From Nitrospirota bacterium (GTDB taxonomy: Bacteria; Nitrospirota; Thermodesulfovibrionia; SZUA-242), in the NCBI GenBank assembly GCA_027021335.1, contig JALUUO010000111.1:498-64497 (forward strand): a DNA stretch of 64,000 bases, given 5' to 3'. The notes beneath the pieces were generated by a model. That model saw nothing but the letters and a program-made list of their open reading frames with translations. It had not been told where the DNA came from and did no database searches. Positions 1-64,000 of the stretch are shown here, piece by piece. How positions within the stretch are numbered: the stretch's first letter is position 1; every line of letters begins with the position of its first letter. A program made the position numbers and the translations under genes.

Positions 1-347
1 CCGGCTTCACCAACGTTTCCTATAAGATATATTCTCGGGCTGTTTACCTCCATTACAACAACAGAAACCGAAGGTGTTTTGATATAACTTTTTAGTTCTT
101 CAGCTATAGCCTTCCGCAACTGGGATGGCGTTTTGCCTGCCGCCTGTATATCCCCACCCAACGGAAGAGATATTTTTCCGTCAGGCCTGACCGGCACTGT
201 TACTCCAAGTTCGGGGTTCCCCCATATCGAAACCTGAATAACATCCTCTGATCCTAGGATAAACTCATCAGACCAAGCTGTTCCTGCGTACAGCAATAGC
301 ACAAACAAGCAGAACACAGGGATGAAAAGCTGTTTTGGTTTCTCCAT
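1..347 (-). CDS. Polysaccharide export outer-membrane protein, Wza/EpsA-like; only the N-terminal part is in the window (partial)
   Basis: Hand translation of the minus strand from ATG (complement of 345-347): MEKPKQLFIPVFCLFVLLLYAGTAWS, then DEFILGSEDVIQVSIWGNPELGVTVPVRPDGKISLPLGGDIQAAGKTPSQL..., which matches the Poly_export signature pattern. An AAAGGA RBS lies upstream. The ORF runs off the window start. Confidence 0.55.
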   Translation of the reverse strand, partial: MEKPKQLFIPVFCLFVLLLYAGTAWSDEFILGSEDVIQVSIWGNPELGVTVPVRPDGKISLPLGGDIQAAGKTPSQLRKAIAEELKSYIKTPSVSVVVMEVNSPRIYLIGNVGEA

Positions 348-485
348 ATTAGTTATCCTTTCGTCAATATAAACATGGTTCTTGACCCTAAACTTAACAT
401 TTTTCATCAAGCTCTTTTTACGTTATTACAGTAAGACTTCTATTTAACCTAATTAAGCGTTTTTTCCGGTGAATTCGTGGTTTTA

Positions 486-3269
486 TTACAACCTGCTTAA
501 CAGTTTTTCGGCTTTTCTACGCTCATTAAACTCAGAAGTTTCAAGCGCCCGTTGCAAAGCATGCTTCGCCTCGTTATTTTTTCCTTTTTTCAGGTAAACA
601 AGGCCTAGATGATATTGAATGGAAGGATTGCCGGCACCTTCCAAAGCGGCAGCTCTTATATATTTTAACGCCTCGTCAATTTGACCATTCTTATACAGAG
701 CCCATCCAAGAGTATCTGCCACTTGTGGACGGCCTTTGGAGAGATTGAAAGCCTGCTTTGCAAGCCTGACGGCCTCATCCAGTTGGGTATCAGTATCGGC
801 GTACAGAAACGCGAGGTTGTTCAGAGATGGAACATGGTCCGGCAACACCTTCAGCGCACTGCGATAATTTTCCATCGCAGCCTTTTGATTCCCCAGCCTT
901 TCGTGAGCCGTGGCTATATTATAATAAACAACACCCGAACCAGGTAAAAGAAGCAGGGCATCTTTAAATATTTTCAAAGCCTCTTCATACCTGCCTTGCC
1001 TTATATGCAAGCCTCCCAAAGCCATTAAAACCTGCCCGTTTTTCGGAGCAAGCTTCCTGGCCTTCAGCAAAAGTTTCATGGTTTCACTCTGCCGGGCCTT
1101 ATCCCTGTTACCAGAGATATATGCCAAGGCCTTAAGGTAATACCCAAGACCGCTGGCAGAATCCATCTTAATAATAGAATCGGCAGTCAATATAGCCGAT
1201 GAAAAATCCTTCTTCTTAATCTGCAAACCGGCCAGTTGGGCCAGCACCAGCTTATTTTCAGGCGCCTTTGCAACAGCCTGCCTTAACTCCGACAAAGCGG
1301 CCTCATAGTCTCCAGAAGCCTCATAAGCAGCAGCCAGTCTTATATATCCTGCAACCAGGTCCGGCCGGGCTCTCTTTATCTTTTCATACTCCTTTCGGGC
1401 CTTATCCAGTTCACGTTTTTGGAAGTAAAGCATTCCTTTGAAATTTCTTGCACTTAGGTTTTCCGGGTCTCTGCTTAAAAGTTCGTCAGCTGTCTTTTCG
1501 GCAAGATCATATTCCTTGTTTCTGGCATAGTAAGCTGCAAGCGCCAGAGAACCTTCAGGTGATCCAACACGGCCGGCCTCAAGGTATTTCTCTTTGCTCT
1601 TCTTAGAGCGGCCAAGCTTTTCTAGCAAGGCAGCAGATTTCAACAAAGCCGACACGTTTTTCGGCTCAACTGAGGTAAGGGCTTCGTACTGCAGAAGGGC
1701 CTTGTCAGGCTCATTTTTTCTAATATAATGTTTAGCCAAATTGAAATAAGGCGCAGCAAAACCAGGAGCGGCTTTTATTGCCTTTCTGAAATTATCCTCT
1801 GCCGCAGGCTCGTCTCCTGTTGCAAGCTTGGCAACACCTATTACGTTGTATAAAACAGCGTCTGAAGCCCCGCCATCAAGGCCAGTCGTGCAGATATCAA
1901 TAGCCTTTAAGTAATCTTTTTGTTTCAGATAAAAAATAGCCGCCGTCAACCGCGACCGAACAGACTGTGGGTCAACTTTTAGAGCCGTTTCAAATTCCTT
2001 TTCCGCCTCATCTCCCTTTCCAGCCTGCAAAAAGTAAACTCCACGTTTAAGATAGGTCTCTGCAATACCAGGATCCAGTTCGAGTGATTTATTGAACTCT
2101 GCAAACGCCAGGTCAAATTTCCCCTTGAGCATATATGCGCTTCCAAGCGTATGATGGGCTGTCGCGCTGCCCGGAGCTTTATTTACGGCCTTTTTAGCTT
2201 CGATAACAGCATCCTCAGCATGTCTTTTTTTCTGGTAAATCATACTCAAAAGCACATGAGGCTGGTATAAATTATTGTTCTCCTTTATCGCATGCCTTAG
2301 AGCGCTTATAGCCTGCTCGTAACTACCTTCCTCAAATAGGGCTTGCCCTAGAAAGAAGTTAGCAGCAGCATGGTTGCGCATATATTTGAGAACACTTTGA
2401 AAATCAAGAATCGCTTCGCCCGGCTCTTTCTTTCGTAAATGAACAAGGCCTCTTATATAGTAGCCCTCCGGACGGTCCTTGTTTATGACAAGCAGTTTTT
2501 CCGCTGTTTCCATAGCAGTGTCCAGTCGGCCCTGCCGGATATTAATAAGGGACATCTCGGTCATAGCATTTACCTGCTCAGAGTCTATGTCCAGTATCCG
2601 GCTGTAGTATTCAAGTGCTTTTGATCCATTGTTTGAACGTAATTCTACAAAGGCCAGACCGTAATATGATTTAAGATTCCTGGAATCCAGACTTATAGCT
2701 TTCTCAAAAGCCTTGCGGGCCTCACCCAGGTTCTCTTCTTTTACATAAAGATCACCCAGCACAAGATAAGCTGAAGCTCTCCCGGAATCTAAAGAAAGAG
2801 ATTTAGATATTAACTTATGCGCCTCTGTAAAATTGTTTTTACTTATATAAATGGCGGCAGCAGTATCAAGGGCCTCCAGGTCTTCCGGCCTGGTTTCAAG
2901 GTACCTACTTATGGTTTCAAGCGCCTCATCAAGTTTGTTCCCAAAGTGCAGAGCTTTGGCCAGAGGCAGAAGCGCTTCTTTAAAATCCGGGTTGAGCTTC
3001 AAAACCTTTTTGAGCTCACGCTCTGCCGACTCTATCTTGCCTGTCTTTAAGTATGTCCGGCCAAGATAGAACCTTGCCTCAAAATAGTTTGGATCTTTGC
3101 TTACAGCATTTTTCAGCTCTATTACGGCTACATTAAACTTAGCATCATTAAAAGCCGAAACTCCTTTTTCATAGTGTTTCAGCTTGCTCTTGGTTGCATC
3201 TCCACAACCTATAGAAATCAGAACAATAAGAAAAAGCAGCCACAGTTTACGATTATTGTAAATAGCCAT
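486..3269 (-). CDS. Large TPR-repeat lipoprotein (PrsT-like, PEP-CTERM/EPS-associated type)
   Basis: A ~930-aa protein made almost entirely of TPR-like helical repeats, with a lipobox (LISIGCGD). The likely start is the ATG at 3269, which has a GGAGG RBS 8 nt upstream; the ORF track extends to 3338. It sits immediately upstream of the Wza-like export gene. Confidence 0.6.
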   Translation of the reverse strand: MAIYNNRKLWLLFLIVLISIGCGDATKSKLKHYEKGVSAFNDAKFNVAVIELKNAVSKDPNYFEARFYLGRTYLKTGKIESAERELKKVLKLNPDFKEALLPLAKALHFGNKLDEALETISRYLETRPEDLEALDTAAAIYISKNNFTEAHKLISKSLSLDSGRASAYLVLGDLYVKEENLGEARKAFEKAISLDSRNLKSYYGLAFVELRSNNGSKALEYYSRILDIDSEQVNAMTEMSLINIRQGRLDTAMETAEKLLVINKDRPEGYYIRGLVHLRKKEPGEAILDFQSVLKYMRNHAAANFFLGQALFEEGSYEQAISALRHAIKENNNLYQPHVLLSMIYQKKRHAEDAVIEAKKAVNKAPGSATAHHTLGSAYMLKGKFDLAFAEFNKSLELDPGIAETYLKRGVYFLQAGKGDEAEKEFETALKVDPQSVRSRLTAAIFYLKQKDYLKAIDICTTGLDGGASDAVLYNVIGVAKLATGDEPAAEDNFRKAIKAAPGFAAPYFNLAKHYIRKNEPDKALLQYEALTSVEPKNVSALLKSAALLEKLGRSKKSKEKYLEAGRVGSPEGSLALAAYYARNKEYDLAEKTADELLSRDPENLSARNFKGMLYFQKRELDKARKEYEKIKRARPDLVAGYIRLAAAYEASGDYEAALSELRQAVAKAPENKLVLAQLAGLQIKKKDFSSAILTADSIIKMDSASGLGYYLKALAYISGNRDKARQSETMKLLLKARKLAPKNGQVLMALGGLHIRQGRYEEALKIFKDALLLLPGSGVVYYNIATAHERLGNQKAAMENYRSALKVLPDHVPSLNNLAFLYADTDTQLDEAVRLAKQAFNLSKGRPQVADTLGWALYKNGQIDEALKYIRAAALEGAGNPSIQYHLGLVYLKKGKNNEAKHALQRALETSEFNERRKAEKLLSRL

Positions 3270-3432
3270 AATATTATTGCCTCCAAAAAATATAATAAGC
3301 TGATTGAGATAACTTATTATATACTTTATTTTGGACATAAGGTAAAAAAATCTTCAACAAATACTCTAAGTTATGCTAGTTTATATAAGTATGGATTAAC
3401 TGAAAAGACTTTAGCCTTTGGCAAATGGTCCA

Positions 3433-3519
3433 GCCGGAGTGGTGAAATTGGTAGACGCGCCGGACTCAAAATCCGGTGAAGGCAACTTCGTGGGGGTTCG
3501 ACTCCCCCCTCCGGCACCA
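3433..3519 (+). tRNA. tRNA-Leu (anticodon CAA)
   Basis: GCCGGAGTGGTGAAATTGGTAGACGCGCCGGACTCAAAATCCGG...GGTTCGACTCCCCCCTCCGGCACCA has a cloverleaf with a long variable arm, a CAA anticodon in a 7-nt loop, a T-loop GGTTCGA and a 3' CCA. Confidence 0.85.
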
Positions 3520-3579
3520 GTAAATTCAGGTACAAACCATGTTTGATTCATGTATCAACGAATTAAGGAAACAAACCAG

Positions 3580-4110
3580 ATGAAACCAGCTCAACTATTA
3601 ATACTTGTTTTAATGTTAGGAGCCTCCCATGTATGGGCGGTTCCACCGGTTCCATTGGAAGCCGATGAGTTAATCGGTAGTGAGGCCCCGGATTTCACCC
3701 TGCCGGACTTGGATGGCGCTGAGGTTTCTCTCAAGCAGTTCAGAGGAAAAGTTATCCTTTTAAATTTCTGGGCCACATGGTGTCCGCCATGCAAAGCCGA
3801 GATGCCATCCATGAATAAGTTAAACCAGATGTTTAAGGATAAAGGCCTGGTGGTTATTGCCATATCATCAGATCGTTCCAAGAAACAGGTAAAGCGTTTT
3901 CTTAAAAAAACTCCGGTGAGTTTCACTATTCTCTATGATCCAAAAAACAAAATATCAAATATATACAAAGTATTTGCATTGCCAACCAGCCTAGTAATAG
4001 ATCGTGATGGAACTATCGTAAAAAAGGTCTTAGGCGGCTACGATTGGAGCTCTACAAAAGCCCTGGACATCTTCCGTCCGCTTCTAAACGTAGTAAACAA
4101 TAAGGAATGA
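3580..4110 (+). CDS. TlpA/ResA-family periplasmic thiol:disulfide oxidoreductase (thioredoxin fold)
   Basis: Signal peptide followed by the WATWCPPCKAEMP active-site motif. The ATG at 3580 is preceded by AAGGAAAC; the ORF track start is 3550. Confidence 0.8.
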   Translation: MKPAQLLILVLMLGASHVWAVPPVPLEADELIGSEAPDFTLPDLDGAEVSLKQFRGKVILLNFWATWCPPCKAEMPSMNKLNQMFKDKGLVVIAISSDRSKKQVKRFLKKTPVSFTILYDPKNKISNIYKVFALPTSLVIDRDGTIVKKVLGGYDWSSTKALDIFRPLLNVVNNKE

Positions 4111-4167
4111 TCTCTTGTCTTTTATTTTTTCACCCTCCACTCTTTCGTCTCTCACACTATACGGTGT

Positions 4168-5517
4168 ATGGCAAAACCCAGGTTAACCTATCAGTGCCAG
4201 GGTTGCGGCCACGTATCGCCAAAATGGATGGGCAAATGTCCGGACTGCGGCTCATGGAACAGCTTTGTTGAAGAGCTGGAAACAAGGTCAGGCCGGGCAC
4301 CTGCAGAACCCACAGCAGAGGCTGTCAGGCTCTGTGATATCAAGCATGTAGATAACCCACGACATAAGACCGGAATAGGCGAACTGGACAGGGTGCTTGG
4401 CGGTGGTATTGTTCCAGGATCGGTCATCCTGATAGGTGGAGACCCTGGAATCGGCAAATCCACACTGGTGCTTCAAGCACTTACCAAAATGAATGACGAC
4501 AGGGACATGCTGTACATTTCAGCCGAAGAATCTCCAAACCAGATAAAGCTCCGGGCAGATAGAATGCAGATTCAGTCTCAGGATTTACTTGTCCTGCCCG
4601 TGACCTCTTTGGAAGAAATCCTTCGAGTTGCAGCCACAATCTCCCCGGCTCTTGTTGTTATAGACTCGATACAGATGATCCATAACGAAATGCTCCCGTC
4701 GGCACCTGGTTCGGTAGGCCAGGTCAGGGAGGCGGCTGCAAAACTCACAGCCTATGCAAAAAAAACCGGTGTCCCGGTAATTATTATCGGCCATGTCACA
4801 AAAGACGGGGCAATCGCAGGACCCAGAGTTCTGGAACATATAGTGGATACTGTCCTTTACTTCGAAGGCCACAGTGGCAGAGCCTTCCGCATACTGCGCG
4901 CGGTAAAAAACAGATTTGGGTCCACCAACGAAATAGGCGTCTTTACCATGACAAGCGATGGACTTATAGAGGTAAGCAATCCATCAGAGCTGTTTATTTC
5001 CGAGCACTCGCTGAATGTGCCGGGTGCCGTCGTTACAGCTTCGGTGGAAGGAAGCCGTCCCCTTATAGTCGAAATCCAGTCTCTTGCCTCGCCCTCGGCG
5101 CTGGGCATTCCACGTCGTACGGCCCTCGGTATCGACTCCAACCGCAGCAACCTGCTTTTTGCCGTTATGGAAAAAAGGGCTGGCATTCAGATAGTTGGCA
5201 TGGATGTATATATTAACGTGGTAGGCGGCATAAAGCTGGATGATACAGCCACCGACCTGGGTATAACAGTCGCCACCGCCTCCAGCCTGAAAGACCGGCC
5301 TATACCTCCAGATACGGTCGTCTTTGGAGAAATCGGTCTTTCTGGTGAATTAAGAGCAGTGCCTCAAGCCGAAGCACGAATAAAAGAGGCAGCCAAACTT
5401 GGCTTTAAAAAGGTTATCATACCTCAGAACAACTTGAGCAGGTTGAATGAAACTTATGGGCTTGATATTATCGGACTTCAGAGAATTGACGAGGCATTGG
5501 AAGCAGTTCTCGCTTAA
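4168..5517 (+). CDS. radA: DNA repair protein RadA/Sms
   Basis: N-terminal C4 zinc finger (CQGCGHVSPKWMGKCPDCGSWNS), Walker A GDPGIGKST, KNRFG motif and a C-terminal Lon-protease-like domain. Confidence 0.9.
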   Translation: MAKPRLTYQCQGCGHVSPKWMGKCPDCGSWNSFVEELETRSGRAPAEPTAEAVRLCDIKHVDNPRHKTGIGELDRVLGGGIVPGSVILIGGDPGIGKSTLVLQALTKMNDDRDMLYISAEESPNQIKLRADRMQIQSQDLLVLPVTSLEEILRVAATISPALVVIDSIQMIHNEMLPSAPGSVGQVREAAAKLTAYAKKTGVPVIIIGHVTKDGAIAGPRVLEHIVDTVLYFEGHSGRAFRILRAVKNRFGSTNEIGVFTMTSDGLIEVSNPSELFISEHSLNVPGAVVTASVEGSRPLIVEIQSLASPSALGIPRRTALGIDSNRSNLLFAVMEKRAGIQIVGMDVYINVVGGIKLDDTATDLGITVATASSLKDRPIPPDTVVFGEIGLSGELRAVPQAEARIKEAAKLGFKKVIIPQNNLSRLNETYGLDIIGLQRIDEALEAVLA

Positions 5518-5550
5518 AGCTTCTCTGCCATAAAGCGCAACAGGTAAAAC

Positions 5551-5571
5551 TTATAACCTTTAAGGTTATAA
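5551..5571. promoter_or_regulatory. Perfect 10-bp-arm palindrome TTATAACCTT-t-AAGGTTATAA upstream of ppiC; candidate operator
   Basis: Read directly from the sequence. With a 1-nt spacer it cannot form a hairpin loop, so it looks more like a dimeric-regulator site. It lies 38 nt upstream of the ppiC start. Confidence 0.3.
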
Positions 5572-5609
5572 CAGCAAAAAAACTAATCACAAGACAAAAG
5601 GAGACAGTC

Positions 5610-5891
5610 ATGACTAAAGCCACAGCACGGCATATTCTGGTTAACACCCAGGATGCATGTGAAAGCATCAAAGAACAGATCGAAAACGGGGCTGATTTTG
5701 CCGAACTAGCCAAGGAACACTCTCAGTGTCCTTCCGGTCAACGTGGAGGTGACCTGGGTGAGTTCACCTCTGGACAGATGGTTAAGGAGTTCGACCAGGT
5801 TGTATTCAGCGAAAAAGTCGGCGAAGTTCACGGCCCGGTTCAAACTCAGTTCGGCTTTCACCTTATTGAAATTACAAGCCGAAGTGAGTAG
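5610..5891 (+). CDS. ppiC: Parvulin-type peptidyl-prolyl cis-trans isomerase (PpiC-like, 93 aa)
   Basis: ARHILV...CPSGQRGGDLGEF...GPVQTQFGFHLIE matches single-domain parvulins such as E. coli PpiC. Confidence 0.8.
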   Translation: MTKATARHILVNTQDACESIKEQIENGADFAELAKEHSQCPSGQRGGDLGEFTSGQMVKEFDQVVFSEKVGEVHGPVQTQFGFHLIEITSRSE

Positions 5892-5924
5892 ATTTCACTA
5901 GCAGGAGTGCAGGCGTCACTAATT

Positions 5925-5951
5925 CCCCCCCTTTTTTTTTGGGGGGGGGGG
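5925..5951. repeat. Homopolymer hairpin C7-T9-G11 flanked by CTAAT/ATTAG
   Basis: Read directly: ctaatt CCCCCCC TTTTTTTTT GGGGGGGGGGG attag. It lies between ppiC (+) and the convergent Big-domain lipoprotein gene (-). Confidence 0.9.
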
Positions 5952-6058
5952 ATTAGTCGATTGTACCGGAGAGATAAGCAGGAAAATCTATTCCCCATCA
6001 GCCCTGGGATAAGGGCTGATGGGGAAGGTGATTATGTTTTTTTGATGGTTAATACGAA

Positions 6059-8431
6059 TTAATCAACCAAGCCACGAATAGGATTTTCGTACTTATCACC
6101 CTTCCATGTGACAGTAACCGTTAATGTGAACGGTTTAGGGGGATCAGTGTCATCAGGAGTCTTATCCGATACGAAGAAGAACATCTCTACAGGACCAGGT
6201 GTACTGGTGTCAAGAATTTTCACCTCAGTCATACCAAATAGATCCACATCACCGGTTGCCGCCACCTTGATCGTAGTTCCTGCAAGAAGTGGATTCAGGT
6301 GACGATCAGAAACCAGAACTTTAAATTGAAACGATTCTCCATCACAAATAGTAAAAGACCCTGGAGGACTCCAAGCATTAACTATACTTGGATTCGTACA
6401 GTCACCTATGTTTTGGCCTAACACGCTAAATCTATAATAGTATGGCTTTCCTGTATAAAGAAGGGGCATCATTCTAAACAGAGTTTTTGCCTCATCCCAT
6501 TGGCCATTTACATCGTCACATACTCCATTCCCATTTTTGTCTTGATAAAGTTCAACCGGATCATTTAGTCCTGTTGCATCATCACATGTTTCATTGTCAT
6601 TGTAATCTATAAATATCTCATCAGGAGTATCTGTAAAAGGTTCAGCCTCATCAGAGGTGCCGTCTTTATCGCAGTCTACATCAGCATCATCATACACACC
6701 GTTTCCATCACAGTCAACAAAAGCCTCTTCTCCATTTATGCTTACAGTAATTGAAAGCAGACCGTCACGCGGCTGACCCGCCACCGGTTCATCAGGCATT
6801 GGATCCAGCGGAATGCATGGCAGGTCTGTCGATTCAAGATCCGGCAGCGGATCCGGCAACGGATCCGGCGGAAGACATGGAACTTTTATACCATAATCCT
6901 CTGATACATTTTTAAACAAAAGGGTTTCCCACGTTTGAGGTACAACATCTTTCGGAAATTGACGTTGCGTTCTGAACGTTACGGTAGTTATCCCATTGCT
7001 GTCAAGAGTATTAGCGCTTGGAATTGCGCCGGCTTCAGTCATAAATGACACAGTGGTTCCTTCAAGTACATTCGAATTTCCGAAGCGATCTGCAACCCCC
7101 ACAGTGATCTCCGATGTTATGTCATAAAACAATTCAAAGCCCTCAACATTAAGAGGACGTGCTGCTACAGAGAAACTAGCGTAATTTGGAATCCCACCAC
7201 CTATTGAAAGTATCGATGTAACTGATGATATTCCTGTATCAACTACAGTGGCAAGCAACGTGACCGTCCCGGCTTGTATTCCGCTGTGCAGGTATACGGT
7301 TGCTTCACCATCCACCGTGGAAACAGTGGCATGAAAAGGGCTGTCGTACCGACCGTTATCGTTTGATTCGTCATATGCCTCGCCGGTATCATAGCATCCG
7401 TTTCCGTTTGCATCTGTCCATCCCTCTATTACGTTATCATCCTCGTTAATGTACTCACCTCCGTCGACCGGAAGTAGACCTGTGAGACCGGCATCTCCAG
7501 ATGGGTGTACCAGCAAGCAGACATCTATGGCTTCTCCGTCAAGTACCGGGTAACCATTAATATCTTTAATAGCAAACTTTATAGTAGAGAATTCACCTTG
7601 TCCGACACGCTTTATGCCAATAACCGAGGGGTCAGCCGAAGTAAAAAATATACTTCCAGTCTCGGCGCCATTCACTGCAATTTGAACAGTACTGCTACGT
7701 CCGCCAGCAGTGGCTGTAACAGTAACAACACCAGCCGTACTGGAACCAGCCGTAAATGTTGCTCTTGCGATGCCGTTGTCGTCAGTGTTAGCATTGGGAG
7801 TTATGGTTCCAAGGGCAGAATTATCCACAGAAAAGGTGACCTGGGTTCCTGAAGCTACGGGTCCGCCGTCAGTGTCCAAAACAGTAGCTGAAACGCTTGA
7901 CTGCCCGGTGGCTACTATCACTTCAGCAGGAGTTGCTGTAACTTCGACCGACCCTACCGCGCCTATTACTGCAATATTTACCGTACTGCTAACATCTCCT
8001 GCAGTTGCTGTTACAACAGCCGTGCCGGCATTGGTTGAGGAAGCGGTAAATGTTACTGTAGCCTGACCACCAGACGTGGAAGCTGTTGCAGTTATGGTTC
8101 CAGGAGTATCTGATAGACTTCCATATGTTGTCTCGCCCAAGGAAAAGGTGACTACCGTACCGTCCGGGACGCTGTTTCCGTCGGTATCCAATACTGTAGC
8201 AGTCACAATTGTTGTTCCACCTACCGATACCTGGGCAGAACCTGCCGTAACTGTAACCGTGCCGACTGTTACGGTCGTCCCGCCTCCATCACCATCACTA
8301 CCTCCTAAAGCACTCTCACCAGTTGGCGCAGAGGACGAATTGTTATTGCCGCAAGCAGAGATTGCAAGAATCATCAATAAAAACAGGATTTTTTTTAGTT
8401 TATTATTAATAAATTCGCAATTATTTTGCAT
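6059..8431 (-). CDS. Large surface lipoprotein with tandem Big_1 (invasin/intimin-type Ig-like) domains, an Asp-rich Ca-binding-like region and a PD/LP linker
   Basis: Lipobox LAISACGNN. Repeated A.V.D.DGN.V..G..V.F....G....TVT.T..AGG..S.V.IAV modules (4-5 copies). DxDGNGxxDD / DCDxDG Asp-rich motifs. DPLPDPLPD linker. C-terminal ~170 aa unassigned. The AAGGAG RBS fits the start at 8431. Confidence 0.6.
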   Translation of the reverse strand: MQNNCEFINNKLKKILFLLMILAISACGNNNSSSAPTGESALGGSDGDGGGTTVTVGTVTVTAGSAQVSVGGTTIVTATVLDTDGNSVPDGTVVTFSLGETTYGSLSDTPGTITATASTSGGQATVTFTASSTNAGTAVVTATAGDVSSTVNIAVIGAVGSVEVTATPAEVIVATGQSSVSATVLDTDGGPVASGTQVTFSVDNSALGTITPNANTDDNGIARATFTAGSSTAGVVTVTATAGGRSSTVQIAVNGAETGSIFFTSADPSVIGIKRVGQGEFSTIKFAIKDINGYPVLDGEAIDVCLLVHPSGDAGLTGLLPVDGGEYINEDDNVIEGWTDANGNGCYDTGEAYDESNDNGRYDSPFHATVSTVDGEATVYLHSGIQAGTVTLLATVVDTGISSVTSILSIGGGIPNYASFSVAARPLNVEGFELFYDITSEITVGVADRFGNSNVLEGTTVSFMTEAGAIPSANTLDSNGITTVTFRTQRQFPKDVVPQTWETLLFKNVSEDYGIKVPCLPPDPLPDPLPDLESTDLPCIPLDPMPDEPVAGQPRDGLLSITVSINGEEAFVDCDGNGVYDDADVDCDKDGTSDEAEPFTDTPDEIFIDYNDNETCDDATGLNDPVELYQDKNGNGVCDDVNGQWDEAKTLFRMMPLLYTGKPYYYRFSVLGQNIGDCTNPSIVNAWSPPGSFTICDGESFQFKVLVSDRHLNPLLAGTTIKVAATGDVDLFGMTEVKILDTSTPGPVEMFFFVSDKTPDDTDPPKPFTLTVTVTWKGDKYENPIRGLVD

Positions 8432-8487
8432 GACAATCTCCTTATTTTAAAAAAACTTTAGACGCGGTAACATAAAGATGGAATCTC

Positions 8488-8979
8488 TTATCCTCCACCA
8501 CCACCTGCTGTAGCAAGAGCTTTCACATCTATCTTGGCCAGTCCACCAGCCGTACCGGATGTCGCCTCCAGCTGAAACTTATATACCATACCAGCACCGC
8601 TTAGAAGCTGGAGTCTAACCGTATATGTTCCATCATCTCCTGTACATACCGTAGCAGGATTAGAAAGATTAGAGTTGCCGGTCGTCATCATCTGGGCCAC
8701 ACCCCACTCCTGACCGTTTGCACCCACTACCAATTCAACATCATTTAGGGGCATACCATCAGCATTGTGAACACTGATAGTAAAATCCTGGGTAGTGGTG
8801 GTAACAGAACTACTGCCGTCAGAAATCTTTAAGTCTTTAGGAAATATTGTTATCTTAGATCCATCCGGAGCAACATCTCCTCCACATCCGCTGCCGCATC
8901 CTACAAAAAACACAGGCAATAAACAGAGAATAAAAACAGACGAAACAGCAAGCAACCTTTTCCCGGTTAAAAACCTCAT
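8488..8979 (-). CDS. Small lipoprotein translationally coupled to pilQ (unknown function)
   Basis: The start overlaps the pilQ stop (ATGA, 8976-8979). Signal peptide with lipobox FFVGCGS. Gly-rich C-terminus. Confidence 0.5.
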   Translation of the reverse strand: MRFLTGKRLLAVSSVFILCLLPVFFVGCGSGCGGDVAPDGSKITIFPKDLKISDGSSSVTTTTQDFTISVHNADGMPLNDVELVVGANGQEWGVAQMMTTGNSNLSNPATVCTGDDGTYTVRLQLLSGAGMVYKFQLEATSGTAGGLAKIDVKALATAGGGGG

Positions 8980-11396
8980 TTCAAGCCCCTCTCTTTCACG
9001 ATTCGTGGCGTAATAAAAATCAGCAGCTCAGTAATCTCATCAATTTTACTGCTGGACTTAAACAGCCAGCCAAACCCTGGAATATCTCCAAGAATAGGGA
9101 TTTTAGTTTCACGCTCGGTAAAGTCCTTGGTGTATATCCCTCCTATCACTATTGTATCCCCATCCTTAACCAGCGCCTGCGAGGTCACCTCGTTCAAATC
9201 AATGCTGGGACCATCTGGCGTATTAACACCAACTGCGTTGCGGGTAACAAGCAGTTTCAGTTGAATATATCCGCCTGGCGTGATCTTAGGCGTAACCTTA
9301 AGACTCAAAGTGGCATCAACAAACTCTGTCTGTGTGCCCTCCTGGGAAACCGACTTATACGGAATTTGCGTACCCTGCTTAACCTCTGCCTCTTCATTGT
9401 CCATGGTCATTATTCTGGGATTCGAAAGCGTTCTGCCTCCATTTAATTCCTCTAAAGCAGCCAGCTGTACATCCAGGGTAAGAGCATCAGCTATACTTCC
9501 AAGGGATATGGACATATTCGGGTCTATGCCTCCAAATCCCACATTGGTTGCCAGAGATCCACCTATCCTGTTTGGAAACTGCACACCGGTAGGGTTGCCA
9601 TGAGCGGCATCCAAATTCAATGTTCCAGACCAGTCGATTCCCAGATCCTTTGCAGTGCTGGTTCTTATGGTGACCATCCGGGCTTCTATCAGAACCTGCT
9701 GCTTGGGAATGTCTATTATTTTGACAAGGTCCATCAGCTTATCTATGCTTTCCTGGACATCCTGAATGATTATCATATTCATTCTTTTATCCACACTTAT
9801 ACGCCCTCTTGTTGTCATTATCTTACCCTGCCTAAGTGACGTATAAACATCCTGTGCATTTGCATAGTTTAATGCAATTGCACGCTGATATAGTTCTCCG
9901 GCTCTGAGCTTAGAGTCCCTGCTTTTGGCAACAGTATCCTGTTCACTGGCAAAAATTTCCGGTGGAGCAACCCTAAGAATGTTACCCTCGATCACCTTCT
10001 TCTGTCCGGACAACTTAAGAACAATGTCCAAAGCTTGATCCCAGGGAACATTCTTAAGATTCAAACTAGGAATTCGTCCTTTGACTTCAGGGTGAATAGC
10101 AAGGTTGTATCCCCCAACGTCAGCCAATAACCTGAGTATTTGAACCACATCGGCATCCTGAAAGTCTAGAGATATTCTCTTACCGGCATGAGTCATAGCC
10201 TTATCTGCCAGTGGCACAGCTTCTACCTGAGCGATATCTTTAGTTAGATCCTTTGGCTCTTCCACTACTGCCACTTCCGAACCTGCTTCAACCGTGGTGG
10301 CATCAAAAACTGCAGCAGGCGGAACTATAGAAACAATAATACCTGCCGGTCCTGTGCTAACATCATACTCGGTTGTTTCATAAAGGTCGATCACTACTCT
10401 TGTTTTATCCCTGTAAGCTCCAGCCCGTATTGCCTTTATAGGTGAAACTACAGACTCAACAGCACCGGTTACCGCCGGAGATGCCCCAGGAACATCCACA
10501 ATAATACGTCTTCTACCAACAGCGTAAACATCAGGCTCTACTTCTTTATCAGTAGCAATTTCCACATTAACCCGACCGTCAAAACTCCCAACCGTGATAC
10601 CTGTGATAGTAGAGACGGCCGGAGCACCGGCATTTTCAATCTCGGCTGAAGCGGCCACTTTTTCCTCTTTAACCACAGCTCCAACCTCGGCTGAAGATTG
10701 AGCATTTTCTTCGGCCGCGGCAAGATCGGCTTGTTCGGCCTGCCCGCCGTGAACACCTTGGTCGGACGAGAGACCATCGGCAGGCGAAGTCTGATCCGCC
10801 TCTTCCGTATGTTTCGGTTTTGCTGCTACAGCGACAATACCGGACAAGGCCTGAGCTTCAGTTTCAGGCGCTGGAGATTCTTCTTCTATCGCCGATACAC
10901 TTTCTATCGCTGGTACGCTCTCTGCTTCTGCTACAGGTGGAGAAGCAGGTACTGCCGCCGCAAGAGACTGAGACTTTGGTATTTCCAGTAATAGATGATT
11001 TCCCTCGATTCTGGGCGCAATATCGATAGGAGCCGTCAAGCCAATCTCAAAACGGGCCATAGGCGATGGAGTTTTAATCTGTTTAGGAACTATTTCAAAA
11101 ATGGAATCCTTGTCAACCAGGATTCTCTGCGTATGTTCACCTAAGTTGGCTGCCGTAAGTTCCACAACAACACGAAAAGGATCAGACGGCTTGTACATTG
11201 TAAAAACAAGCGGCATGTCTGCTTCTATGTCAATAATTTGTCTGTCGCTTTTGTCGATTACCTTAACGCTTTTGATCGAAGGACCTTGGGATACAACAGG
11301 AGTTTTTTCCACCTGAGCGCCTGCCGAGCCATAACCGGCAAAAGCAAAAATAAGAAAAAAAAGCAGAAAGAAAGACCGGGATCTATTCTTCATCAT
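8976..11396 (-). CDS. pilQ: Type IV pilus secretin PilQ
   Basis: N-terminal AMIN-like domains separated by an Ala/Glu/Pro-rich linker, a secretin N domain, and a C-terminal secretin domain (…ELLIFITPRIV). The gene follows pilMNOP. Confidence 0.9.
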   Translation of the reverse strand: MMKNRSRSFFLLFFLIFAFAGYGSAGAQVEKTPVVSQGPSIKSVKVIDKSDRQIIDIEADMPLVFTMYKPSDPFRVVVELTAANLGEHTQRILVDKDSIFEIVPKQIKTPSPMARFEIGLTAPIDIAPRIEGNHLLLEIPKSQSLAAAVPASPPVAEAESVPAIESVSAIEEESPAPETEAQALSGIVAVAAKPKHTEEADQTSPADGLSSDQGVHGGQAEQADLAAAEENAQSSAEVGAVVKEEKVAASAEIENAGAPAVSTITGITVGSFDGRVNVEIATDKEVEPDVYAVGRRRIIVDVPGASPAVTGAVESVVSPIKAIRAGAYRDKTRVVIDLYETTEYDVSTGPAGIIVSIVPPAAVFDATTVEAGSEVAVVEEPKDLTKDIAQVEAVPLADKAMTHAGKRISLDFQDADVVQILRLLADVGGYNLAIHPEVKGRIPSLNLKNVPWDQALDIVLKLSGQKKVIEGNILRVAPPEIFASEQDTVAKSRDSKLRAGELYQRAIALNYANAQDVYTSLRQGKIMTTRGRISVDKRMNMIIIQDVQESIDKLMDLVKIIDIPKQQVLIEARMVTIRTSTAKDLGIDWSGTLNLDAAHGNPTGVQFPNRIGGSLATNVGFGGIDPNMSISLGSIADALTLDVQLAALEELNGGRTLSNPRIMTMDNEEAEVKQGTQIPYKSVSQEGTQTEFVDATLSLKVTPKITPGGYIQLKLLVTRNAVGVNTPDGPSIDLNEVTSQALVKDGDTIVIGGIYTKDFTERETKIPILGDIPGFGWLFKSSSKIDEITELLIFITPRIVKERGLK

Positions 11397-11950
11397 TCCT
11401 CCTCTTTTCGGAGTTCCAAATACGTGGTCTGCGGTGTCACCTCTATTTCACCCCTATAATTATAATTTTCTATCATTTCGACTATCTGCACAGAATTAAG
11501 ATTTATTTTTGTCACCTCTCCATTGTTCAAGCCTATATGGGTTCCTTTTCTCACCATAAAGCCCTTTCCATCAGGGGCAACAAGCATCGCGACATTTCCA
11601 TCCTTTACTGCGACTATTCCAATAAGCTTAAAGCTGCTGATGTCGTAACTTTCAAGTGGCGAGAGCCCCTTGGTTACCCTTTTCTTTTTCCTATCAGCCG
11701 GAGCAACAGCCTTAATAAGGCTTTTAAATGGATCGCGTTTTCCGGCATGAGTGTAGGAGAGAGTTTCCCTGTTTGTTATTTCAGCTGCTCTCGCAGCCGG
11801 GTCAAACTTAAGTTCCGGCTCCATTTTTTTTGCGGCAGGCTTTACAACAGGTGTTGTTTTTTTCGCTTCGCATCCAGGAAAAAATAACGCGGATACAACT
11901 ATAATACTAAACAGGAGCAGAAGTATATCACTTTTTTTAGCCCACGCCAT
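11393..11950 (-). CDS. pilP: Type IV pilus assembly lipoprotein PilP
   Basis: Lipobox FFPGCEA, ~185 aa, position between pilO and pilQ, 4-nt overlap with pilQ. Confidence 0.75.
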   Translation of the reverse strand: MAWAKKSDILLLLFSIIVVSALFFPGCEAKKTTPVVKPAAKKMEPELKFDPAARAAEITNRETLSYTHAGKRDPFKSLIKAVAPADRKKKRVTKGLSPLESYDISSFKLIGIVAVKDGNVAMLVAPDGKGFMVRKGTHIGLNNGEVTKINLNSVQIVEMIENYNYRGEIEVTPQTTYLELRKEEE

Positions 11951-11952
11951 GC

Positions 11953-12588
11953 CTAAGGTGTACCCCCTCCACTTTGCCCTGTATTGGATGTTGCAGCAAA
12001 AGCGGTAGCTACAAACTGTACGTCAAGCAGGTTTCCGGCAGCAGCATTTTCACTCTGTTTTTTACTGTCGGAGACCTTAATTTCCGAAATGTTAACTATT
12101 CTGGTCATAGCGCTTATCTGGCTAAAAAATCTTCCCAGGTTGTGATATCCGCCTGTAACGACAACCTTTACCGGAATCTCATCATAAAGCCCGCTAGGAT
12201 TCGTCCTTTTCTGTCCCGGAATCCAGGAAATAATTTCAAGTCCTGATGCCAGACCGAGATCCGAAATCTGACGTAAAAGACCGGACACCTCTTTCTCTTC
12301 CGGCAACTGCTCCTGGAGTTCCTTCAACCGTGCCTGCAACCATTCATTTTCAGCCTTCAACACCACCAGGCGTCTCGCCTTTGTCTCCTTAATGCTGATC
12401 TCATTCTCCTGTTTTTGTATCTGCATTAACAGACTGTTTATTTTCTTATTTTTCGGCTGATACTGAACAAAGTAGAACGCTACCACAAGCAAGACCGGAG
12501 CCAGAATCACGATAATTATCTGAACCCAGCCGGGCAGTTTGTTGATAGAGTTAAGGTTGAAATCTGTTTTTAATGCCAAAGCAGCCAT
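11953..12588 (-). CDS. pilO: Type IV pilus assembly protein PilO
   Basis: Single N-terminal TM followed by a coiled-coil, ~210 aa, positioned between pilN and pilP. Confidence 0.75.
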   Translation of the reverse strand: MAALALKTDFNLNSINKLPGWVQIIIVILAPVLLVVAFYFVQYQPKNKKINSLLMQIQKQENEISIKETKARRLVVLKAENEWLQARLKELQEQLPEEKEVSGLLRQISDLGLASGLEIISWIPGQKRTNPSGLYDEIPVKVVVTGGYHNLGRFFSQISAMTRIVNISEIKVSDSKKQSENAAAGNLLDVQFVATAFAATSNTGQSGGGTP

Positions 12589-12597
12589 AAAACCCCA

Positions 12598-13137
12598 TTA
12601 AACCTTCATATGCATCATAATCTTGAAAGAGTAGACAGGCACATCCTCAATATTAATCTTCTTTGTCTCAACAAGCACAACATTCGAAAAGTACTCTGAT
12701 CCTTTCAAGCTATCCACAAAAGTTACAATCTCGGCATTTGAAAAACCTTTGCCCGAAATTTTAATCAGCCAGTTGTTTTCCTCCAGGGAGTCAAGCCAAA
12801 CACCGCCTGTTACCCTTGATACCATCTCAACCATAAGGCGGACCGGCGCGTTCTGAGTCTGTTGCAGCCGTTCTATTATATTTTTCTTTTCTTCAAATGC
12901 CTTGTTGTTCGCCTCGTAGTTTTGAACCTCTCTGATTTGTTTATCCAGTTCAGCAATCTTTTTTTGATTGTTCTGCCTTTGTACCGTATAACTTTTAATT
13001 TTTTTATTTAAATAAGAGGAAGTGTAAGCAAGCCCGATAGCAGTACAAAAAAGTATCACAACCAGAGCGCCAATAAAAGGAGGAACAGGAATGGGTTTCT
13101 TTCGCCTTTTTACAGGAAGGAGATTGATTCTGATCAT
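12598..13137 (-). CDS. pilN: Type IV pilus assembly protein PilN
   Basis: MIRINLLP N-terminus, a TM segment, ~180 aa, and a 4-nt overlap with pilM. Confidence 0.8.
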   Translation of the reverse strand: MIRINLLPVKRRKKPIPVPPFIGALVVILFCTAIGLAYTSSYLNKKIKSYTVQRQNNQKKIAELDKQIREVQNYEANNKAFEEKKNIIERLQQTQNAPVRLMVEMVSRVTGGVWLDSLEENNWLIKISGKGFSNAEIVTFVDSLKGSEYFSNVVLVETKKINIEDVPVYSFKIMMHMKV

Positions 13138-14255
13138 CTGTCCCCAATCCTCCTTACTGCCAAACCCATAGCAATTACCAGCTGGGGAGCGACTTCCCTC
13201 AGCATATCCTTATCCAGTGTCTTTCCTATTCGGACGTTACGAAATGGGTCTATCATCTCAACTTCCATGCCGGTAAGCTCAGCCAGCCTCTGCTGAAAGC
13301 CTTTTATCAAAATACATCCACCGGAAAGCATCACTTTATGAACATCCTCATGCATAAAGGTTCCTTTAAAGTAGTCAAGGGAACGCGAAATCTCGTTAAT
13401 TATGTCTTCGGATGAATTCTGGATTATCGCATCTGCATCTTCTTCCGAAACTTCCTCTATCGTTTCCCCATGCTTAAGGCGTTCCGCATCCTCAAAAGTA
13501 AGGCCCAGCTCCTTCTGGATCGCCTCTGTCTGAATATTACTGCCAACCGAACTATCACGAGTGAAAACCGAAACCCCGCTTTTTAATATATTCAAATTGA
13601 TACGACTTGCCCCCACGTTTACCAGAGCCACGTTCTGCTCCGACTCAATGTCGTAATTAATCTCGTAAGCATTCTCCAGGGCAAAAGCATCCACATCCAC
13701 AACAGCCGGGGTAAGGTCAGCCTCCTGCACAACCGATACATACTCGTTGATTTTGTCCTTTTTGACAGCGACAAGGAGAACCTCCATCTGGTCCGCCTCT
13801 TCCGTGGGACCCAGTATATGGAAGTCCAGGTTTACATCATCAATATCAAATGGAATATATTGTTCGGCTTCGAAACGGATAGATTCCGTCAACTCATCCT
13901 CTGTCATTTCAGGTAGCGTTATTCTTTTTATAATGACAGATGAATGCCCCGATACGGAAATGGTTACGTTTTTAGTCTTGATTCCGGTGTTTTGAAATAA
14001 AGCTTTAAGGCCATCAACAACTCGAAGAGAGTCAAGTATCGATCCATCAACAATCAGTTCGGGTTCTATCGGCATTATACCAAACCGCTCGACCTGAAAA
14101 CCTTTAGATGTATCTTTTATCTCTATAACCTTGATATATCGCGAGCCTATATCCAGGCCGACAATCCGCTGGCTTCTAAAAAATGAGAGCAATTCAGAGA
14201 ATGGATCTAAAATTGACATACAAACGTTTTTAACAGAATGACTGATGTTTGTCAA
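13134..14255 (-). CDS. pilM: Type IV pilus assembly ATPase-fold protein PilM
   Basis: Actin/FtsA-like fold with VGLDIGSRYIKVIE near the N-terminus. First gene of pilMNOPQ. The start may be the internal ATG at 14219. Confidence 0.85.
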   Translation of the reverse strand: MTNISHSVKNVCMSILDPFSELLSFFRSQRIVGLDIGSRYIKVIEIKDTSKGFQVERFGIMPIEPELIVDGSILDSLRVVDGLKALFQNTGIKTKNVTISVSGHSSVIIKRITLPEMTEDELTESIRFEAEQYIPFDIDDVNLDFHILGPTEEADQMEVLLVAVKKDKINEYVSVVQEADLTPAVVDVDAFALENAYEINYDIESEQNVALVNVGASRINLNILKSGVSVFTRDSSVGSNIQTEAIQKELGLTFEDAERLKHGETIEEVSEEDADAIIQNSSEDIINEISRSLDYFKGTFMHEDVHKVMLSGGCILIKGFQQRLAELTGMEVEMIDPFRNVRIGKTLDKDMLREVAPQLVIAMGLAVRRIGDR

Positions 14256-14259
14256 GCTT

Positions 14260-15420
14260 TTATTTGTCTTCTTCTTTGTTTTTTTCCTTCTCGGACTTCT
14301 TTCTAAATCTCTTTAATTCCGCCAAAGTCTCATAAGTTACGGGAGTACTTTCAAGATACAGACTACGTGAAGGAAAGGCAACAGACATGCCAAGATCTTC
14401 GACTATCTCCATAATTTTAAGGTTCACATCAGTACGAACTTTTAGGTACTCGCCCCACACTGTTGTTTTACTGAAAAAATAGAGGAATATCTCGAGAGCG
14501 CTATCACCAAAATCAGTAAATTCAACAAAAACAGTCTGTTGGTGAATCTCAGGATGCTTACGAAGCATATCTTCTATGCGATTAAGGCATTCAACCATCT
14601 GGCTCCTTTTAGTGGAGTAAGTAACGCCAAGCTTGTAAGTTATGCGCCGTTTTCCCATTCGGCTCCAATTGGTAATGCTGTCGGATGCCATCATAGAATT
14701 GGGCACTGTAACAAGCGCCTGAGCAAAAGTGCGTACACGCGTAGAACGAAATGCAATTTCTTCCACCGTGCCTTCGACATTATTCGTTTTTATCCAGTCA
14801 CCTACCACAAATGGTTTATCAACCAGAATCATCATACATCCGAAAAAGTTAGACACCGTATCTTTGGCCGCCAGGGCAAAGGCCAGGCCGCCTAAGCCCA
14901 GCCCTGCTACCAGGCCTCCCACATCGTAGCCCCACTCCTGCACCAGGATCACCACACCGAGCGCGACAACAAGTGTTCTGATGGACCTCTGAAGAATAGG
15001 CATCATGTAGTCGTCCAGAGTAGTTTCGGTCTTTCTGGCAAGACTCTCCAGCATGGAAGAAAGCACAGAGGCCGCCCTGTATGCCGCCCATATAATCGAG
15101 AAAGCCACAATAGAGCGGATTAAGTGTCTTGTAAAATCAGCCGCATCAGGAGGCAATCGAAGAATTACTCCGAAAATCCATACGGCAAGGGCTACAAAAA
15201 GAAGCCTTACAGGCGGGGTTATTGTATCAAGGAGGCTGTCGTCCAGCTTGGTTTTTGTCTTCTTGGTCCATATCCTTGCAAATCCAAAGACAATTCTGGT
15301 AAACATTCGGCGAAGAATCAGGATTCCCAGAAAGGCCAGGAAGGCAAAGGTAATTCTGCTTAGGCTTACATTCAGAAAAGAATAGTCAAACAGTGATTTT
15401 ATCTGACTTAAGATGTCCAT
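14260..15420 (-). CDS. Mechanosensitive ion channel, MscS family
   Basis: Multiple TM helices followed by an MscS beta-domain (GTVEEIAFRSTRVRTFAQALVTVPNS). The ATG at 15420 has a GAGGGA RBS, whereas the ORF track start at 15486 overlaps sirC. Confidence 0.8.
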   Translation of the reverse strand: MDILSQIKSLFDYSFLNVSLSRITFAFLAFLGILILRRMFTRIVFGFARIWTKKTKTKLDDSLLDTITPPVRLLFVALAVWIFGVILRLPPDAADFTRHLIRSIVAFSIIWAAYRAASVLSSMLESLARKTETTLDDYMMPILQRSIRTLVVALGVVILVQEWGYDVGGLVAGLGLGGLAFALAAKDTVSNFFGCMMILVDKPFVVGDWIKTNNVEGTVEEIAFRSTRVRTFAQALVTVPNSMMASDSITNWSRMGKRRITYKLGVTYSTKRSQMVECLNRIEDMLRKHPEIHQQTVFVEFTDFGDSALEIFLYFFSKTTVWGEYLKVRTDVNLKIMEIVEDLGMSVAFPSRSLYLESTPVTYETLAELKRFRKKSEKEKNKEEDK

Positions 15421-15442
15421 TAACTCCCTCTTCCACCATCTC

Positions 15443-16021
15443 TCACTTTTTTCCCCGGATTTTATCCGGCACGCACCGGGCTCCAAGAGCCTTCAGGTAG
15501 CGTTTTCTCTCAAGCGGATCGGAAATTTCTCTAAGTGCCTTTTCTCTCTTAATCTTTACTTGGCCTAGATACTTCTTGAACTCAGGACCGTAGAAATCCT
15601 CCAGTTCAAGTCGTATAGCACGCGCCAAAGCCGGACTGATACCTCCTGTGGATACCGCAATCAGAAGGGCACCCCTGTTTATGCTGGAAGGCACGATAAA
15701 ATTTGAAAGATCTGCACAATCAACCACGTTACAAAGCAGCGGTGCATCGCGCGCCACGCGCATATTAACATCCTTAGAGTCTGTGGCCGCAATAGCCAGG
15801 AAGGAACTCTTCAGATCGCCCCTGCGATAACGCCGTTTTATATGAGTTACGTTCCCCTTTTCAACATGTCTTTTCAGCCTGGCGGTAATTGCAGGACTTA
15901 TCACAACCACACTGGCCCCTGCTTTAAGAAGAGAACGCACTTTTCTCTCTGCAACACGGCCGCCGCCGACCACTACTGTTTTTTTTCCTGCCAGATCAAG
16001 GAACGCCGGGTAATAGGACAT
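15443..16021 (-). CDS. sirC: Precorrin-2 dehydrogenase / sirohydrochlorin ferrochelatase (siroheme synthase N-terminal domain, SirC/CysG-N-like)
   Basis: FLDLAGKKTVVVGGGRVAERKVRSLLKAGASVVVISP Rossmann motif resembling the CysG N-terminus; ~190 aa. Confidence 0.75.
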   Translation of the reverse strand: MSYYPAFLDLAGKKTVVVGGGRVAERKVRSLLKAGASVVVISPAITARLKRHVEKGNVTHIKRRYRRGDLKSSFLAIAATDSKDVNMRVARDAPLLCNVVDCADLSNFIVPSSINRGALLIAVSTGGISPALARAIRLELEDFYGPEFKKYLGQVKIKREKALREISDPLERKRYLKALGARCVPDKIRGKK

Positions 16022-16836
16022 TAGGGGGATAACGATAATGTATCAAGGATCTCACGGGCTCTGGCAGCCTGCTTGCTCGAAGGATACCTGGAGACCAGCA
16101 AAGACAATATTTCCCCGGCCTTGCCGGTATTGTCCATCTCTTTGTAAGCCCGTCCAAGTTTAAGCAACACATCAACTTCCACTGTGGACTCAGGAAAATC
16201 TTTAAGAAGACCTTCAAATCGGCCAATAGCCGCCCTATAGGCACCTTTTTTTAAATAGAACGACCCAACATAATCCTCGTATTCTGCAAGCAGGTTGTTA
16301 CACTTGACGATTTTTGCTAACGCAGACTTACGATACCGGTTGTTCCGGTACCTTTTTAGAAGATTATGAAACTCTCTTCTAGCGATTAAAATATTTTCGA
16401 AACTGCGATCAACAGAATCTATCTGCTCGAAATAGCTAAGAGCCAGCATATACTGGGCATAAGGAGCCTTTTTATGATAGGTATGAAGGTCCAGAAAAGC
16501 CTTGTACTCTATGGCAGCCTCCATATGTTTTCCTTGGGCAAAATAAGAGTCTGCTATCAAAATAAGAGCATTTACATAGTATTTTTTTTCAGCATCCCTG
16601 GCTTTAAGCGCCTCCAGGAGTTCCCGCGTTCTTTCGAAGTTTTTATCTTTAAACTCCTTTCTAGCCTCCTTCAGTAGTTCTGCAGGCGGCCTGTTCATCG
16701 GATCGGCCATTATGGATGCACAGCCGATGAAGAAGAGTAAAAAAGGTATTATAAAAGTAAAACGGATTATTCTCATGATTATGTTTAATACCCTTTTTAA
16801 GCATACACAGTCAACCGTAGAGCTTTTTACAGCCAT
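16021..16836 (-). CDS. bamD: TPR lipoprotein, probable outer-membrane assembly factor BamD (alternatively a pilotin-type TPR lipoprotein)
   Basis: Lipobox FFIGCAS, TPR repeats, ~250-270 aa. Start is uncertain (16836 or 16776); neither has a good RBS. Confidence 0.5.
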   Translation of the reverse strand: MAVKSSTVDCVCLKRVLNIIMRIIRFTFIIPFLLFFIGCASIMADPMNRPPAELLKEARKEFKDKNFERTRELLEALKARDAEKKYYVNALILIADSYFAQGKHMEAAIEYKAFLDLHTYHKKAPYAQYMLALSYFEQIDSVDRSFENILIARREFHNLLKRYRNNRYRKSALAKIVKCNNLLAEYEDYVGSFYLKKGAYRAAIGRFEGLLKDFPESTVEVDVLLKLGRAYKEMDNTGKAGEILSLLVSRYPSSKQAARAREILDTLSLSP

Positions 16837-16913
16837 AAGGAGATAAAACAGGATATCGAAATGGACAATAAACTCAAAATCTTAACAGAATCAGATACCT
16901 GTTCCTTAAATTA

Positions 16914-18284
16914 ATGCTGCTATCCAGGCACAACCTTCTAAAGAAGCTTCGAAATTGGAGCGAAACTCGTGGAATTTCTGAAAAATTCTATCTTGTAGGA
17001 GGCTCGGTCAGGGACCTTCTGCTTGGAAACTTCCCTTCAGACATAGACGTGGCTGTTGAAAGTGACAGCATGAGGCTGGCCCGGACATTCGCCGCCGAGG
17101 CAGGAGCCCGCCTGGTAGTTCTAAGCAAAGAGTTTCAAAGCGTCCGTGTAGTGCAGAACGGGGAACACCTGGACTTTTCCGACCTTAGAGCCGAGTCACT
17201 TGAAAATGATCTAAAGGCCAGGGATTTTACAATTGATGCCATTGCACTTCCTATCAGGGCAGTAAACCTTAATAAGCAAATAATAGACCCCTGTAACGGC
17301 CTGGCTGACTTAAACAGTGGCATTATTCGCATGATAGCTGAAAAAAACATTTGTGAAGATCCTCTAAGGCTCCTTAGGGCCTTCCGGATCGAAGCAGTAC
17401 TCGGTTTTTCAGTAGAAGAAAAAACAGCACAAGCGATCAAACGTCATGCACACCTCATAACCGGTATTGCCGGAGAGCGAATCTTCACAGAGCTAAAAGC
17501 CATCCTGGCATGCAGCAACAGCAGCCAAACAGTTGAGGCAATGGCAGAGACCGGCCTGCTGCCATGGATCTTTTCCAAAAGCGGAACCACCTGCAAACAT
17601 GTACCAAACGTTCTACCTAGAGAATCTCGACAGGCGGCCTACAGAGAAGTCGAAGGAATTCTTAGTAATCTTAATGAACATTTCGAGGACTCTTTACCAA
17701 TCGAAACTTATTTTAGAGATCCTAAACATCGTTTGCTCTTAAAGTTGGCCGTTCTTCTATATGATGTTGAAAGGCCAAAGTCATTGAGCGAAGCAGACAG
17801 CCTTGTCCGAAGAGTTGCCGCCAGGTTAAAAATCTCGCGCATAGAGATCAGTTACCTGGAACAGATCATTCCCAGACAGTCCCAGGTACAGCAACTGCTG
17901 GAAAGCCAAGACCATCAAAGAAAAACACTACTGGTTCGACTGATCCGGCAGTTGGGTAACGACATATATGCTCTTGTTGTTTTCAATCTGGCGATCACAA
18001 AGTATACAACCAAAACGCAAAAGGCCCTCTTTGCAGCGGTGCAACATCTTATGCAGATATATCACCAGGAGGTTCTTCCAAGGCTGAATAACCCTAGACT
18101 TATTACAGGAGACGATATAATTATGGAGTTTGCAATAGACCCGTCACCTGTTATTGGTGAAATTCTAGATAATGTGGACCAGGCATACCTGAAAGGATCT
18201 ATCAACTCACGGCAGGAAGCGGTAGAATTGGCAAGAAAAATTCTATCTGATAAAAAATTAGGGTATAATCAAAAAAATACATAA
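16914..18284 (+). CDS. cca: CCA tRNA nucleotidyltransferase / poly(A) polymerase family protein
   Basis: YLVGGSVRDLLLGNFPSDIDVAVE nucleotidyltransferase head motif. Confidence 0.75.
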   Translation: MLLSRHNLLKKLRNWSETRGISEKFYLVGGSVRDLLLGNFPSDIDVAVESDSMRLARTFAAEAGARLVVLSKEFQSVRVVQNGEHLDFSDLRAESLENDLKARDFTIDAIALPIRAVNLNKQIIDPCNGLADLNSGIIRMIAEKNICEDPLRLLRAFRIEAVLGFSVEEKTAQAIKRHAHLITGIAGERIFTELKAILACSNSSQTVEAMAETGLLPWIFSKSGTTCKHVPNVLPRESRQAAYREVEGILSNLNEHFEDSLPIETYFRDPKHRLLLKLAVLLYDVERPKSLSEADSLVRRVAARLKISRIEISYLEQIIPRQSQVQQLLESQDHQRKTLLVRLIRQLGNDIYALVVFNLAITKYTTKTQKALFAAVQHLMQIYHQEVLPRLNNPRLITGDDIIMEFAIDPSPVIGEILDNVDQAYLKGSINSRQEAVELARKILSDKKLGYNQKNT

Positions 18285-18372
18285 GAAACCCCTTAACTTA
18301 TGGAAATCCGGAAGAAAAAGAAAAACCGTTCTCACCACCTTACAGGCGAACATTGTATGGTTAATTCAAGCA

Positions 18373-19500
18373 GTGACAAAGATCTCAAAAACAAAGCCGC
18401 TTCGGAGCCGGCCGGCATATGTGCTAATGGAAAGTGCAAGCTCAGAAAAGAAGCGGGTGGGTGCTCCGGGTTTGAAGGCTGCCCCGGCTTCAAAGCACGA
18501 AACTAAAAGCGTGAACACGTTAAAAACAGAAGGCGCCTTAGTTATAGCGGCAGGCTTTTTCGCCTTTATTACAATATATACGTCGCTTTCGCTCCTGTAC
18601 ACCACGCCCAGGGACTCAACAGTAGATGTTAAAATTCCATCCGGTATCGGTTATCGCCGGGCTCTTTCGCTTTTTCATGAAAAAGAAGTGATCCAATCCG
18701 AGTTTCCACTTTTGATCCTCGGCCGTTTTGCAGGGGTCGAAAAAACTGTACGTCCCGGACTATACAGAATTCCTAAAAACGCCACTCCCTTGGATGTGTT
18801 TTACAAAATGAGATATGGGGAGACCGAAACCATAACCCTGACAGTGCCAGAGGGTTACAACCTGGAAGAAATTGCCATGGCAGTGGAAAAAGCCGGCTTT
18901 GCATCAAAAGATGAGTTTCTGCGCTATGCAAAGGATCAATCGTTAACCGGAAAGTTAGGATTTAATGCTCCCACGTTCGAGGGTTTTCTGTTTCCTGATA
19001 CCTACAAAATACCGGTGGATGCAGGGCCGGAAGATATAATTACAATAATGGTTAACCGCTTCCGGAAAGTATTCGGGCCGGAATTTAAAAAACAGCTAAC
19101 CGACTCTGGCATGACAACTCTTCAAGTAGTTACTCTTGCCTCGATAGTGGAGAAGGAGGCCAGAGAAAATTCCGAGCGCGGACTGATCGCAGCTGTCTAC
19201 CTTAATCGCTTAAAAAAAAGAATGCGGCTTGAAGCCGACCCTACAATTCTATACGGGGTGCGTTCCGCAGGAAAACCGATACGCCGCAGTGAAATAAGGC
19301 GCCGCACACCATATAATACATATGTTATAAAGGGTCTTCCACCCGGACCTATCGCCAACCCCGGGCTGGAGTCTATAAAGGCCGTGCTTTATCCGGCGGA
19401 TGTGGACTATCTTTACTTCGTAGCAAAAAACGACGGAACGCACCACTTTTCAAAAACCCTTAGGGAACATAACAGAGCAGTAAAAAAGTACCAACGTTGA
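18373..19500 (+). CDS. mltG: Endolytic murein transglycosylase MltG (YceG family)
   Basis: N-terminal TM then a YceG domain with LASIVEKEA, GLPPGPIANPG and YLYFVA motifs. The true start may be the downstream ATG at 18427. Confidence 0.8.
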   Translation: MTKISKTKPLRSRPAYVLMESASSEKKRVGAPGLKAAPASKHETKSVNTLKTEGALVIAAGFFAFITIYTSLSLLYTTPRDSTVDVKIPSGIGYRRALSLFHEKEVIQSEFPLLILGRFAGVEKTVRPGLYRIPKNATPLDVFYKMRYGETETITLTVPEGYNLEEIAMAVEKAGFASKDEFLRYAKDQSLTGKLGFNAPTFEGFLFPDTYKIPVDAGPEDIITIMVNRFRKVFGPEFKKQLTDSGMTTLQVVTLASIVEKEARENSERGLIAAVYLNRLKKRMRLEADPTILYGVRSAGKPIRRSEIRRRTPYNTYVIKGLPPGPIANPGLESIKAVLYPADVDYLYFVAKNDGTHHFSKTLREHNRAVKKYQR

Positions 19501-19532
19501 GATAAGTAATAGCCATTATAATTAATATCAAT

Positions 19533-19572
19533 AAAAGCTTAAAAAGGTCTTTAAAAGCTTAAAAAGGTCTTT
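19533..19572 (+). repeat. Perfect 20-bp tandem duplication (AAAAGCTTAAAAAGGTCTTT x2) in the ispG 5' leader
   Basis: Read directly. The second copy supplies the weak AAAGG RBS for the GTG start at 19574. Confidence 0.9.
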
Positions 19573-19573
19573 A

Positions 19574-20626
19574 GTGATACGTAGAAGAAGAACAAAAAGA
19601 ATTCACCTGGGCGGTCTGCCTATCGGCGGCGGAGCTCCAATTGTAGTCCAGTCCATGACAAAAACCGACACGCGTGATATAGCCGCTACAGTGAATCAGA
19701 TTCACCACCTAGAGACTGCAGGCTGCGAAGCGGTACGCCTGGCTGTGGTGGATATGGAAGCGGCTGAGGCTATTGGGGCAATAAGAGCGAGTGTATCTAT
19801 ACCAATTATCGCTGATATCCATTTTGACCACCGCCTCGCCCTTGAAGCGATGGCACAGGGCGTGGATGGCCTTCGTATAAATCCCGGCAACATAGGAGAT
19901 AAAAGCAAAGTCCGAAAAGTGGTTCAGGCAGCCAGCAGGCAGGGTATTGCCATCCGCATAGGAGTAAATGCCGGCTCACTTGAGAAAAGTATTCTAAAAA
20001 AATACGGAACTTCCAGGCCGGAAGCACTGGTTGAGAGTGCTGAAGAACATATACGAATACTAGAAGAGATGAATTTTACCGATATCAAGGTTTCGCTAAA
20101 AGCGTCTGATGTGCATAAAACAGTGGAGGCATACCGGCTTTTCTCCAAACGCTTCCGCTATCCACTTCATATAGGGATTTCAGAAGCAGGACCGGCGTTC
20201 ACCGGAACCATTAAAAGCTCTGTAGGGCTCGGTATTCTTCTTGCCCAGGGAATAGGAGATACTCTACGTGTCTCTCTCACCGCCGATCCAGTGGAGGAAG
20301 TCAGAGTAGCATACGAGATACTACAATCACTCGACATTCGCCGGCACGGGCCAGATATAGTCTCCTGCCCAACATGTGGACGTTGTCAAATACAACTTCG
20401 GGGTATCGCCTCAGAAGTCGAGGCGCGACTTAGAGGAATGAACAACCAGATCAAAGTAGCGGTTATGGGATGTGTGGTTAACGGGCCTGGAGAGGCCAAG
20501 GATGCAGACGTTGGCATAGCAGGCGGCAAAGGCATAGGCATACTTTTCAAAAAAGGCAAGGTCGTTAGAAAAGTGCCTGAGAAGGATCTACTGAACGTAC
20601 TTATGCAGGAAATAGAAAAACTTTAA
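19574..20626 (+). CDS. ispG: 4-hydroxy-3-methylbut-2-enyl diphosphate synthase IspG (GcpE)
   Basis: RRRTKRIHLGGLPIGGGAPIVVQSMTKTDTRD N-terminus like E. coli IspG, plus a C-terminal CxxC...C cluster region. GTG start. Confidence 0.9.
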   Translation: MIRRRRTKRIHLGGLPIGGGAPIVVQSMTKTDTRDIAATVNQIHHLETAGCEAVRLAVVDMEAAEAIGAIRASVSIPIIADIHFDHRLALEAMAQGVDGLRINPGNIGDKSKVRKVVQAASRQGIAIRIGVNAGSLEKSILKKYGTSRPEALVESAEEHIRILEEMNFTDIKVSLKASDVHKTVEAYRLFSKRFRYPLHIGISEAGPAFTGTIKSSVGLGILLAQGIGDTLRVSLTADPVEEVRVAYEILQSLDIRRHGPDIVSCPTCGRCQIQLRGIASEVEARLRGMNNQIKVAVMGCVVNGPGEAKDADVGIAGGKGIGILFKKGKVVRKVPEKDLLNVLMQEIEKL

Positions 20627-20657
20627 GGGTTCGCAACCAATTTTATTAATATATCTT

Positions 20658-21515
20658 ATGAACATTATTAAGTTTCCATATGAAATGCAGGCCTACTGCC
20701 GGGAGCTGCGGCAAAAAAGAGCCTCTATAGGCTTTGTTCCTACCATGGGTTTTCTACACGAGGGGCACCTGTCTCTGGTGCGTCGTGCCAAAAAGGAGAA
20801 TGACACCGTAATTGTAAGCATATTTGTCAACCCTGCCCAGTTTGGGCCTGACGAAGACCTGGAGAGATATCCGAGGAATTTTGAGAAAGATATATCTCTC
20901 CTTAAATCCGAAGGTGTTGAGCTTGTTTTTCATCCCAAAGCTTCCGATATGTATCCCGAGGGGTACGCCACATTTATTGATGTGGAACAGGTAACAAACA
21001 GGCTGTGTGGTTTAAGCCGTCCCAGCCACTTCAAAGGAGTGGCAACCATTGTTGCAAAACTCTTCAATATTGTGGGACAGTGCCGAAGCTATTTCGGCCA
21101 AAAGGATTATCAGCAGACAGTGGTAGTAAAAAAGATGGTTAGGGATTTACATCTGGATGTCGAAGTTGTGGTCTGCCCGACAGTACGTGAAGCCGATGGC
21201 CTTGCCATCAGCTCCAGGAACTCCTACCTGCAACCTGATGAAAGGACTGCTGCAACAGTCCTAATAAAAGCTCTCAGGGCCGGCGAGGCAGAAGCACTCC
21301 GGCTACGGCCCTGCGGCAAAGTTGAGGCGGCTAAAGTGACGGACGCCATGCAGAGCGTGCTTGAAAATGAGCTTATGGCAGAGGTTGAGTATGTAGAAGC
21401 CGCAGATCCAGATACTCTGGAGCGGTTAAAACAACTCAATGGTAAAGCCATCCTTGCCCTGGCAGTGCGTATAGGCAGAACCAGGCTGATAGACAACCTG
21501 ATTATGGAGATATAA
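20658..21515 (+). CDS. panC: Pantoate--beta-alanine ligase
   Basis: GFVPTMGFLHEGHLSLV HIGH-type motif; ~285 aa. Confidence 0.9.
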   Translation: MNIIKFPYEMQAYCRELRQKRASIGFVPTMGFLHEGHLSLVRRAKKENDTVIVSIFVNPAQFGPDEDLERYPRNFEKDISLLKSEGVELVFHPKASDMYPEGYATFIDVEQVTNRLCGLSRPSHFKGVATIVAKLFNIVGQCRSYFGQKDYQQTVVVKKMVRDLHLDVEVVVCPTVREADGLAISSRNSYLQPDERTAATVLIKALRAGEAEALRLRPCGKVEAAKVTDAMQSVLENELMAEVEYVEAADPDTLERLKQLNGKAILALAVRIGRTRLIDNLIMEI

Positions 21516-21628
21516 CCAAGCTTAAAAAAGTTCATAACGCTTCAAGACTAAAAAAGAACCCCTTTTCTTCTCTTTATTGTCCACGCTTTCTCTGAAAGCA
21601 ATTATTTTTTGGTTTTTTTTGAGTTTTT

Positions 21629-22432
21629 ATGAAGAAATATGTTTTTATATTATATATGGTCTCCTTCCGCATTTCTGGAGCACTTGTCTTTTTTTTAGCT
21701 ATGCCCGCCTGTTTGTCTGCCGAGATATACAAGTTTGTGGATTCAAATGGAGTTATCCATCTAACCAATGTTCCAACGGCCGGGATTTTAAAAGCGGTTG
21801 CCTCCACTAATGTGGATGTCAAAAAGAAAAAGCTCAAGGCCGGACCTGTACGCAGGGTGCCTGAGAGCTCCAAGTGCGGCAGGTACACCAGGGAGTTCTG
21901 TAATCAGATTATTGTACGAACTTCAAATTTATACGGGGTGGACCATTGGCTGGTGCGCGCCGTTGTGAAAACAGAATCTGACTATAATCCCTACGCTATT
22001 TCAAAAAAGGGGGCAAAGGGCCTTATGCAGCTCATGCCTGAGACAGCAAGTGACTTGGCGGTAACAGATACGTTCAACATTGAGCAGAACGTGGATGCAG
22101 GAGTAAGATACCTGCGCTACCTTCTGGACAGGTTCGACGGCAATGTAACATTGGCACTGGCCGCTTATAATGCCGGTCCTTCGGTGGTGGAAAGATACGG
22201 CAGCCTGCCCCCATACCCCGAGACCCGCCATTACGTAAACAAGGTATTAACCTTGTATGACCGTAGAAGAAGCAGGCTAAATCCTGCGTCCACAGAAGCG
22301 CAGCATTTATACGGCAGGACCGTTGAGGCCATTTTCCGGGTTAAACTTGAAGATGGAACGGTTCTTTATACCAATACTCCTGCTCGCCCTTACTATAAAG
22401 AGCGAAGCAAAAACAAAGGACAGACACTCTAA
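21629..22432 (+). CDS. Lytic transglycosylase (SLT domain) with an N-terminal DUF4124-like region
   Basis: [16 protein letters not shown]-terminal motif; SLT catalytic region ...[25 protein letters not shown]... with AYNAG. Confidence 0.75.
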
Positions 22433-23409
22433 TGTCGTTGGACGAACTAAGGGAAAAAATCCTGAAGCTTAAACAGAAGAAAAACGCGGTTATTTTAGCC
22501 CATAACTACCAGCGTGATGAGGTGCAGGAAATAGCCGATTTTACCGGAGACTCTCTTGAGCTCTCCAGAAGAGCCTCTACCTATGACTGCGATGTGATCG
22601 TCTTTTGCGGGGTGAATTTCATGGCAGAATCGGCATCGATTTTATCTCCTGATAAAACAGTGCTGCTTCCAGCCATGGAGGCCGACTGCCCTATGGCCGA
22701 TATGATTACGGTTGACAAGCCCCGTATACTAAGGATGAACTTCCCGGGTTATAACGATGTTACATACGAATATCCCGAAAAATTCACCCTTCGCGATATG
22801 AAGAAACGCTATCCCGGCGTGCCTGTTGTCTCATACGTAAACACCACGGCAGATGTGAAAGCCGAAAGCGACTACTGCTGCACTTCTTCAAACGGTGTAA
22901 AAATTGTGGATGGAATCGATTCCGACCGCGTTATCTGCGTTCCTGACCGTAACCTTGCGGCCTGGATAGCAAAGAATACCAAGAAAGAGATCATCACATG
23001 GGATGGATTCTGTCACGTACACGACCGCATAAGACAGGTAGACGTAGTAGCTGCAAAATCGGCGCATCCGGCAGCCGTCTTTGTCGCCCATCCTGAGTGC
23101 CGCCTGGATGTATGCGAAATGGCGGATCACGTAACCAGCACATCCGGAATGCTACGCTACTGCTGGGAATCGGATGCAAAGGAGTTTATTATAGGAACCG
23201 AGACAGGTCTTCTCTATAGGCTCAGGCTGGAAAATTCCGGCAAGAGATTTTATCCCCTCAGAAATGATATGCTCTGCCCTAATATGAAAAAAACATCCTT
23301 GAGAAGCGTTCTTTTTGCGCTCGAAAACAATACGCAAGTGATCAAGGTGCCCGAGGAAATACGGGTACCGGCTAAAAGAGCGCTGGATAGAATGCTGGAA
23401 ATAGCATAA
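22432..23409 (+). CDS. nadA: Quinolinate synthase NadA
   Basis: ILAHNYQ motif, three-fold repeated architecture with conserved Cys; ~325 aa. Confidence 0.85.
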
Positions 23410-23452
23410 ATCCTAAATATCTTTATATCTTTCACTTTCACCCGACATTTAC

Positions 23453-24616
23453 ATGGATGAGCTTGAAAAACGTATCATCGAACGAATACAACGCCACGGG
23501 CCCATAACATTCGAACGTTTCATGTCCATGGCCCTGTACGAACCCGGCCTCGGTTATTACACATCTTCCATCACAAATATAGGACAGGCTGCTGATTTTT
23601 ATACATCATCACATGTTAATTACCTTTTCGGAGCCGTTATCGCAAATCAGGTTGCCGAAATGTGGAATATCATGGGCAAACCCGATGATTTCACCTTTGT
23701 AGAACATGGAGGAGGAGTCGGCCTGTTCGCCCTGGATTTTATCCGGCATATCCATAAACGTCACAGCAAGCTCTACCATAATCTGACATACATAATTGTA
23801 GAGCTGAATCCTTTTTTAAAAAAACGCCAGGAAGCACTGCTTACAGAGCACATTGAACGTATAAAGTGGGTTACCGGCCTTGAAAATATTCTTGAAAATA
23901 TTCAACAGGGGACAGGCTGCCTGTTTTCTAACGAGCTTGTGGACTCGTTTCCCGTCCACCTGGTCGAATTTGATAAAAACGAGGAACTAAACGAAATATA
24001 CGTCACTGAAGAGGAAGGAGTGCTTGTTGAGAAATCAGGCCCGTGCTCTTCAGATGCAATTAAGGCTTTTTTTGCAAAAAACAGCATAAAACGGGCTCAG
24101 GGCTTTCGTACAGAGCTGAACCTAAGCGCAGAAAGATGGATCAAGAATGTCTCTTCGATATTCCGGGAAGGATACGTCATAACAGTGGATTACGGTTTTA
24201 ACACACATGATTACTACGCTCCGGAGCGCAGCACAGGAACACTCATCTGTTATCACAAACACAAAACCAATGAAGAGCCGCTGAAACGCGTGGGACATCA
24301 GGATATAACAGCTCATGTAAATTTTTCAGCCCTGGTGGAATGGGGAGAGGAAGCAGGACTTGAACCTCTCGGGTTTACCACACAATCCAGCTTTCTTATT
24401 AGTGCGGGAATAGACGAACTCCTGACAGAAATGCACCAAAAACTCCCGGAAAATGATTTTCTAAAGGCGGCAGCCCAGGTCCGTACCCTTGTTATGCCGA
24501 ATGCAATGGGTGAAAGTCATAAGGTGCTGATTCAGGGGAAAAAAGTGCCAAATAGCCAACTTAAAGGGCTTTTAAACCGCAACATATTAAACTACCTGGT
24601 GGATACAGGGCATTGA
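23453..24616 (+). CDS. Class I SAM-dependent methyltransferase, MidA/NDUFAF7 (DUF185) family
   Basis: N-terminus RHGPITFERFMSMALYEPGLGYY and ~390 aa typical of the DUF185 family. Confidence 0.7.
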   Translation: MDELEKRIIERIQRHGPITFERFMSMALYEPGLGYYTSSITNIGQAADFYTSSHVNYLFGAVIANQVAEMWNIMGKPDDFTFVEHGGGVGLFALDFIRHIHKRHSKLYHNLTYIIVELNPFLKKRQEALLTEHIERIKWVTGLENILENIQQGTGCLFSNELVDSFPVHLVEFDKNEELNEIYVTEEEGVLVEKSGPCSSDAIKAFFAKNSIKRAQGFRTELNLSAERWIKNVSSIFREGYVITVDYGFNTHDYYAPERSTGTLICYHKHKTNEEPLKRVGHQDITAHVNFSALVEWGEEAGLEPLGFTTQSSFLISAGIDELLTEMHQKLPENDFLKAAAQVRTLVMPNAMGESHKVLIQGKKVPNSQLKGLLNRNILNYLVDTGH

Positions 24617-24647
24617 TCATTGCAAAATTAAGAAAACAAAGTGCAAA

Positions 24648-26894
24648 ATGAAAAGAAATAAAACACCAATGATCGTGGCTTACAGGAAAAAATATTCAAT
24701 GATTAAAAAAACTATTAAACGTATCCTGCTTACAACTCTGCTATGCCTATACGGCATAAGCATTCCGGCCGGTGCAACCGAGCCCCAGAGGCAGCACGGA
24801 GATTTTGACTACAACCGCGCAAAACTGCTGGCGTATATTCTAGGTCAGCAACTTCCATGGACTCATTTCAGTCATAAAGAGATAAACGACTCTCTATCAA
24901 AGGCTGCTTTCGGTCTTTATATGAAACAGCTGGATTTCCAAAAAAGATTTCTGCTTGCAAAAGATGTGGAGAAGCTGAAAGCCTACTCTGTTCTTATAGA
25001 TGACGAGATAAACCAGGCAAAACCGGAGTTGCCGACAGTGGCTGCAAAAATCCAGGCAGAAAGGGTTGTGCAGGTGCGCGATATGGTCCGGGAGATTCTT
25101 TCCAGGGACTTTGACTTTTCGGTAAAGGAATCTTTTGAAACAGACCCGGACAAATTAAACTTCTGCAGCACCGAAGAAGAGCTGCGAAAACGTTGGAAGA
25201 ACAGCCTTAAGTTTCAGGTTTTAATAACCTATCTGGGCCTGGAGGAAGACAACTTAGATCAAGAGGACAGCAAAGACGAAGAAAATCAGGAGAAAATCAG
25301 GCCGGAAAACCTGCAGCAGGAAGCACGAAAGAAAGTGCTTAAGAGTTACGAAACTCTTTTTTCCAGGATGCTTAAAGAAACAGCACGGGATCATTACAAC
25401 AACTATTTCAACGCCATTGCCAAAGCTTTTGATCCTCATACTGGTTATATGCCGCCTGAAACGAGGGAGGATTTCTACATAAGCATGAGAGGTTCTCTTG
25501 AGGGTATTGGGGCACTGCTCCGCGAGGAAGACGGTTACATAAAAATTGTACGCATCATCCCTGGAAGCGCAGCCTACCGTCAGGGGCAACTGCATGCAGA
25601 AGATATAATACTCAAAGTGGCGGAGGCCGACTCTGAACCTGTGGATATCACCGGTATGCGCATCAGGGAAGCCGTAAGCCTTATCAGGGGTGAAAAAGGC
25701 ACGGAGGTCAGGCTGACAATTAAAAAGCCGGATGGAACAAGAACCATCGTTCCGATTATCCGTGACGTGGTTCAGATTGAGGAAACTTTTGTAAAAGCGG
25801 CAATTTTGACAGACGAAAAATCCAGCCAAAAATTCGGCTATATTAAGATTCCTTCTTTCTACAGGGACTTTGAAAAAAACGGAGCTAAAGGCAGTGGAAG
25901 AAACTCAACCGACGACGTAAAAGCAGAGCTTGTCAAGTTCAAATCCGAAGATATAAACGGCCTGATTCTAGATCTGAGAAACAACGGAGGCGGGGCACTC
26001 ACCGATGCTGTAAAAACAGCCGGTCTTTTCATAGAAACCGGCCCCATAGTACAGGTAAAAACCAGCGGTGGCAAAATAAAAGTTCTTGCGGACGACAACC
26101 CTGAGATCAGCTACAGCGGCCCTATGGTTGTTCTTGTAAACAAATTCAGTGCTTCAGCCTCCGAAATTCTGGCCGGAGCGCTTCAGGATTATGGACGGGC
26201 AATAATTATAGGCGGCCGTCATACCCATGGAAAGGGAACGGTTCAGACTTTAATAGACCTAAACAGAAGCATTCCGCTTCAAAGCATGGAAAAATACAAA
26301 CCCCTGGGAGCACTAAAGGTTACAGTTCAAAAATTCTACCGCGTAAGCGGGGAATCAACCCAGTACCGCGGCGTGGTGCCGGACATCCTGCTTCCAGACA
26401 GACTGGAGCATCTGAAAACCGGCGAGCAACAACTGGATTATTCTCTTCCATGGGATAGAATCGGTTCCGCAACCTATAGCAAATGGACTGAAACTCCTCC
26501 TATCGACCTTGCTTTTATCCGATCAAAAAGCATTCAACGCGTGCAGTCGGACCAGGACTTTATTGATATTGCCGCTGACTCTGAAAGGGCACACGAAAAG
26601 CAGGAAAATACCCGTCAGTCACTAAACATAGATGACGTTCGTAGCGAGCGCCTTGAGGCCAACCGGGCACTTGAGAAGAAAATCGAGCATACCAGTGCAA
26701 ACTCAAGCCACGGTAAGGAGCCTAAAGCCATAGAGCAGAGCGAAGAGGAGAAAAGAAAATTGTGGCTTGATGAACTAAACGACGACGCTTACGTTGAGGA
26801 AGCCATGGCAGTGCTTGAGGACCTGCTTGAAAGCCTTGCACCCATCAAGCCAAACCTTGCGATCAGCCCGGAGCTGCCTCTAGGAGTTGAGTAG
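24648..26894 (+). CDS. prc: Carboxy-terminal processing protease (tail-specific protease Prc, S41 family)
   Basis: PDZ plus S41 core (DLRNNGGG, GPMVVLVNKFSASASEILAGALQDYGRAIIIG) and a long C-terminal extension. An alternative start is the ATG at 24699 (AGGAAAA RBS). Confidence 0.85.
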   Translation: MKRNKTPMIVAYRKKYSMIKKTIKRILLTTLLCLYGISIPAGATEPQRQHGDFDYNRAKLLAYILGQQLPWTHFSHKEINDSLSKAAFGLYMKQLDFQKRFLLAKDVEKLKAYSVLIDDEINQAKPELPTVAAKIQAERVVQVRDMVREILSRDFDFSVKESFETDPDKLNFCSTEEELRKRWKNSLKFQVLITYLGLEEDNLDQEDSKDEENQEKIRPENLQQEARKKVLKSYETLFSRMLKETARDHYNNYFNAIAKAFDPHTGYMPPETREDFYISMRGSLEGIGALLREEDGYIKIVRIIPGSAAYRQGQLHAEDIILKVAEADSEPVDITGMRIREAVSLIRGEKGTEVRLTIKKPDGTRTIVPIIRDVVQIEETFVKAAILTDEKSSQKFGYIKIPSFYRDFEKNGAKGSGRNSTDDVKAELVKFKSEDINGLILDLRNNGGGALTDAVKTAGLFIETGPIVQVKTSGGKIKVLADDNPEISYSGPMVVLVNKFSASASEILAGALQDYGRAIIIGGRHTHGKGTVQTLIDLNRSIPLQSMEKYKPLGALKVTVQKFYRVSGESTQYRGVVPDILLPDRLEHLKTGEQQLDYSLPWDRIGSATYSKWTETPPIDLAFIRSKSIQRVQSDQDFIDIAADSERAHEKQENTRQSLNIDDVRSERLEANRALEKKIEHTSANSSHGKEPKAIEQSEEEKRKLWLDELNDDAYVEEAMAVLEDLLESLAPIKPNLAISPELPLGVE

Positions 26895-26936
26895 CTGACT
26901 AAAAGAGTTGATTAAAAGAAAGGAACTACTTTATTA

Positions 26937-27998
26937 ATGAGAAAAGAATCCCTTAAGTTTCTGCAAGAGCTTATCGAGGCTCCCAGTCCTTCCGGCTTTG
27001 AACAACCGGCAGCTCGTGTTGTAAGAAAGTGGATGAAAAACATAGCAGACGAAATTACGACCGATGTTCACGGCAACACAATCTGTATTTTGAACCCTGA
27101 AGGCAAGATTCGTATAATGCTTGCCGGCCACTGTGACCAGATCGGCTTCATGGTGAAGCATATTACCGACAACGGCTACATATATTTTGCCGCAATCGGA
27201 GGTTTTGATGAAAACCTTATTCCAGGTCAGAGGCTGCAGATACATACATCCAGCGGACCTGTGCTTGGTGTCGTCGGGAAAAAACCCATACACCTCATGG
27301 AGCCGGAAGAGAGAAAAAAGACCGTTACCTTAAAAAACCTCTGGATTGATATTGGTGCAAAAAACAAGAAAGAAGTCGAAAAAATCATAAGTATAGGCGA
27401 TCCGATCACATTCGAGATAACCTTCAACAGGCTCAGAAACGGCTACCTTGTAGCACCCGGCTTCGACGATAAAATGGGAACATTTGTAGTTATGGAGGCT
27501 ATGCGCCTTCTAAAAAAAGAATCTATCAGTGCTGCTGTTTATTCCGTAGCCACTGTTCAGGAAGAGATAGGTCTTCGCGGCGCAAAGACCAGCGCCTTTG
27601 GAATAGATCCACACGTTGGAATAGCCTGTGATGTGGATTTCGCCTCTGACTATCCCACCATAGAGAAAACCCATGTAGGCGATGTCTGCCTGGATAAGGG
27701 GCCGGTAATAGCACGGGGAGCAAATATAAACCATGTGGTGTTCGAAATGCTTACCAAGACGGCCAAAGCAAAAAAAATCCCCTACCAGGTCTCAGGCGCT
27801 CCACGGGCCACAGGCACCGATGCCAACTTCATCCAGCTTACCCGCTCTGGAGTAGCCGCAGGTCTGGTGAGCGTACCCAACAGATACATGCATACGCCGG
27901 TGGAAATCATAGCGATCAAAGACCTTGAAAACACAGCCAGGCTACTTGCCGAATTTGTTAAGAAGGTAAGTCCCAAGACCGATTTTATTCCAAGGTGA
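26937..27998 (+). CDS. M42 family metallopeptidase (FrvX/glutamyl aminopeptidase-like)
   Basis: ~350 aa; HCDQIGFMV and GFDDKMG motifs typical of M42 aminopeptidases. Confidence 0.75.
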   Translation: MRKESLKFLQELIEAPSPSGFEQPAARVVRKWMKNIADEITTDVHGNTICILNPEGKIRIMLAGHCDQIGFMVKHITDNGYIYFAAIGGFDENLIPGQRLQIHTSSGPVLGVVGKKPIHLMEPEERKKTVTLKNLWIDIGAKNKKEVEKIISIGDPITFEITFNRLRNGYLVAPGFDDKMGTFVVMEAMRLLKKESISAAVYSVATVQEEIGLRGAKTSAFGIDPHVGIACDVDFASDYPTIEKTHVGDVCLDKGPVIARGANINHVVFEMLTKTAKAKKIPYQVSGAPRATGTDANFIQLTRSGVAAGLVSVPNRYMHTPVEIIAIKDLENTARLLAEFVKKVSPKTDFIPR

Positions 27999-29371
27999 GA
28001 GCAGTAAAAGAAGAGCAGCTTATAAAACTCGACCAGCAGCACCTCTGGCATCCTTTCACCCAGATGAAAGACTGGGTAAAAAACGAGCCGGTAATTATTG
28101 CCGAAGGCTCCGGCGTTTACCTTACGGATACAAAAGGAAGATCCTACATAGATGGAATCTCCTCTATGTGGTGTAACATCCACGGACACAGGAAGAAGGA
28201 GCTGGACAAAGCAGCCGTTGCACAGCTTGATAAAGTCAGTCACACCACCCTGCTGGGGTTTACAAATCCGCCTGCCGCTGAGCTGGCAGGCCGGCTTGTT
28301 GATATACTACCCTCCGGTCTAAGCAAGGTTTTCTATTCCGATAACGGCTCAACCGCTGTTGAAGTGGCCTTGAAGATGGCATTTCAATTCCAACAGCATC
28401 AGGCAGCTAAAAGCCGTACAGGTTTTGTCTCTTTAAACAACGCATATCACGGGGATACGCTTGGCGCAATGGCGGTAGGCGGAGTCGATATATTCCACTC
28501 AACCTTCGCCCCTATCTTTATGCAAGGATGTTTAAAAGCACCATCTCCGTTCTGCTACCGGTGCGAACTGGGGCTTAGTCATCCAGAGTGCGCTTTGGCC
28601 TGCGCCGATCACCTTGAATGGATACTTCGCGATCACCATGAAGAGGTGGCAGGAGTTATACTTGAGCCTATGATACAAGCGGCCGGCGGCATGATTACGG
28701 CGCCCACAGGGTACTTACGCAAAGTGGCCGAAGCCTGTCGCAAGTACGATGTTCTTTTAATACTTGACGAGGTGGCGACCGGTTTCGGCAGAACCGGCCG
28801 TATGTTCGCCTGCCAGCACGAGGATGTAACCCCTGATATTATCTGCCTCTCAAAAGGCATTACAGGCGGCTACATGCCGCTTGCCGTGACTGTGGCAAGC
28901 GACCGGATATACGAGGCGTTTCTGGGCGAATTCAAAGACCTGAAAACTTTTTTCCACGGGCATACCTATACAGGCAATCCCCTGGCCTGCGCTGTAGCCC
29001 TTGCATCGCTGAATCTCTACGAAACCGAACATATTCTTGAACGGCTTCAGGAAAAAATTAAATACTTCAGGGCAAGGCTCGACAGGCTTTCATCTAATTA
29101 CCGGCAGGTTGGTGAAGCCAGAAGCGCAGGTCTTATGGCAGGTGTAGAGCTTGTACGGGATAAAGCATCAAAGGAGCCTTTTGCCTGGGACGAGATGATG
29201 GGCTGGCAGGTCTGTTACGCTGCTATGAGCAAGGGACTTATACTTCGCCCCCTCGGAAACGTACTGGTGCTGATGCCACCGCTTTCTATTTCGATGGCTG
29301 AACTTGAACAAATGATGAACATCGTTGAAGAGGCAATCGGCGACATAGCTCTATCAAAACAGGTAAAATAA
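27995..29371 (+). CDS. bioA: Adenosylmethionine-8-amino-7-oxononanoate aminotransferase BioA (class III PLP aminotransferase)
   Basis: LWHPFTQM...AEGSGVYLTDTKGRSYIDGISSMWCNIHGH...DNGSTAVEVALKMAFQ is closely collinear with E. coli BioA. PLP-Lys region LSKGITGGY. Confidence 0.8.
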   Translation: MRAVKEEQLIKLDQQHLWHPFTQMKDWVKNEPVIIAEGSGVYLTDTKGRSYIDGISSMWCNIHGHRKKELDKAAVAQLDKVSHTTLLGFTNPPAAELAGRLVDILPSGLSKVFYSDNGSTAVEVALKMAFQFQQHQAAKSRTGFVSLNNAYHGDTLGAMAVGGVDIFHSTFAPIFMQGCLKAPSPFCYRCELGLSHPECALACADHLEWILRDHHEEVAGVILEPMIQAAGGMITAPTGYLRKVAEACRKYDVLLILDEVATGFGRTGRMFACQHEDVTPDIICLSKGITGGYMPLAVTVASDRIYEAFLGEFKDLKTFFHGHTYTGNPLACAVALASLNLYETEHILERLQEKIKYFRARLDRLSSNYRQVGEARSAGLMAGVELVRDKASKEPFAWDEMMGWQVCYAAMSKGLILRPLGNVLVLMPPLSISMAELEQMMNIVEEAIGDIALSKQVK

Positions 29372-29416
29372 GATATCTGATACGCATCTCACAATAAAAA
29401 CAGATGGTAAAGGACC

Positions 29417-30373
29417 TTGGCAGGGAAAAGAAAAAAACTACTGGTATTATCTCTCAAGCTATCAATAAGCGGCTCTATCCTATATTTCGTACTGAAAAAA
29501 GCAGGAATCCAGGAGGTTTATTCAACGATTGGAAGCATGGCTCCCGCCTGTTTTTTCGGAGCGATGCTTTTGTATATAGTGACCGTCTATACATCGAGCC
29601 ACAGGTGGAAATACCTGCTTTCACTAGTAGAGGGCTCCAGCGGTTTGAGCAGTTTACGGCTGTTTTCTCTATACATCATGGGTTCTTTCTTCAGCCGTCT
29701 CTTGCCGGGCATGGTAGGGGGTGATGCGGTCAGGGCATATTACCTCTACAAAGACACCAAAAGCGGCACCATGGCTCTTGCTTCGGTCTTTGCCGATAGA
29801 TATATGGGATTTGCAGCGATGTTGAGCCTTGGCCTTGTAGCTCTTCCCTTTGGAATAAATAAAATCAGGGGAGCGGATGCCGGATGGACTATTCCACTGG
29901 AATGGATTGTTCCGCTTATAGCGTTTGTTTTTATAGTTTTCAGCTTTCTTATTTTCACCCTGCAAATAGGAAAAAGGTTTTCCAAGGTCAAAAACCTTTA
30001 TGAGTATTTTCTAAAATTAAAGAACTCTCCTTCTATACTTATAAAAAGCTTCAGCCTGTCTGTTGCCGTCCAGGTGATAGGTATATTTTCGGTCTATCTG
30101 ATATCCGTAGGTATCGGCGCAAAAACCTCCCTTATAGAATTTTTCCTCTTTGTACCCATTATAAATACTATTACAGCTCTTCCGATCTCTATGTCAGGTC
30201 TTGGTGTAAGAGAAGGGGCTTTTGTACTGCTGCTTGGGCTTACAGGCATCAAACCCGAGGTGGCTACTTCAATATCTCTTGCCTGGTTTCTAGCTTACGC
30301 GCTGGGATCCACACCGGGCATAATCGTATATCTTAAATGGAGGGTGAAAAAGGAGTTACAACAAGAATCATAA
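29417..30373 (+). CDS. Flippase-like (UPF0104 / lysylphosphatidylglycerol-synthase TM-region) membrane protein
   Basis: ~8 TM helices and the GDAVRAYYL motif typical of the family. Confidence 0.6.
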   Translation: MAGKRKKLLVLSLKLSISGSILYFVLKKAGIQEVYSTIGSMAPACFFGAMLLYIVTVYTSSHRWKYLLSLVEGSSGLSSLRLFSLYIMGSFFSRLLPGMVGGDAVRAYYLYKDTKSGTMALASVFADRYMGFAAMLSLGLVALPFGINKIRGADAGWTIPLEWIVPLIAFVFIVFSFLIFTLQIGKRFSKVKNLYEYFLKLKNSPSILIKSFSLSVAVQVIGIFSVYLISVGIGAKTSLIEFFLFVPIINTITALPISMSGLGVREGAFVLLLGLTGIKPEVATSISLAWFLAYALGSTPGIIVYLKWRVKKELQQES

Positions 30374-30613
30374 GTCATAAAAAGCTGAGTCATCTCCTGC
30401 CGTGTTTTCTTCAACGCCTCCTCGATAGCCAGATAAGATTTTCAAAACGTAACATAAAAACCCTGATTGTAACCTTAATTTTTGATCTAAAAAATTGTTC
30501 CCGCCCATCGGGAATAAATTTTCATGCCTGTGGTTACAATCATATTGTTGCCAATATGGAAATATGGATGTTATATTATCCGGATAACAATTTTGTAGTA
30601 GGAGGTCAGAGTA

Positions 30614-32080
30614 ATGATCCATGAGAATATCAGAGTCGGACTGACCTTTGACGATGTGCTGCTTATTCCCTCCAAGTCTGATGTGCTGCCTACAGAGGTT
30701 TCGGTATCCACAGAGCTGACCAAGTCCATAAAACTTAATATCCCTGTTTTAAGCGCTGCCATGGACACTGTAACCGATTCCCGCATGGCTATTGCCATGG
30801 CCCGTGAAGGAGGCATAGGCTTTATGCACAGGGCCATGACGGTTGAGCAGCAGGCCTCAGAGATTGAACTGGTGAAAAAATCGGAAAGTGGTATGATTAT
30901 TTCTCCTGTCACTATAAACCCTGACGATAAACTCTCAAAGGCCCTGGCCTTGATGGAGAGATACAGAATTTCAGGCATACCGGTTGTCAAAGGCAGAAAT
31001 AAACGGCTTGTGGGAATACTAACAAACCGCGATCTTAGGTTCGAAACAAATTTCAGCCGCAAAATTTCAGAGGTGATGACCAGCCGCAAACTTATAACTG
31101 CCAAAGCCGGAACCACCCTGGAAGAGGCCCAGTCGATTCTACATAAGCACCGCATAGAAAAATTGCCGATAGTGGACAAACAGAAACATCTTATAGGCCT
31201 TATAACGATTAAAGACCTGGAAAAGCGCCGGAAATACCCGAATTCCTGTAAAGACTCCCATGGCCGCCTTCGGGTAGGAGCCGCAGTGGGCGTCGGCAAA
31301 GAGGCTATGTTGCGGGTTGAGATGCTGGTTGAAGCCAATGTGGATGTAATAGCCATTGATACAGCACACGGACATTCAAAAGCAGTACTTCAAATTGCCA
31401 AGGATATTCGCAAACGCTACCCTGATCTCCAGATAGTTGCAGGCAACGTGGCCACGGAAGAGGCCACTAAAGATCTTATCAAAGCCGGAGTCAATGCGAT
31501 AAAAGTGGGGGTGGGGCCTGGCTCCATATGCACCACCAGAATAGTTGCCGGCTCAGGAGTGCCCCAACTTACCGCTATAATGGATTGTGTTAATGCCGCA
31601 AAAGGCAGCGATATCCGTATTATTGCGGATGGCGGAATTAAATACTCCGGGGATATAGTTAAGGCTATAGTTGCAGGCGCAGATTCGGTTATGATAGGAA
31701 GCCTTCTTGCCGGCACAGAGGAAAGCCCCGGTGAAACAATACTATCTCAGGGCCGCACGTACAAAAGTTACCGCGGCATGGGATCTCTTGGCGCCATGGA
31801 AGTGGGTGGAAAAGACCGCTACGGCCAGGATGGCGTGGAGGCTAGAAAGCTTGTTCCCGAAGGAATCGAGGGAAAGGTGCCGTACAAAGGCCTGGCTTCG
31901 GCAACAATTCATCAACTGGTGGGCGGACTTCGCTCAGGTATGGGTTACTGCGGCTGCAAAACCATCAAAGACCTGCAACGCCGTGGCAGATTTATAAAAA
32001 TAACGCCATCCGGTCTTAGGGAAAGTCATGTACATGATGTCACGGTAACCCGAGAGGCACCGAATTACAGGTTATCTTAG
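30614..32080 (+). CDS. guaB: IMP dehydrogenase
   Basis: [11 protein letters not shown], a CBS pair, catalytic [11 protein letters not shown] and GGIKYSGD motifs. Confidence 0.95.
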
Positions 32081-32092
32081 GAATTATTCTAC

Positions 32093-33631
32093 ATGCATGA
32101 TGAGACTATTTTAGTTCTGGATTTCGGTTCCCAGTACACCCAACTTATCGCTCGCCGTATCAGGGAGGGCAGGGTTTACTCGGAGATCATGCCTTTCAAC
32201 ACCCCGGTAGAGAAAATAAGATCTATGGCCCCGAAAGGGATCGTGCTGTCCGGCGGACCGGCCAGTGTTTACGATCAGGGCGCACCGGTTCCTTCATCCG
32301 AAATATTCGAGCTGGGCGTGCCTGTTCTTGGAATCTGCTATGGCATGCAGCTTATCTCCCATATGATGGGAGGCAGGGTAATGGCATCCAGACGGCATGA
32401 GTACGGAAGAGCCGAACTTCATGTTGATGATGATTCAGACCTGCTGTGGGGAGTAAGCAGTTCTTCTATCGTCTGGATGAGTCACGGTGACAGGCTGGAA
32501 AAAATGCCTGACGGCTTTAAAGGCATAGGGCATACAAGCAATGCTCCGGTTGCCGCTATTTCAAACCCGGACAAACGGCTTTATGCACTACAGTTTCATC
32601 CCGAAGTCGTGCATACGGAGGAGGGAAGCCGGATACTTCATAACTTTGCTCATAGCATATGCGGCTGCCAGGATACCTGGGAGATGTCCTCTTTTATCGA
32701 GTCGGCTTTAGAAGACATACGCAGACATACAGACGGCAAAGATGTTCTCTGTGCGCTTTCAGGCGGTGTGGATTCCTCGGTTGTAGCTCTTCTTCTGCAC
32801 CGGGCTATAGGCAAGCGGCTTACCTGTATTTTTGTGGACAACGGCCTGCTTAGAAAAGGCGAGGCAGACAAGGTGGTCGAAACCTTTGGCAACCATTTTA
32901 ATATGCGCCTTGTGCATGTCCAGGCCGCGGAACGCTTCCTGGCAAAGCTTAAAGGGGTAAGTGATCCTGAGAAAAAACGCAAAATCATAGGCGGTGAATT
33001 CATTAAGGTTTTTGAAGAAGAGGCGGAAAAACTCAAAGAGATAGAGTTTCTTGCTCAAGGAACCCTGTATCCGGATGTGATAGAGAGCGTATCTTTTAAA
33101 GGACCTTCAGCCGTGATCAAATCACATCATAACGTCGGCGGCCTGCCCGATGTGATGAAGCTTAAATTAGTAGAGCCGCTTCGTGAACTATTCAAAGACG
33201 AGGTGCGGGAGATCGGCTTTCAACTTGATTTACCGGAAGAGATCTGTCGTCGTCAACCGTTTCCGGGTCCGGGTCTCGCCATACGCTGCCTGGGTGAAGT
33301 AACCCCTGAAAGATTAACCCTGCTTCGAGAAGCTGATCAGATACTTCTGGAAGAGGTAAAAAAAGCCGGCTTGTATCATAGTATTTGGCAATCTTTTGCT
33401 GTAATACTGCCAATCAAAGCGGTAGGCGTAATGGGTGATGAGCGGACTTACGAAAATGTCGTCGCCCTTCGTGCAGTCACCAGCATTGACGGAATGACCG
33501 CAGACTGGGCCAAGGTCCCCTATGATGTTTTAAGCGCCATCTCAAATCGTATTATCAACGAGGTTCGCGGTGTAAACCGTGTTGTTTACGATATCACCAG
33601 CAAACCCCCGGGCACGATAGAATGGGAGTAA
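32093..33631 (+). CDS. guaA: GMP synthase (glutamine-hydrolysing)
   Basis: GATase domain (GICYGMQL), ATP-PPase SGGVDSSV, and C-terminal dimerisation domain ending ...GTIEWE. Confidence 0.95.
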
Positions 33632-33682
33632 CGAGGAGGGCTAAAGGTTAAGGGCGAAAATCCAAACCCTTTAGCCTAAATA

Positions 33683-34459
33683 TTGATGAAGCAGCGTTTG
33701 CAGAAGATCCTTGCGCATGCCGGTGTGGCGTCCAGGCGTAAGGTGGAGGAGATGATCGCTGAGGGTCTGGTGACTGTAAACGGCCGGGTGGCTGTTATAG
33801 GAGAAAAGGCCGATCCTGCTATAGACCACATAAAGGTGGGGCAGAAAAAAATCTCCGGTTCAGAGCCCAAGGTATACGTTGTGATGAACAAACCGCGGGG
33901 AGTGATAACTTCTCTATCAGACCCCGAGGGCCGCAAAACCGTAATGGACTTTCTTAAAGGCGTCAGGGTTCGCATATTTCCGGTCGGCCGCTTGGATTAC
34001 CACTCCGAGGGACTGCTTATTCTGACCAATGACGGAGAATTGGCCAACAGGCTTATGCATCCCTCCTCTAAAGTGGACAAGGTATATCATGTGAAGATTC
34101 GGGAGAAATTGAGCGACTCTGAAATCAGCCGTCTTCGAAGAGGAATTCGCCTTGACGATGGTATAACTGCGCCGGCGATTGTAAAGCCCCTTCCTGCAAG
34201 CGACAGGGGTTCGTGGGTCGAAATTACTATCCACGAAGGCAGGCAGCGCCAGGTGCGCCGTATGTTCGAAGCGGTTGGACACCTTGTTCAGCGGCTCCGG
34301 CGGGTGCGTATAGGACCGCTGGCCCTGGGCGGTTTAAAAGCAGGGGAGTCAAGATTAATGAGCCAGGATGAACTAACCAAGCTGAGCCGCTCAATAGGAC
34401 CGGCCCGAAAAAAAAGCAAGGTATCAAGGCAAAAGTTAGAGAAAGGTAAAAAAAGATGA
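33683..34459 (+). CDS. rluB: 23S rRNA pseudouridine synthase, RluB/RsuA family
   Basis: S4 domain ([21 protein letters not shown]) plus the catalytic [17 protein letters not shown] motif. Confidence 0.85.
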
Positions 34460-36264
34460 AACGGACACACGCCTGTGTGGATTTGAGGGCAGAACATATA
34501 GGACAGCAGGTTACCCTTGCAGGTTGGGCATGGCGGCGGCGTGATCACGGAGGTGTGATATTTATAGACCTGAGGGATCGCTCAGGCATCACACAAATTG
34601 TTTTCAACCCGGAAGGCGCCGAGGGGCATGATGCTGAGATGCACGGTACCCATGACGAGATGCACAGCATCCATGAAAGGGCGCACAGCATACGAAATGA
34701 GTTTGTGCTTCTGATAAAAGGGGTTGTCAGGCGCAGACCTGAAGGAACAGAAAATGCTTCCCTGCCGACCGGCCAGATCGAGGTGCTTGCTCATCACCTG
34801 AAGATCCTTAATGAGTCAAAACCACTGCCATTTCTTATTGATGAAGGTCCGGAGCCATCAGAGGCGCTTCGGCTTAAGCACCGTTACCTGGATCTTAGAC
34901 GTCCATCGATCCAGAAAAATCTTTTAATAAGAAATCGCGTTGTTTCCCTGGTCCGAAACTTTCTTAGCAAGCAGAACTTTATTGATATAGAAACTCCTGT
35001 TTTAAATAAATCCACCCCTGAAGGCGCAAGGGATTACCTGGTGCCAAGCAGAGTGAATCCCGGACATTTCTATGCACTGCCCCAGTCACCGCAGCTTTTT
35101 AAACAGATACTTATGGTTGCCGGCTTTGAACGTTACTATCAGGTGGTAAAGTGCTTCAGGGACGAAGACTTAAGAGCAGACCGCCAGCCCGAATTCACAC
35201 AGATCGACCTGGAGATGACCTTTGTTGACGAGGAAGACGTAATAGAACTTACCAGCGCAATGATACGCCTGGTGTTCAAGGATGTTCTTGGAGTTGAAGT
35301 TGGAGATATTGCCAACCTTTCCTATCATGAGGCAATTGAGCGTTTCGGCACGGATAAGCCGGATTTGAGGTTCGGCATGGAGCTTAAGGATATGGCGGAT
35401 ATCGTGAGGGAGAGCAGTTTTAAGGTCTTCCTGGATGCCCTCGCCTCGGGTGGAGTGGTCAAGGCTATCTGTGCTCCCGGGATTGCCGGTTACTCGCGCA
35501 AACAGATGGATGATCTTACGGCAGATGCCCAGTCTTACGGCGCAAAAGGCCTTGCCTGGATCAAGGTAAAGGATGCTGGGTTCGACTCTCCCATTGCCAA
35601 GTTTTTTCAGGCAGAAACACTAAAGGCCATGGCTGAAAGACTTGGTGCTTCGGACGGCGATATCATGCTTTTTGTCGCCGACAAAGCCGGAACCACTGCC
35701 GAAACACTCGGACGGCTTCGAGTTATGCTGGGGCAGAGGCTGAACCTTATACCGGAAAATGAATACTGTTTCACCTGGGTAACCGGTTTTCCCCTTCTTG
35801 AGTGGGACGAAGAGCTTGGCCGTTACCAAGCCATGCACCATCCCTTTACCGCACCCTTTGAAGCAGACATAGCTACTTTAATGTCGGAAAACGCTGGAGA
35901 CAACCTTGGCTCTCTGCGTGCCCGTTCCTACGACCTGGTGCTTAACGGGTGCGAAATCGGTGGAGGCAGCATACGTATTCACCAAAAAAATCTGCAACAA
36001 AAAATGCTTAAAGTTCTCGGAATCGCAGAAAAAGAGGCCGATGCAAAATTCGGATTTCTACTGGAAGCACTCGAATACGGCGCGCCACCGCACGGCGGCC
36101 TTGCACTTGGCCTGGACCGTCTTGTTATGCTTATGGTCGGGGCCTCATCAATAAGAGATGTAATTGCTTTTCCTAAAACCCAGAAGGCTGTCTGCCCTCT
36201 GACCGATGCGCCCTCGCCTGTGGATGCAAAACAGCTTCGGGAACTTAGACTGAAATCAGAATAA
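34456..36264 (+). CDS. aspS: Aspartate--tRNA ligase
   Basis: Anticodon-binding OB domain ([15 protein letters not shown]) and class II motifs ([28 protein letters not shown]). It carries a His-rich ~18-aa insertion. Confidence 0.9.
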
Positions 36265-36373
36265 CTTCACTGCTAAAATGATACGAAACTTTGAGGCTTC
36301 GACCATCTCTTTCGGTCTGCCGGATAAGACCGGACATAATTTCAGACTATTACACTTTAGCGTTCGAGGTGAG

Positions 36374-37855
36374 ATGAAAAAACTTATTGGTGGACTCATA
36401 GTGCTACTTGCAGTAGCCACGGCTTTTTATGCAGGCAATAAATTTTCCTCCGGGGGGCCCGACCCGGAAAAACCTGTATCTACATACGCTGTACCAAAAG
36501 TACCTGAACAACTTCTTGAGTCCGGCAGGGCTTTTTCAGAAATCGTAAAGGCTGTCGGGCCGGCAGTCGTTAACATATCAACCGTGAAGGTTTTTAACCA
36601 GCAACCCAGGGAACGTTCTCCTTTTTTCAGCGATCCTTTTTTCAGGGATTTTTTCGGCTCTCCTTTCCGGGAGTACAGAGAGCCAAGAAGTTACAAGGAG
36701 CAGAGCATGGGATCCGGTGTTATTGTCTCGCCCGACGGCCTGATAGTAACCAACAACCACGTAGTCAAAGATGCCGACGAAATAAAAGTAACACTATTTA
36801 ACCGAAAAGAATACCTTGCAGAGATTGTCGGCACGGATCCAAAAACGGATCTTGCAGTAATCAAGATAGAGGAAAAAGAACTTCCTACCGTACCATGGGG
36901 CAACTCTGAAAAACTCGAAGTCGGCGAGTTCGTTCTTGCCATAGGCAGTCCGTTCGGGCTTGCCCGTACAGTAACCATGGGAATTATCAGCGCCACCGGC
37001 CGTGCCAACGTAGGCATTGCGGATTACGAGGATTTCATTCAGACAGATGCTGCTATAAACCCTGGAAATTCCGGAGGCCCGCTGGTGAACATAGGTGGTG
37101 AACTTGTCGGTATAAACACTGCCATCTTCTCAAGAAGCGGCGGTTACCAGGGCATAGGTTTCGCCGTGCCCAGCAACATGGCCAAAAGAGTGATGAAGCA
37201 ACTTCTTAAAGAAGGCAGGGTCAGCCGCGGTTGGTTTGGTGTAACAATACAGGACATTACACCTGAAATCGCGGATCACTTCGGCCTTGCCGAGGTCCGT
37301 GGGGCACTTGTAGGCGATGTAATGCCCGGCAGTCCTGCTGAAAAAGCCGGAATAAGACGCGGAGACGTAGTGCTTGAATTTGATGGAAAGGTTGTTGACG
37401 ATGTCTCCTCATTCAGAAATATCGTCGCCTCCACCACTGCAGGAAGCAAAGTTAGTGTTGTGTTACTGCGTAACGGTAAGAAAAAAACCGTGGATGCGAA
37501 AATCACAGAACTCCCAATCGAGGGGCATGGGAAATTATCTCCCCGAAAATCCAAGAGGGATCTGCAGAAAGACAGCCGCCTTGGACTAAGCGTAATAGGG
37601 CTTTCACGCGATGTGCAGCGTCAGCTTGGCCTGCCGCCCGAGGAGAAAGGCGTGGTTGTTGTACGCGTAGACCCAGGTAGTCCTGCCGATGAAGCAGGCC
37701 TTAGAAAAGGCGATGTAATCCAGGAGGTAAACAGGCAGAGAACCCTGAGTGTTCGGGACTTTGACAACGCTGTCTCAGCAGGCAGAGGCGGTGGCCCCCT
37801 ACTTATGTTTGTAAACAGGCTGGGCAGAAAATTTTACGTATCGGTTGCAGAATAA
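36374..37855 (+). CDS. degP: Periplasmic serine endoprotease DegP/HtrA (Do family, two PDZ domains)
   Basis: Signal peptide, catalytic triad context (TNNHV...D...GNSGGPL), and two PDZ domains. The ATG at 36374 has a GAGGTGAG RBS. Confidence 0.9.
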   Translation: MKKLIGGLIVLLAVATAFYAGNKFSSGGPDPEKPVSTYAVPKVPEQLLESGRAFSEIVKAVGPAVVNISTVKVFNQQPRERSPFFSDPFFRDFFGSPFREYREPRSYKEQSMGSGVIVSPDGLIVTNNHVVKDADEIKVTLFNRKEYLAEIVGTDPKTDLAVIKIEEKELPTVPWGNSEKLEVGEFVLAIGSPFGLARTVTMGIISATGRANVGIADYEDFIQTDAAINPGNSGGPLVNIGGELVGINTAIFSRSGGYQGIGFAVPSNMAKRVMKQLLKEGRVSRGWFGVTIQDITPEIADHFGLAEVRGALVGDVMPGSPAEKAGIRRGDVVLEFDGKVVDDVSSFRNIVASTTAGSKVSVVLLRNGKKKTVDAKITELPIEGHGKLSPRKSKRDLQKDSRLGLSVIGLSRDVQRQLGLPPEEKGVVVVRVDPGSPADEAGLRKGDVIQEVNRQRTLSVRDFDNAVSAGRGGGPLLMFVNRLGRKFYVSVAE

Positions 37856-37911
37856 TAACTGCAACTATCATCTAAATATATAAACATCATTACTGAGGGG
37901 TTAAAACTTAC

Positions 37912-38886
37912 ATGGTTCTAAGAATAGGCTTTATCCTTGTATCGGTACTTATCGGCTACCTGGTAGGCGGCACTGGAAATGAATTAAAAGTCGGACTTTT
38001 AATCGGACTTCTGCTTCCGGTCGCAGCCATAGCTCTCGAACTGATTTTAAGACGTTTTACGGTCTGGACTTTCCTGGGTGGACTCACCGGTCTTCTGACC
38101 GGAACTTTATCGGCCTGGCTTCTCGGGCTTCCTTTTAAAAACATTCCGGGCATTCAAAACTTAAATCTGGACGTTGTCTGTTACGTGCTTCTTGGATACA
38201 CCGGCCTGGCTATAGGGGTTAATCGCGGTAAAAACTTTACTTTTGCCCGATTTTATAAATCTTTAACAGGTCGTGGCAGTGTCGAAAACGTAATGATAAT
38301 AGATACCAGCGCCATCATAGACGGCAGAATAGCTGATATTTGCGAGACAGGTTTTCTGGACGGAGCTTTTATTATTCCCCAGTTTATTCTTCACGAACTT
38401 CAGCATATTGCCGATTCCTCTGACTCGCTGAGACGCACAAGAGGGCGCCGGGGTTTGAATATGCTGCAGAGAATTCAGAAAATAGCCGACGTCAAGGTTC
38501 GTATAATAGACGACGATTTCCCCAGGATTAAAGAGGTGGATGCAAAACTTGTGGCCTTGGCCCGCACAATGAACGGCAAGGTTATAACAACAGACTTCAA
38601 TCTCAACAAAGTCTGCGACGTACAGGGTATTGCTGTACTTAACGTCAACGAACTTGCAAACGCCCTAAGGCCCGTGGCGCTTCCTGGAGAGTCAATGCAT
38701 GTTTACGTGCTGAAGGAAGGCAAGGAGGCGACTCAGGGTGTCGCCTACCTGGATGACGGCACAATGGTGGTCGTCGAAAACGGTCGGCGTATGATAGGCA
38801 AAAAGCTTGACGTGGTGGTGACCAGTGTTTTACAGACCACGGCAGGCAGAATGATTTTTGCAAAACCACGGGACGAGGAGGCCTGA
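37912..38886 (+). CDS. PIN plus TRAM domain membrane-anchored protein (YacL-like)
   Basis: N-terminal TM helices, a PIN domain (IIDTSAIIDGRI), and a C-terminal TRAM-like barrel. Conserved position upstream of ispD-ispF, as for yacL in Firmicutes. Confidence 0.7.
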   Translation: MVLRIGFILVSVLIGYLVGGTGNELKVGLLIGLLLPVAAIALELILRRFTVWTFLGGLTGLLTGTLSAWLLGLPFKNIPGIQNLNLDVVCYVLLGYTGLAIGVNRGKNFTFARFYKSLTGRGSVENVMIIDTSAIIDGRIADICETGFLDGAFIIPQFILHELQHIADSSDSLRRTRGRRGLNMLQRIQKIADVKVRIIDDDFPRIKEVDAKLVALARTMNGKVITTDFNLNKVCDVQGIAVLNVNELANALRPVALPGESMHVYVLKEGKEATQGVAYLDDGTMVVVENGRRMIGKKLDVVVTSVLQTTAGRMIFAKPRDEEA

Positions 38887-38899
38887 GGGCAGACTAAAA

Positions 38900-39595
38900 A
38901 TGATAGTTGTCGCTTTGGTTCCCGGGGCAGGTATGGGCAGGCGCATAGGGCCTTCGGCCAGGAAGCCTTTTTTTGAAATAGGCGGGTTGCCAATAATGGC
39001 ACATACGCTGAAACTGCTTCAGTCGATAACCGCCATCACCGAAATCATACCTGTTCTTAGGAACTCCGATATCGATGATACGCTTGCCCTGGTTGAACAA
39101 TACAGAATTGATAAGGTTGGAAGAATAGCCCCAGGCGGTGCCGAGCGGCAGAACTCGGTTTATAATGGATTGAAACTGCTTGGGAGTTCTACGGATATCG
39201 TGCTGGTACACGATGCCGTCAGACCCTTTGCAAGCCGAAAGATGGTTGAAGAAATTATACTGCAAGCCTCAAGAGGAATAAGCGCAGTGCCGGGTCTGCC
39301 TGTCAAGGATACCATTAAAGAAGTAAGTGGAGACGGTATCGTGATCTCCACACTTCAACGCAGCCGCCTTATGGCGGTACAGACTCCGCAGGCTTTTCCA
39401 TTTTTAACGCTTAAAAAAGCGTATGACAAAGCGGCTGCCGAAGGTTTTTTCGCCACTGATGATGCAGCCCTGGTGGAACATATGGGAGAAACTGTAAAAA
39501 TCGTGCAGGGCTCTTACGAAAACATCAAAATCACGACTGCCGGCGATCTGGCTTTGGCCGAATTCATATATAAAAACCGTGAAGGTATAACGTGA
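38900..39595 (+). CDS. ispD: 2-C-methyl-D-erythritol 4-phosphate cytidylyltransferase
   Basis: MIVVALVPGAGMGRR N-terminus and ~230 aa. Start set at the ATG at 38900. Confidence 0.85.
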   Translation: MIVVALVPGAGMGRRIGPSARKPFFEIGGLPIMAHTLKLLQSITAITEIIPVLRNSDIDDTLALVEQYRIDKVGRIAPGGAERQNSVYNGLKLLGSSTDIVLVHDAVRPFASRKMVEEIILQASRGISAVPGLPVKDTIKEVSGDGIVISTLQRSRLMAVQTPQAFPFLTLKKAYDKAAAEGFFATDDAALVEHMGETVKIVQGSYENIKITTAGDLALAEFIYKNREGIT

Positions 39596-40071
39596 GTTAC
39601 CGGATAGGCCATGGTTACGATTCTCATCGCCTGGTTGAGAAGAGAAAGCTGATTCTGGGCGGAGTGGAGATTCCATTTGAAAAGGGGCTGGCGGGACACT
39701 CTGACGCTGATGTCCTATGCCACGCAATAACCGACGCACTTATCGGGGCCCTAGGCCTTGGCGACATAGGAATGCATTTTCCTGATACCGATCCGGCCTG
39801 GAAGGGAGCCGACAGTCTTTACCTGCTTGGCAAGATGGTTGAAAAAGTGGTTGATATGGGTCTTGAAGTCACTTGGGTCGACACTACGGTAGTGGCCGAA
39901 AAACCCCGAATCGCTCCATACATAAACCGCATGAAGAAAAGGATTTCATCAGCCGGAATTTCAGAGGACAAAATTAATATAAAGGCTAAAACCGCTGAGG
40001 GCATGGGCCCGGTAGGCCGTGGTGAGGGTATGGATGCCTATGCCGTCTGTCTGCTTGAGATAATTGCTTAA
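39592..40071 (+). CDS. ispF: 2-C-methyl-D-erythritol 2,4-cyclodiphosphate synthase
   Basis: RIGHGYDSHRL and HSDADV motifs; 159 aa; 4-nt overlap with ispD. Confidence 0.9.
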   Translation: MSYRIGHGYDSHRLVEKRKLILGGVEIPFEKGLAGHSDADVLCHAITDALIGALGLGDIGMHFPDTDPAWKGADSLYLLGKMVEKVVDMGLEVTWVDTTVVAEKPRIAPYINRMKKRISSAGISEDKINIKAKTAEGMGPVGRGEGMDAYAVCLLEIIA

Positions 40072-40112
40072 TCTTTAAATGGAGTTGGTTAAAGTAAAGT
40101 TATCTGTATATC

Positions 40113-40796
40113 GTGTTTAACCTTGGGAAAAACTGTTTTTGCAATCACTGGGGAAGATCGCTTATCGAACAACTGCTTGTAGTGGCCACTATAGGCATAG
40201 TAGCAGCTGTCGGGGTGCCGGAATACAGCAAATTTGCCTCTAAAAATAGAATAAAAAGAGCTGCTAACGACCTGGTCCAGGAGATGAGACTTACCAGGAC
40301 AATCGCCATGCTGGAAAACAGGGAGTATTTAATGATTTTCGATAAAGATCCTGACTCGAACCCCGGCACTAATGATGACAGATACCTTATCGGCTTTGAC
40401 GGAGATGGAGACAAGCAACTGAAAACCCAGGGCATCGATGGATACCAAAACGGGCCTGTAAAGGTTATAAACCTTTCCGATTATGGACCAGCTGTAACGT
40501 TTGGAACGCTTTCCGAACGCAGAACAAACGGCGACCCGGTGGATAACTCTTATTGCAAAGGCAAAACCGCCTGCTTCGGCAATACCAAGCCTGCACGTGA
40601 AGTATTCAAGCCCTCCGGATCTGTTGGTTTTAGAGGATCTGTATACTTTCAAGACAACCCGGATAAGTTCAACTCAAGAGGTTTTTCCTATGCTGTTGTG
40701 GTGAGCAACTTTTCCGCAAGAATTAACCTATGGCGCTGGAACGGTGAAAAAGATAAGCCGCCTTCAAGTTTTCCGTACTGGACGGAGCTGCGTTAG
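40113..40796 (+). CDS. Type IV pilin-like minor pseudopilin, FimT/FimU (GspH) family, paralogue 1
   Basis: Prepilin cleavage/methylation motif G|RSLIEQLLVVATIGIVAAVGVP (Glu at +5), ~210-aa mature protein, and a conserved C-terminal WRWNG...W.E. GTG start; the 14-aa leader is MFNLGKNCFCNHWG. Confidence 0.7.
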   Translation: MFNLGKNCFCNHWGRSLIEQLLVVATIGIVAAVGVPEYSKFASKNRIKRAANDLVQEMRLTRTIAMLENREYLMIFDKDPDSNPGTNDDRYLIGFDGDGDKQLKTQGIDGYQNGPVKVINLSDYGPAVTFGTLSERRTNGDPVDNSYCKGKTACFGNTKPAREVFKPSGSVGFRGSVYFQDNPDKFNSRGFSYAVVVSNFSARINLWRWNGEKDKPPSSFPYWTELR

Positions 40797-40864
40797 TGCC
40801 TGATGAATATGCCAGCGCTTCCGGACACAAAAGCGTCAAAATATGTAAAGATGTTCCGTATGCT

Positions 40865-40880
40865 ATGTAATTCATTACAT
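40865..40880. promoter_or_regulatory. Inverted repeat ATGTAAT-tc-ATTACAT ~95 bp upstream of the sigma-54-like promoter; candidate enhancer-binding (bEBP) site
   Basis: Read directly; the position is consistent with an upstream activator sequence. Confidence 0.3.
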
Positions 40881-40966
40881 AATCACGGATGTCTTATGCT
40901 CTTTGCAACCTTAAAAAACACTTAAGTTTCAGCATGTTTTATCCGACCGGGAAAATACGTATATCC

Positions 40967-40982
40967 TGGCATGAAAGATGCT
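40967..40982 (+). promoter_or_regulatory. Sigma-54 (RpoN)-type promoter candidate TGGCAT-N5-ATGCT upstream of the second FimT-like gene
   Basis: GG and GC dinucleotides sit at the canonical -24/-12 spacing (TGGCATgaaagATGCT), ~75 nt upstream of the ATG at 41059. Confidence 0.4.
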
Positions 40983-41058
40983 GGCAAATCTGTAAGTGGA
41001 GGCTTGAATTATAATGTGTTTATGCTGTTTATCAAGTAAAGGGGGCGCCAAGTAAATA

Positions 41059-41793
41059 ATGTTTAGCATGAAAAGTATCTATTTCTGCAACCGGCGTGGC
41101 GTATCTCTTATCGAGCTGGCTGTTGTAATTGCGATTACAGGTTTTATAGCGGCCATAGGAATTCCTCAATACAGCAGGTTTGCTGCTAAAAACAGTGTGC
41201 AAAGATTTGCAAGCGACTTGGTCCAGAATATAAGACTTGCAAAAACAATAGCTGAAAAGGAAGACAGAGAGTATTTAATAGTTTTCGACCAGGTTAATAA
41301 CAGGTACTTATTCGGCTTTGATGGAAACGGTGACGGCGATCTTCTTGACGTTACTATTGATGGATTCGGAACCTGCCAATATGATGCAAATAATAATGGA
41401 ACCATAGAAGAAACTGAAAGAACTCCGGCTAATGATCAGGATCTTAATCTCGACGGCGTGCCTGATTGCATAAGAGTTGTGAATTTAAACGATTATGGGA
41501 ACTACGTAGCAATCGGTTATCAGGAACTAGACTCAATAATGCCGCCAAACCCTCCAGATCCAGATTATCCGCCTATTCCCGCTACCGGCCTGGATTTTCC
41601 TGGTAATACTATTGTTTTTAACAATTTAGGTGCCGTTGATAGCCCGGGGTTTATTTACCTTCAGCATGCCAACACCAACAGCGGTTACAGTTACTGCGTA
41701 GCTGTAGTCGGATTCGCAGGTGGAGTAAGCATGTGGAGATGGGATGGAGATGCGGCAAGGCCAGCTGTGACAACATGGACGGAGGTAAGATGA
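41059..41793 (+). CDS. Type IV pilin-like minor pseudopilin, FimT/FimU (GspH) family, paralogue 2
   Basis: G|VSLIELAVVIAITGFIAAIGIP prepilin motif. Clear paralogue of the 40113 gene (shared ...NRIKR/VQRFA.DLVQ..RLA/TRTIA...EYL..FD...YL.GFDG.GD... and a C-terminal WRW.G). The 14-aa leader is MFSMKSIYFCNRRG. Confidence 0.7.
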   Translation: MFSMKSIYFCNRRGVSLIELAVVIAITGFIAAIGIPQYSRFAAKNSVQRFASDLVQNIRLAKTIAEKEDREYLIVFDQVNNRYLFGFDGNGDGDLLDVTIDGFGTCQYDANNNGTIEETERTPANDQDLNLDGVPDCIRVVNLNDYGNYVAIGYQELDSIMPPNPPDPDYPPIPATGLDFPGNTIVFNNLGAVDSPGFIYLQHANTNSGYSYCVAVVGFAGGVSMWRWDGDAARPAVTTWTEVR

Positions 41794-42290
41794 AACAGGG
41801 GAGGGCAGGACAAAACGGCTTCACACTTGTCGAGGTTCTTGTGGCGCTTGTAGTGCTGATATCCGGTATGCTTGGAGTAATGGGCATGCAGTACATGTCT
41901 GTGCAGGGAAACGCTACAAGCAGAAATATGAGGGTTGCCACAAATCTTGGACAAATGCAGATGGAGATGTTACAGGCAACGCCATTTAATAATCTCGCGC
42001 AAGGCAATGACTCTCCTGTGCTGGACAATTCGACATCCGGAGGTGTTGTGTTTCAAAGAATATGGTGGGTGCAGCCAAACTGTTCTGTTCTTGCATTAGG
42101 CATAAATGATGCAAATGACAACCCCGCTGATCCATGCAACCCTGCTCTTTTAGGCACGGATATCTGTGTCGTGGATCCCGACCCCGCTGCTGCAGCGCCG
42201 GTTTCGGCCATTCGTGTAAGAACCTGCTGGACCGACCGCTTCGGCAACGCTCACTCGGTAACCTTTAACGATGCCAAGAACAATCTTTAG
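41790..42290 (+). CDS. pilV: Type IV pilus minor pilin PilV
   Basis: MKQGRAGQNG|FTLVEVLVALVVLISGMLGV is the canonical PilV N-terminus. Strong GGAGGTAAG RBS. The start overlaps the stop of the preceding gene. Confidence 0.8.
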   Translation: MKQGRAGQNGFTLVEVLVALVVLISGMLGVMGMQYMSVQGNATSRNMRVATNLGQMQMEMLQATPFNNLAQGNDSPVLDNSTSGGVVFQRIWWVQPNCSVLALGINDANDNPADPCNPALLGTDICVVDPDPAAAAPVSAIRVRTCWTDRFGNAHSVTFNDAKNNL

Positions 42291-42312
42291 ACTCTGCGAG
42301 GTGGAATATATA

Positions 42313-43320
42313 ATGCGTTATAACAGAAACAATCTTGGTTATACGCTGGTGGAATTAATGGTTGCCACAGTGGTTGGAATGGTGCTGATAGCCGGAGCTA
42401 CAGCCACTTTTATCGTGCAAAACCGCTCTTATATAAGTACGGAGAGTGTCTCGGAGCTTAATTCTCAGTCGAAAACAGCCCTTAATATCATAACGGATGA
42501 TATCAGAAACGCCGGTGCCGGGACACCGTTTAACCTTTCTACAAATCCTATAAACGGACATACATCCGTTATAGAGTTTACTGACGGGGGCAATGTCGCA
42601 CCGGACTCCATTACGGTAGTAGGTGGATTCCGGGAAATAGGTAATATTACGGTTGACCCAAATACTCCGCTACAAATAGTTAACGGCAATAATATATGGA
42701 TTGCAAATGCTGCAGATCGTATAGACATAGACGACAGGAGCAACATAAACATTGACGGAACATTTTTTAGCAGAATTGTCAACTGCAACAATACAGGTGG
42801 CGTATGCACAAGTCCCGATGATTTCACGGGTGTCCTCCTAAGCCTGCCGCCCGGAGAGCTGGTCGTAAACCGGCCGGTATATCTTGTAGAAGATGTAACC
42901 TACTGCCTAAACGGCACAAATCTGTTCAGGATCAGAAGAAATGCCAATGTAGTGATCTGTACCGGTGGAGCTCAGTCTGACACGGAGCTTATAGCCCAGA
43001 ACATAGCAGATCTTCAGTTTGCTTACGCTGTTGATAATGACAATAATAGCCGTGTGGATATTGAAAAGGGCGACCCTAATATTCTCGACGATGCTGATTT
43101 CATTAATGACGGTGCTGAACTAGCAGCGCTGCAGCTAAACCCTGATACTATAAGGGCGGTAAGAGTAAGCATACTAGGCATATCAAACAGGGCAGACCCT
43201 GACATTACCACAGGAAACCCTCCAGCTATCATAGAAAACCGAGTGCATGCGGCTACCAACGACGGCTTTAAAAGACGGCTGTGGCAGACGGTTGTAATCA
43301 TGCGAAACATGCAGGAGTAA
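42313..43320 (+). CDS. pilW: Type IV pilus assembly protein PilW (minor pilin)
   Basis: MRYNRNNLG|YTLVELMVATVVGMVLIAGATATF prepilin N-terminus, ~335 aa. GAGGTGG RBS. Confidence 0.8.
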   Translation: MRYNRNNLGYTLVELMVATVVGMVLIAGATATFIVQNRSYISTESVSELNSQSKTALNIITDDIRNAGAGTPFNLSTNPINGHTSVIEFTDGGNVAPDSITVVGGFREIGNITVDPNTPLQIVNGNNIWIANAADRIDIDDRSNINIDGTFFSRIVNCNNTGGVCTSPDDFTGVLLSLPPGELVVNRPVYLVEDVTYCLNGTNLFRIRRNANVVICTGGAQSDTELIAQNIADLQFAYAVDNDNNSRVDIEKGDPNILDDADFINDGAELAALQLNPDTIRAVRVSILGISNRADPDITTGNPPAIIENRVHAATNDGFKRRLWQTVVIMRNMQE

Positions 43321-43334
43321 AGAGGAGGAATCTT

Positions 43335-43886
43335 ATGTTTACACAAAATAAAAATAGCATACAAAGTATAAAAAACGAACGCGGCTTTGTTCTCGTGGTG
43401 GCTCTTGTCCTACTGCTTGTCCTTTCGATAATCGGTGTGATGGGTATTACATCCAGCACGGTGGAAAACATTATGGTAGGCAATACAAGGCTCAGATCTA
43501 CTCACTTTTTCGAGGCAGACAGCGGAGTTCAGATAGCTATGCCTATGGTGAATCAGGTGATGGGAGATAAAAACAATGATGGATTTGCGGGTCTGATTCC
43601 TGACTTTAACATCAACGCCTTTGTTCAGGAGTTAACACTTCAGCCCTTTGCTCCGGATTGCAGAGACGATTTCAAGTTTGAGGGCAACGACGGGCTTGTA
43701 AGCGTGGACATCGACAGGATGTATAGAAGAAGGGCTGCCGGTTGTTCTATCGAATTCGCCAGTGAGGCGGATATCGCAGGCAGATGCACCAACGTGTTTT
43801 ACAGGATAAATTCTACAAGCGCCAGCGCAGAAACAGGGGCCAAGGCAACGGTAGGCACGGTTTACCGCTACGTTCCGACCAGATAG
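43335..43886 (+). CDS. pilX: Type IV pilus assembly protein PilX (minor pilin)
   Basis: MFTQNKNSIQSIKNERGFVLVVALVLLLVLSIIGV has a PilX N-terminal domain. AGGAGG RBS before the ATG at 43335. Confidence 0.75.
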   Translation: MFTQNKNSIQSIKNERGFVLVVALVLLLVLSIIGVMGITSSTVENIMVGNTRLRSTHFFEADSGVQIAMPMVNQVMGDKNNDGFAGLIPDFNINAFVQELTLQPFAPDCRDDFKFEGNDGLVSVDIDRMYRRRAAGCSIEFASEADIAGRCTNVFYRINSTSASAETGAKATVGTVYRYVPTR

Positions 43887-43918
43887 CTTTTATAAATACA
43901 AAGAGGAGATAAACAGTT

Positions 43919-44221
43919 ATGAAGATAAAGACACTAAGAATATTTCTTTCGATATTATTTATCCTTGGAACAGCCGTGTATGCCTTTCCTGAATCCCTGG
44001 GTTCCCCTGAATGGAAAGTAGGAACAATTACCGATGTAAACAGAAACTCAATAGAAATTGACGGCAAGCTCTTCATTGTAAGCGCATTAGTCGAGATCAA
44101 AACCGTCAGAGGCGAAAAACTGGGCTCCGGCCTAGAGCTTCTCACAGGAGTTGAAAGTATCTTCTTTAAAGAAAAAGATGACAAAATCGTTGAAATTCGA
44201 ATATTTAAAAGCGCTCAATAA
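43919..44221 (+). CDS. Small secreted protein (signal peptide plus ~75 aa), unknown function, between pilX and pilY1
   Basis: Strong AAGAGGAG RBS and a signal peptide MKIKTLRIFLSILFILGTAVYA. No recognisable motif. Confidence 0.5.
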   Translation: MKIKTLRIFLSILFILGTAVYAFPESLGSPEWKVGTITDVNRNSIEIDGKLFIVSALVEIKTVRGEKLGSGLELLTGVESIFFKEKDDKIVEIRIFKSAQ

Positions 44222-44232
44222 GAGGTGACGTT

Positions 44233-47200
44233 ATGAAAGCAACTATAAATAAGACGGTTCTCAAAAGTATCTGCTTACTGATTATTGTCTGCCTGAGTGC
44301 CTTTATGCTTGCTACTGATGCCACGGCAATGGGCGGCGGCGGTGGCGGCGGCGGTGGCGGCGGCATGACCAGTCCTGCCGTCATTAATCCTTCCGGCGGC
44401 GCCCTTCCAGGCGGAGAGACAGGCACACTCTACAGCACTACGATAACTGCAAGCGGATGTGACGCAAACTACCGCTGGACCTTGACAAGCGGCAACCTGC
44501 CGCAGGGCTTATCGTTTTCCGATTTTTTCAGTCAGACCATTACGATTTCCGGAATGCCTGAACTGGTTGAAACCGCGGGATTCACCCTAGAGGTGGTGGG
44601 CGACGGATGCACCAGCACCGCAGCAACATTCACACTTAACGTAGTGCAGGGCAACAATCCGGTTATCACTACCCAAGGCCTTTTATACGGGCTTGTGGGC
44701 ACTGCCTATAGCGATACTATAACAGGAAGCTTAGGCACCACCGACTACGGCTGGAGCGTGGTTGCAGGCAGCCTGCCGGCCGGCTTGGCCCTGGATTACG
44801 ATGACGCTGTTCCGCGCGTTGCAACCACTCCGTCTGTAAATTTATCCGGAACCCCGACAGTCGCCGGACTTTACACTTTTACCGTGATGGTCACAGACAG
44901 CCTGGGCAAAACCGGTTCTAAGGATTTTACAATAGATATTCAAAACGATATTCAGATCATAACATCCTCCCCTCTTCCGGATGGAATGGAAGGAGTGCCA
45001 TACTCTCTTACTTTGCAAGGAATCGGAGGCAACAGTTCATTTTATCTATGGAATATCGTCGATTTGGGCAGCGATCCCTCTCTTCTTCCAGGCTTGGGCA
45101 TAAACGAGACAACCGGTGAACTATCGGGAATACCGACCCAGGAAGGAGACTATATTTTTACCGTTGTGCTTGAGGACACTTCTAACGGTTTTGCAGTAAC
45201 AAGGGATTTTACCCTTAAAGTCTACCCTAACGATCTCGCTTTTGATACTACCGTAATTCCGCCCGATGGTGTAGCCTGTACGACTTACACTGCAAATTTA
45301 GCAGGAACAGGTGGCACCCAGCCTTATAACTGGAGCCTGACAGCCGGCCTGCTGCCTCCGGGCCTGACACTGGCTGCCAACGGAACTCCATCCACAGTTA
45401 TATCAGGAACGCCTAGAGAGGCCGGTCTATTTGCTTTTACCGTATCCCTTACAGACAATGCCGGTGTTAACAGGCAAAGAACCTTTTCGATCTCAATAAC
45501 CGGTGATCCAAGCCCGTGCAGTGTTAATCTTGATTACAATACGGCATATCCACCGTTCATCTCGACGGCTGTAACCCCTAATGTTCTTCTTATACTGGAT
45601 AACTCCGGAAGTATGTATGAATTTGCCTATAAGGACCCTGGAACATCAAATGACAGGTCAACCCGGGATGTCAGTTACACGGCAGGCGTGCCCTATTACG
45701 GTTATTTCGAGTGCGACAAGGACGGTTTGATCACGTATACCTACAATGCCGCAGAAGGCTATTTCGAGCAGACTAACGTGGCCCTTCCGGCTGCTGACAG
45801 CTTTAACGGCTGTTTTCTCAACTGGCTTACAATGAGAAGAGTGGATATTGCAAGAAAAGTTCTAACAGGAGGTAAATACGACAGCGCCAATGGTTTACTG
45901 GTCGCTGCGGAAAGACCGAACAGAAACAGGTGGAAGGGCTACGACACCCAGACTTACAGGGTATATTATGATACAACAATAAGCAATTATGAACTGATAC
46001 GTGTCTGTACTGACGGAAGCAGCGGCAATTGCGATACCGGAGACGGCACATTTTATAACGTCAGGGTTAAAGTCAACAGCGAACCAAAAGGCATAATACA
46101 GGAAACTTACTCCCTTGTAAGGTGGGGCCTTATGTTTTTTAATACCTATGAGGGTGGATATCTAGATGTACCTTTGGATGGAGGGCCGCCGACAGAGCCT
46201 CCTCTTCCTCCAATCGATCCTGACCACTTAAACACCCTTGTTGAAGCTATACGAACCACGAACCCGACCACATGGACACCACTGGCCGAAACGCTTTACG
46301 AAGCCACAAGATATTACCAGCGTGAGGTCTCTGCCTATAACGGCGGCGTGGATTATTCCACATACCCTGATCCCATGCAGTTCGACTGCCAGAAGAACTT
46401 TGTGCTTCTGCTTACGGACGGTGAATCAAGCAAGGACGAAAATCTTCCTAACTCATGCCTGGGCGGCTCAGTCACCGACACAAATTTCGATATTCAGGAA
46501 TACATGACCAGAATCGCGGATAACGAGGGACCCTCACTTGATAACGGACTGGGCATAGGCATAACCTGGGGTGACCAGGCTTGTCAAAACGCCAACAGCA
46601 TTGACGGCACGTTTTATCTCGAAGGCGTGGCATACTATGCCAACACAAACGATATGAGACCCGATCTAGCCGGTGATCAGTTCGTTAAAACCTATACCGT
46701 TTTTGCATTCGACGAATCCCCTATCGGAGCCGGAATTCTGCAAACAGCCGCCAAGTATGGAGCTTTCAAGGATTCAAACGATAACTTACCTTATCCTATC
46801 CCTGATGTAGCAGATGAGTGGGATAAGGATGCCGATGGAATCGCGGACAGATTTTTTAAGGCTTCCGAAGGTGGATCTCTTGCCGGTAAAATCAAAATGG
46901 CCCTATTTGATATTCTTCAGAAGAAGTCCTCAGGAACATCAGCTGCCGTGCTTGCAACCACATCAAAGGGAGAAAGTGCTGCATACCAGGCCTATTTTCA
47001 ACCAACCATAATGACTGCCGAAGGAACTGCTGACTGGATAGGCGGCGTGTATGGATTGTTTCTTGATAAATACGGCAATACGCGTGAGGATGACCGTGGC
47101 GACGCGAGACTTTGCTATGATGTTAATAGTCCGCCTGGCTGCACCGCACCTAACAAAATAATTCAGATGTACTACGACAATGTTGATAATAAAACTTATG

Positions 47201-49410
47201 CCAAACGGTATCCAGGCACTGTGGTGCGTAACGGTATGGGTAACGGCATGCCTACTAGTCTTCCTGACGGAACACCTACCGGTATCCCCGAGGAAAAGAT
47301 ACCGATTGATGACGTAAAAAACCTATGGAACGGCGGCAACACGCTTTGGGCAAAAAATGCCGACACAAGAAAGATATTTACGACACTGAACGGTTACGAG
47401 TTTGTCTCAGCAGAGCTGCCCAATATCGACCCTGCTACAGGCAGCACATTTTATGATGGAAATGCAGCCGAGCTGCAAGTTAAACTCGGCGCCGGAGATG
47501 CAGCCGGATCCGCCGACATAATAAACTATATAAGAGGGGTTGATATACCGGGAAACAGGCCCCGGACAATCGGAATTGACATAACCGGCGACGGCGACTT
47601 TGACGATCCAGGAGAAATTAATGTCTGGAAGCTTGGAGACATCGTGTATTCGACTCCTGTTGTTGTGACCAGGCCTAGGGAAAACTATGATTTTCTGTAT
47701 AAGGATGCCTCTTACTTCTTCTATCTGAACAAATATTTCAGTAGAAGACATGTGGTTTATGCAGGCGCAAATGACGGAATGCTTCATGCTTTTAACGCCG
47801 GCTTCTACGATGCAAGAAATCTCAGGTACTGCAAGGGAGGCGACACTGACGCCGACAGGATAATCAGTGACACGGAATGCGCAGGCTCTGGCGAGCCTGG
47901 TCTTGGCGAAGAGCTATGGGGTTTTGTGCCGCGCGGAGTTCTGCCGACCCTTAAGCTGCTTATGAACGTAGACTACACTCATGTCTACTATGTGGACTTG
48001 AAGCCTAAAACAACCGATGTGAAAATTTTCGACTGCAACAATCCACCGGACGTTCATGTAGGAGATACTTCTGATTCAGTCTGCTGGGGAACCATCCTGA
48101 TCGGCGGATTAAGATACGGCGGAAAGGCTAATCCCGAGTACTTTGCCTTGGATATAACCGATCCGCAAAATCCCAGACTGCTCTGGACGTTTTCCGATCC
48201 TGGTATGGGCTTCAGTATGTCGCGTCCGGCAATAGCCAAGACATGTGACAACGGCGGCACTTGCAAGTGGTTTGCGATATTTGGGTCCGGAGCGACAGAC
48301 TACACACCGGACTCTGATCTTACCGGATTTTCGGCTGCAAACGGCCAAATCTATGTGCTGGATCTCTCATCAGGGGTAAATGGGGTTATAAGCAACTGGA
48401 CCGAAAACACTAATTTCTGGAAAAAAGATACTGGAAAACCGGCAACATTTATGTCCGACCCTATAACTGTTGACGGGTGGCTTGATTATGCTGTCGATGT
48501 AACCTACATCGCGGAGAATTACCAAACAGGAGGTGCATGGAGCACAAGGATCCTGAAGCTCACAACAAACCGGGGAACCCTTATCGATCCATCACTCTGG
48601 ACGCTTTCATCGCTTGCTGATGTAGCTTCCATCGATACCGGCAACCTGGATAAGATCAGAAGGATAACATCAGCGCCATCCATCTCTATGGATGAACAAG
48701 AAAATATGTGGGTCTTTTTCGGAACAGGACAGTTCCTGGGCTTACAAGATAAAAACCGTACAGACACAGGAGCCTTTTATGCTGTAAAAGATAAGAGAAA
48801 CTGCTGGGACAACAACAGCTGTCCCGAGGTGACTAACCTGTATAATGTATCCAGCGACGTTATATGCCCCGAAAAAGAGCCGGGAAGCTGTACGGCCACA
48901 ACAAGCCTGGGAAATCTGGAGCTTGATATTGAGCAAAATTACGATGGGTGGGTAATGTACTTTGAGAACCTTCTTGAAACAGTGGACTTTACAGGTGCGA
49001 CCCTTCTTCATACCGGAGAAAGAGTGCTGTCTAAGCCGCTGGTTCTTGGAGGCATTGTGACATGGACGACGTTTATACCTGGTGACGAAAAGTGTAACCC
49101 TGAAGGCGAAAGTAACATATATTCGGTCTACTATAAAACAGGTTCGTCATATAAAGATTACGTTTTCAATGCACAGGCATATAAAACCAAACAAAATAAC
49201 ACACCCGAGGCTGTTGCCAGGGTAAAAAGACTCGGCCCTGGAATGGCTTCATCTCCCAGTGTGCAGGTAACAGCAAAAGGCGCTGCAAATATAACAATAA
49301 CCGATCCAAACGGACAGCTTCTGCAGTTAAGAACTACACCGGCTTTTAGAGTTGGCGACACTCCTGTTACCTCGATAAACAAAGAAATTTATGACCCGGA
49401 TTGCAACTGA
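44233..49410 (+). CDS. pilY1: PilY1-like type IV pilus tip adhesin, 1725 aa, with N-terminal He_PIG/cadherin-like repeats, a vWA-like domain and a C-terminal PilY1 beta-propeller
   Basis: Signal peptide then a Gly11 tract; 4-5 'putative Ig' repeats (…Y..T..A.GG.....W.L..G.LP.GL.L…GT…G.Y.FTV…D); a vWA MIDAS (LLILDNSGSM); the PilY1 signature VYAGANDGMLHAFNAG and a Ca-binding-like loop DITGDGDFDDPGE. Its position after pilVWX is consistent. Confidence 0.8.
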   Translation: MKATINKTVLKSICLLIIVCLSAFMLATDATAMGGGGGGGGGGGMTSPAVINPSGGALPGGETGTLYSTTITASGCDANYRWTLTSGNLPQGLSFSDFFSQTITISGMPELVETAGFTLEVVGDGCTSTAATFTLNVVQGNNPVITTQGLLYGLVGTAYSDTITGSLGTTDYGWSVVAGSLPAGLALDYDDAVPRVATTPSVNLSGTPTVAGLYTFTVMVTDSLGKTGSKDFTIDIQNDIQIITSSPLPDGMEGVPYSLTLQGIGGNSSFYLWNIVDLGSDPSLLPGLGINETTGELSGIPTQEGDYIFTVVLEDTSNGFAVTRDFTLKVYPNDLAFDTTVIPPDGVACTTYTANLAGTGGTQPYNWSLTAGLLPPGLTLAANGTPSTVISGTPREAGLFAFTVSLTDNAGVNRQRTFSISITGDPSPCSVNLDYNTAYPPFISTAVTPNVLLILDNSGSMYEFAYKDPGTSNDRSTRDVSYTAGVPYYGYFECDKDGLITYTYNAAEGYFEQTNVALPAADSFNGCFLNWLTMRRVDIARKVLTGGKYDSANGLLVAAERPNRNRWKGYDTQTYRVYYDTTISNYELIRVCTDGSSGNCDTGDGTFYNVRVKVNSEPKGIIQETYSLVRWGLMFFNTYEGGYLDVPLDGGPPTEPPLPPIDPDHLNTLVEAIRTTNPTTWTPLAETLYEATRYYQREVSAYNGGVDYSTYPDPMQFDCQKNFVLLLTDGESSKDENLPNSCLGGSVTDTNFDIQEYMTRIADNEGPSLDNGLGIGITWGDQACQNANSIDGTFYLEGVAYYANTNDMRPDLAGDQFVKTYTVFAFDESPIGAGILQTAAKYGAFKDSNDNLPYPIPDVADEWDKDADGIADRFFKASEGGSLAGKIKMALFDILQKKSSGTSAAVLATTSKGESAAYQAYFQPTIMTAEGTADWIGGVYGLFLDKYGNTREDDRGDARLCYDVNSPPGCTAPNKIIQMYYDNVDNKTYAKRYPGTVVRNGMGNGMPTSLPDGTPTGIPEEKIPIDDVKNLWNGGNTLWAKNADTRKIFTTLNGYEFVSAELPNIDPATGSTFYDGNAAELQVKLGAGDAAGSADIINYIRGVDIPGNRPRTIGIDITGDGDFDDPGEINVWKLGDIVYSTPVVVTRPRENYDFLYKDASYFFYLNKYFSRRHVVYAGANDGMLHAFNAGFYDARNLRYCKGGDTDADRIISDTECAGSGEPGLGEELWGFVPRGVLPTLKLLMNVDYTHVYYVDLKPKTTDVKIFDCNNPPDVHVGDTSDSVCWGTILIGGLRYGGKANPEYFALDITDPQNPRLLWTFSDPGMGFSMSRPAIAKTCDNGGTCKWFAIFGSGATDYTPDSDLTGFSAANGQIYVLDLSSGVNGVISNWTENTNFWKKDTGKPATFMSDPITVDGWLDYAVDVTYIAENYQTGGAWSTRILKLTTNRGTLIDPSLWTLSSLADVASIDTGNLDKIRRITSAPSISMDEQENMWVFFGTGQFLGLQDKNRTDTGAFYAVKDKRNCWDNNSCPEVTNLYNVSSDVICPEKEPGSCTATTSLGNLELDIEQNYDGWVMYFENLLETVDFTGATLLHTGERVLSKPLVLGGIVTWTTFIPGDEKCNPEGESNIYSVYYKTGSSYKDYVFNAQAYKTKQNNTPEAVARVKRLGPGMASSPSVQVTAKGAANITITDPNGQLLQLRTTPAFRVGDTPVTSINKEIYDPDCN

Positions 49411-50398
49411 TAATTCTGTGATGACAAAGACGAAAACCGTTTACCTTCCAGTTTTGCGTATCCAGAGAGCCGCACTTGCTGCGGCCTTCTGGATGCTTGT
49501 TTTGGCACTTGCGGTTGGATGCAACAGCAATATCGATGAAGTTCCTGTCGAGACCGGCAAGAACCAACCAGGCAGTTATACTGCAACGGATGACATTTCT
49601 CAGGCAGGCGGAAATTCATCTTCTTTGTTCGATGTGAGCATCGGGCCTCCAAATGCCACAAAAGCGAGTATTATCCAATTGGATGCCGATCGATCAAAGC
49701 TTTACGGCGGAAATGTGAACTGGTATGTTAATGGCCTGCTGGTAGAGCATAACGGAGGAACTCGTTTATCGTACAAAGACATTTCCAGGGGCGATGTGAT
49801 AAAAGCGGTTATTGTCAAAGACGATGGAGAGGAAATATCGTCGAACGAGTTAGTTATTAAAAACTCTCCGCCGACTATTCAACAGGCCGAGGTGCAGCCG
49901 AAGTTCCCGATGGTCGGCAACACTCCAAAGGTTAAGGTTTGGGGCAGTGATATTGACGGGGATAAGGTTACTTTTGAATACCAGTGGTATGTAAACGGAA
50001 AACCTGACGGCAGGTGGAGTGTTCTTGAGGCGGAGTTCAAAAAGAGCGATAAAATCAAGGTTAAAATAACCCCTCATGACGGACTGGAGTATGGAAAAAG
50101 TGTAACCCTCACACCGATTATTACAAACGCCCCGCCTGTTATAAATACACACCGGGGAAGATACGACGGAAGTGTATATAGAAGTCAGCTTATGGCTGAT
50201 GACCCAGACAATGATACTCTGTTTTTCGAGCTGATTGAGGCGCCAGAAGGCATGAAAATAGATTCAGGCTCCGGCCTGATAACCTGGCGGGTTATATTAG
50301 AGGCGGAAAAAACTTATCCAATTAAAGCGCGCGTCTCTGACGGAAACGGCGGCAGCAGTGTTTACGCTTTTAAGCTGACAACACACCTGGAAAAATAA
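49391..50398 (+). CDS. Lipoprotein with internal WYVNG repeats and a C-terminal cadherin-like/He_PIG domain, immediately after pilY1
   Basis: Lipobox LALAVGCNSN. Duplicated module (NVNWYVNGLLVEHNGG.../FEYQWYVNGKPDGRW...). C-terminal PPVINT...DPDNDTLFFELIEAPEGMKIDSGSGLITWR. Overlaps the pilY1 end by 20 nt; start at 49391 or 49421. Confidence 0.5.
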   Translation: MTRIATDNSVMTKTKTVYLPVLRIQRAALAAAFWMLVLALAVGCNSNIDEVPVETGKNQPGSYTATDDISQAGGNSSSLFDVSIGPPNATKASIIQLDADRSKLYGGNVNWYVNGLLVEHNGGTRLSYKDISRGDVIKAVIVKDDGEEISSNELVIKNSPPTIQQAEVQPKFPMVGNTPKVKVWGSDIDGDKVTFEYQWYVNGKPDGRWSVLEAEFKKSDKIKVKITPHDGLEYGKSVTLTPIITNAPPVINTHRGRYDGSVYRSQLMADDPDNDTLFFELIEAPEGMKIDSGSGLITWRVILEAEKTYPIKARVSDGNGGSSVYAFKLTTHLEK

Positions 50399-50453
50399 GA
50401 CGTAGAATAAAAGCGTAACAGTTACCGCCAAGACAGAAAAAACCCGGAGTTTA

Positions 50454-51275
50454 ATGGATCCCACCTTTATCTGTATAGGCACGTACCGTGCCGGCACTAC
50501 CTGGCTATACAATGTGCTTAAAGAGCATAGTGATATTTTTCTTCCTGATGAAAAAGAGCTGATGTTCTTCAGCCATCACTATGAAAAAGGTATCCAATGG
50601 TATAAGAAGTTCTTTGAAGGCGCCTGCGGCAGCAAGTGCTCCGGAGACATATCACCCACCTATCTTAGTTCTCCTGAAGCGCCCGAACGTATTTACAGGC
50701 ATTTCCCGAATGTTAAGCTCATCCTTTCATTACGCAACCCTCCTGACCAGGTATACTCGTTATATAAACTATGGCTTGCAAGAAATTACACGGATAAAGA
50801 CATAAACAAAGTTATAGAGGAAGAGGATGAGTTTCTTAACAACATTCTCTACTGGAAACATCTCTCAAAATACCTGGAGTTTTTTGACCGAGAAAAGATA
50901 TTAGTCTTATTTTTTGAAGATCTTGGTAAAGACCCTAAGGCATATCTCGGCCAGGTCTACAGGTTTCTGGGCGTTGAGGAGAATTACCCTGAAAGTATTT
51001 ATGAAAGACGCAATCAGTACAGGGCGCCACGCAGCATGATAATCGAGAATATTATTACAGGTACGGGTGATATGCTGCGCCGTATGCGGATGCTTGGATT
51101 GAAATCTTTTTTAAACAAGCTCGGTATCAGCGAAAAAATAAAAAAAATTAATACAGCAAGTCAGCAGAAAGGTGAAATACCGATAGAGGTTCGTAAACGT
51201 ATTAATGAGTACGTAAAGCAGGACAAAAGCGGTCTTGAAAAATTCACAGGCAGGGATCTGTCCTTCTGGTATTGA
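50454..51275 (+). CDS. Sulfotransferase-family protein (PAPS-dependent)
   Basis: 5'-PSB-like motif IGTYRAGTTWLYNVL near the N-terminus and a 3'-PB-like RNP region (LSLRNPPDQVYSLY); ~270 aa, cytoplasmic. Confidence 0.65.
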   Translation: MDPTFICIGTYRAGTTWLYNVLKEHSDIFLPDEKELMFFSHHYEKGIQWYKKFFEGACGSKCSGDISPTYLSSPEAPERIYRHFPNVKLILSLRNPPDQVYSLYKLWLARNYTDKDINKVIEEEDEFLNNILYWKHLSKYLEFFDREKILVLFFEDLGKDPKAYLGQVYRFLGVEENYPESIYERRNQYRAPRSMIIENIITGTGDMLRRMRMLGLKSFLNKLGISEKIKKINTASQQKGEIPIEVRKRINEYVKQDKSGLEKFTGRDLSFWY

Positions 51276-51421
51276 GTGTTTTTTAAAAGTTCACTCAACC
51301 TCTTAAACCCCATCACCGCTGCAAAAATAGTTGCAGTCCACAGCAGGTCTGTATTAAGCTTATCTTGTGATTAATAACGTTATTTTAAAAACCCTTTTGG
51401 TTCTATCTGAAATTTTCCACA

Positions 51422-52672
51422 ATGCATAAATTAAGATTTACAACAGCCGGCGAATCACACGGCCGTACTCTTTGCGGCACCATCGAGGGAATTCCATCCA
51501 ACATGAAACTTGCAGCGGATGACATAAACCACGATCTTGCGCGCAGGCAGAAGGGCTACGGCCGGGGCGGGAGAATGAAAATCGAGTCTGACAGCGTCCA
51601 AATCCTCTCTGGCCTCAGGTGGGGAGCCACTCTTGGAAGCCCCATAAGCCTACTTATAGAGAATAAGGACTGGCCGAACTGGGAAAGAGGTATGTCAATA
51701 GATGCACTTGATACCGGGGCTATTGATCCGGTTGTACGGCCAAGGCCAGGGCATGCCGATCTTGCCGGAGCGCTTAAGTATGATCAAGATGATGTACGTA
51801 ATATACTTGAACGATCAAGCGCCCGGGAGACTGCTATGCGGGTTGCATTGGGCGCAATAGCTAAGAAGTTTCTTGCTGAAATAGGTATCAAAATCTATAG
51901 CTACGTAATTGAAATAGGACCTGAAAAGGCTTACTTGGAACCTTTTGTTACGGAGGCAAGCTCGGATAATTTTTCAGATAGCTCCTCAGATAGTTTTTCG
52001 GATAATCTTTCGGATAATCTTTCGGATAATTTTTTCGAAAAATTTTATGAAAACCTCTTTGACAGGGCTGAAGCCTCAGAGCTGCGATGTCCGGACAATG
52101 ACGCCTCGGAAAGGATGAAGTATGAGATAGATCTGGCCATTAAAAAGGGGTATTCGCTTGGAGGTGTTTTCGAAATTGCGGCCACAGGCGTTCCTCCAGG
52201 CCTTGGAAGCCATGTTCAGTGGGATAGAAGGCTGAATGCGAGACTGGGCAAAGCAATAATGAGTATCCAGGCAATAAAAGGGGTTGAGATAGGCCTTGGG
52301 TTCGAGATGGCCCGGCGTCCGGGTTCCGAGGTGATGGATGAAATATTTCACGGGCCTGGGGGTTATTACAGGGAAACAAACAACAGCGGCGGCATAGAAG
52401 GTGGAATATCGATCGGCATGCCGGTTGTTCTGCGCGCCGCCATGAAACCTATCCCGACTCTTCGGCGGCCTCTGAAATCCGTTAATATCCGCACTCATGA
52501 ACCAATGGAGGCTGCCTACGAGCGATCAGACGTTTGTGCGGTGCCGGCTGCCGCCGTTGTGGGAGAAGCAATGACAGCCTTAACACTTGCCGACGAGGTG
52601 CTTATTAAGTTCGGTGGTGACTCAATGGCGGAATTAAAAAGAAATCTGGAAGGCTACTTAAACTCTTTGTAA
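51422..52672 (+). CDS. aroC: Chorismate synthase with a ~50-aa low-complexity (SDN-repeat) insertion
   Basis: [22 protein letters not shown]-terminus and a conserved C-terminal half. The insertion …[34 protein letters not shown]… is encoded by ~12-bp tandem repeats. Confidence 0.85.
51962..52030 (+). repeat. In-frame ~12-bp tandem repeat (TCGGATAATYTT and variants, ~5 copies) inside aroC
   Basis: Read directly from the sequence; it encodes the S-D-N/S-F/L repeats. Confidence 0.85.
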
Positions 52673-52742
52673 CTCCAATACCATCGTGGCAAGCTGCAAT
52701 ACACCAAGATTTTTAGTTTCACCAAGTTAAACGATTTCTTTC

Positions 52743-54344
52743 ATGAACATTATTCTTGTCGGATTTATGGGCTCTGGAAAAACAACGATCGGCCTGGAGC
52801 TGAGCCGCCTTACGGGCCGTCCGTTTGTGGACACCGATGAAATTATCGTTGAAGTTGAAAATGACAGCATTGCATCTATCTTCAAGAAAAAAGGCGAGAA
52901 ATATTTCCGGAAGATTGAGCAGAAGGTGGTTTGCGAGGTCGCTTCGCGCACAGGTGTGATCATATCAACCGGCGGTGGTGTAATGCAAAACCCTGATAAC
53001 GTGCTGAGGCTTAAAAACAGTGGTATTCTTGTCTGGCTTAAAACCGAGCCTGAAATCATACTTAAAAGAACAATGGGCGACGGCGGAAAACGCCCGCTTC
53101 TTAACGTGGATGAACCGCTTATGGAGATAAATAAACTTCTTAGTACTCGCACTGAATCGTACAAGCTGGCCGATATATGTATAGATACCAGCTATATTAC
53201 GGTTGGCGAAGGTGTGCAGGAAATACGTGAAAAACTCGCGCTTGACTGCGAGTCTGTCCGTGTGGAGCCGGCCGGAGAAGAAAAAGAGGACAGAAGCTAC
53301 GAGATCCTAATAGGCAGGGGCACGCTGCATGGGCTCGGAGCCAGGATTCAAGGGCTTCGCCCGACGCAGGTGGCTGTTGTGTCTAACCCAAAGATTTTCG
53401 CGCTATATGGAGACCAGGTCGAAAGTTCGCTCAGCAGCCATGGAATCAAGTCCAGACGTGTTGTTATTCCGGACGGCGAAGAGTACAAGCATTTTTTGTG
53501 GCTATATAAAATTCTAAGTGAACTCCTGTCAAACCGGTTTGACCGAAAAAGTCTGATCGTGGCCCTTGGCGGAGGAGTGATTGGCGATATCTCCGGTTTT
53601 GCCGCAGCAATATACATGCGGGGGATACGATGTGTGCAGGTACCCACTACGCTTCTTGCCCAGGTGGACAGCTCTGTCGGCGGAAAAACCGGTATAAACC
53701 ATCAACTGGGCAAGAACATGATCGGAGCATTTTTTCAACCCTCCCTGGTGGTTATGGACCAGAATGTTCTAAGCAGCCTGCCCCAAAGGCAACTACGGGC
53801 CGGACTGGCCGAAATCATCAAGTATGGCGTGATTCGAGACAGAGAACTTTTCGAAACCATGAAAAGGGAAAAGGAGGATATTATTGCTCTTGGCCCATCG
53901 CTTGATAAAATAATCATAAGGTCCTGCCAAATTAAGGCGGAAGTTGTTGCAGAAGATGAACGAGAGTCAGGCCTGCGGGCGATTTTGAATTACGGCCACA
54001 CCATCGGGCATGCCATAGAAACCCTTACAGAGTACAAACGTTATCTGCACGGCGAGGCGGTGGCAATAGGAATGCGGACTGCCGCGGATCTTGCGGTCGC
54101 ACTCGAGCTGCTTGAGACAAGCGAGGCCGATTCCATACGTAGATTGATCAGCAGTTACGGACTGCCTGTGACGATTCCGGAGGAGTTGTCCCCGGAAATG
54201 CTTATAGAGGCAATGGCTCTTGACAAAAAAACCGTTGGCAACATACTGAGTTTTGTTCTTCCCAGGTCCATCGGAAGCGTCGGTATTATTAAGAACGTGC
54301 CGAAATCCACAATAAAGAAAACGCTGAAACTTGCACAAAAATAA
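52743..54344 (+). CDS. aroKB: Bifunctional shikimate kinase / 3-dehydroquinate synthase (AroK-AroB fusion)
   Basis: N-terminal P-loop MNIILVGFMGSGKTTIG (shikimate kinase, ~170 aa). C-terminal DHQ synthase motifs (GGGVIGDISGFAAAIYMRGIRCVQVPTTLLAQVDSSVGGKTGIN, HTIGHAIE...HGEAVAIGM). Confidence 0.85.
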   Translation: MNIILVGFMGSGKTTIGLELSRLTGRPFVDTDEIIVEVENDSIASIFKKKGEKYFRKIEQKVVCEVASRTGVIISTGGGVMQNPDNVLRLKNSGILVWLKTEPEIILKRTMGDGGKRPLLNVDEPLMEINKLLSTRTESYKLADICIDTSYITVGEGVQEIREKLALDCESVRVEPAGEEKEDRSYEILIGRGTLHGLGARIQGLRPTQVAVVSNPKIFALYGDQVESSLSSHGIKSRRVVIPDGEEYKHFLWLYKILSELLSNRFDRKSLIVALGGGVIGDISGFAAAIYMRGIRCVQVPTTLLAQVDSSVGGKTGINHQLGKNMIGAFFQPSLVVMDQNVLSSLPQRQLRAGLAEIIKYGVIRDRELFETMKREKEDIIALGPSLDKIIIRSCQIKAEVVAEDERESGLRAILNYGHTIGHAIETLTEYKRYLHGEAVAIGMRTAADLAVALELLETSEADSIRRLISSYGLPVTIPEELSPEMLIEAMALDKKTVGNILSFVLPRSIGSVGIIKNVPKSTIKKTLKLAQK

Positions 54345-54411
54345 CCGGCTAAAAAGCCATAAGACCAAACAAGCCAACAGGACCTATAAATAAACAAAAA
54401 TAAACAAAAAA

Positions 54412-54942
54412 CTAAGGAAGATAGCCTTTCAGCATATCATCTGTTTTTTTGGTGTTCCACTTGCGGGGACCTATGAATCTCTCAACAACAACTCCCTCGG
54501 TGTTTATAATAAATGTCTCCGGGATACCTGTAAGCCCGAAGGTCTTAGCCATTTTTCCATCCGGGTCTATAAGAACCGGAAACTTATATCCATAACCATT
54601 GACAAACGCCGCTGCCTCGCCCGGGTCGTCGTCATATAGTACGGCAAGCATCTGAAACTGTTCTGACTCCATTTTTTTGCGCAACTCCTCCATGGAAGGC
54701 ATTTCCTCACGGCAAGGCGGGCACCAGGTAGCCCAGAAGTTCAGAAAAATCACCTTTCCCTTTAACCCGGAAAGACTCCATGACTTTCCAGTTGTGTCAC
54801 TTAGCACAAAATCCGGAGCAGGCTTTCCAACCTCGGCTTTAGGTCCTTTATATTCCGCTCCCTGTTGACAGGCGCCGGCAGAAAACAGTAACGGCACAAA
54901 AATCAATACAAAAAATATAAAACGATTATAAGTATGTGTCAT
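54412..54942 (-). CDS. TlpA/ResA-family thioredoxin-like lipoprotein
   Basis: Lipobox LFSAGACQQG and active-site FLNFWATWCPPCREEMP. Confidence 0.8.
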   Translation of the reverse strand: MTHTYNRFIFFVLIFVPLLFSAGACQQGAEYKGPKAEVGKPAPDFVLSDTTGKSWSLSGLKGKVIFLNFWATWCPPCREEMPSMEELRKKMESEQFQMLAVLYDDDPGEAAAFVNGYGYKFPVLIDPDGKMAKTFGLTGIPETFIINTEGVVVERFIGPRKWNTKKTDDMLKGYLP

Positions 54943-54948
54943 TTTTTC

Positions 54949-55836
54949 TTATCTCCAAAGATCATCAAGTTTGAGATTCGTCAGGGAAAGCGGGTTGACA
55001 TTTACTCCCCAAAGCTTTGTGCCGATGTGCAGGTGCGGACCTGTAGCACGGCCGGTTGAGCCGACATATCCCACGACATCGTTTTTATCTACACTGCCGC
55101 CCGGCTCTGCGGCAAATCCATCCAGATGCATATAGAATGAGTAAAGACCATGTCCGTGGTCAATAACAATGGTTTTACCTCCAAAAAACAGGTCATCGGC
55201 CAGCACTATCTTTCCTGAGCTTATAGCATGAACAGGAGCACCGCGCTTCCCCTTAATATCTATTCCATTATGCGGACTTTTCTCTATGCCGTTAATAATA
55301 CGCCTTGAGCCAAATACGGCTCCTATTTTACCGTTAAGCGGTACAACAAAACCGCTGGTCCAGTATGCCGGTGAACCTATGCCCCATATCTTTTTCAGAC
55401 GGGCGGATTCGCGATCCGCCCTGGCTGCGTTTTTCGGACTTAATGTCACTTTATCTTCCGGCAGACTGAGCCGCTCCACGCGAAACGATGCATCCAGCAC
55501 CGTCAAGTCGACCGACCGCTTTTGGCCGTTAAACTCTACCTCAATCGGGTAACGGCCAGGGGAAAGTGACCGTTCCACAGAAGACAGCCCAAAATAAAGA
55601 CCTGTTTGTTTTTTTCTAAAATTTTTTGTGATTTTTTTTGTAAAAATTATTTTTTCTGTCTTCCGTCCGGCAAAACGGCCTACAGGCAAAGTGTTTTTGT
55701 TTCCCTGTGATTGCTCCACAATAACAAGAAATGCATCGCCCTGCGCTACTTCCGACGGCCTCAGACTTATGTTAAAAGCCGTTGCTGTTACAGGAGCTAA
55801 AAACAGTAAAAAAAGAGTAAGGGTTCGAATCCACAT
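54949..55836 (-). CDS. M23 family metallopeptidase
   Basis: Signal peptide; HNGIDIKGKRGAPVHA...GSTGRATGPHLH with HxxxD/HxH zinc ligands. Confidence 0.85.
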   Translation of the reverse strand: MWIRTLTLFLLFLAPVTATAFNISLRPSEVAQGDAFLVIVEQSQGNKNTLPVGRFAGRKTEKIIFTKKITKNFRKKQTGLYFGLSSVERSLSPGRYPIEVEFNGQKRSVDLTVLDASFRVERLSLPEDKVTLSPKNAARADRESARLKKIWGIGSPAYWTSGFVVPLNGKIGAVFGSRRIINGIEKSPHNGIDIKGKRGAPVHAISSGKIVLADDLFFGGKTIVIDHGHGLYSFYMHLDGFAAEPGGSVDKNDVVGYVGSTGRATGPHLHIGTKLWGVNVNPLSLTNLKLDDLWR

Positions 55837-55863
55837 ATTTACTACTATGTTGTAAACGCCAGA

Positions 55864-56361
55864 TCAGCGGTAATTCACAAACTCCATGTGAATACCCAGG
55901 TCTTTCTCTTTAAGCATAGACATAAATTTCTGAAGATCATCTAATTTTTTGCCCTTGATGCGGACCTGGTCTTTCTGGATCTCACCTTGAAGCTTCATTT
56001 TTGTTGTCTTTAGAAACTTAACTATCTCCTTGGCCTTATCCACCGGTATGCCCTGCTGAAGTGTTATACTCTGCCTGACGGCTCCACCTGCAGCCGGCTC
56101 CACACTGCTGTACTCCAGGGCCTTGATAGGAATCTTGCGTTTGACGAATTTTGTCTCAAGCACATCGACTACGCTTTTTAACCTGAAATCATCATCCGAA
56201 AGAATACGGATTTCATTTTTTTCCTTATCAAGCTCGATCTTTGTTTTCGTACCTTTAAAATCATAGCGGTTGTAAATCTCTTTCATCGCCTGGTTTATGG
56301 CGTTTTCAACCTCCGCAAGATCAACCTTTGATACAATATCAAACGATTTTTCACCAGCCAT
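55864..56361 (-). CDS. yajQ: YajQ-family (UPF0234) nucleotide/c-di-GMP-binding protein
   Basis: 165 aa, [26 protein letters not shown]-terminus. GGAAGGAG RBS. Confidence 0.8.
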
Positions 56362-56433
56362 ACAAATACTCCTTCCAAAGAATATGCTAAGGATTACAGA
56401 AACTAAGTTCTTGTCCCTGTGTGTTGCTGCAAA

Positions 56434-58908
56434 CTAATCAATCGGTTTTTTACGTAACCTCAAGGAATTGGTCACCACTGAAACAGAGCTAAACGCCATG
56501 GCTGCAGATGCTATCATGGGATTTAACAGCAGGTACGGACCCATAAGCGGCGAAAGCATTGCATGAAGCCATGGAAGCAGAAGCCCAAGTGGATAAAGAA
56601 GCCCTGCAGCAACCGGAATACCCACCACATTATAAAAGAAAGCCCAGAAAAGATTCTGTTTTATCGTCTGGATTGTCTGCCTCGAAAGCTGAATCGCCGC
56701 CGACACTCCACCTAAATCCCCCTGTATCAGCGTAATATCGGATGCCTCCATTGCGACGTCTGTTCCTGTTCCTATTGCCATGCCTACATCGGCCTCGGCA
56801 AGGGCTGGAGCATCGTTTATACCATCACCAACCATGGCTACGGTACTGCCTTTGCTTTTAAACTCCTTGAGAATCGACAATTTCCGGTCAGGCATAACCC
56901 CGGCATAGTAACGGTTGACACCGGTTTTTCTTGCAACAGCCGCGGCTGTGCCGTCATGATCTCCAGTCAGCATTACCACCTCAACACCCATATTTTTCAA
57001 CCTGGCCACAGCATCTAATGCTCCTTCCTTGACAGTATCGGCCAATGCAAAGACCGCCTCGATTCTGCCCGCCAGCGCCATAAAAATAGGCGTCATGCCC
57101 TCTGACGTAATTTCAGAAATGGTTTTCTCAGAGATGGGTTTTAGATCTACCGACTCTTTCCTCATAAATTCCTCGGTACCCACAACAACAGGAATATTCT
57201 CCACAACCGCCCTTATTCCACCACCGGCCACAGCCTCGAAATCTTTGGTTGAAACGGGCATCCGGATTCCCAGGGAGTCCAGATGGTTGACAAGCGCCCT
57301 TCCGTAAGGATGCTCTGAATAACGCTCGGCTCCGGCAGCTATTTTAAGCGCATCTTTCCAGGATGAAAAACGGCTATCTGCGGCAAGCTCAGTTCGTACA
57401 AGTTCGGGCTCTCCTTTTGTGATTGTACCGGTCTTATCAAGCAGCACTACATTCAACCGATGTGCCGTTTCAAGCGCCTCGGCATCCCTAATCAATATGC
57501 CTCTTTCAGCTCCGCGGCCGGTACCAACCATTATGGCGGTCGGCGTGGCAAGCCCAAGCGCGCATGGACAGGCTATGATTAAAACAGCCACCGCGTTCAT
57601 AAAAGCCATTGTAAAGGACGGTCCCAGCACCCACCACAATATAAATGTAAGCGCAGCCAGAACCATAACCGTAGGCACAAATATCGAAGCTACCTTATCA
57701 GCAAGCCTCTGTATTGGAGCCTTGCTGCCCTGTGCCTCTTCCACAAGGTGGATTATCTGCGCCAGGGCGGTTTCACTGCCTATTTTATCAGCTGTAAAAC
57801 GTATGCTTCCGGCCTTGTTAATCGTACCGCTATAAAGACGGCTTCCAGGTGTTTTTTCGACCGGAACGCTTTCGCCCGTAAGCATTGATTCATCTACGGT
57901 TGAAAACCCTTCTACGGCAATCCCGTCCACCGGAATCCGCTCACCCGGTCTTACAACCACTATCTCTCCAACCTGCACATCCTCAATCGGCACTTCCACC
58001 TCGACTCCATCCCGGATCAGCACCGCTTTCTTTGGCTGTAACCCCATAAGGCGGCGTATGGCTTCCGAGGTGCTGCCCTTAGCCCTGGCCTCTAGAAAGC
58101 GGCCAAACAGAATAAGCGTTATGATCGTGGCCGAGGTGTCAAAGTATATACCGGGTTTTATACCCGCGGCTTCGAATACTTCACTAAAAAACAGGGCAAC
58201 AAGGCTGTATATGAAAGCTGATGTAGTTCCTACAACAATCAGGGTATTCATGTTTGTCGATCCGTGACGAAGAGCCGACCAGGCAGGCCTGTAGAACCTG
58301 AGCCCGGCCCAGAACTGAACAGGCAATGCAAGAACAAGTTGAACATACGGATTTTTCAGCACGGGCAGCGAAAACATTGCGCCAAGCAGAATCGGCACAG
58401 CTAGCGAGGCACTGATGATTAAGGTCCGCTTTAAACTTCTGTACTCGGCCTCCCGGCGCTCCCGCTCCCTGTCTGCCGATTGAGTCTCTTCCAACGGCTC
58501 GACAGAGTATCCTGTCTCTTCCACTACATGTTTTAGTTTATTGAAATCCACAAGGGTGGGCACAACCTCAACAGTGGCTTTTTCAGCAGCCAGGTTCACA
58601 ACTGCAGAGCGCACTCCCTCGGTAGCAATAAGCGCACGCTCAACAGCCGAAACACAGGCGGCACATGTCATACCCCGAACCGAAAATGTAATCTTTTCGG
58701 TTTTAGGCTCGTAGCCTGCACTTTTTACTGCATTCATTAGAGAGTCCAGGGGAGTATCTTCCATCGTCTCCACAGCCGCCTTTTCAGCCAGAAGGTTTAC
58801 ACTTGCCGATGTCACCCCCTTTACGGCTTTAAGCTCCCGCTCCACGGCTGAGGAACACGCGGCACATGTCATACCGGCAATAGGTATGTCTATTCTTTTG
58901 TTACCCAT
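56434..58908 (-). CDS. copA: Copper-translocating P1B-type ATPase with two N-terminal HMA domains
   Basis: Two GMTCAACxSAVE metal-binding domains, CPC TM motif ([11 protein letters not shown]), [15 protein letters not shown]. Start set at the ATG at 58908 ([15 protein letters not shown]…); the ORF track extends to 59106 through a probable leader region. Confidence 0.9.
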
Positions 58909-58973
58909 AACATAAATTATACAATATATGTTCGTCTTTAGCCTTAGCTGTTTTGCTATAATTGTTATGCGAT

Positions 58974-60380
58974 ATGCCTGATAAAAATACAGAGAAAAAA
59001 CTTGCGGCCCTTCCGTCGGTGGATGAGCTTTTAAGAACCTCGTCCGGAAGCGATTGGCTGGAGCTGTATCCAAGGAGCCTGGTGCTTCTTGTAATCCGTG
59101 AAACACTAAACAATATCAGGCGCAGAATGCTGGACGGTAAAACAGACTCCGTAGATTCACATGTTATTAATAAAACAATTTCCGAAAACCTCTACAGACT
59201 TTCCCAACCGCATTTACGCTCAGTAATAAACGCGACCGGTGTGATCCTTCACACCAACCTGGGCCGTTCACCAATCAGCCCTGCTATTTTCAAGCATGTT
59301 GCCGAAGTTTCTGCGGCTTATTCCAATCTGGAGTTTAATCTGGAACTCGGTAAGCGGGGCAAGAGATATAGTCATATAACCGGAATTCTGCGTGAGGTCA
59401 CCGGCGCCGAGGATGCACTTGTGGTTAACAACAATGCCGCAGCGGTTCTTTTGTGCCTGACCGCAATGGCTGCCGGCAAAGAGGTTATTGTCTCACGTGG
59501 AGAATTAATAGAGATAGGCGGAGCTTTTCGGATTCCTGATGTGATGAAAGCCGGCGGCGCTCTTTTAAGAGAGGTCGGCGCAACAAACAAGACCCACTTG
59601 CGTGATTACGAAAACGCCATAAGCGAGGAGACGGCTCTTCTTTTAAAGGTACATCCCAGTAACTACCGTGTGGTGGGTTTTACCCACGAAACATCTCTTG
59701 CGGAGTTGGTTGCGCTTAGCAAGTCCAGAAAGATTCCTGTAATGTACGACCTGGGAAGCGGCTCGCTTATCAACTTATCAAAGTACGGGATACCAGGCGA
59801 ACCCAGCGTGCGTGACGTTGTTTCATCCGATGTTGATCTTATAACCTTCAGCGGAGATAAGCTGCTTGGCGGCCCTCAGGGTGGAATAATCGTCGGCAAG
59901 AAAAAATACATTCAACAAATACAGCATCACCCACTAACCCGCGCCGTGCGTATTGACAAGATGACCCTGGCCGCGCTCGAAGCCACGCTCATGCTTTACC
60001 GTGATGAAGAGACAGCCATCAAAAAGATTCCCGTTCTTGCCATGCTTACCGCTCAAACTCCTGCGCTTCGCCGCCGAGCCAACCGCTTGGCTCGCAGCCT
60101 GCGTGATAAATTGGGAGAAAAAGCCACGGTTTCGGTTGTTAAGGAAACCTCTCAATCAGGCGGCGGCTCTCTTCCGGAACAGAACATGGAAACCTTTGCT
60201 GTTACCGTACGGCCGCAAAAACAGACTGTTTCTTCCCTGGAGAAAAAGCTCCGTCTTGGCAAGCCTCCGGTTGTGGCCAGGGTTAAAGACGACGCTGTTA
60301 TTCTTGATGTTCGTACTTTGCTGGATGATGAATTTTATCTGCTTGTTTCAGCCCTGAATTCAGCGATACCAGAAGAATAG
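58974..60380 (+). CDS. selA: L-seryl-tRNA(Sec) selenium transferase (selenocysteine synthase)
   Basis: LPSVDELL N-terminal motif like E. coli LPAIDRLL; PLP-Lys region [21 protein letters not shown]. The ORF track starts at the TTG at 58962; the ATG at 58974 is preferred. Confidence 0.85.
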
Positions 60381-60467
60381 TTGTTTGCTTTTTTTGTGTG
60401 TTTGAAAACTTTGTTTTTTTGAAAATTTTTTGAAAATTTTTTGAAAAAATATTGAAGACGAGTTTAA
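60381..60467. repeat. A/T-rich tandem TTGAAAATTTT-like repeats (3-4 copies) in the selA-radC intergenic region
   Basis: Read directly: …tttgaaaactttgtttttttgaaaattttttgaaaattttttgaaaaaatattgaag…. Confidence 0.8.
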
Positions 60468-61148
60468 ATGAAAAGCACTCCTGATCATACAAAGCACCGA
60501 AAAAGATTGAAGGCCAGGTATCTTGAAAGCGGCCTTTCCGGTTTTGCCGATCACGAAGTTGTAGAACTTCTTCTCACCTATGCTGTGGCCCGCAAAGATA
60601 TGAAACCTGCGGCTAAACGGCTTTTAAAGGAATTCAAAAGCCTCTCGGGTGTTGTATCAGCCGATCATGAAGATTTGACTCAAGTGGAGGAAATAGGAGA
60701 ACACTCGGCTATTCTATTAAGCCTGGTGCATGCCACTGCCGAGCGGTTTCTTAAGCAGGAATCAAAAAAACTTTTTAACCTCTCATCACCGCAGGCCCTG
60801 TACGACTATTGCCGAATTTCACTAGGTAAACAAAAACGGGAACAGTTCAGAGCCTATTACCTGAATGCAAAAAACAACCTGGTTGCCGAGGAAGTTCTTC
60901 AGGAGGGCACAGTAGACCAGACAGTGGTTTATCCCAGAACAGTGCTGGAACACGCGCTTAAACACAAAGCAGTAGGCGTGCTTTTCGCCCACAATCATCC
61001 AAGCGGCAACCTAACCCCTTCAAGCCATGATCTGAAACTTACCCGTCTGCTTATCAAAACCACGGCCACTCTGGGCATAAAGGTACATGATCACCTTATT
61101 GTCACAGAAGAGGGCTACCTGAGCTTCCATGAAAAGGGGTTGTTGTGA
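60468..61148 (+). CDS. radC: RadC-like JAB/MPN-domain protein (UPF0758)
   Basis: N-terminal HhH region and a JAMM motif HNHPSGNLTPSSHD. Confidence 0.85.
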   Translation: MKSTPDHTKHRKRLKARYLESGLSGFADHEVVELLLTYAVARKDMKPAAKRLLKEFKSLSGVVSADHEDLTQVEEIGEHSAILLSLVHATAERFLKQESKKLFNLSSPQALYDYCRISLGKQKREQFRAYYLNAKNNLVAEEVLQEGTVDQTVVYPRTVLEHALKHKAVGVLFAHNHPSGNLTPSSHDLKLTRLLIKTTATLGIKVHDHLIVTEEGYLSFHEKGLL

Positions 61149-61243
61149 TCTATCCAACGGAAGTGTGGAGGGAAAAACCCTCCTCAACACTTCAGACTAA
61201 AATTTAGACTAACCTTCCACCCCATTCGTTAATATCATTATAC

Positions 61244-63514
61244 TTACTGCGTAGTAAATGTCCTTATCCGGCTCTCTGTGCTTCCTCCGTTACCGTCTTT
61301 TGCCACCACTTTCCATTTATAGGTAGTATTTGGCTGAAATCCTGTTCCCGTATATGTTTCATAGCCTTCGTCATACCCGCCGTTGCCTGTATCTTCTCCA
61401 CCACCGCATGAGATAAACAGCATACTGCTTGTTATGGCCGCGACTGCAAAAATCATTAACATCTTTCTTCTTCCATCTCCAAGAAGAGCTGCTGCCAGCA
61501 TAAATAGGCCAAAGCCGCCGCCTGCATAGTAGTAGAAGCCTTTACTTTCCAGGTAAACTACTGATTCAATTTTACAGTCTGTAAAATCACGATCTTCCTC
61601 ACATGCCAAGAACTCATAAGTAACTTTGTCTCCGTCTAAATCCGTGGAAGGCGCCCATTTGAAAGTTATTGTTTCTCCAAGCCCTGTCTGTCCATCTGAA
61701 GGATAAACAAGTTCCGGAGCGGTCGGAGGATTTCCTGGCGAAGCCGTGATTCCGTCGCAGTTGTTATCAACACCGCCATCGCCATATATTTCTGTTGCGC
61801 CGGGATTAATATCCGGATCTTTATCATTACAATCGCCGCCGCATGTGGTGTAGCCATCGCCGTCAGCATCAAATCCCTCATCAACAGTACCGTCACAGTC
61901 GTTGTCTATATCGTCACACTCTTCTGTCGCACCAGGGTAGATACCTGCGTCAGTATCATCACAGTCGCCGCCACATAGCGGAAACCCGTCGTTGTCAGCA
62001 TCAGAGTCGTCATCATTACTGCTGTTACAGTCGTTATCAATAGCGTCACCACATATTTCACGGACCCCCGGATTGATGTCCGGGTCATTGTCGTTACAAT
62101 CGCCGTCACATGTTGTGTAGCCATCACCATCAACATCAAAACCCTCATCAACAATGCCGTCACAGTTGTTGTCTCGGCCGTCGCATTCTTCTGTTGCGCC
62201 GGGATTAATGTTTGGATCGCTGTCATTGCAATCGCCGCCGCATGTTGTATAGGTATCGCCGTCATCATCCAGGTTCTCATCAACATCACCATCGCAATCG
62301 TTGTCTATAGTGTCACATATTTCTATTGCACCGGGATAAACGTCTGCGTTATTGTCATCACAGTCCACAGGCCCGCAATCTCCACCCTCGATAGCATATC
62401 CGTCACAATCCACATCCGTACATGCCGCATCAATGGTTAAAAGGCGCTGATCAAGTCCGGGTTGTGTGGCATTTGGGCTAAAACCTTTTAAGCTCGTAAG
62501 TGTTGAACGAAGATTCGTTGCAGCGCCCGACCAGATATAGGTTCCCTTTGGAAGGTGCATTTTCAGATTGTATTTATTTACTACCGTGTCGGCAGGAGTA
62601 TCAATATCAATACTTTCACATTCTCCGTAAGTTCCGGTCAAAAAGCTGTATGCACCTACACATACTTCTGTTATGTCGGCATAACCCGTAATCGGGCCGT
62701 CAAAACCGGCAGAAGGCTCCATAATTGTAATTGTAAAATTCACACATGTACTATTTAGCTCGGTAGCTCCATCTATGTCCGGCGTACGAGTAAATATCTG
62801 CGGAGGTTTTTCACCCGCCGCTATAGCCTCTGTGCGCCAGATAGGCAGTCCAAGGTAGTTGCCGTCTTTATCATCTCCTGTGTTGGGAGTGCTGTTCCAC
62901 TCTTGCATACCGCCCAGGTCATTGTCCGGAATGCCGTCACTGTCAATATTAAAAAGGTTGTTAAATGATTCCGTAGTCTTGGTTCTGGCATTGTAAAACG
63001 TCTGTAAATCCATCCATGCCGCCATATAGTAACTCCTGTAACCGGTACGGGATATCAAGTAAATCTCAGTATCAAAGTTGATTACACCGGTAGCAAGAAG
63101 TTCCTCGATAATCTCTTTTACCTCTGCGGGATTTTCCGGCTTTACGTTGCTGTTTTGTGCGTTGCCGGTAATCCACCAGGGCAGAATAATAGGCAGCTTT
63201 TTGGGATCAGGCCGATTATTGACAGATTTGCCTATCATCTTAAGTGTCGGGGTTCCACTGAATGCTCTGTCCGGATCAGGAACGTCCGGATCAGGACAGC
63301 CTGGGTTATCAGCCCATGGCGGATTGCATCCGTAATACTCATCAACCGTACGTGTATCAAACATTACTGCTGTAGAGTCAGTCGCTGTCAGTGCGGCGTA
63401 AGCGTCACCGGCAGAAATACTCGTAAAAGCAGCGTACGAAAAGCGTGGCATAAATAAAAGCAACCCGGCAAATATTAGAAACATTGTAATTGTAACCGTC
63501 TTTTTGATCTTCAT
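61244..63514 (-). CDS. Secreted protein with tandem MopE-type Cys-rich 'putative metal-binding' repeats, an FN3-like C-terminal region and atypical C-terminal hydrophobic segments
   Basis: Signal peptide. At least five repeats of DxDGDGYTTCGGDCNDxDPxINPGAxExCDGxDNDCDGxVDEG. P.LVYPSDG...TFKW...DGDKVTYEF and ...TTYKWKVVAKDGNGG.S...TFTT FN3-like strands. GGAGG RBS. Confidence 0.7.
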   Translation of the reverse strand: MKIKKTVTITMFLIFAGLLLFMPRFSYAAFTSISAGDAYAALTATDSTAVMFDTRTVDEYYGCNPPWADNPGCPDPDVPDPDRAFSGTPTLKMIGKSVNNRPDPKKLPIILPWWITGNAQNSNVKPENPAEVKEIIEELLATGVINFDTEIYLISRTGYRSYYMAAWMDLQTFYNARTKTTESFNNLFNIDSDGIPDNDLGGMQEWNSTPNTGDDKDGNYLGLPIWRTEAIAAGEKPPQIFTRTPDIDGATELNSTCVNFTITIMEPSAGFDGPITGYADITEVCVGAYSFLTGTYGECESIDIDTPADTVVNKYNLKMHLPKGTYIWSGAATNLRSTLTSLKGFSPNATQPGLDQRLLTIDAACTDVDCDGYAIEGGDCGPVDCDDNNADVYPGAIEICDTIDNDCDGDVDENLDDDGDTYTTCGGDCNDSDPNINPGATEECDGRDNNCDGIVDEGFDVDGDGYTTCDGDCNDNDPDINPGVREICGDAIDNDCNSSNDDDSDADNDGFPLCGGDCDDTDAGIYPGATEECDDIDNDCDGTVDEGFDADGDGYTTCGGDCNDKDPDINPGATEIYGDGGVDNNCDGITASPGNPPTAPELVYPSDGQTGLGETITFKWAPSTDLDGDKVTYEFLACEEDRDFTDCKIESVVYLESKGFYYYAGGGFGLFMLAAALLGDGRRKMLMIFAVAAITSSMLFISCGGGEDTGNGGYDEGYETYTGTGFQPNTTYKWKVVAKDGNGGSTESRIRTFTTQ

Positions 63515-63571
63515 AAGCTCGAACCTCCAAACCAGGTAGTCGTTAACCTACTTTATAGCTTATATCCTCAC

Positions 63572-63587
63572 ATTCGTTAAAAGCAAC
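63572..63587 (-). promoter_or_regulatory. Sigma-54 (RpoN) promoter, minus strand: TGGCAC-agacg-TTGCT, ~46 nt upstream of the MopE-repeat gene start codon
   Basis: The reverse complement of 63572-63587 is TGGCACAGACGTTGCT, a near-perfect match to the -24/-12 consensus TGGCAC-N5-TTGCW. Confidence 0.55.
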
Positions 63588-63660
63588 GTCTGTGCCAGGC
63601 TTTTAACTTATTGATTTATCAAGTTTTTTAAAATTAACATATTCTAAAAACAGTAAAAAT

Positions 63661-63814
63661 GTAAAGTTTTACGACAGTATTTTTTTTAGGCTGTTTAGTC
63701 TTTATTTACAATATGTTATAAAAAACATTTCAATATTTTGATTAAAAAATAGGCAATTATTTATAGATTTCATGGAAATACAGTCAAAAAAGTGTAAATT
63801 TTTCCGACAGGTAT
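63661..63814. promoter_or_regulatory. Two copies of a ~20-bp direct repeat (GTAAAGTTTTACGACAGTAT at 63661-63680; GTAAATTTTTCCGACAGGTAT at 63794-63814) in an AT-rich region upstream of the sigma-54 promoter; candidate enhancer sites
   Basis: Read directly. The copies are ~133 bp apart and ~75-230 bp upstream of the -24 element. Confidence 0.35.
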
Positions 63815-64000
63815 AAAAAAAGGGGAGGCAATCTTTATAAACAGCTACATGTTAAAATATATAGAAACACCATAAAAAACAAGCAGTTAAAGTACGCTTA
63901 TAAACTTTTCGCGCAAGAGATACAAACCAGTTTTCCACCTTTAAGGCGTATACGTGGTTCCATGGTTTTTTCTCCGCAGGACGAACAGTGTACAGATGGA

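Follow-up and report, generated by a model that had tools for sequence, protein, structure and literature searches.

The closest described counterpart of the locus studied here is the PEP-CTERM promoter module reported by Haft, Paulsen, Ward, and Selengut (2006, BMC Biol 4:29; PMC1569441). According to that paper, PEP-CTERM genes are mostly single-gene operons with intergenic regions of >200 nt, and 99 of 167 such genes in Proteobacteria are preceded by a 17-nt "motif 1," which carries TTTACA at its 3' end and is sometimes repeated. The 3'-most copy of motif 1 is separated by 62.8 +/- 10.6 nt from a 17-nt sigma-54 motif (-24 GG/-12 GC), which in turn lies 23-221 nt (mean, 71 nt) from the start codon. 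The box was seen in Proteobacteria only, with a few copies preceding non-PEP-CTERM genes. Phylogenetic profiling of the motif led the authors to predict three regulatory proteins: PrsR, a response regulator of the NtrC family; PrsK, a kinase; and PrsT, a TPR lipoprotein. The first of these is now represented by NCBIfam model TIGR02915, "PEP-CTERM-box response regulator." In Aquincola tertiaricarbonis, pepA requires RpoN1, and its start site has been mapped to a -24/-12 promoter with a predicted enhancer upstream (PMC9850573). For Zoogloea resiniphila, work summarized in PMC9012009 describes both PEP-CTERM genes and floc formation as dependent on RpoN and PrsK-PrsR. Direct binding of PrsR to the box was not among the published results that we found, and the link between the two comes from phylogenetic profiling and genetics.

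Here, we analyze a 64-kb stretch of DNA, referred to as the window, in which a gene for a secreted protein is preceded by a pair of direct repeats and a -24/-12 element. An original prediction had read this arrangement as an enhancer-dependent promoter that serves a dedicated bacterial enhancer-binding protein (bEBP) and possibly responds to metals. Our comparisons indicate that it is very probably a sigma-54 promoter with PEP-CTERM-box activator sites. The features discussed below are collected in Table 1.

Table 1. Positions of the promoter elements and target gene in the window
Feature	Sequence	Position	Strand	Remarks
Target gene, 756-aa secreted protein		61244..63514	minus	ORF start at 63514
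Predicted 5' UTR		63515..63571	minus	Predicted from promoter position and sequence
Sigma-54 promoter	TGGCACagacgTTGCT = TGGCACAGACGTTGCT, TGGCAC-N5-TTGCT	63582-63597	minus	-24 GG / -12 GC
IHF-consensus site	AATCAATAAGTTA (consensus WATCAANNNNTTR)	63604..63616	minus	Ends 6 nt upstream of TGGCAC
Proximal activator site (PEP-CTERM box, "motif 1"), predicted	TGTCGTAAAACTTTACA	63660-63676	minus	62-nt spacer, then TGGCAC
Conserved inter-box blocks		63700..63756	minus	Shared with L002, L003, L004, L081, and L098
Inter-box block	TAACATATTGTAAATAAAG	63700-63718	minus	Conserved; second shared block also written TAACATATTGT
Inter-box block	TTGCCTA	63750-63756	minus	Half of palindrome TTGCCTA-N-TAGGCAA
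Distal activator site (second PEP-CTERM box), predicted	TGTCGGAAAAATTTACA	63793-63809	minus	133 bp upstream of proximal site

Promoter and upstream boxes

The target ORF is separated by an intergenic gap of 383 bp (63515-63897) from an upstream gene for an FmdE-like zinc-finger protein, whose end lies at 63898-63900. The region is AT-rich, as first proposed (GC content of 0.19-0.31 across 63500-63900), but the gap is shorter than the 450 bp originally assigned to it. The -24/-12 element had been described as a near-perfect RpoN match and holds up as such, being the only exact occurrence of TGGCAC-N5-TTGCW in the window, against 0.05 expected from shuffled sequences. When one mismatch is permitted, 3 occurrences are found versus 2.4 expected, and the pattern is no longer special. 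The ATG lies 67 nt past the promoter end, with a ribosome-binding site, GGAGG, at 63524-63528 on the minus strand. Judging from the position of the promoter, transcription would start at about 63571, 12 nt past the -12 C. The 5' UTR has no significant RNA structure (fold z of -1.3), and an Rfam search of the intergenic region and 5' UTR produced a chance-level match only (E of 0.28; 15 versus 127 bits); on these values, a known RNA element in either was rejected.

The direct repeats share a 17-nt core, TGTCGnAAAAnTTTACA, present in two copies upstream of the promoter. These two copies are the only box matches in the window at up to two mismatches, compared with 0.22 expected. Measured from the T of TGGCAC to the 5' ends of the boxes, the upstream distances are 79 and 212 bp, in agreement with the original estimates of about 75 and 210 bp. 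A general bEBP-activated sigma-54 promoter has its sites 70-200 bp upstream and a bending site in the interval that separates these from the promoter; the predicted boxes occupy a comparable range, and the IHF consensus stands 6 nt from TGGCAC. The proximal copy departs slightly from the box consensus in that positions 6 and 18 are both T. Among the metagenome matches listed (see below), G occupies position 6 in 76% and C occupies position 18 in 84%; position 11 holds C in 56% and T in 30%.

Conservation at homologous loci

The window is matched by contig k141_269257 (ENA ERZ27262676, 152 kb), save for 1 nt in a C run upstream of the distal box. The only relative in a set of 185,579 reference genomes, at 67% protein identity, is encoded by an uncultured Nitrospirota MAG (locus L002). 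Its upstream region carries two boxes, one at 172 and the other at 304, with a separation of 132 bp; a 61-nt spacer and then TGGCACaagcaTTGCA follow. The homologs P0001 and P0003, at about 45% protein identity, have the same upstream design. At locus L003, boxes at 2775 and 2909 and a degenerate third box are followed by TGGCATgggtgTTGCT, and at locus L004, three boxes lie exactly 133 bp apart, the last one leading after 62 nt to TGGCATgagtgTTGCT. Locus L005 ends at a contig edge and retains the box end, an IHF-like site, and the promoter. The promoter takes the form TGGCATg(a/g)gtgTTGCT at L003, L004, and L005. It is kept in all five homologous loci with upstream sequence, and two or more boxes at 132-134 bp are present in all four loci that extend far enough; the distance from box to box is 132-135 bp in L002, L003, L004, L029, and L098. 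This conservation upstream of both the ortholog and more distant homologs shows the predicted box pair and promoter to be more than a chance occurrence. The distant paralogs P0004 and P0005 (40% identity) lie in tandem gene arrays, and neither a box nor a sigma-54 promoter belongs to them individually. These arrays are situated behind a terminator-like hairpin.

The same comparison bears on whether the gene might instead use a sigma-70 promoter, with the sigma-54 match being fortuitous and the repeats serving as operators of a classical regulator. AT-rich DNA offers many -10-like hexamers, and one weak sigma-70 site can be assembled with the TTTACA of the proximal box. However, this single site compares with 2.2 expected from shuffled sequences, whereas the -24/-12 element recurs at every homologous locus counted above and most modules among the matches listed keep a constant 60-64 nt from box to promoter. 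We therefore consider transcription from a sigma-70 promoter highly improbable and retain the sigma-54 promoter as the working model.

The DNA between the boxes contains blocks shared with several related loci (Table 1), and the palindrome TTGCCTA-N-TAGGCAA is intact in the relatives and decayed in the window. The 133-bp units at L004 are tandem copies with 92% identity, and the relatives have a terminator-like palindrome within the unit, as might be seen if the repeats were functionless leftovers of tandem duplication or a dispersed repeat element. In the window, however, the units are conserved at the 17-22 nt cores alone, with the remainder diverged to chance level, and these cores stay the same both between loci whose proteins share 45% identity and in front of unrelated genes, which is the signature expected of constrained binding sites. 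An origin as functionless repeats is accordingly extremely improbable, and we continue to treat the repeats as candidate activator sites. We also considered whether the upstream 133-bp unit arose by decay of a whole box-plus-promoter module and dropped this idea because, beyond the box core, units 1 and 2 have tails that are no more similar than shuffled sequences in L001 and L002 (z of about 0) and only weakly alike in L003 and L004 (z of 1.4-2.0).

Distribution of the box in metagenomes

We scanned metagenome contigs with the exact pattern TGTCGNAAAANTTTACAYTTT (the box pattern is also written as TGTCGNAAAANTTTACA) and recovered at least 120 stretches, a count that, like those below, is descriptive of matches gathered by exact pattern and does not amount to a proper enrichment test. 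Among the matches listed, box-bearing loci range from 37 to 67% GC, and a sigma-54-like -24/-12 element follows the box in 53 of 133 occurrences, most commonly after 60-64 nt. A stricter promoter pattern yields 35 distinct modules among these matches, mostly with spacers of 61-63 nt. Complete distinct ORFs downstream of a box and promoter number 41 among the matches listed, and 32 of them encode a C-terminal PEP-CTERM signal, scored in its canonical form as VPEP, a hydrophobic helix, and a basic cluster. All 10 ORFs tested exceeded the cutoff of the NCBIfam PEP-CTERM model TIGR02595. The box is associated with PEP-CTERM genes independently of the genome in which it is found.

These results sustain the original reading of an enhancer-dependent promoter with the repeats as probable upstream activator sites, given that box, spacing, and promoter are kept in homologs down to 45% identity and that the box stands 60-64 nt before sigma-54 promoters in dozens of unrelated contigs. 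They do not sustain the accompanying proposal of a dedicated bEBP: the box is common to a widespread regulon composed mostly of PEP-CTERM protein genes, and it matches the motif assigned to PrsR in the 2006 description (PMC1569441). The putative identity of the window box with motif 1 rests on the text of that description, rather than its logo, and on the co-occurrence test with PEP-CTERM genes. Searching the literature, we found no printed letter sequence of the box, TGTCGGAAAAYTTTACACTTT, and nothing relevant under the term "lipo-invert."

Second copies of the box were counted over 131 exact boxes, allowing up to three mismatches, and only a few arrangements recur among the matches listed: direct repeats 78-80 bp apart (11 cases), direct repeats 132-135 bp apart (7 cases, including the window locus and L029), and inverted copies offset by 20-23 bp (15 cases). 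The two-box unit is also found at other genes. A contig of GCA_006240795.1 (L081), an assembly that also carries homologs of the target protein, has such a unit upstream of a 199-aa PEP-CTERM protein; one of its boxes is exact and the other degenerate, and the inter-box palindrome recurs there along with an IHF-like site and TGGCACaggtaTTGCT. Another two-box unit, at L098, precedes a non-PEP-CTERM PIG-L deacetylase/PKD protein whose ORF ends at the contig edge. A target of this kind fits a matrix and polysaccharide theme.

The IHF-type site is a recurrent part of these modules. Among the matches listed, an exact IHF consensus in the same orientation is present in 10 of the 35 distinct box-to-promoter modules, and 9 of these 10 sites sit 5-6 nt from TGGCAC; shuffled spacers averaged 0.2 and never exceeded 2. 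In the available part of the 2006 paper (PMC1569441), we did not find a fixed bending site by the -24 element described. The AT-rich repeats had been suggested to facilitate looping, but they are specific 17-nt sites, and the conserved IHF-consensus site that adjoins the -24 element is more plausibly the source of bending.

Target protein and its neighborhood

The target protein combines a signal peptide with a conserved ~350-aa N-terminal domain, repeats, and a C-terminal Fn3-like domain. The repeats are of the MopE Cys/Asp type, as had been recognized from the sequence, and match PF11617 in 5 stretches (E of 2.7e-48). The N-terminal domain has no match among Pfam, NCBIfam, or PDB sequences, and an AlphaFold model built from 7 sequences reached a pLDDT of 44, too poor for a fold search. 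The Fn3-like domain is interrupted at residues 667-703 by a TM-RRK-lipobox segment, GFGLFMLAAALLG-DGRRK-MLMIFAVAAITSSMLFISC, in which the lipobox-like part spans residues about 685-703; the segment is conserved in the ortholog. The protein has no PEP-CTERM signal by TIGR02595, and its C terminus reads ...SRIRTFTTQ.

The gene that comes next, radC, lies on the opposite strand, which makes the target gene monocistronic. The proximity of copA had suggested a metal or copper cue. The distance of about 2.3 kb is correct, but radC and selA, both on the opposite strand, intervene, and copA is absent from the orthologous locus L002, where genes for SPOR, FliW, and flagellin follow instead. At L003 and L004, a gene for a DsbA-like protein lies upstream. 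Because the copA neighborhood is not conserved, a link to copper through this gene was rejected, and metal or copper control of the predicted promoter is not supported.

Candidate regulator and host

No bEBP gene was found within the window. One NtrC-type response-regulator bEBP (L001:1038-2435) is encoded 7.5 kb upstream, outside the window, after a gene cluster for an M48 peptidase, HtrA, and FtsH; no kinase gene adjoins it. Because this gene lies on the same contig, the organism can be taken to use sigma-54. Relative to cutoff, TIGR02915 is the closest family to this protein, at 430 bits versus a cutoff of 502.6 (0.86 of the cutoff in a full-length alignment), and every equivalog cutoff was missed. 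Its homologs are named just "sigma-54 dependent transcriptional regulator" and belong to Nitrospirota/Thermodesulfovibrionales MAGs. We rejected its assignment as PrsR on account of the score below the NCBI cutoff, the generic names of its homologs, and the lack of a kinase gene beside it; the bEBP in L100 was likewise rejected as PrsR. Genes for PrsK, PrsR, PrsT, exosortase, and PEP-CTERM proteins were not found in the 82 kb inspected of the 152-kb contig. The cognate activator is presumably encoded elsewhere, and this is the weakest link of our explanation. The host itself looks like a member of the Nitrospirota, since the only reference-genome ortholog of the target resides in a Nitrospirota MAG and the homologs of the bEBP come from Nitrospirota/Thermodesulfovibrionales.

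These observations raise the possibility that the sigma-54 promoter is real and the boxes are bound by another lineage-specific bEBP, either the orphan L001:1038-2435 or an NtrC-family paralog, with envelope stress, metal, or something else as its cue. Such a reading could account for the lack of PrsR and PrsK genes in the inspected part of the contig and for a target that is not a PEP-CTERM protein, and it would draw on a regulator that is on the same contig, next to genes for an M48 peptidase, HtrA, and FtsH, and nearest to TIGR02915 relative to cutoff. However, the box is exactly as it is before dozens of PEP-CTERM genes in unrelated genomes, which argues for the same conserved DNA-binding domain, and L001:1038-2435 falls under every equivalog cutoff, has only generically named homologs, and is linked by nothing to the locus in L002-L004, while the copA synteny is not conserved either. 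Regulation by a different bEBP is therefore unlikely. The fuller statement, that the locus is a PEP-CTERM-box module in which a PrsR-type activator acts on a sigma-54 promoter, is in our judgment probably correct.

Proposed mechanism and significance

According to this model of a PEP-CTERM-box module, RpoN-RNA polymerase would form a closed complex at the -24/-12 element, and a PrsR-type response regulator of the NtrC family, in its phosphorylated state, would bind the boxes and oligomerize. Bending by IHF would allow the activator to meet the polymerase, and ATP hydrolysis would then open the promoter, so that the single secreted-protein gene is transcribed from ~63571. From an RpoN/PrsR module of this kind it would follow that the target gene is switched on together with the PEP-CTERM/exosortase extracellular-matrix regulon and not via metals.

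The module belongs to an already described class. Mildly new are its likely Nitrospirota host, a conserved target without PEP-CTERM, the fixed IHF-like site, and the few preferred box spacings. It is conceivable, although we regard it as rather doubtful, that the PEP-CTERM-box regulon in a Nitrospirota-like lineage recruited an exosortase-independent secreted family. The box would then mark a wider "matrix regulon," the internal TM-RRK-lipobox segment of the window protein and its ortholog would be an anchoring or sorting device that replaces PEP-CTERM, and the 133-bp phased two-box unit with its palindrome would represent a lineage-specific enhancer with a site for a second factor.

Our analysis places a Cys-rich secreted protein in a probable PrsK/PrsR-RpoN extracellular-matrix and floc regulon and steers experiments away from copper. 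It also supplies the letters of the box, TGTCGGAAAAYTTTACACTTT, the use of which apparently extends well beyond the Proteobacteria of 2006. The fixed IHF-type site and the preferred box spacings should help regulon prediction in metagenomes, while the current understanding of sigma-54 regulation is unchanged.

Comparison with known systems

The classical enhancer promoters of the NtrC/NifA type with IHF, such as glnAp2 and nifH, resemble the window locus in having sites about 80-210 bp upstream, an IHF-type site between, and a -24/-12 element. The site sequence differs, however. The outer dyad of both boxes in the window is TGT-N11-ACA, and a NifA UAS (TGT-N10-ACA) was rejected on this difference. 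The GlrR site is TGTC-N10-GACA, which the boxes do not fit by inspection. Furthermore, the sites are adjacent in NtrC/NifA-type promoters and 133 bp apart in the window, where, unlike in these promoters, the IHF core abuts the -24 element.

The pepA promoters of A. tertiaricarbonis RN12 and Z. resiniphila MMB are more alike in content: each combines a -24/-12 element and a predicted upstream enhancer with a single gene for a secreted, matrix-associated protein. They are experimentally verified and drive PEP-CTERM genes in Betaproteobacteria, whereas the window locus is known from sequence alone.

The closest likeness is to the module of Haft et al. (PMC1569441). The window shares with it a 17-nt box that ends in TTTACA and is repeated, a 62-nt spacer, a promoter that would correspond to "motif 2" (-24 GG/-12 GC), a distance of 67 nt to the ATG, an intergenic region of 383 bp, and a monocistronic target. 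In the terms of that account, the window differs from the typical case in a target without PEP-CTERM, a signal that is typical of the downstream genes and not obligatory; in a Nitrospirota-like host, in contrast to a set drawn from Proteobacteria only; and in the genes prsK, prsR, and prsT and that for exosortase EpsH, which were not seen in 82 kb of the contig. To the module as it appears there, the present analysis adds the IHF consensus 5-6 nt from the -24 element and the recurrent box spacings.

PEP-CTERM boxes recur in a few arrangements and within a shared 133-bp unit

Among the metagenome matches listed from the scan for the PEP-CTERM box pattern (L006 to L125), second copies of the box fall into a few recurring arrangements, as summarized in the table; one example of paired copies, in L074, reads GTAAAGTTTTCCGACA-N5-TGTCGGAAAACTTTAC. 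A 133-bp unit is found upstream of different genes at four loci and contains the box, a palindrome, and a (C/T)GTAAC...TTGT block. The palindrome, (C/T)TGCCTA-N5-7-TAGGCA(A/G), is flanked by runs of A and T and looks like a terminator. At L004, a homologue locus, the unit forms a tandem repeat whose copies are 92% identical, and in the window its palindrome has decayed.

Features and recurring box arrangements
Feature	Location	Spacing or residues
133-bp unit	L004:8513-8799	
133-bp unit	L003:2768-3023	
133-bp unit	L081:1007-1140	
133-bp unit	L098:263-398	
Second box, direct repeats	matches listed, L006-L125	78-80 bp
Second box, direct repeats	matches listed, L006-L125	132-135 bp
Second box, inverted copies	matches listed, L006-L125	offset 20-23 bp
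PIG-L/PKD/DUF7402 gene	L098:586-2481	
Orphan bEBP gene	L001:1038-2435	
CCCC tract	window ~63822-63825	
CCC tract	L001 ~9691-9693	
Minor-pilin cluster and 1725-aa ORF	window 41059-49410 (+)	
selA (head-to-head with copA)	window 58962-60380	
Split in Fn3-like domain	window 61406-61516 (-)	667-703

Genes behind the two-box module, on the matching contig, and in the window

At L098, the two-box module seen in the window also drives a gene for a secreted protein that combines PIG-L (GlcNAc de-N-acetylase), PKD, and DUF7402, its ORF truncated by the contig end; it is possibly another member of the regulon, of a non-standard kind. The matching ENA contig (L001) encodes an orphan NtrC-type bEBP about 7.5 kb past the right end of the window, with GSFTGA instead of GAFTGA. 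Its gene directly follows those for an M48 peptidase, an HtrA-like protease, and FtsH, with which it may form an envelope-stress sigma-54 circuit. The window and L001 differ by one nucleotide in an intergenic homopolymer upstream of the distal box, so the assembly or strain that gave the window is not quite the one behind L001. Elsewhere in the window, selA and copA lie head-to-head, and a cluster of genes for minor pilins of a type IV pilus (matches to N_methyl, PilW, and PilX_N) precedes a 1725-aa ORF.

Paralogues and the C-terminal region of the MopE-repeat protein

More distantly related paralogues of the target protein occur at L128, L129, and L130 in tandem arrays of MopE-repeat genes, in which every gene has a basic tail (...DRRMRRRGHRGR) at its end and a terminator-like hairpin after it. 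In the target protein itself, the Fn3-like C-terminal domain breaks off at a hydrophobic helix, which is joined by an RRK cluster and by a stretch that resembles a lipoprotein signal and ends in LFISC; beyond this the Fn3 sequence continues. This arrangement is kept in the orthologue at L002, and it weakly matches, below the cut-off (19.6 against 37 bits), the NCBIfam model NF058595, "lipo-invert putative C-terminal anchoring domain".
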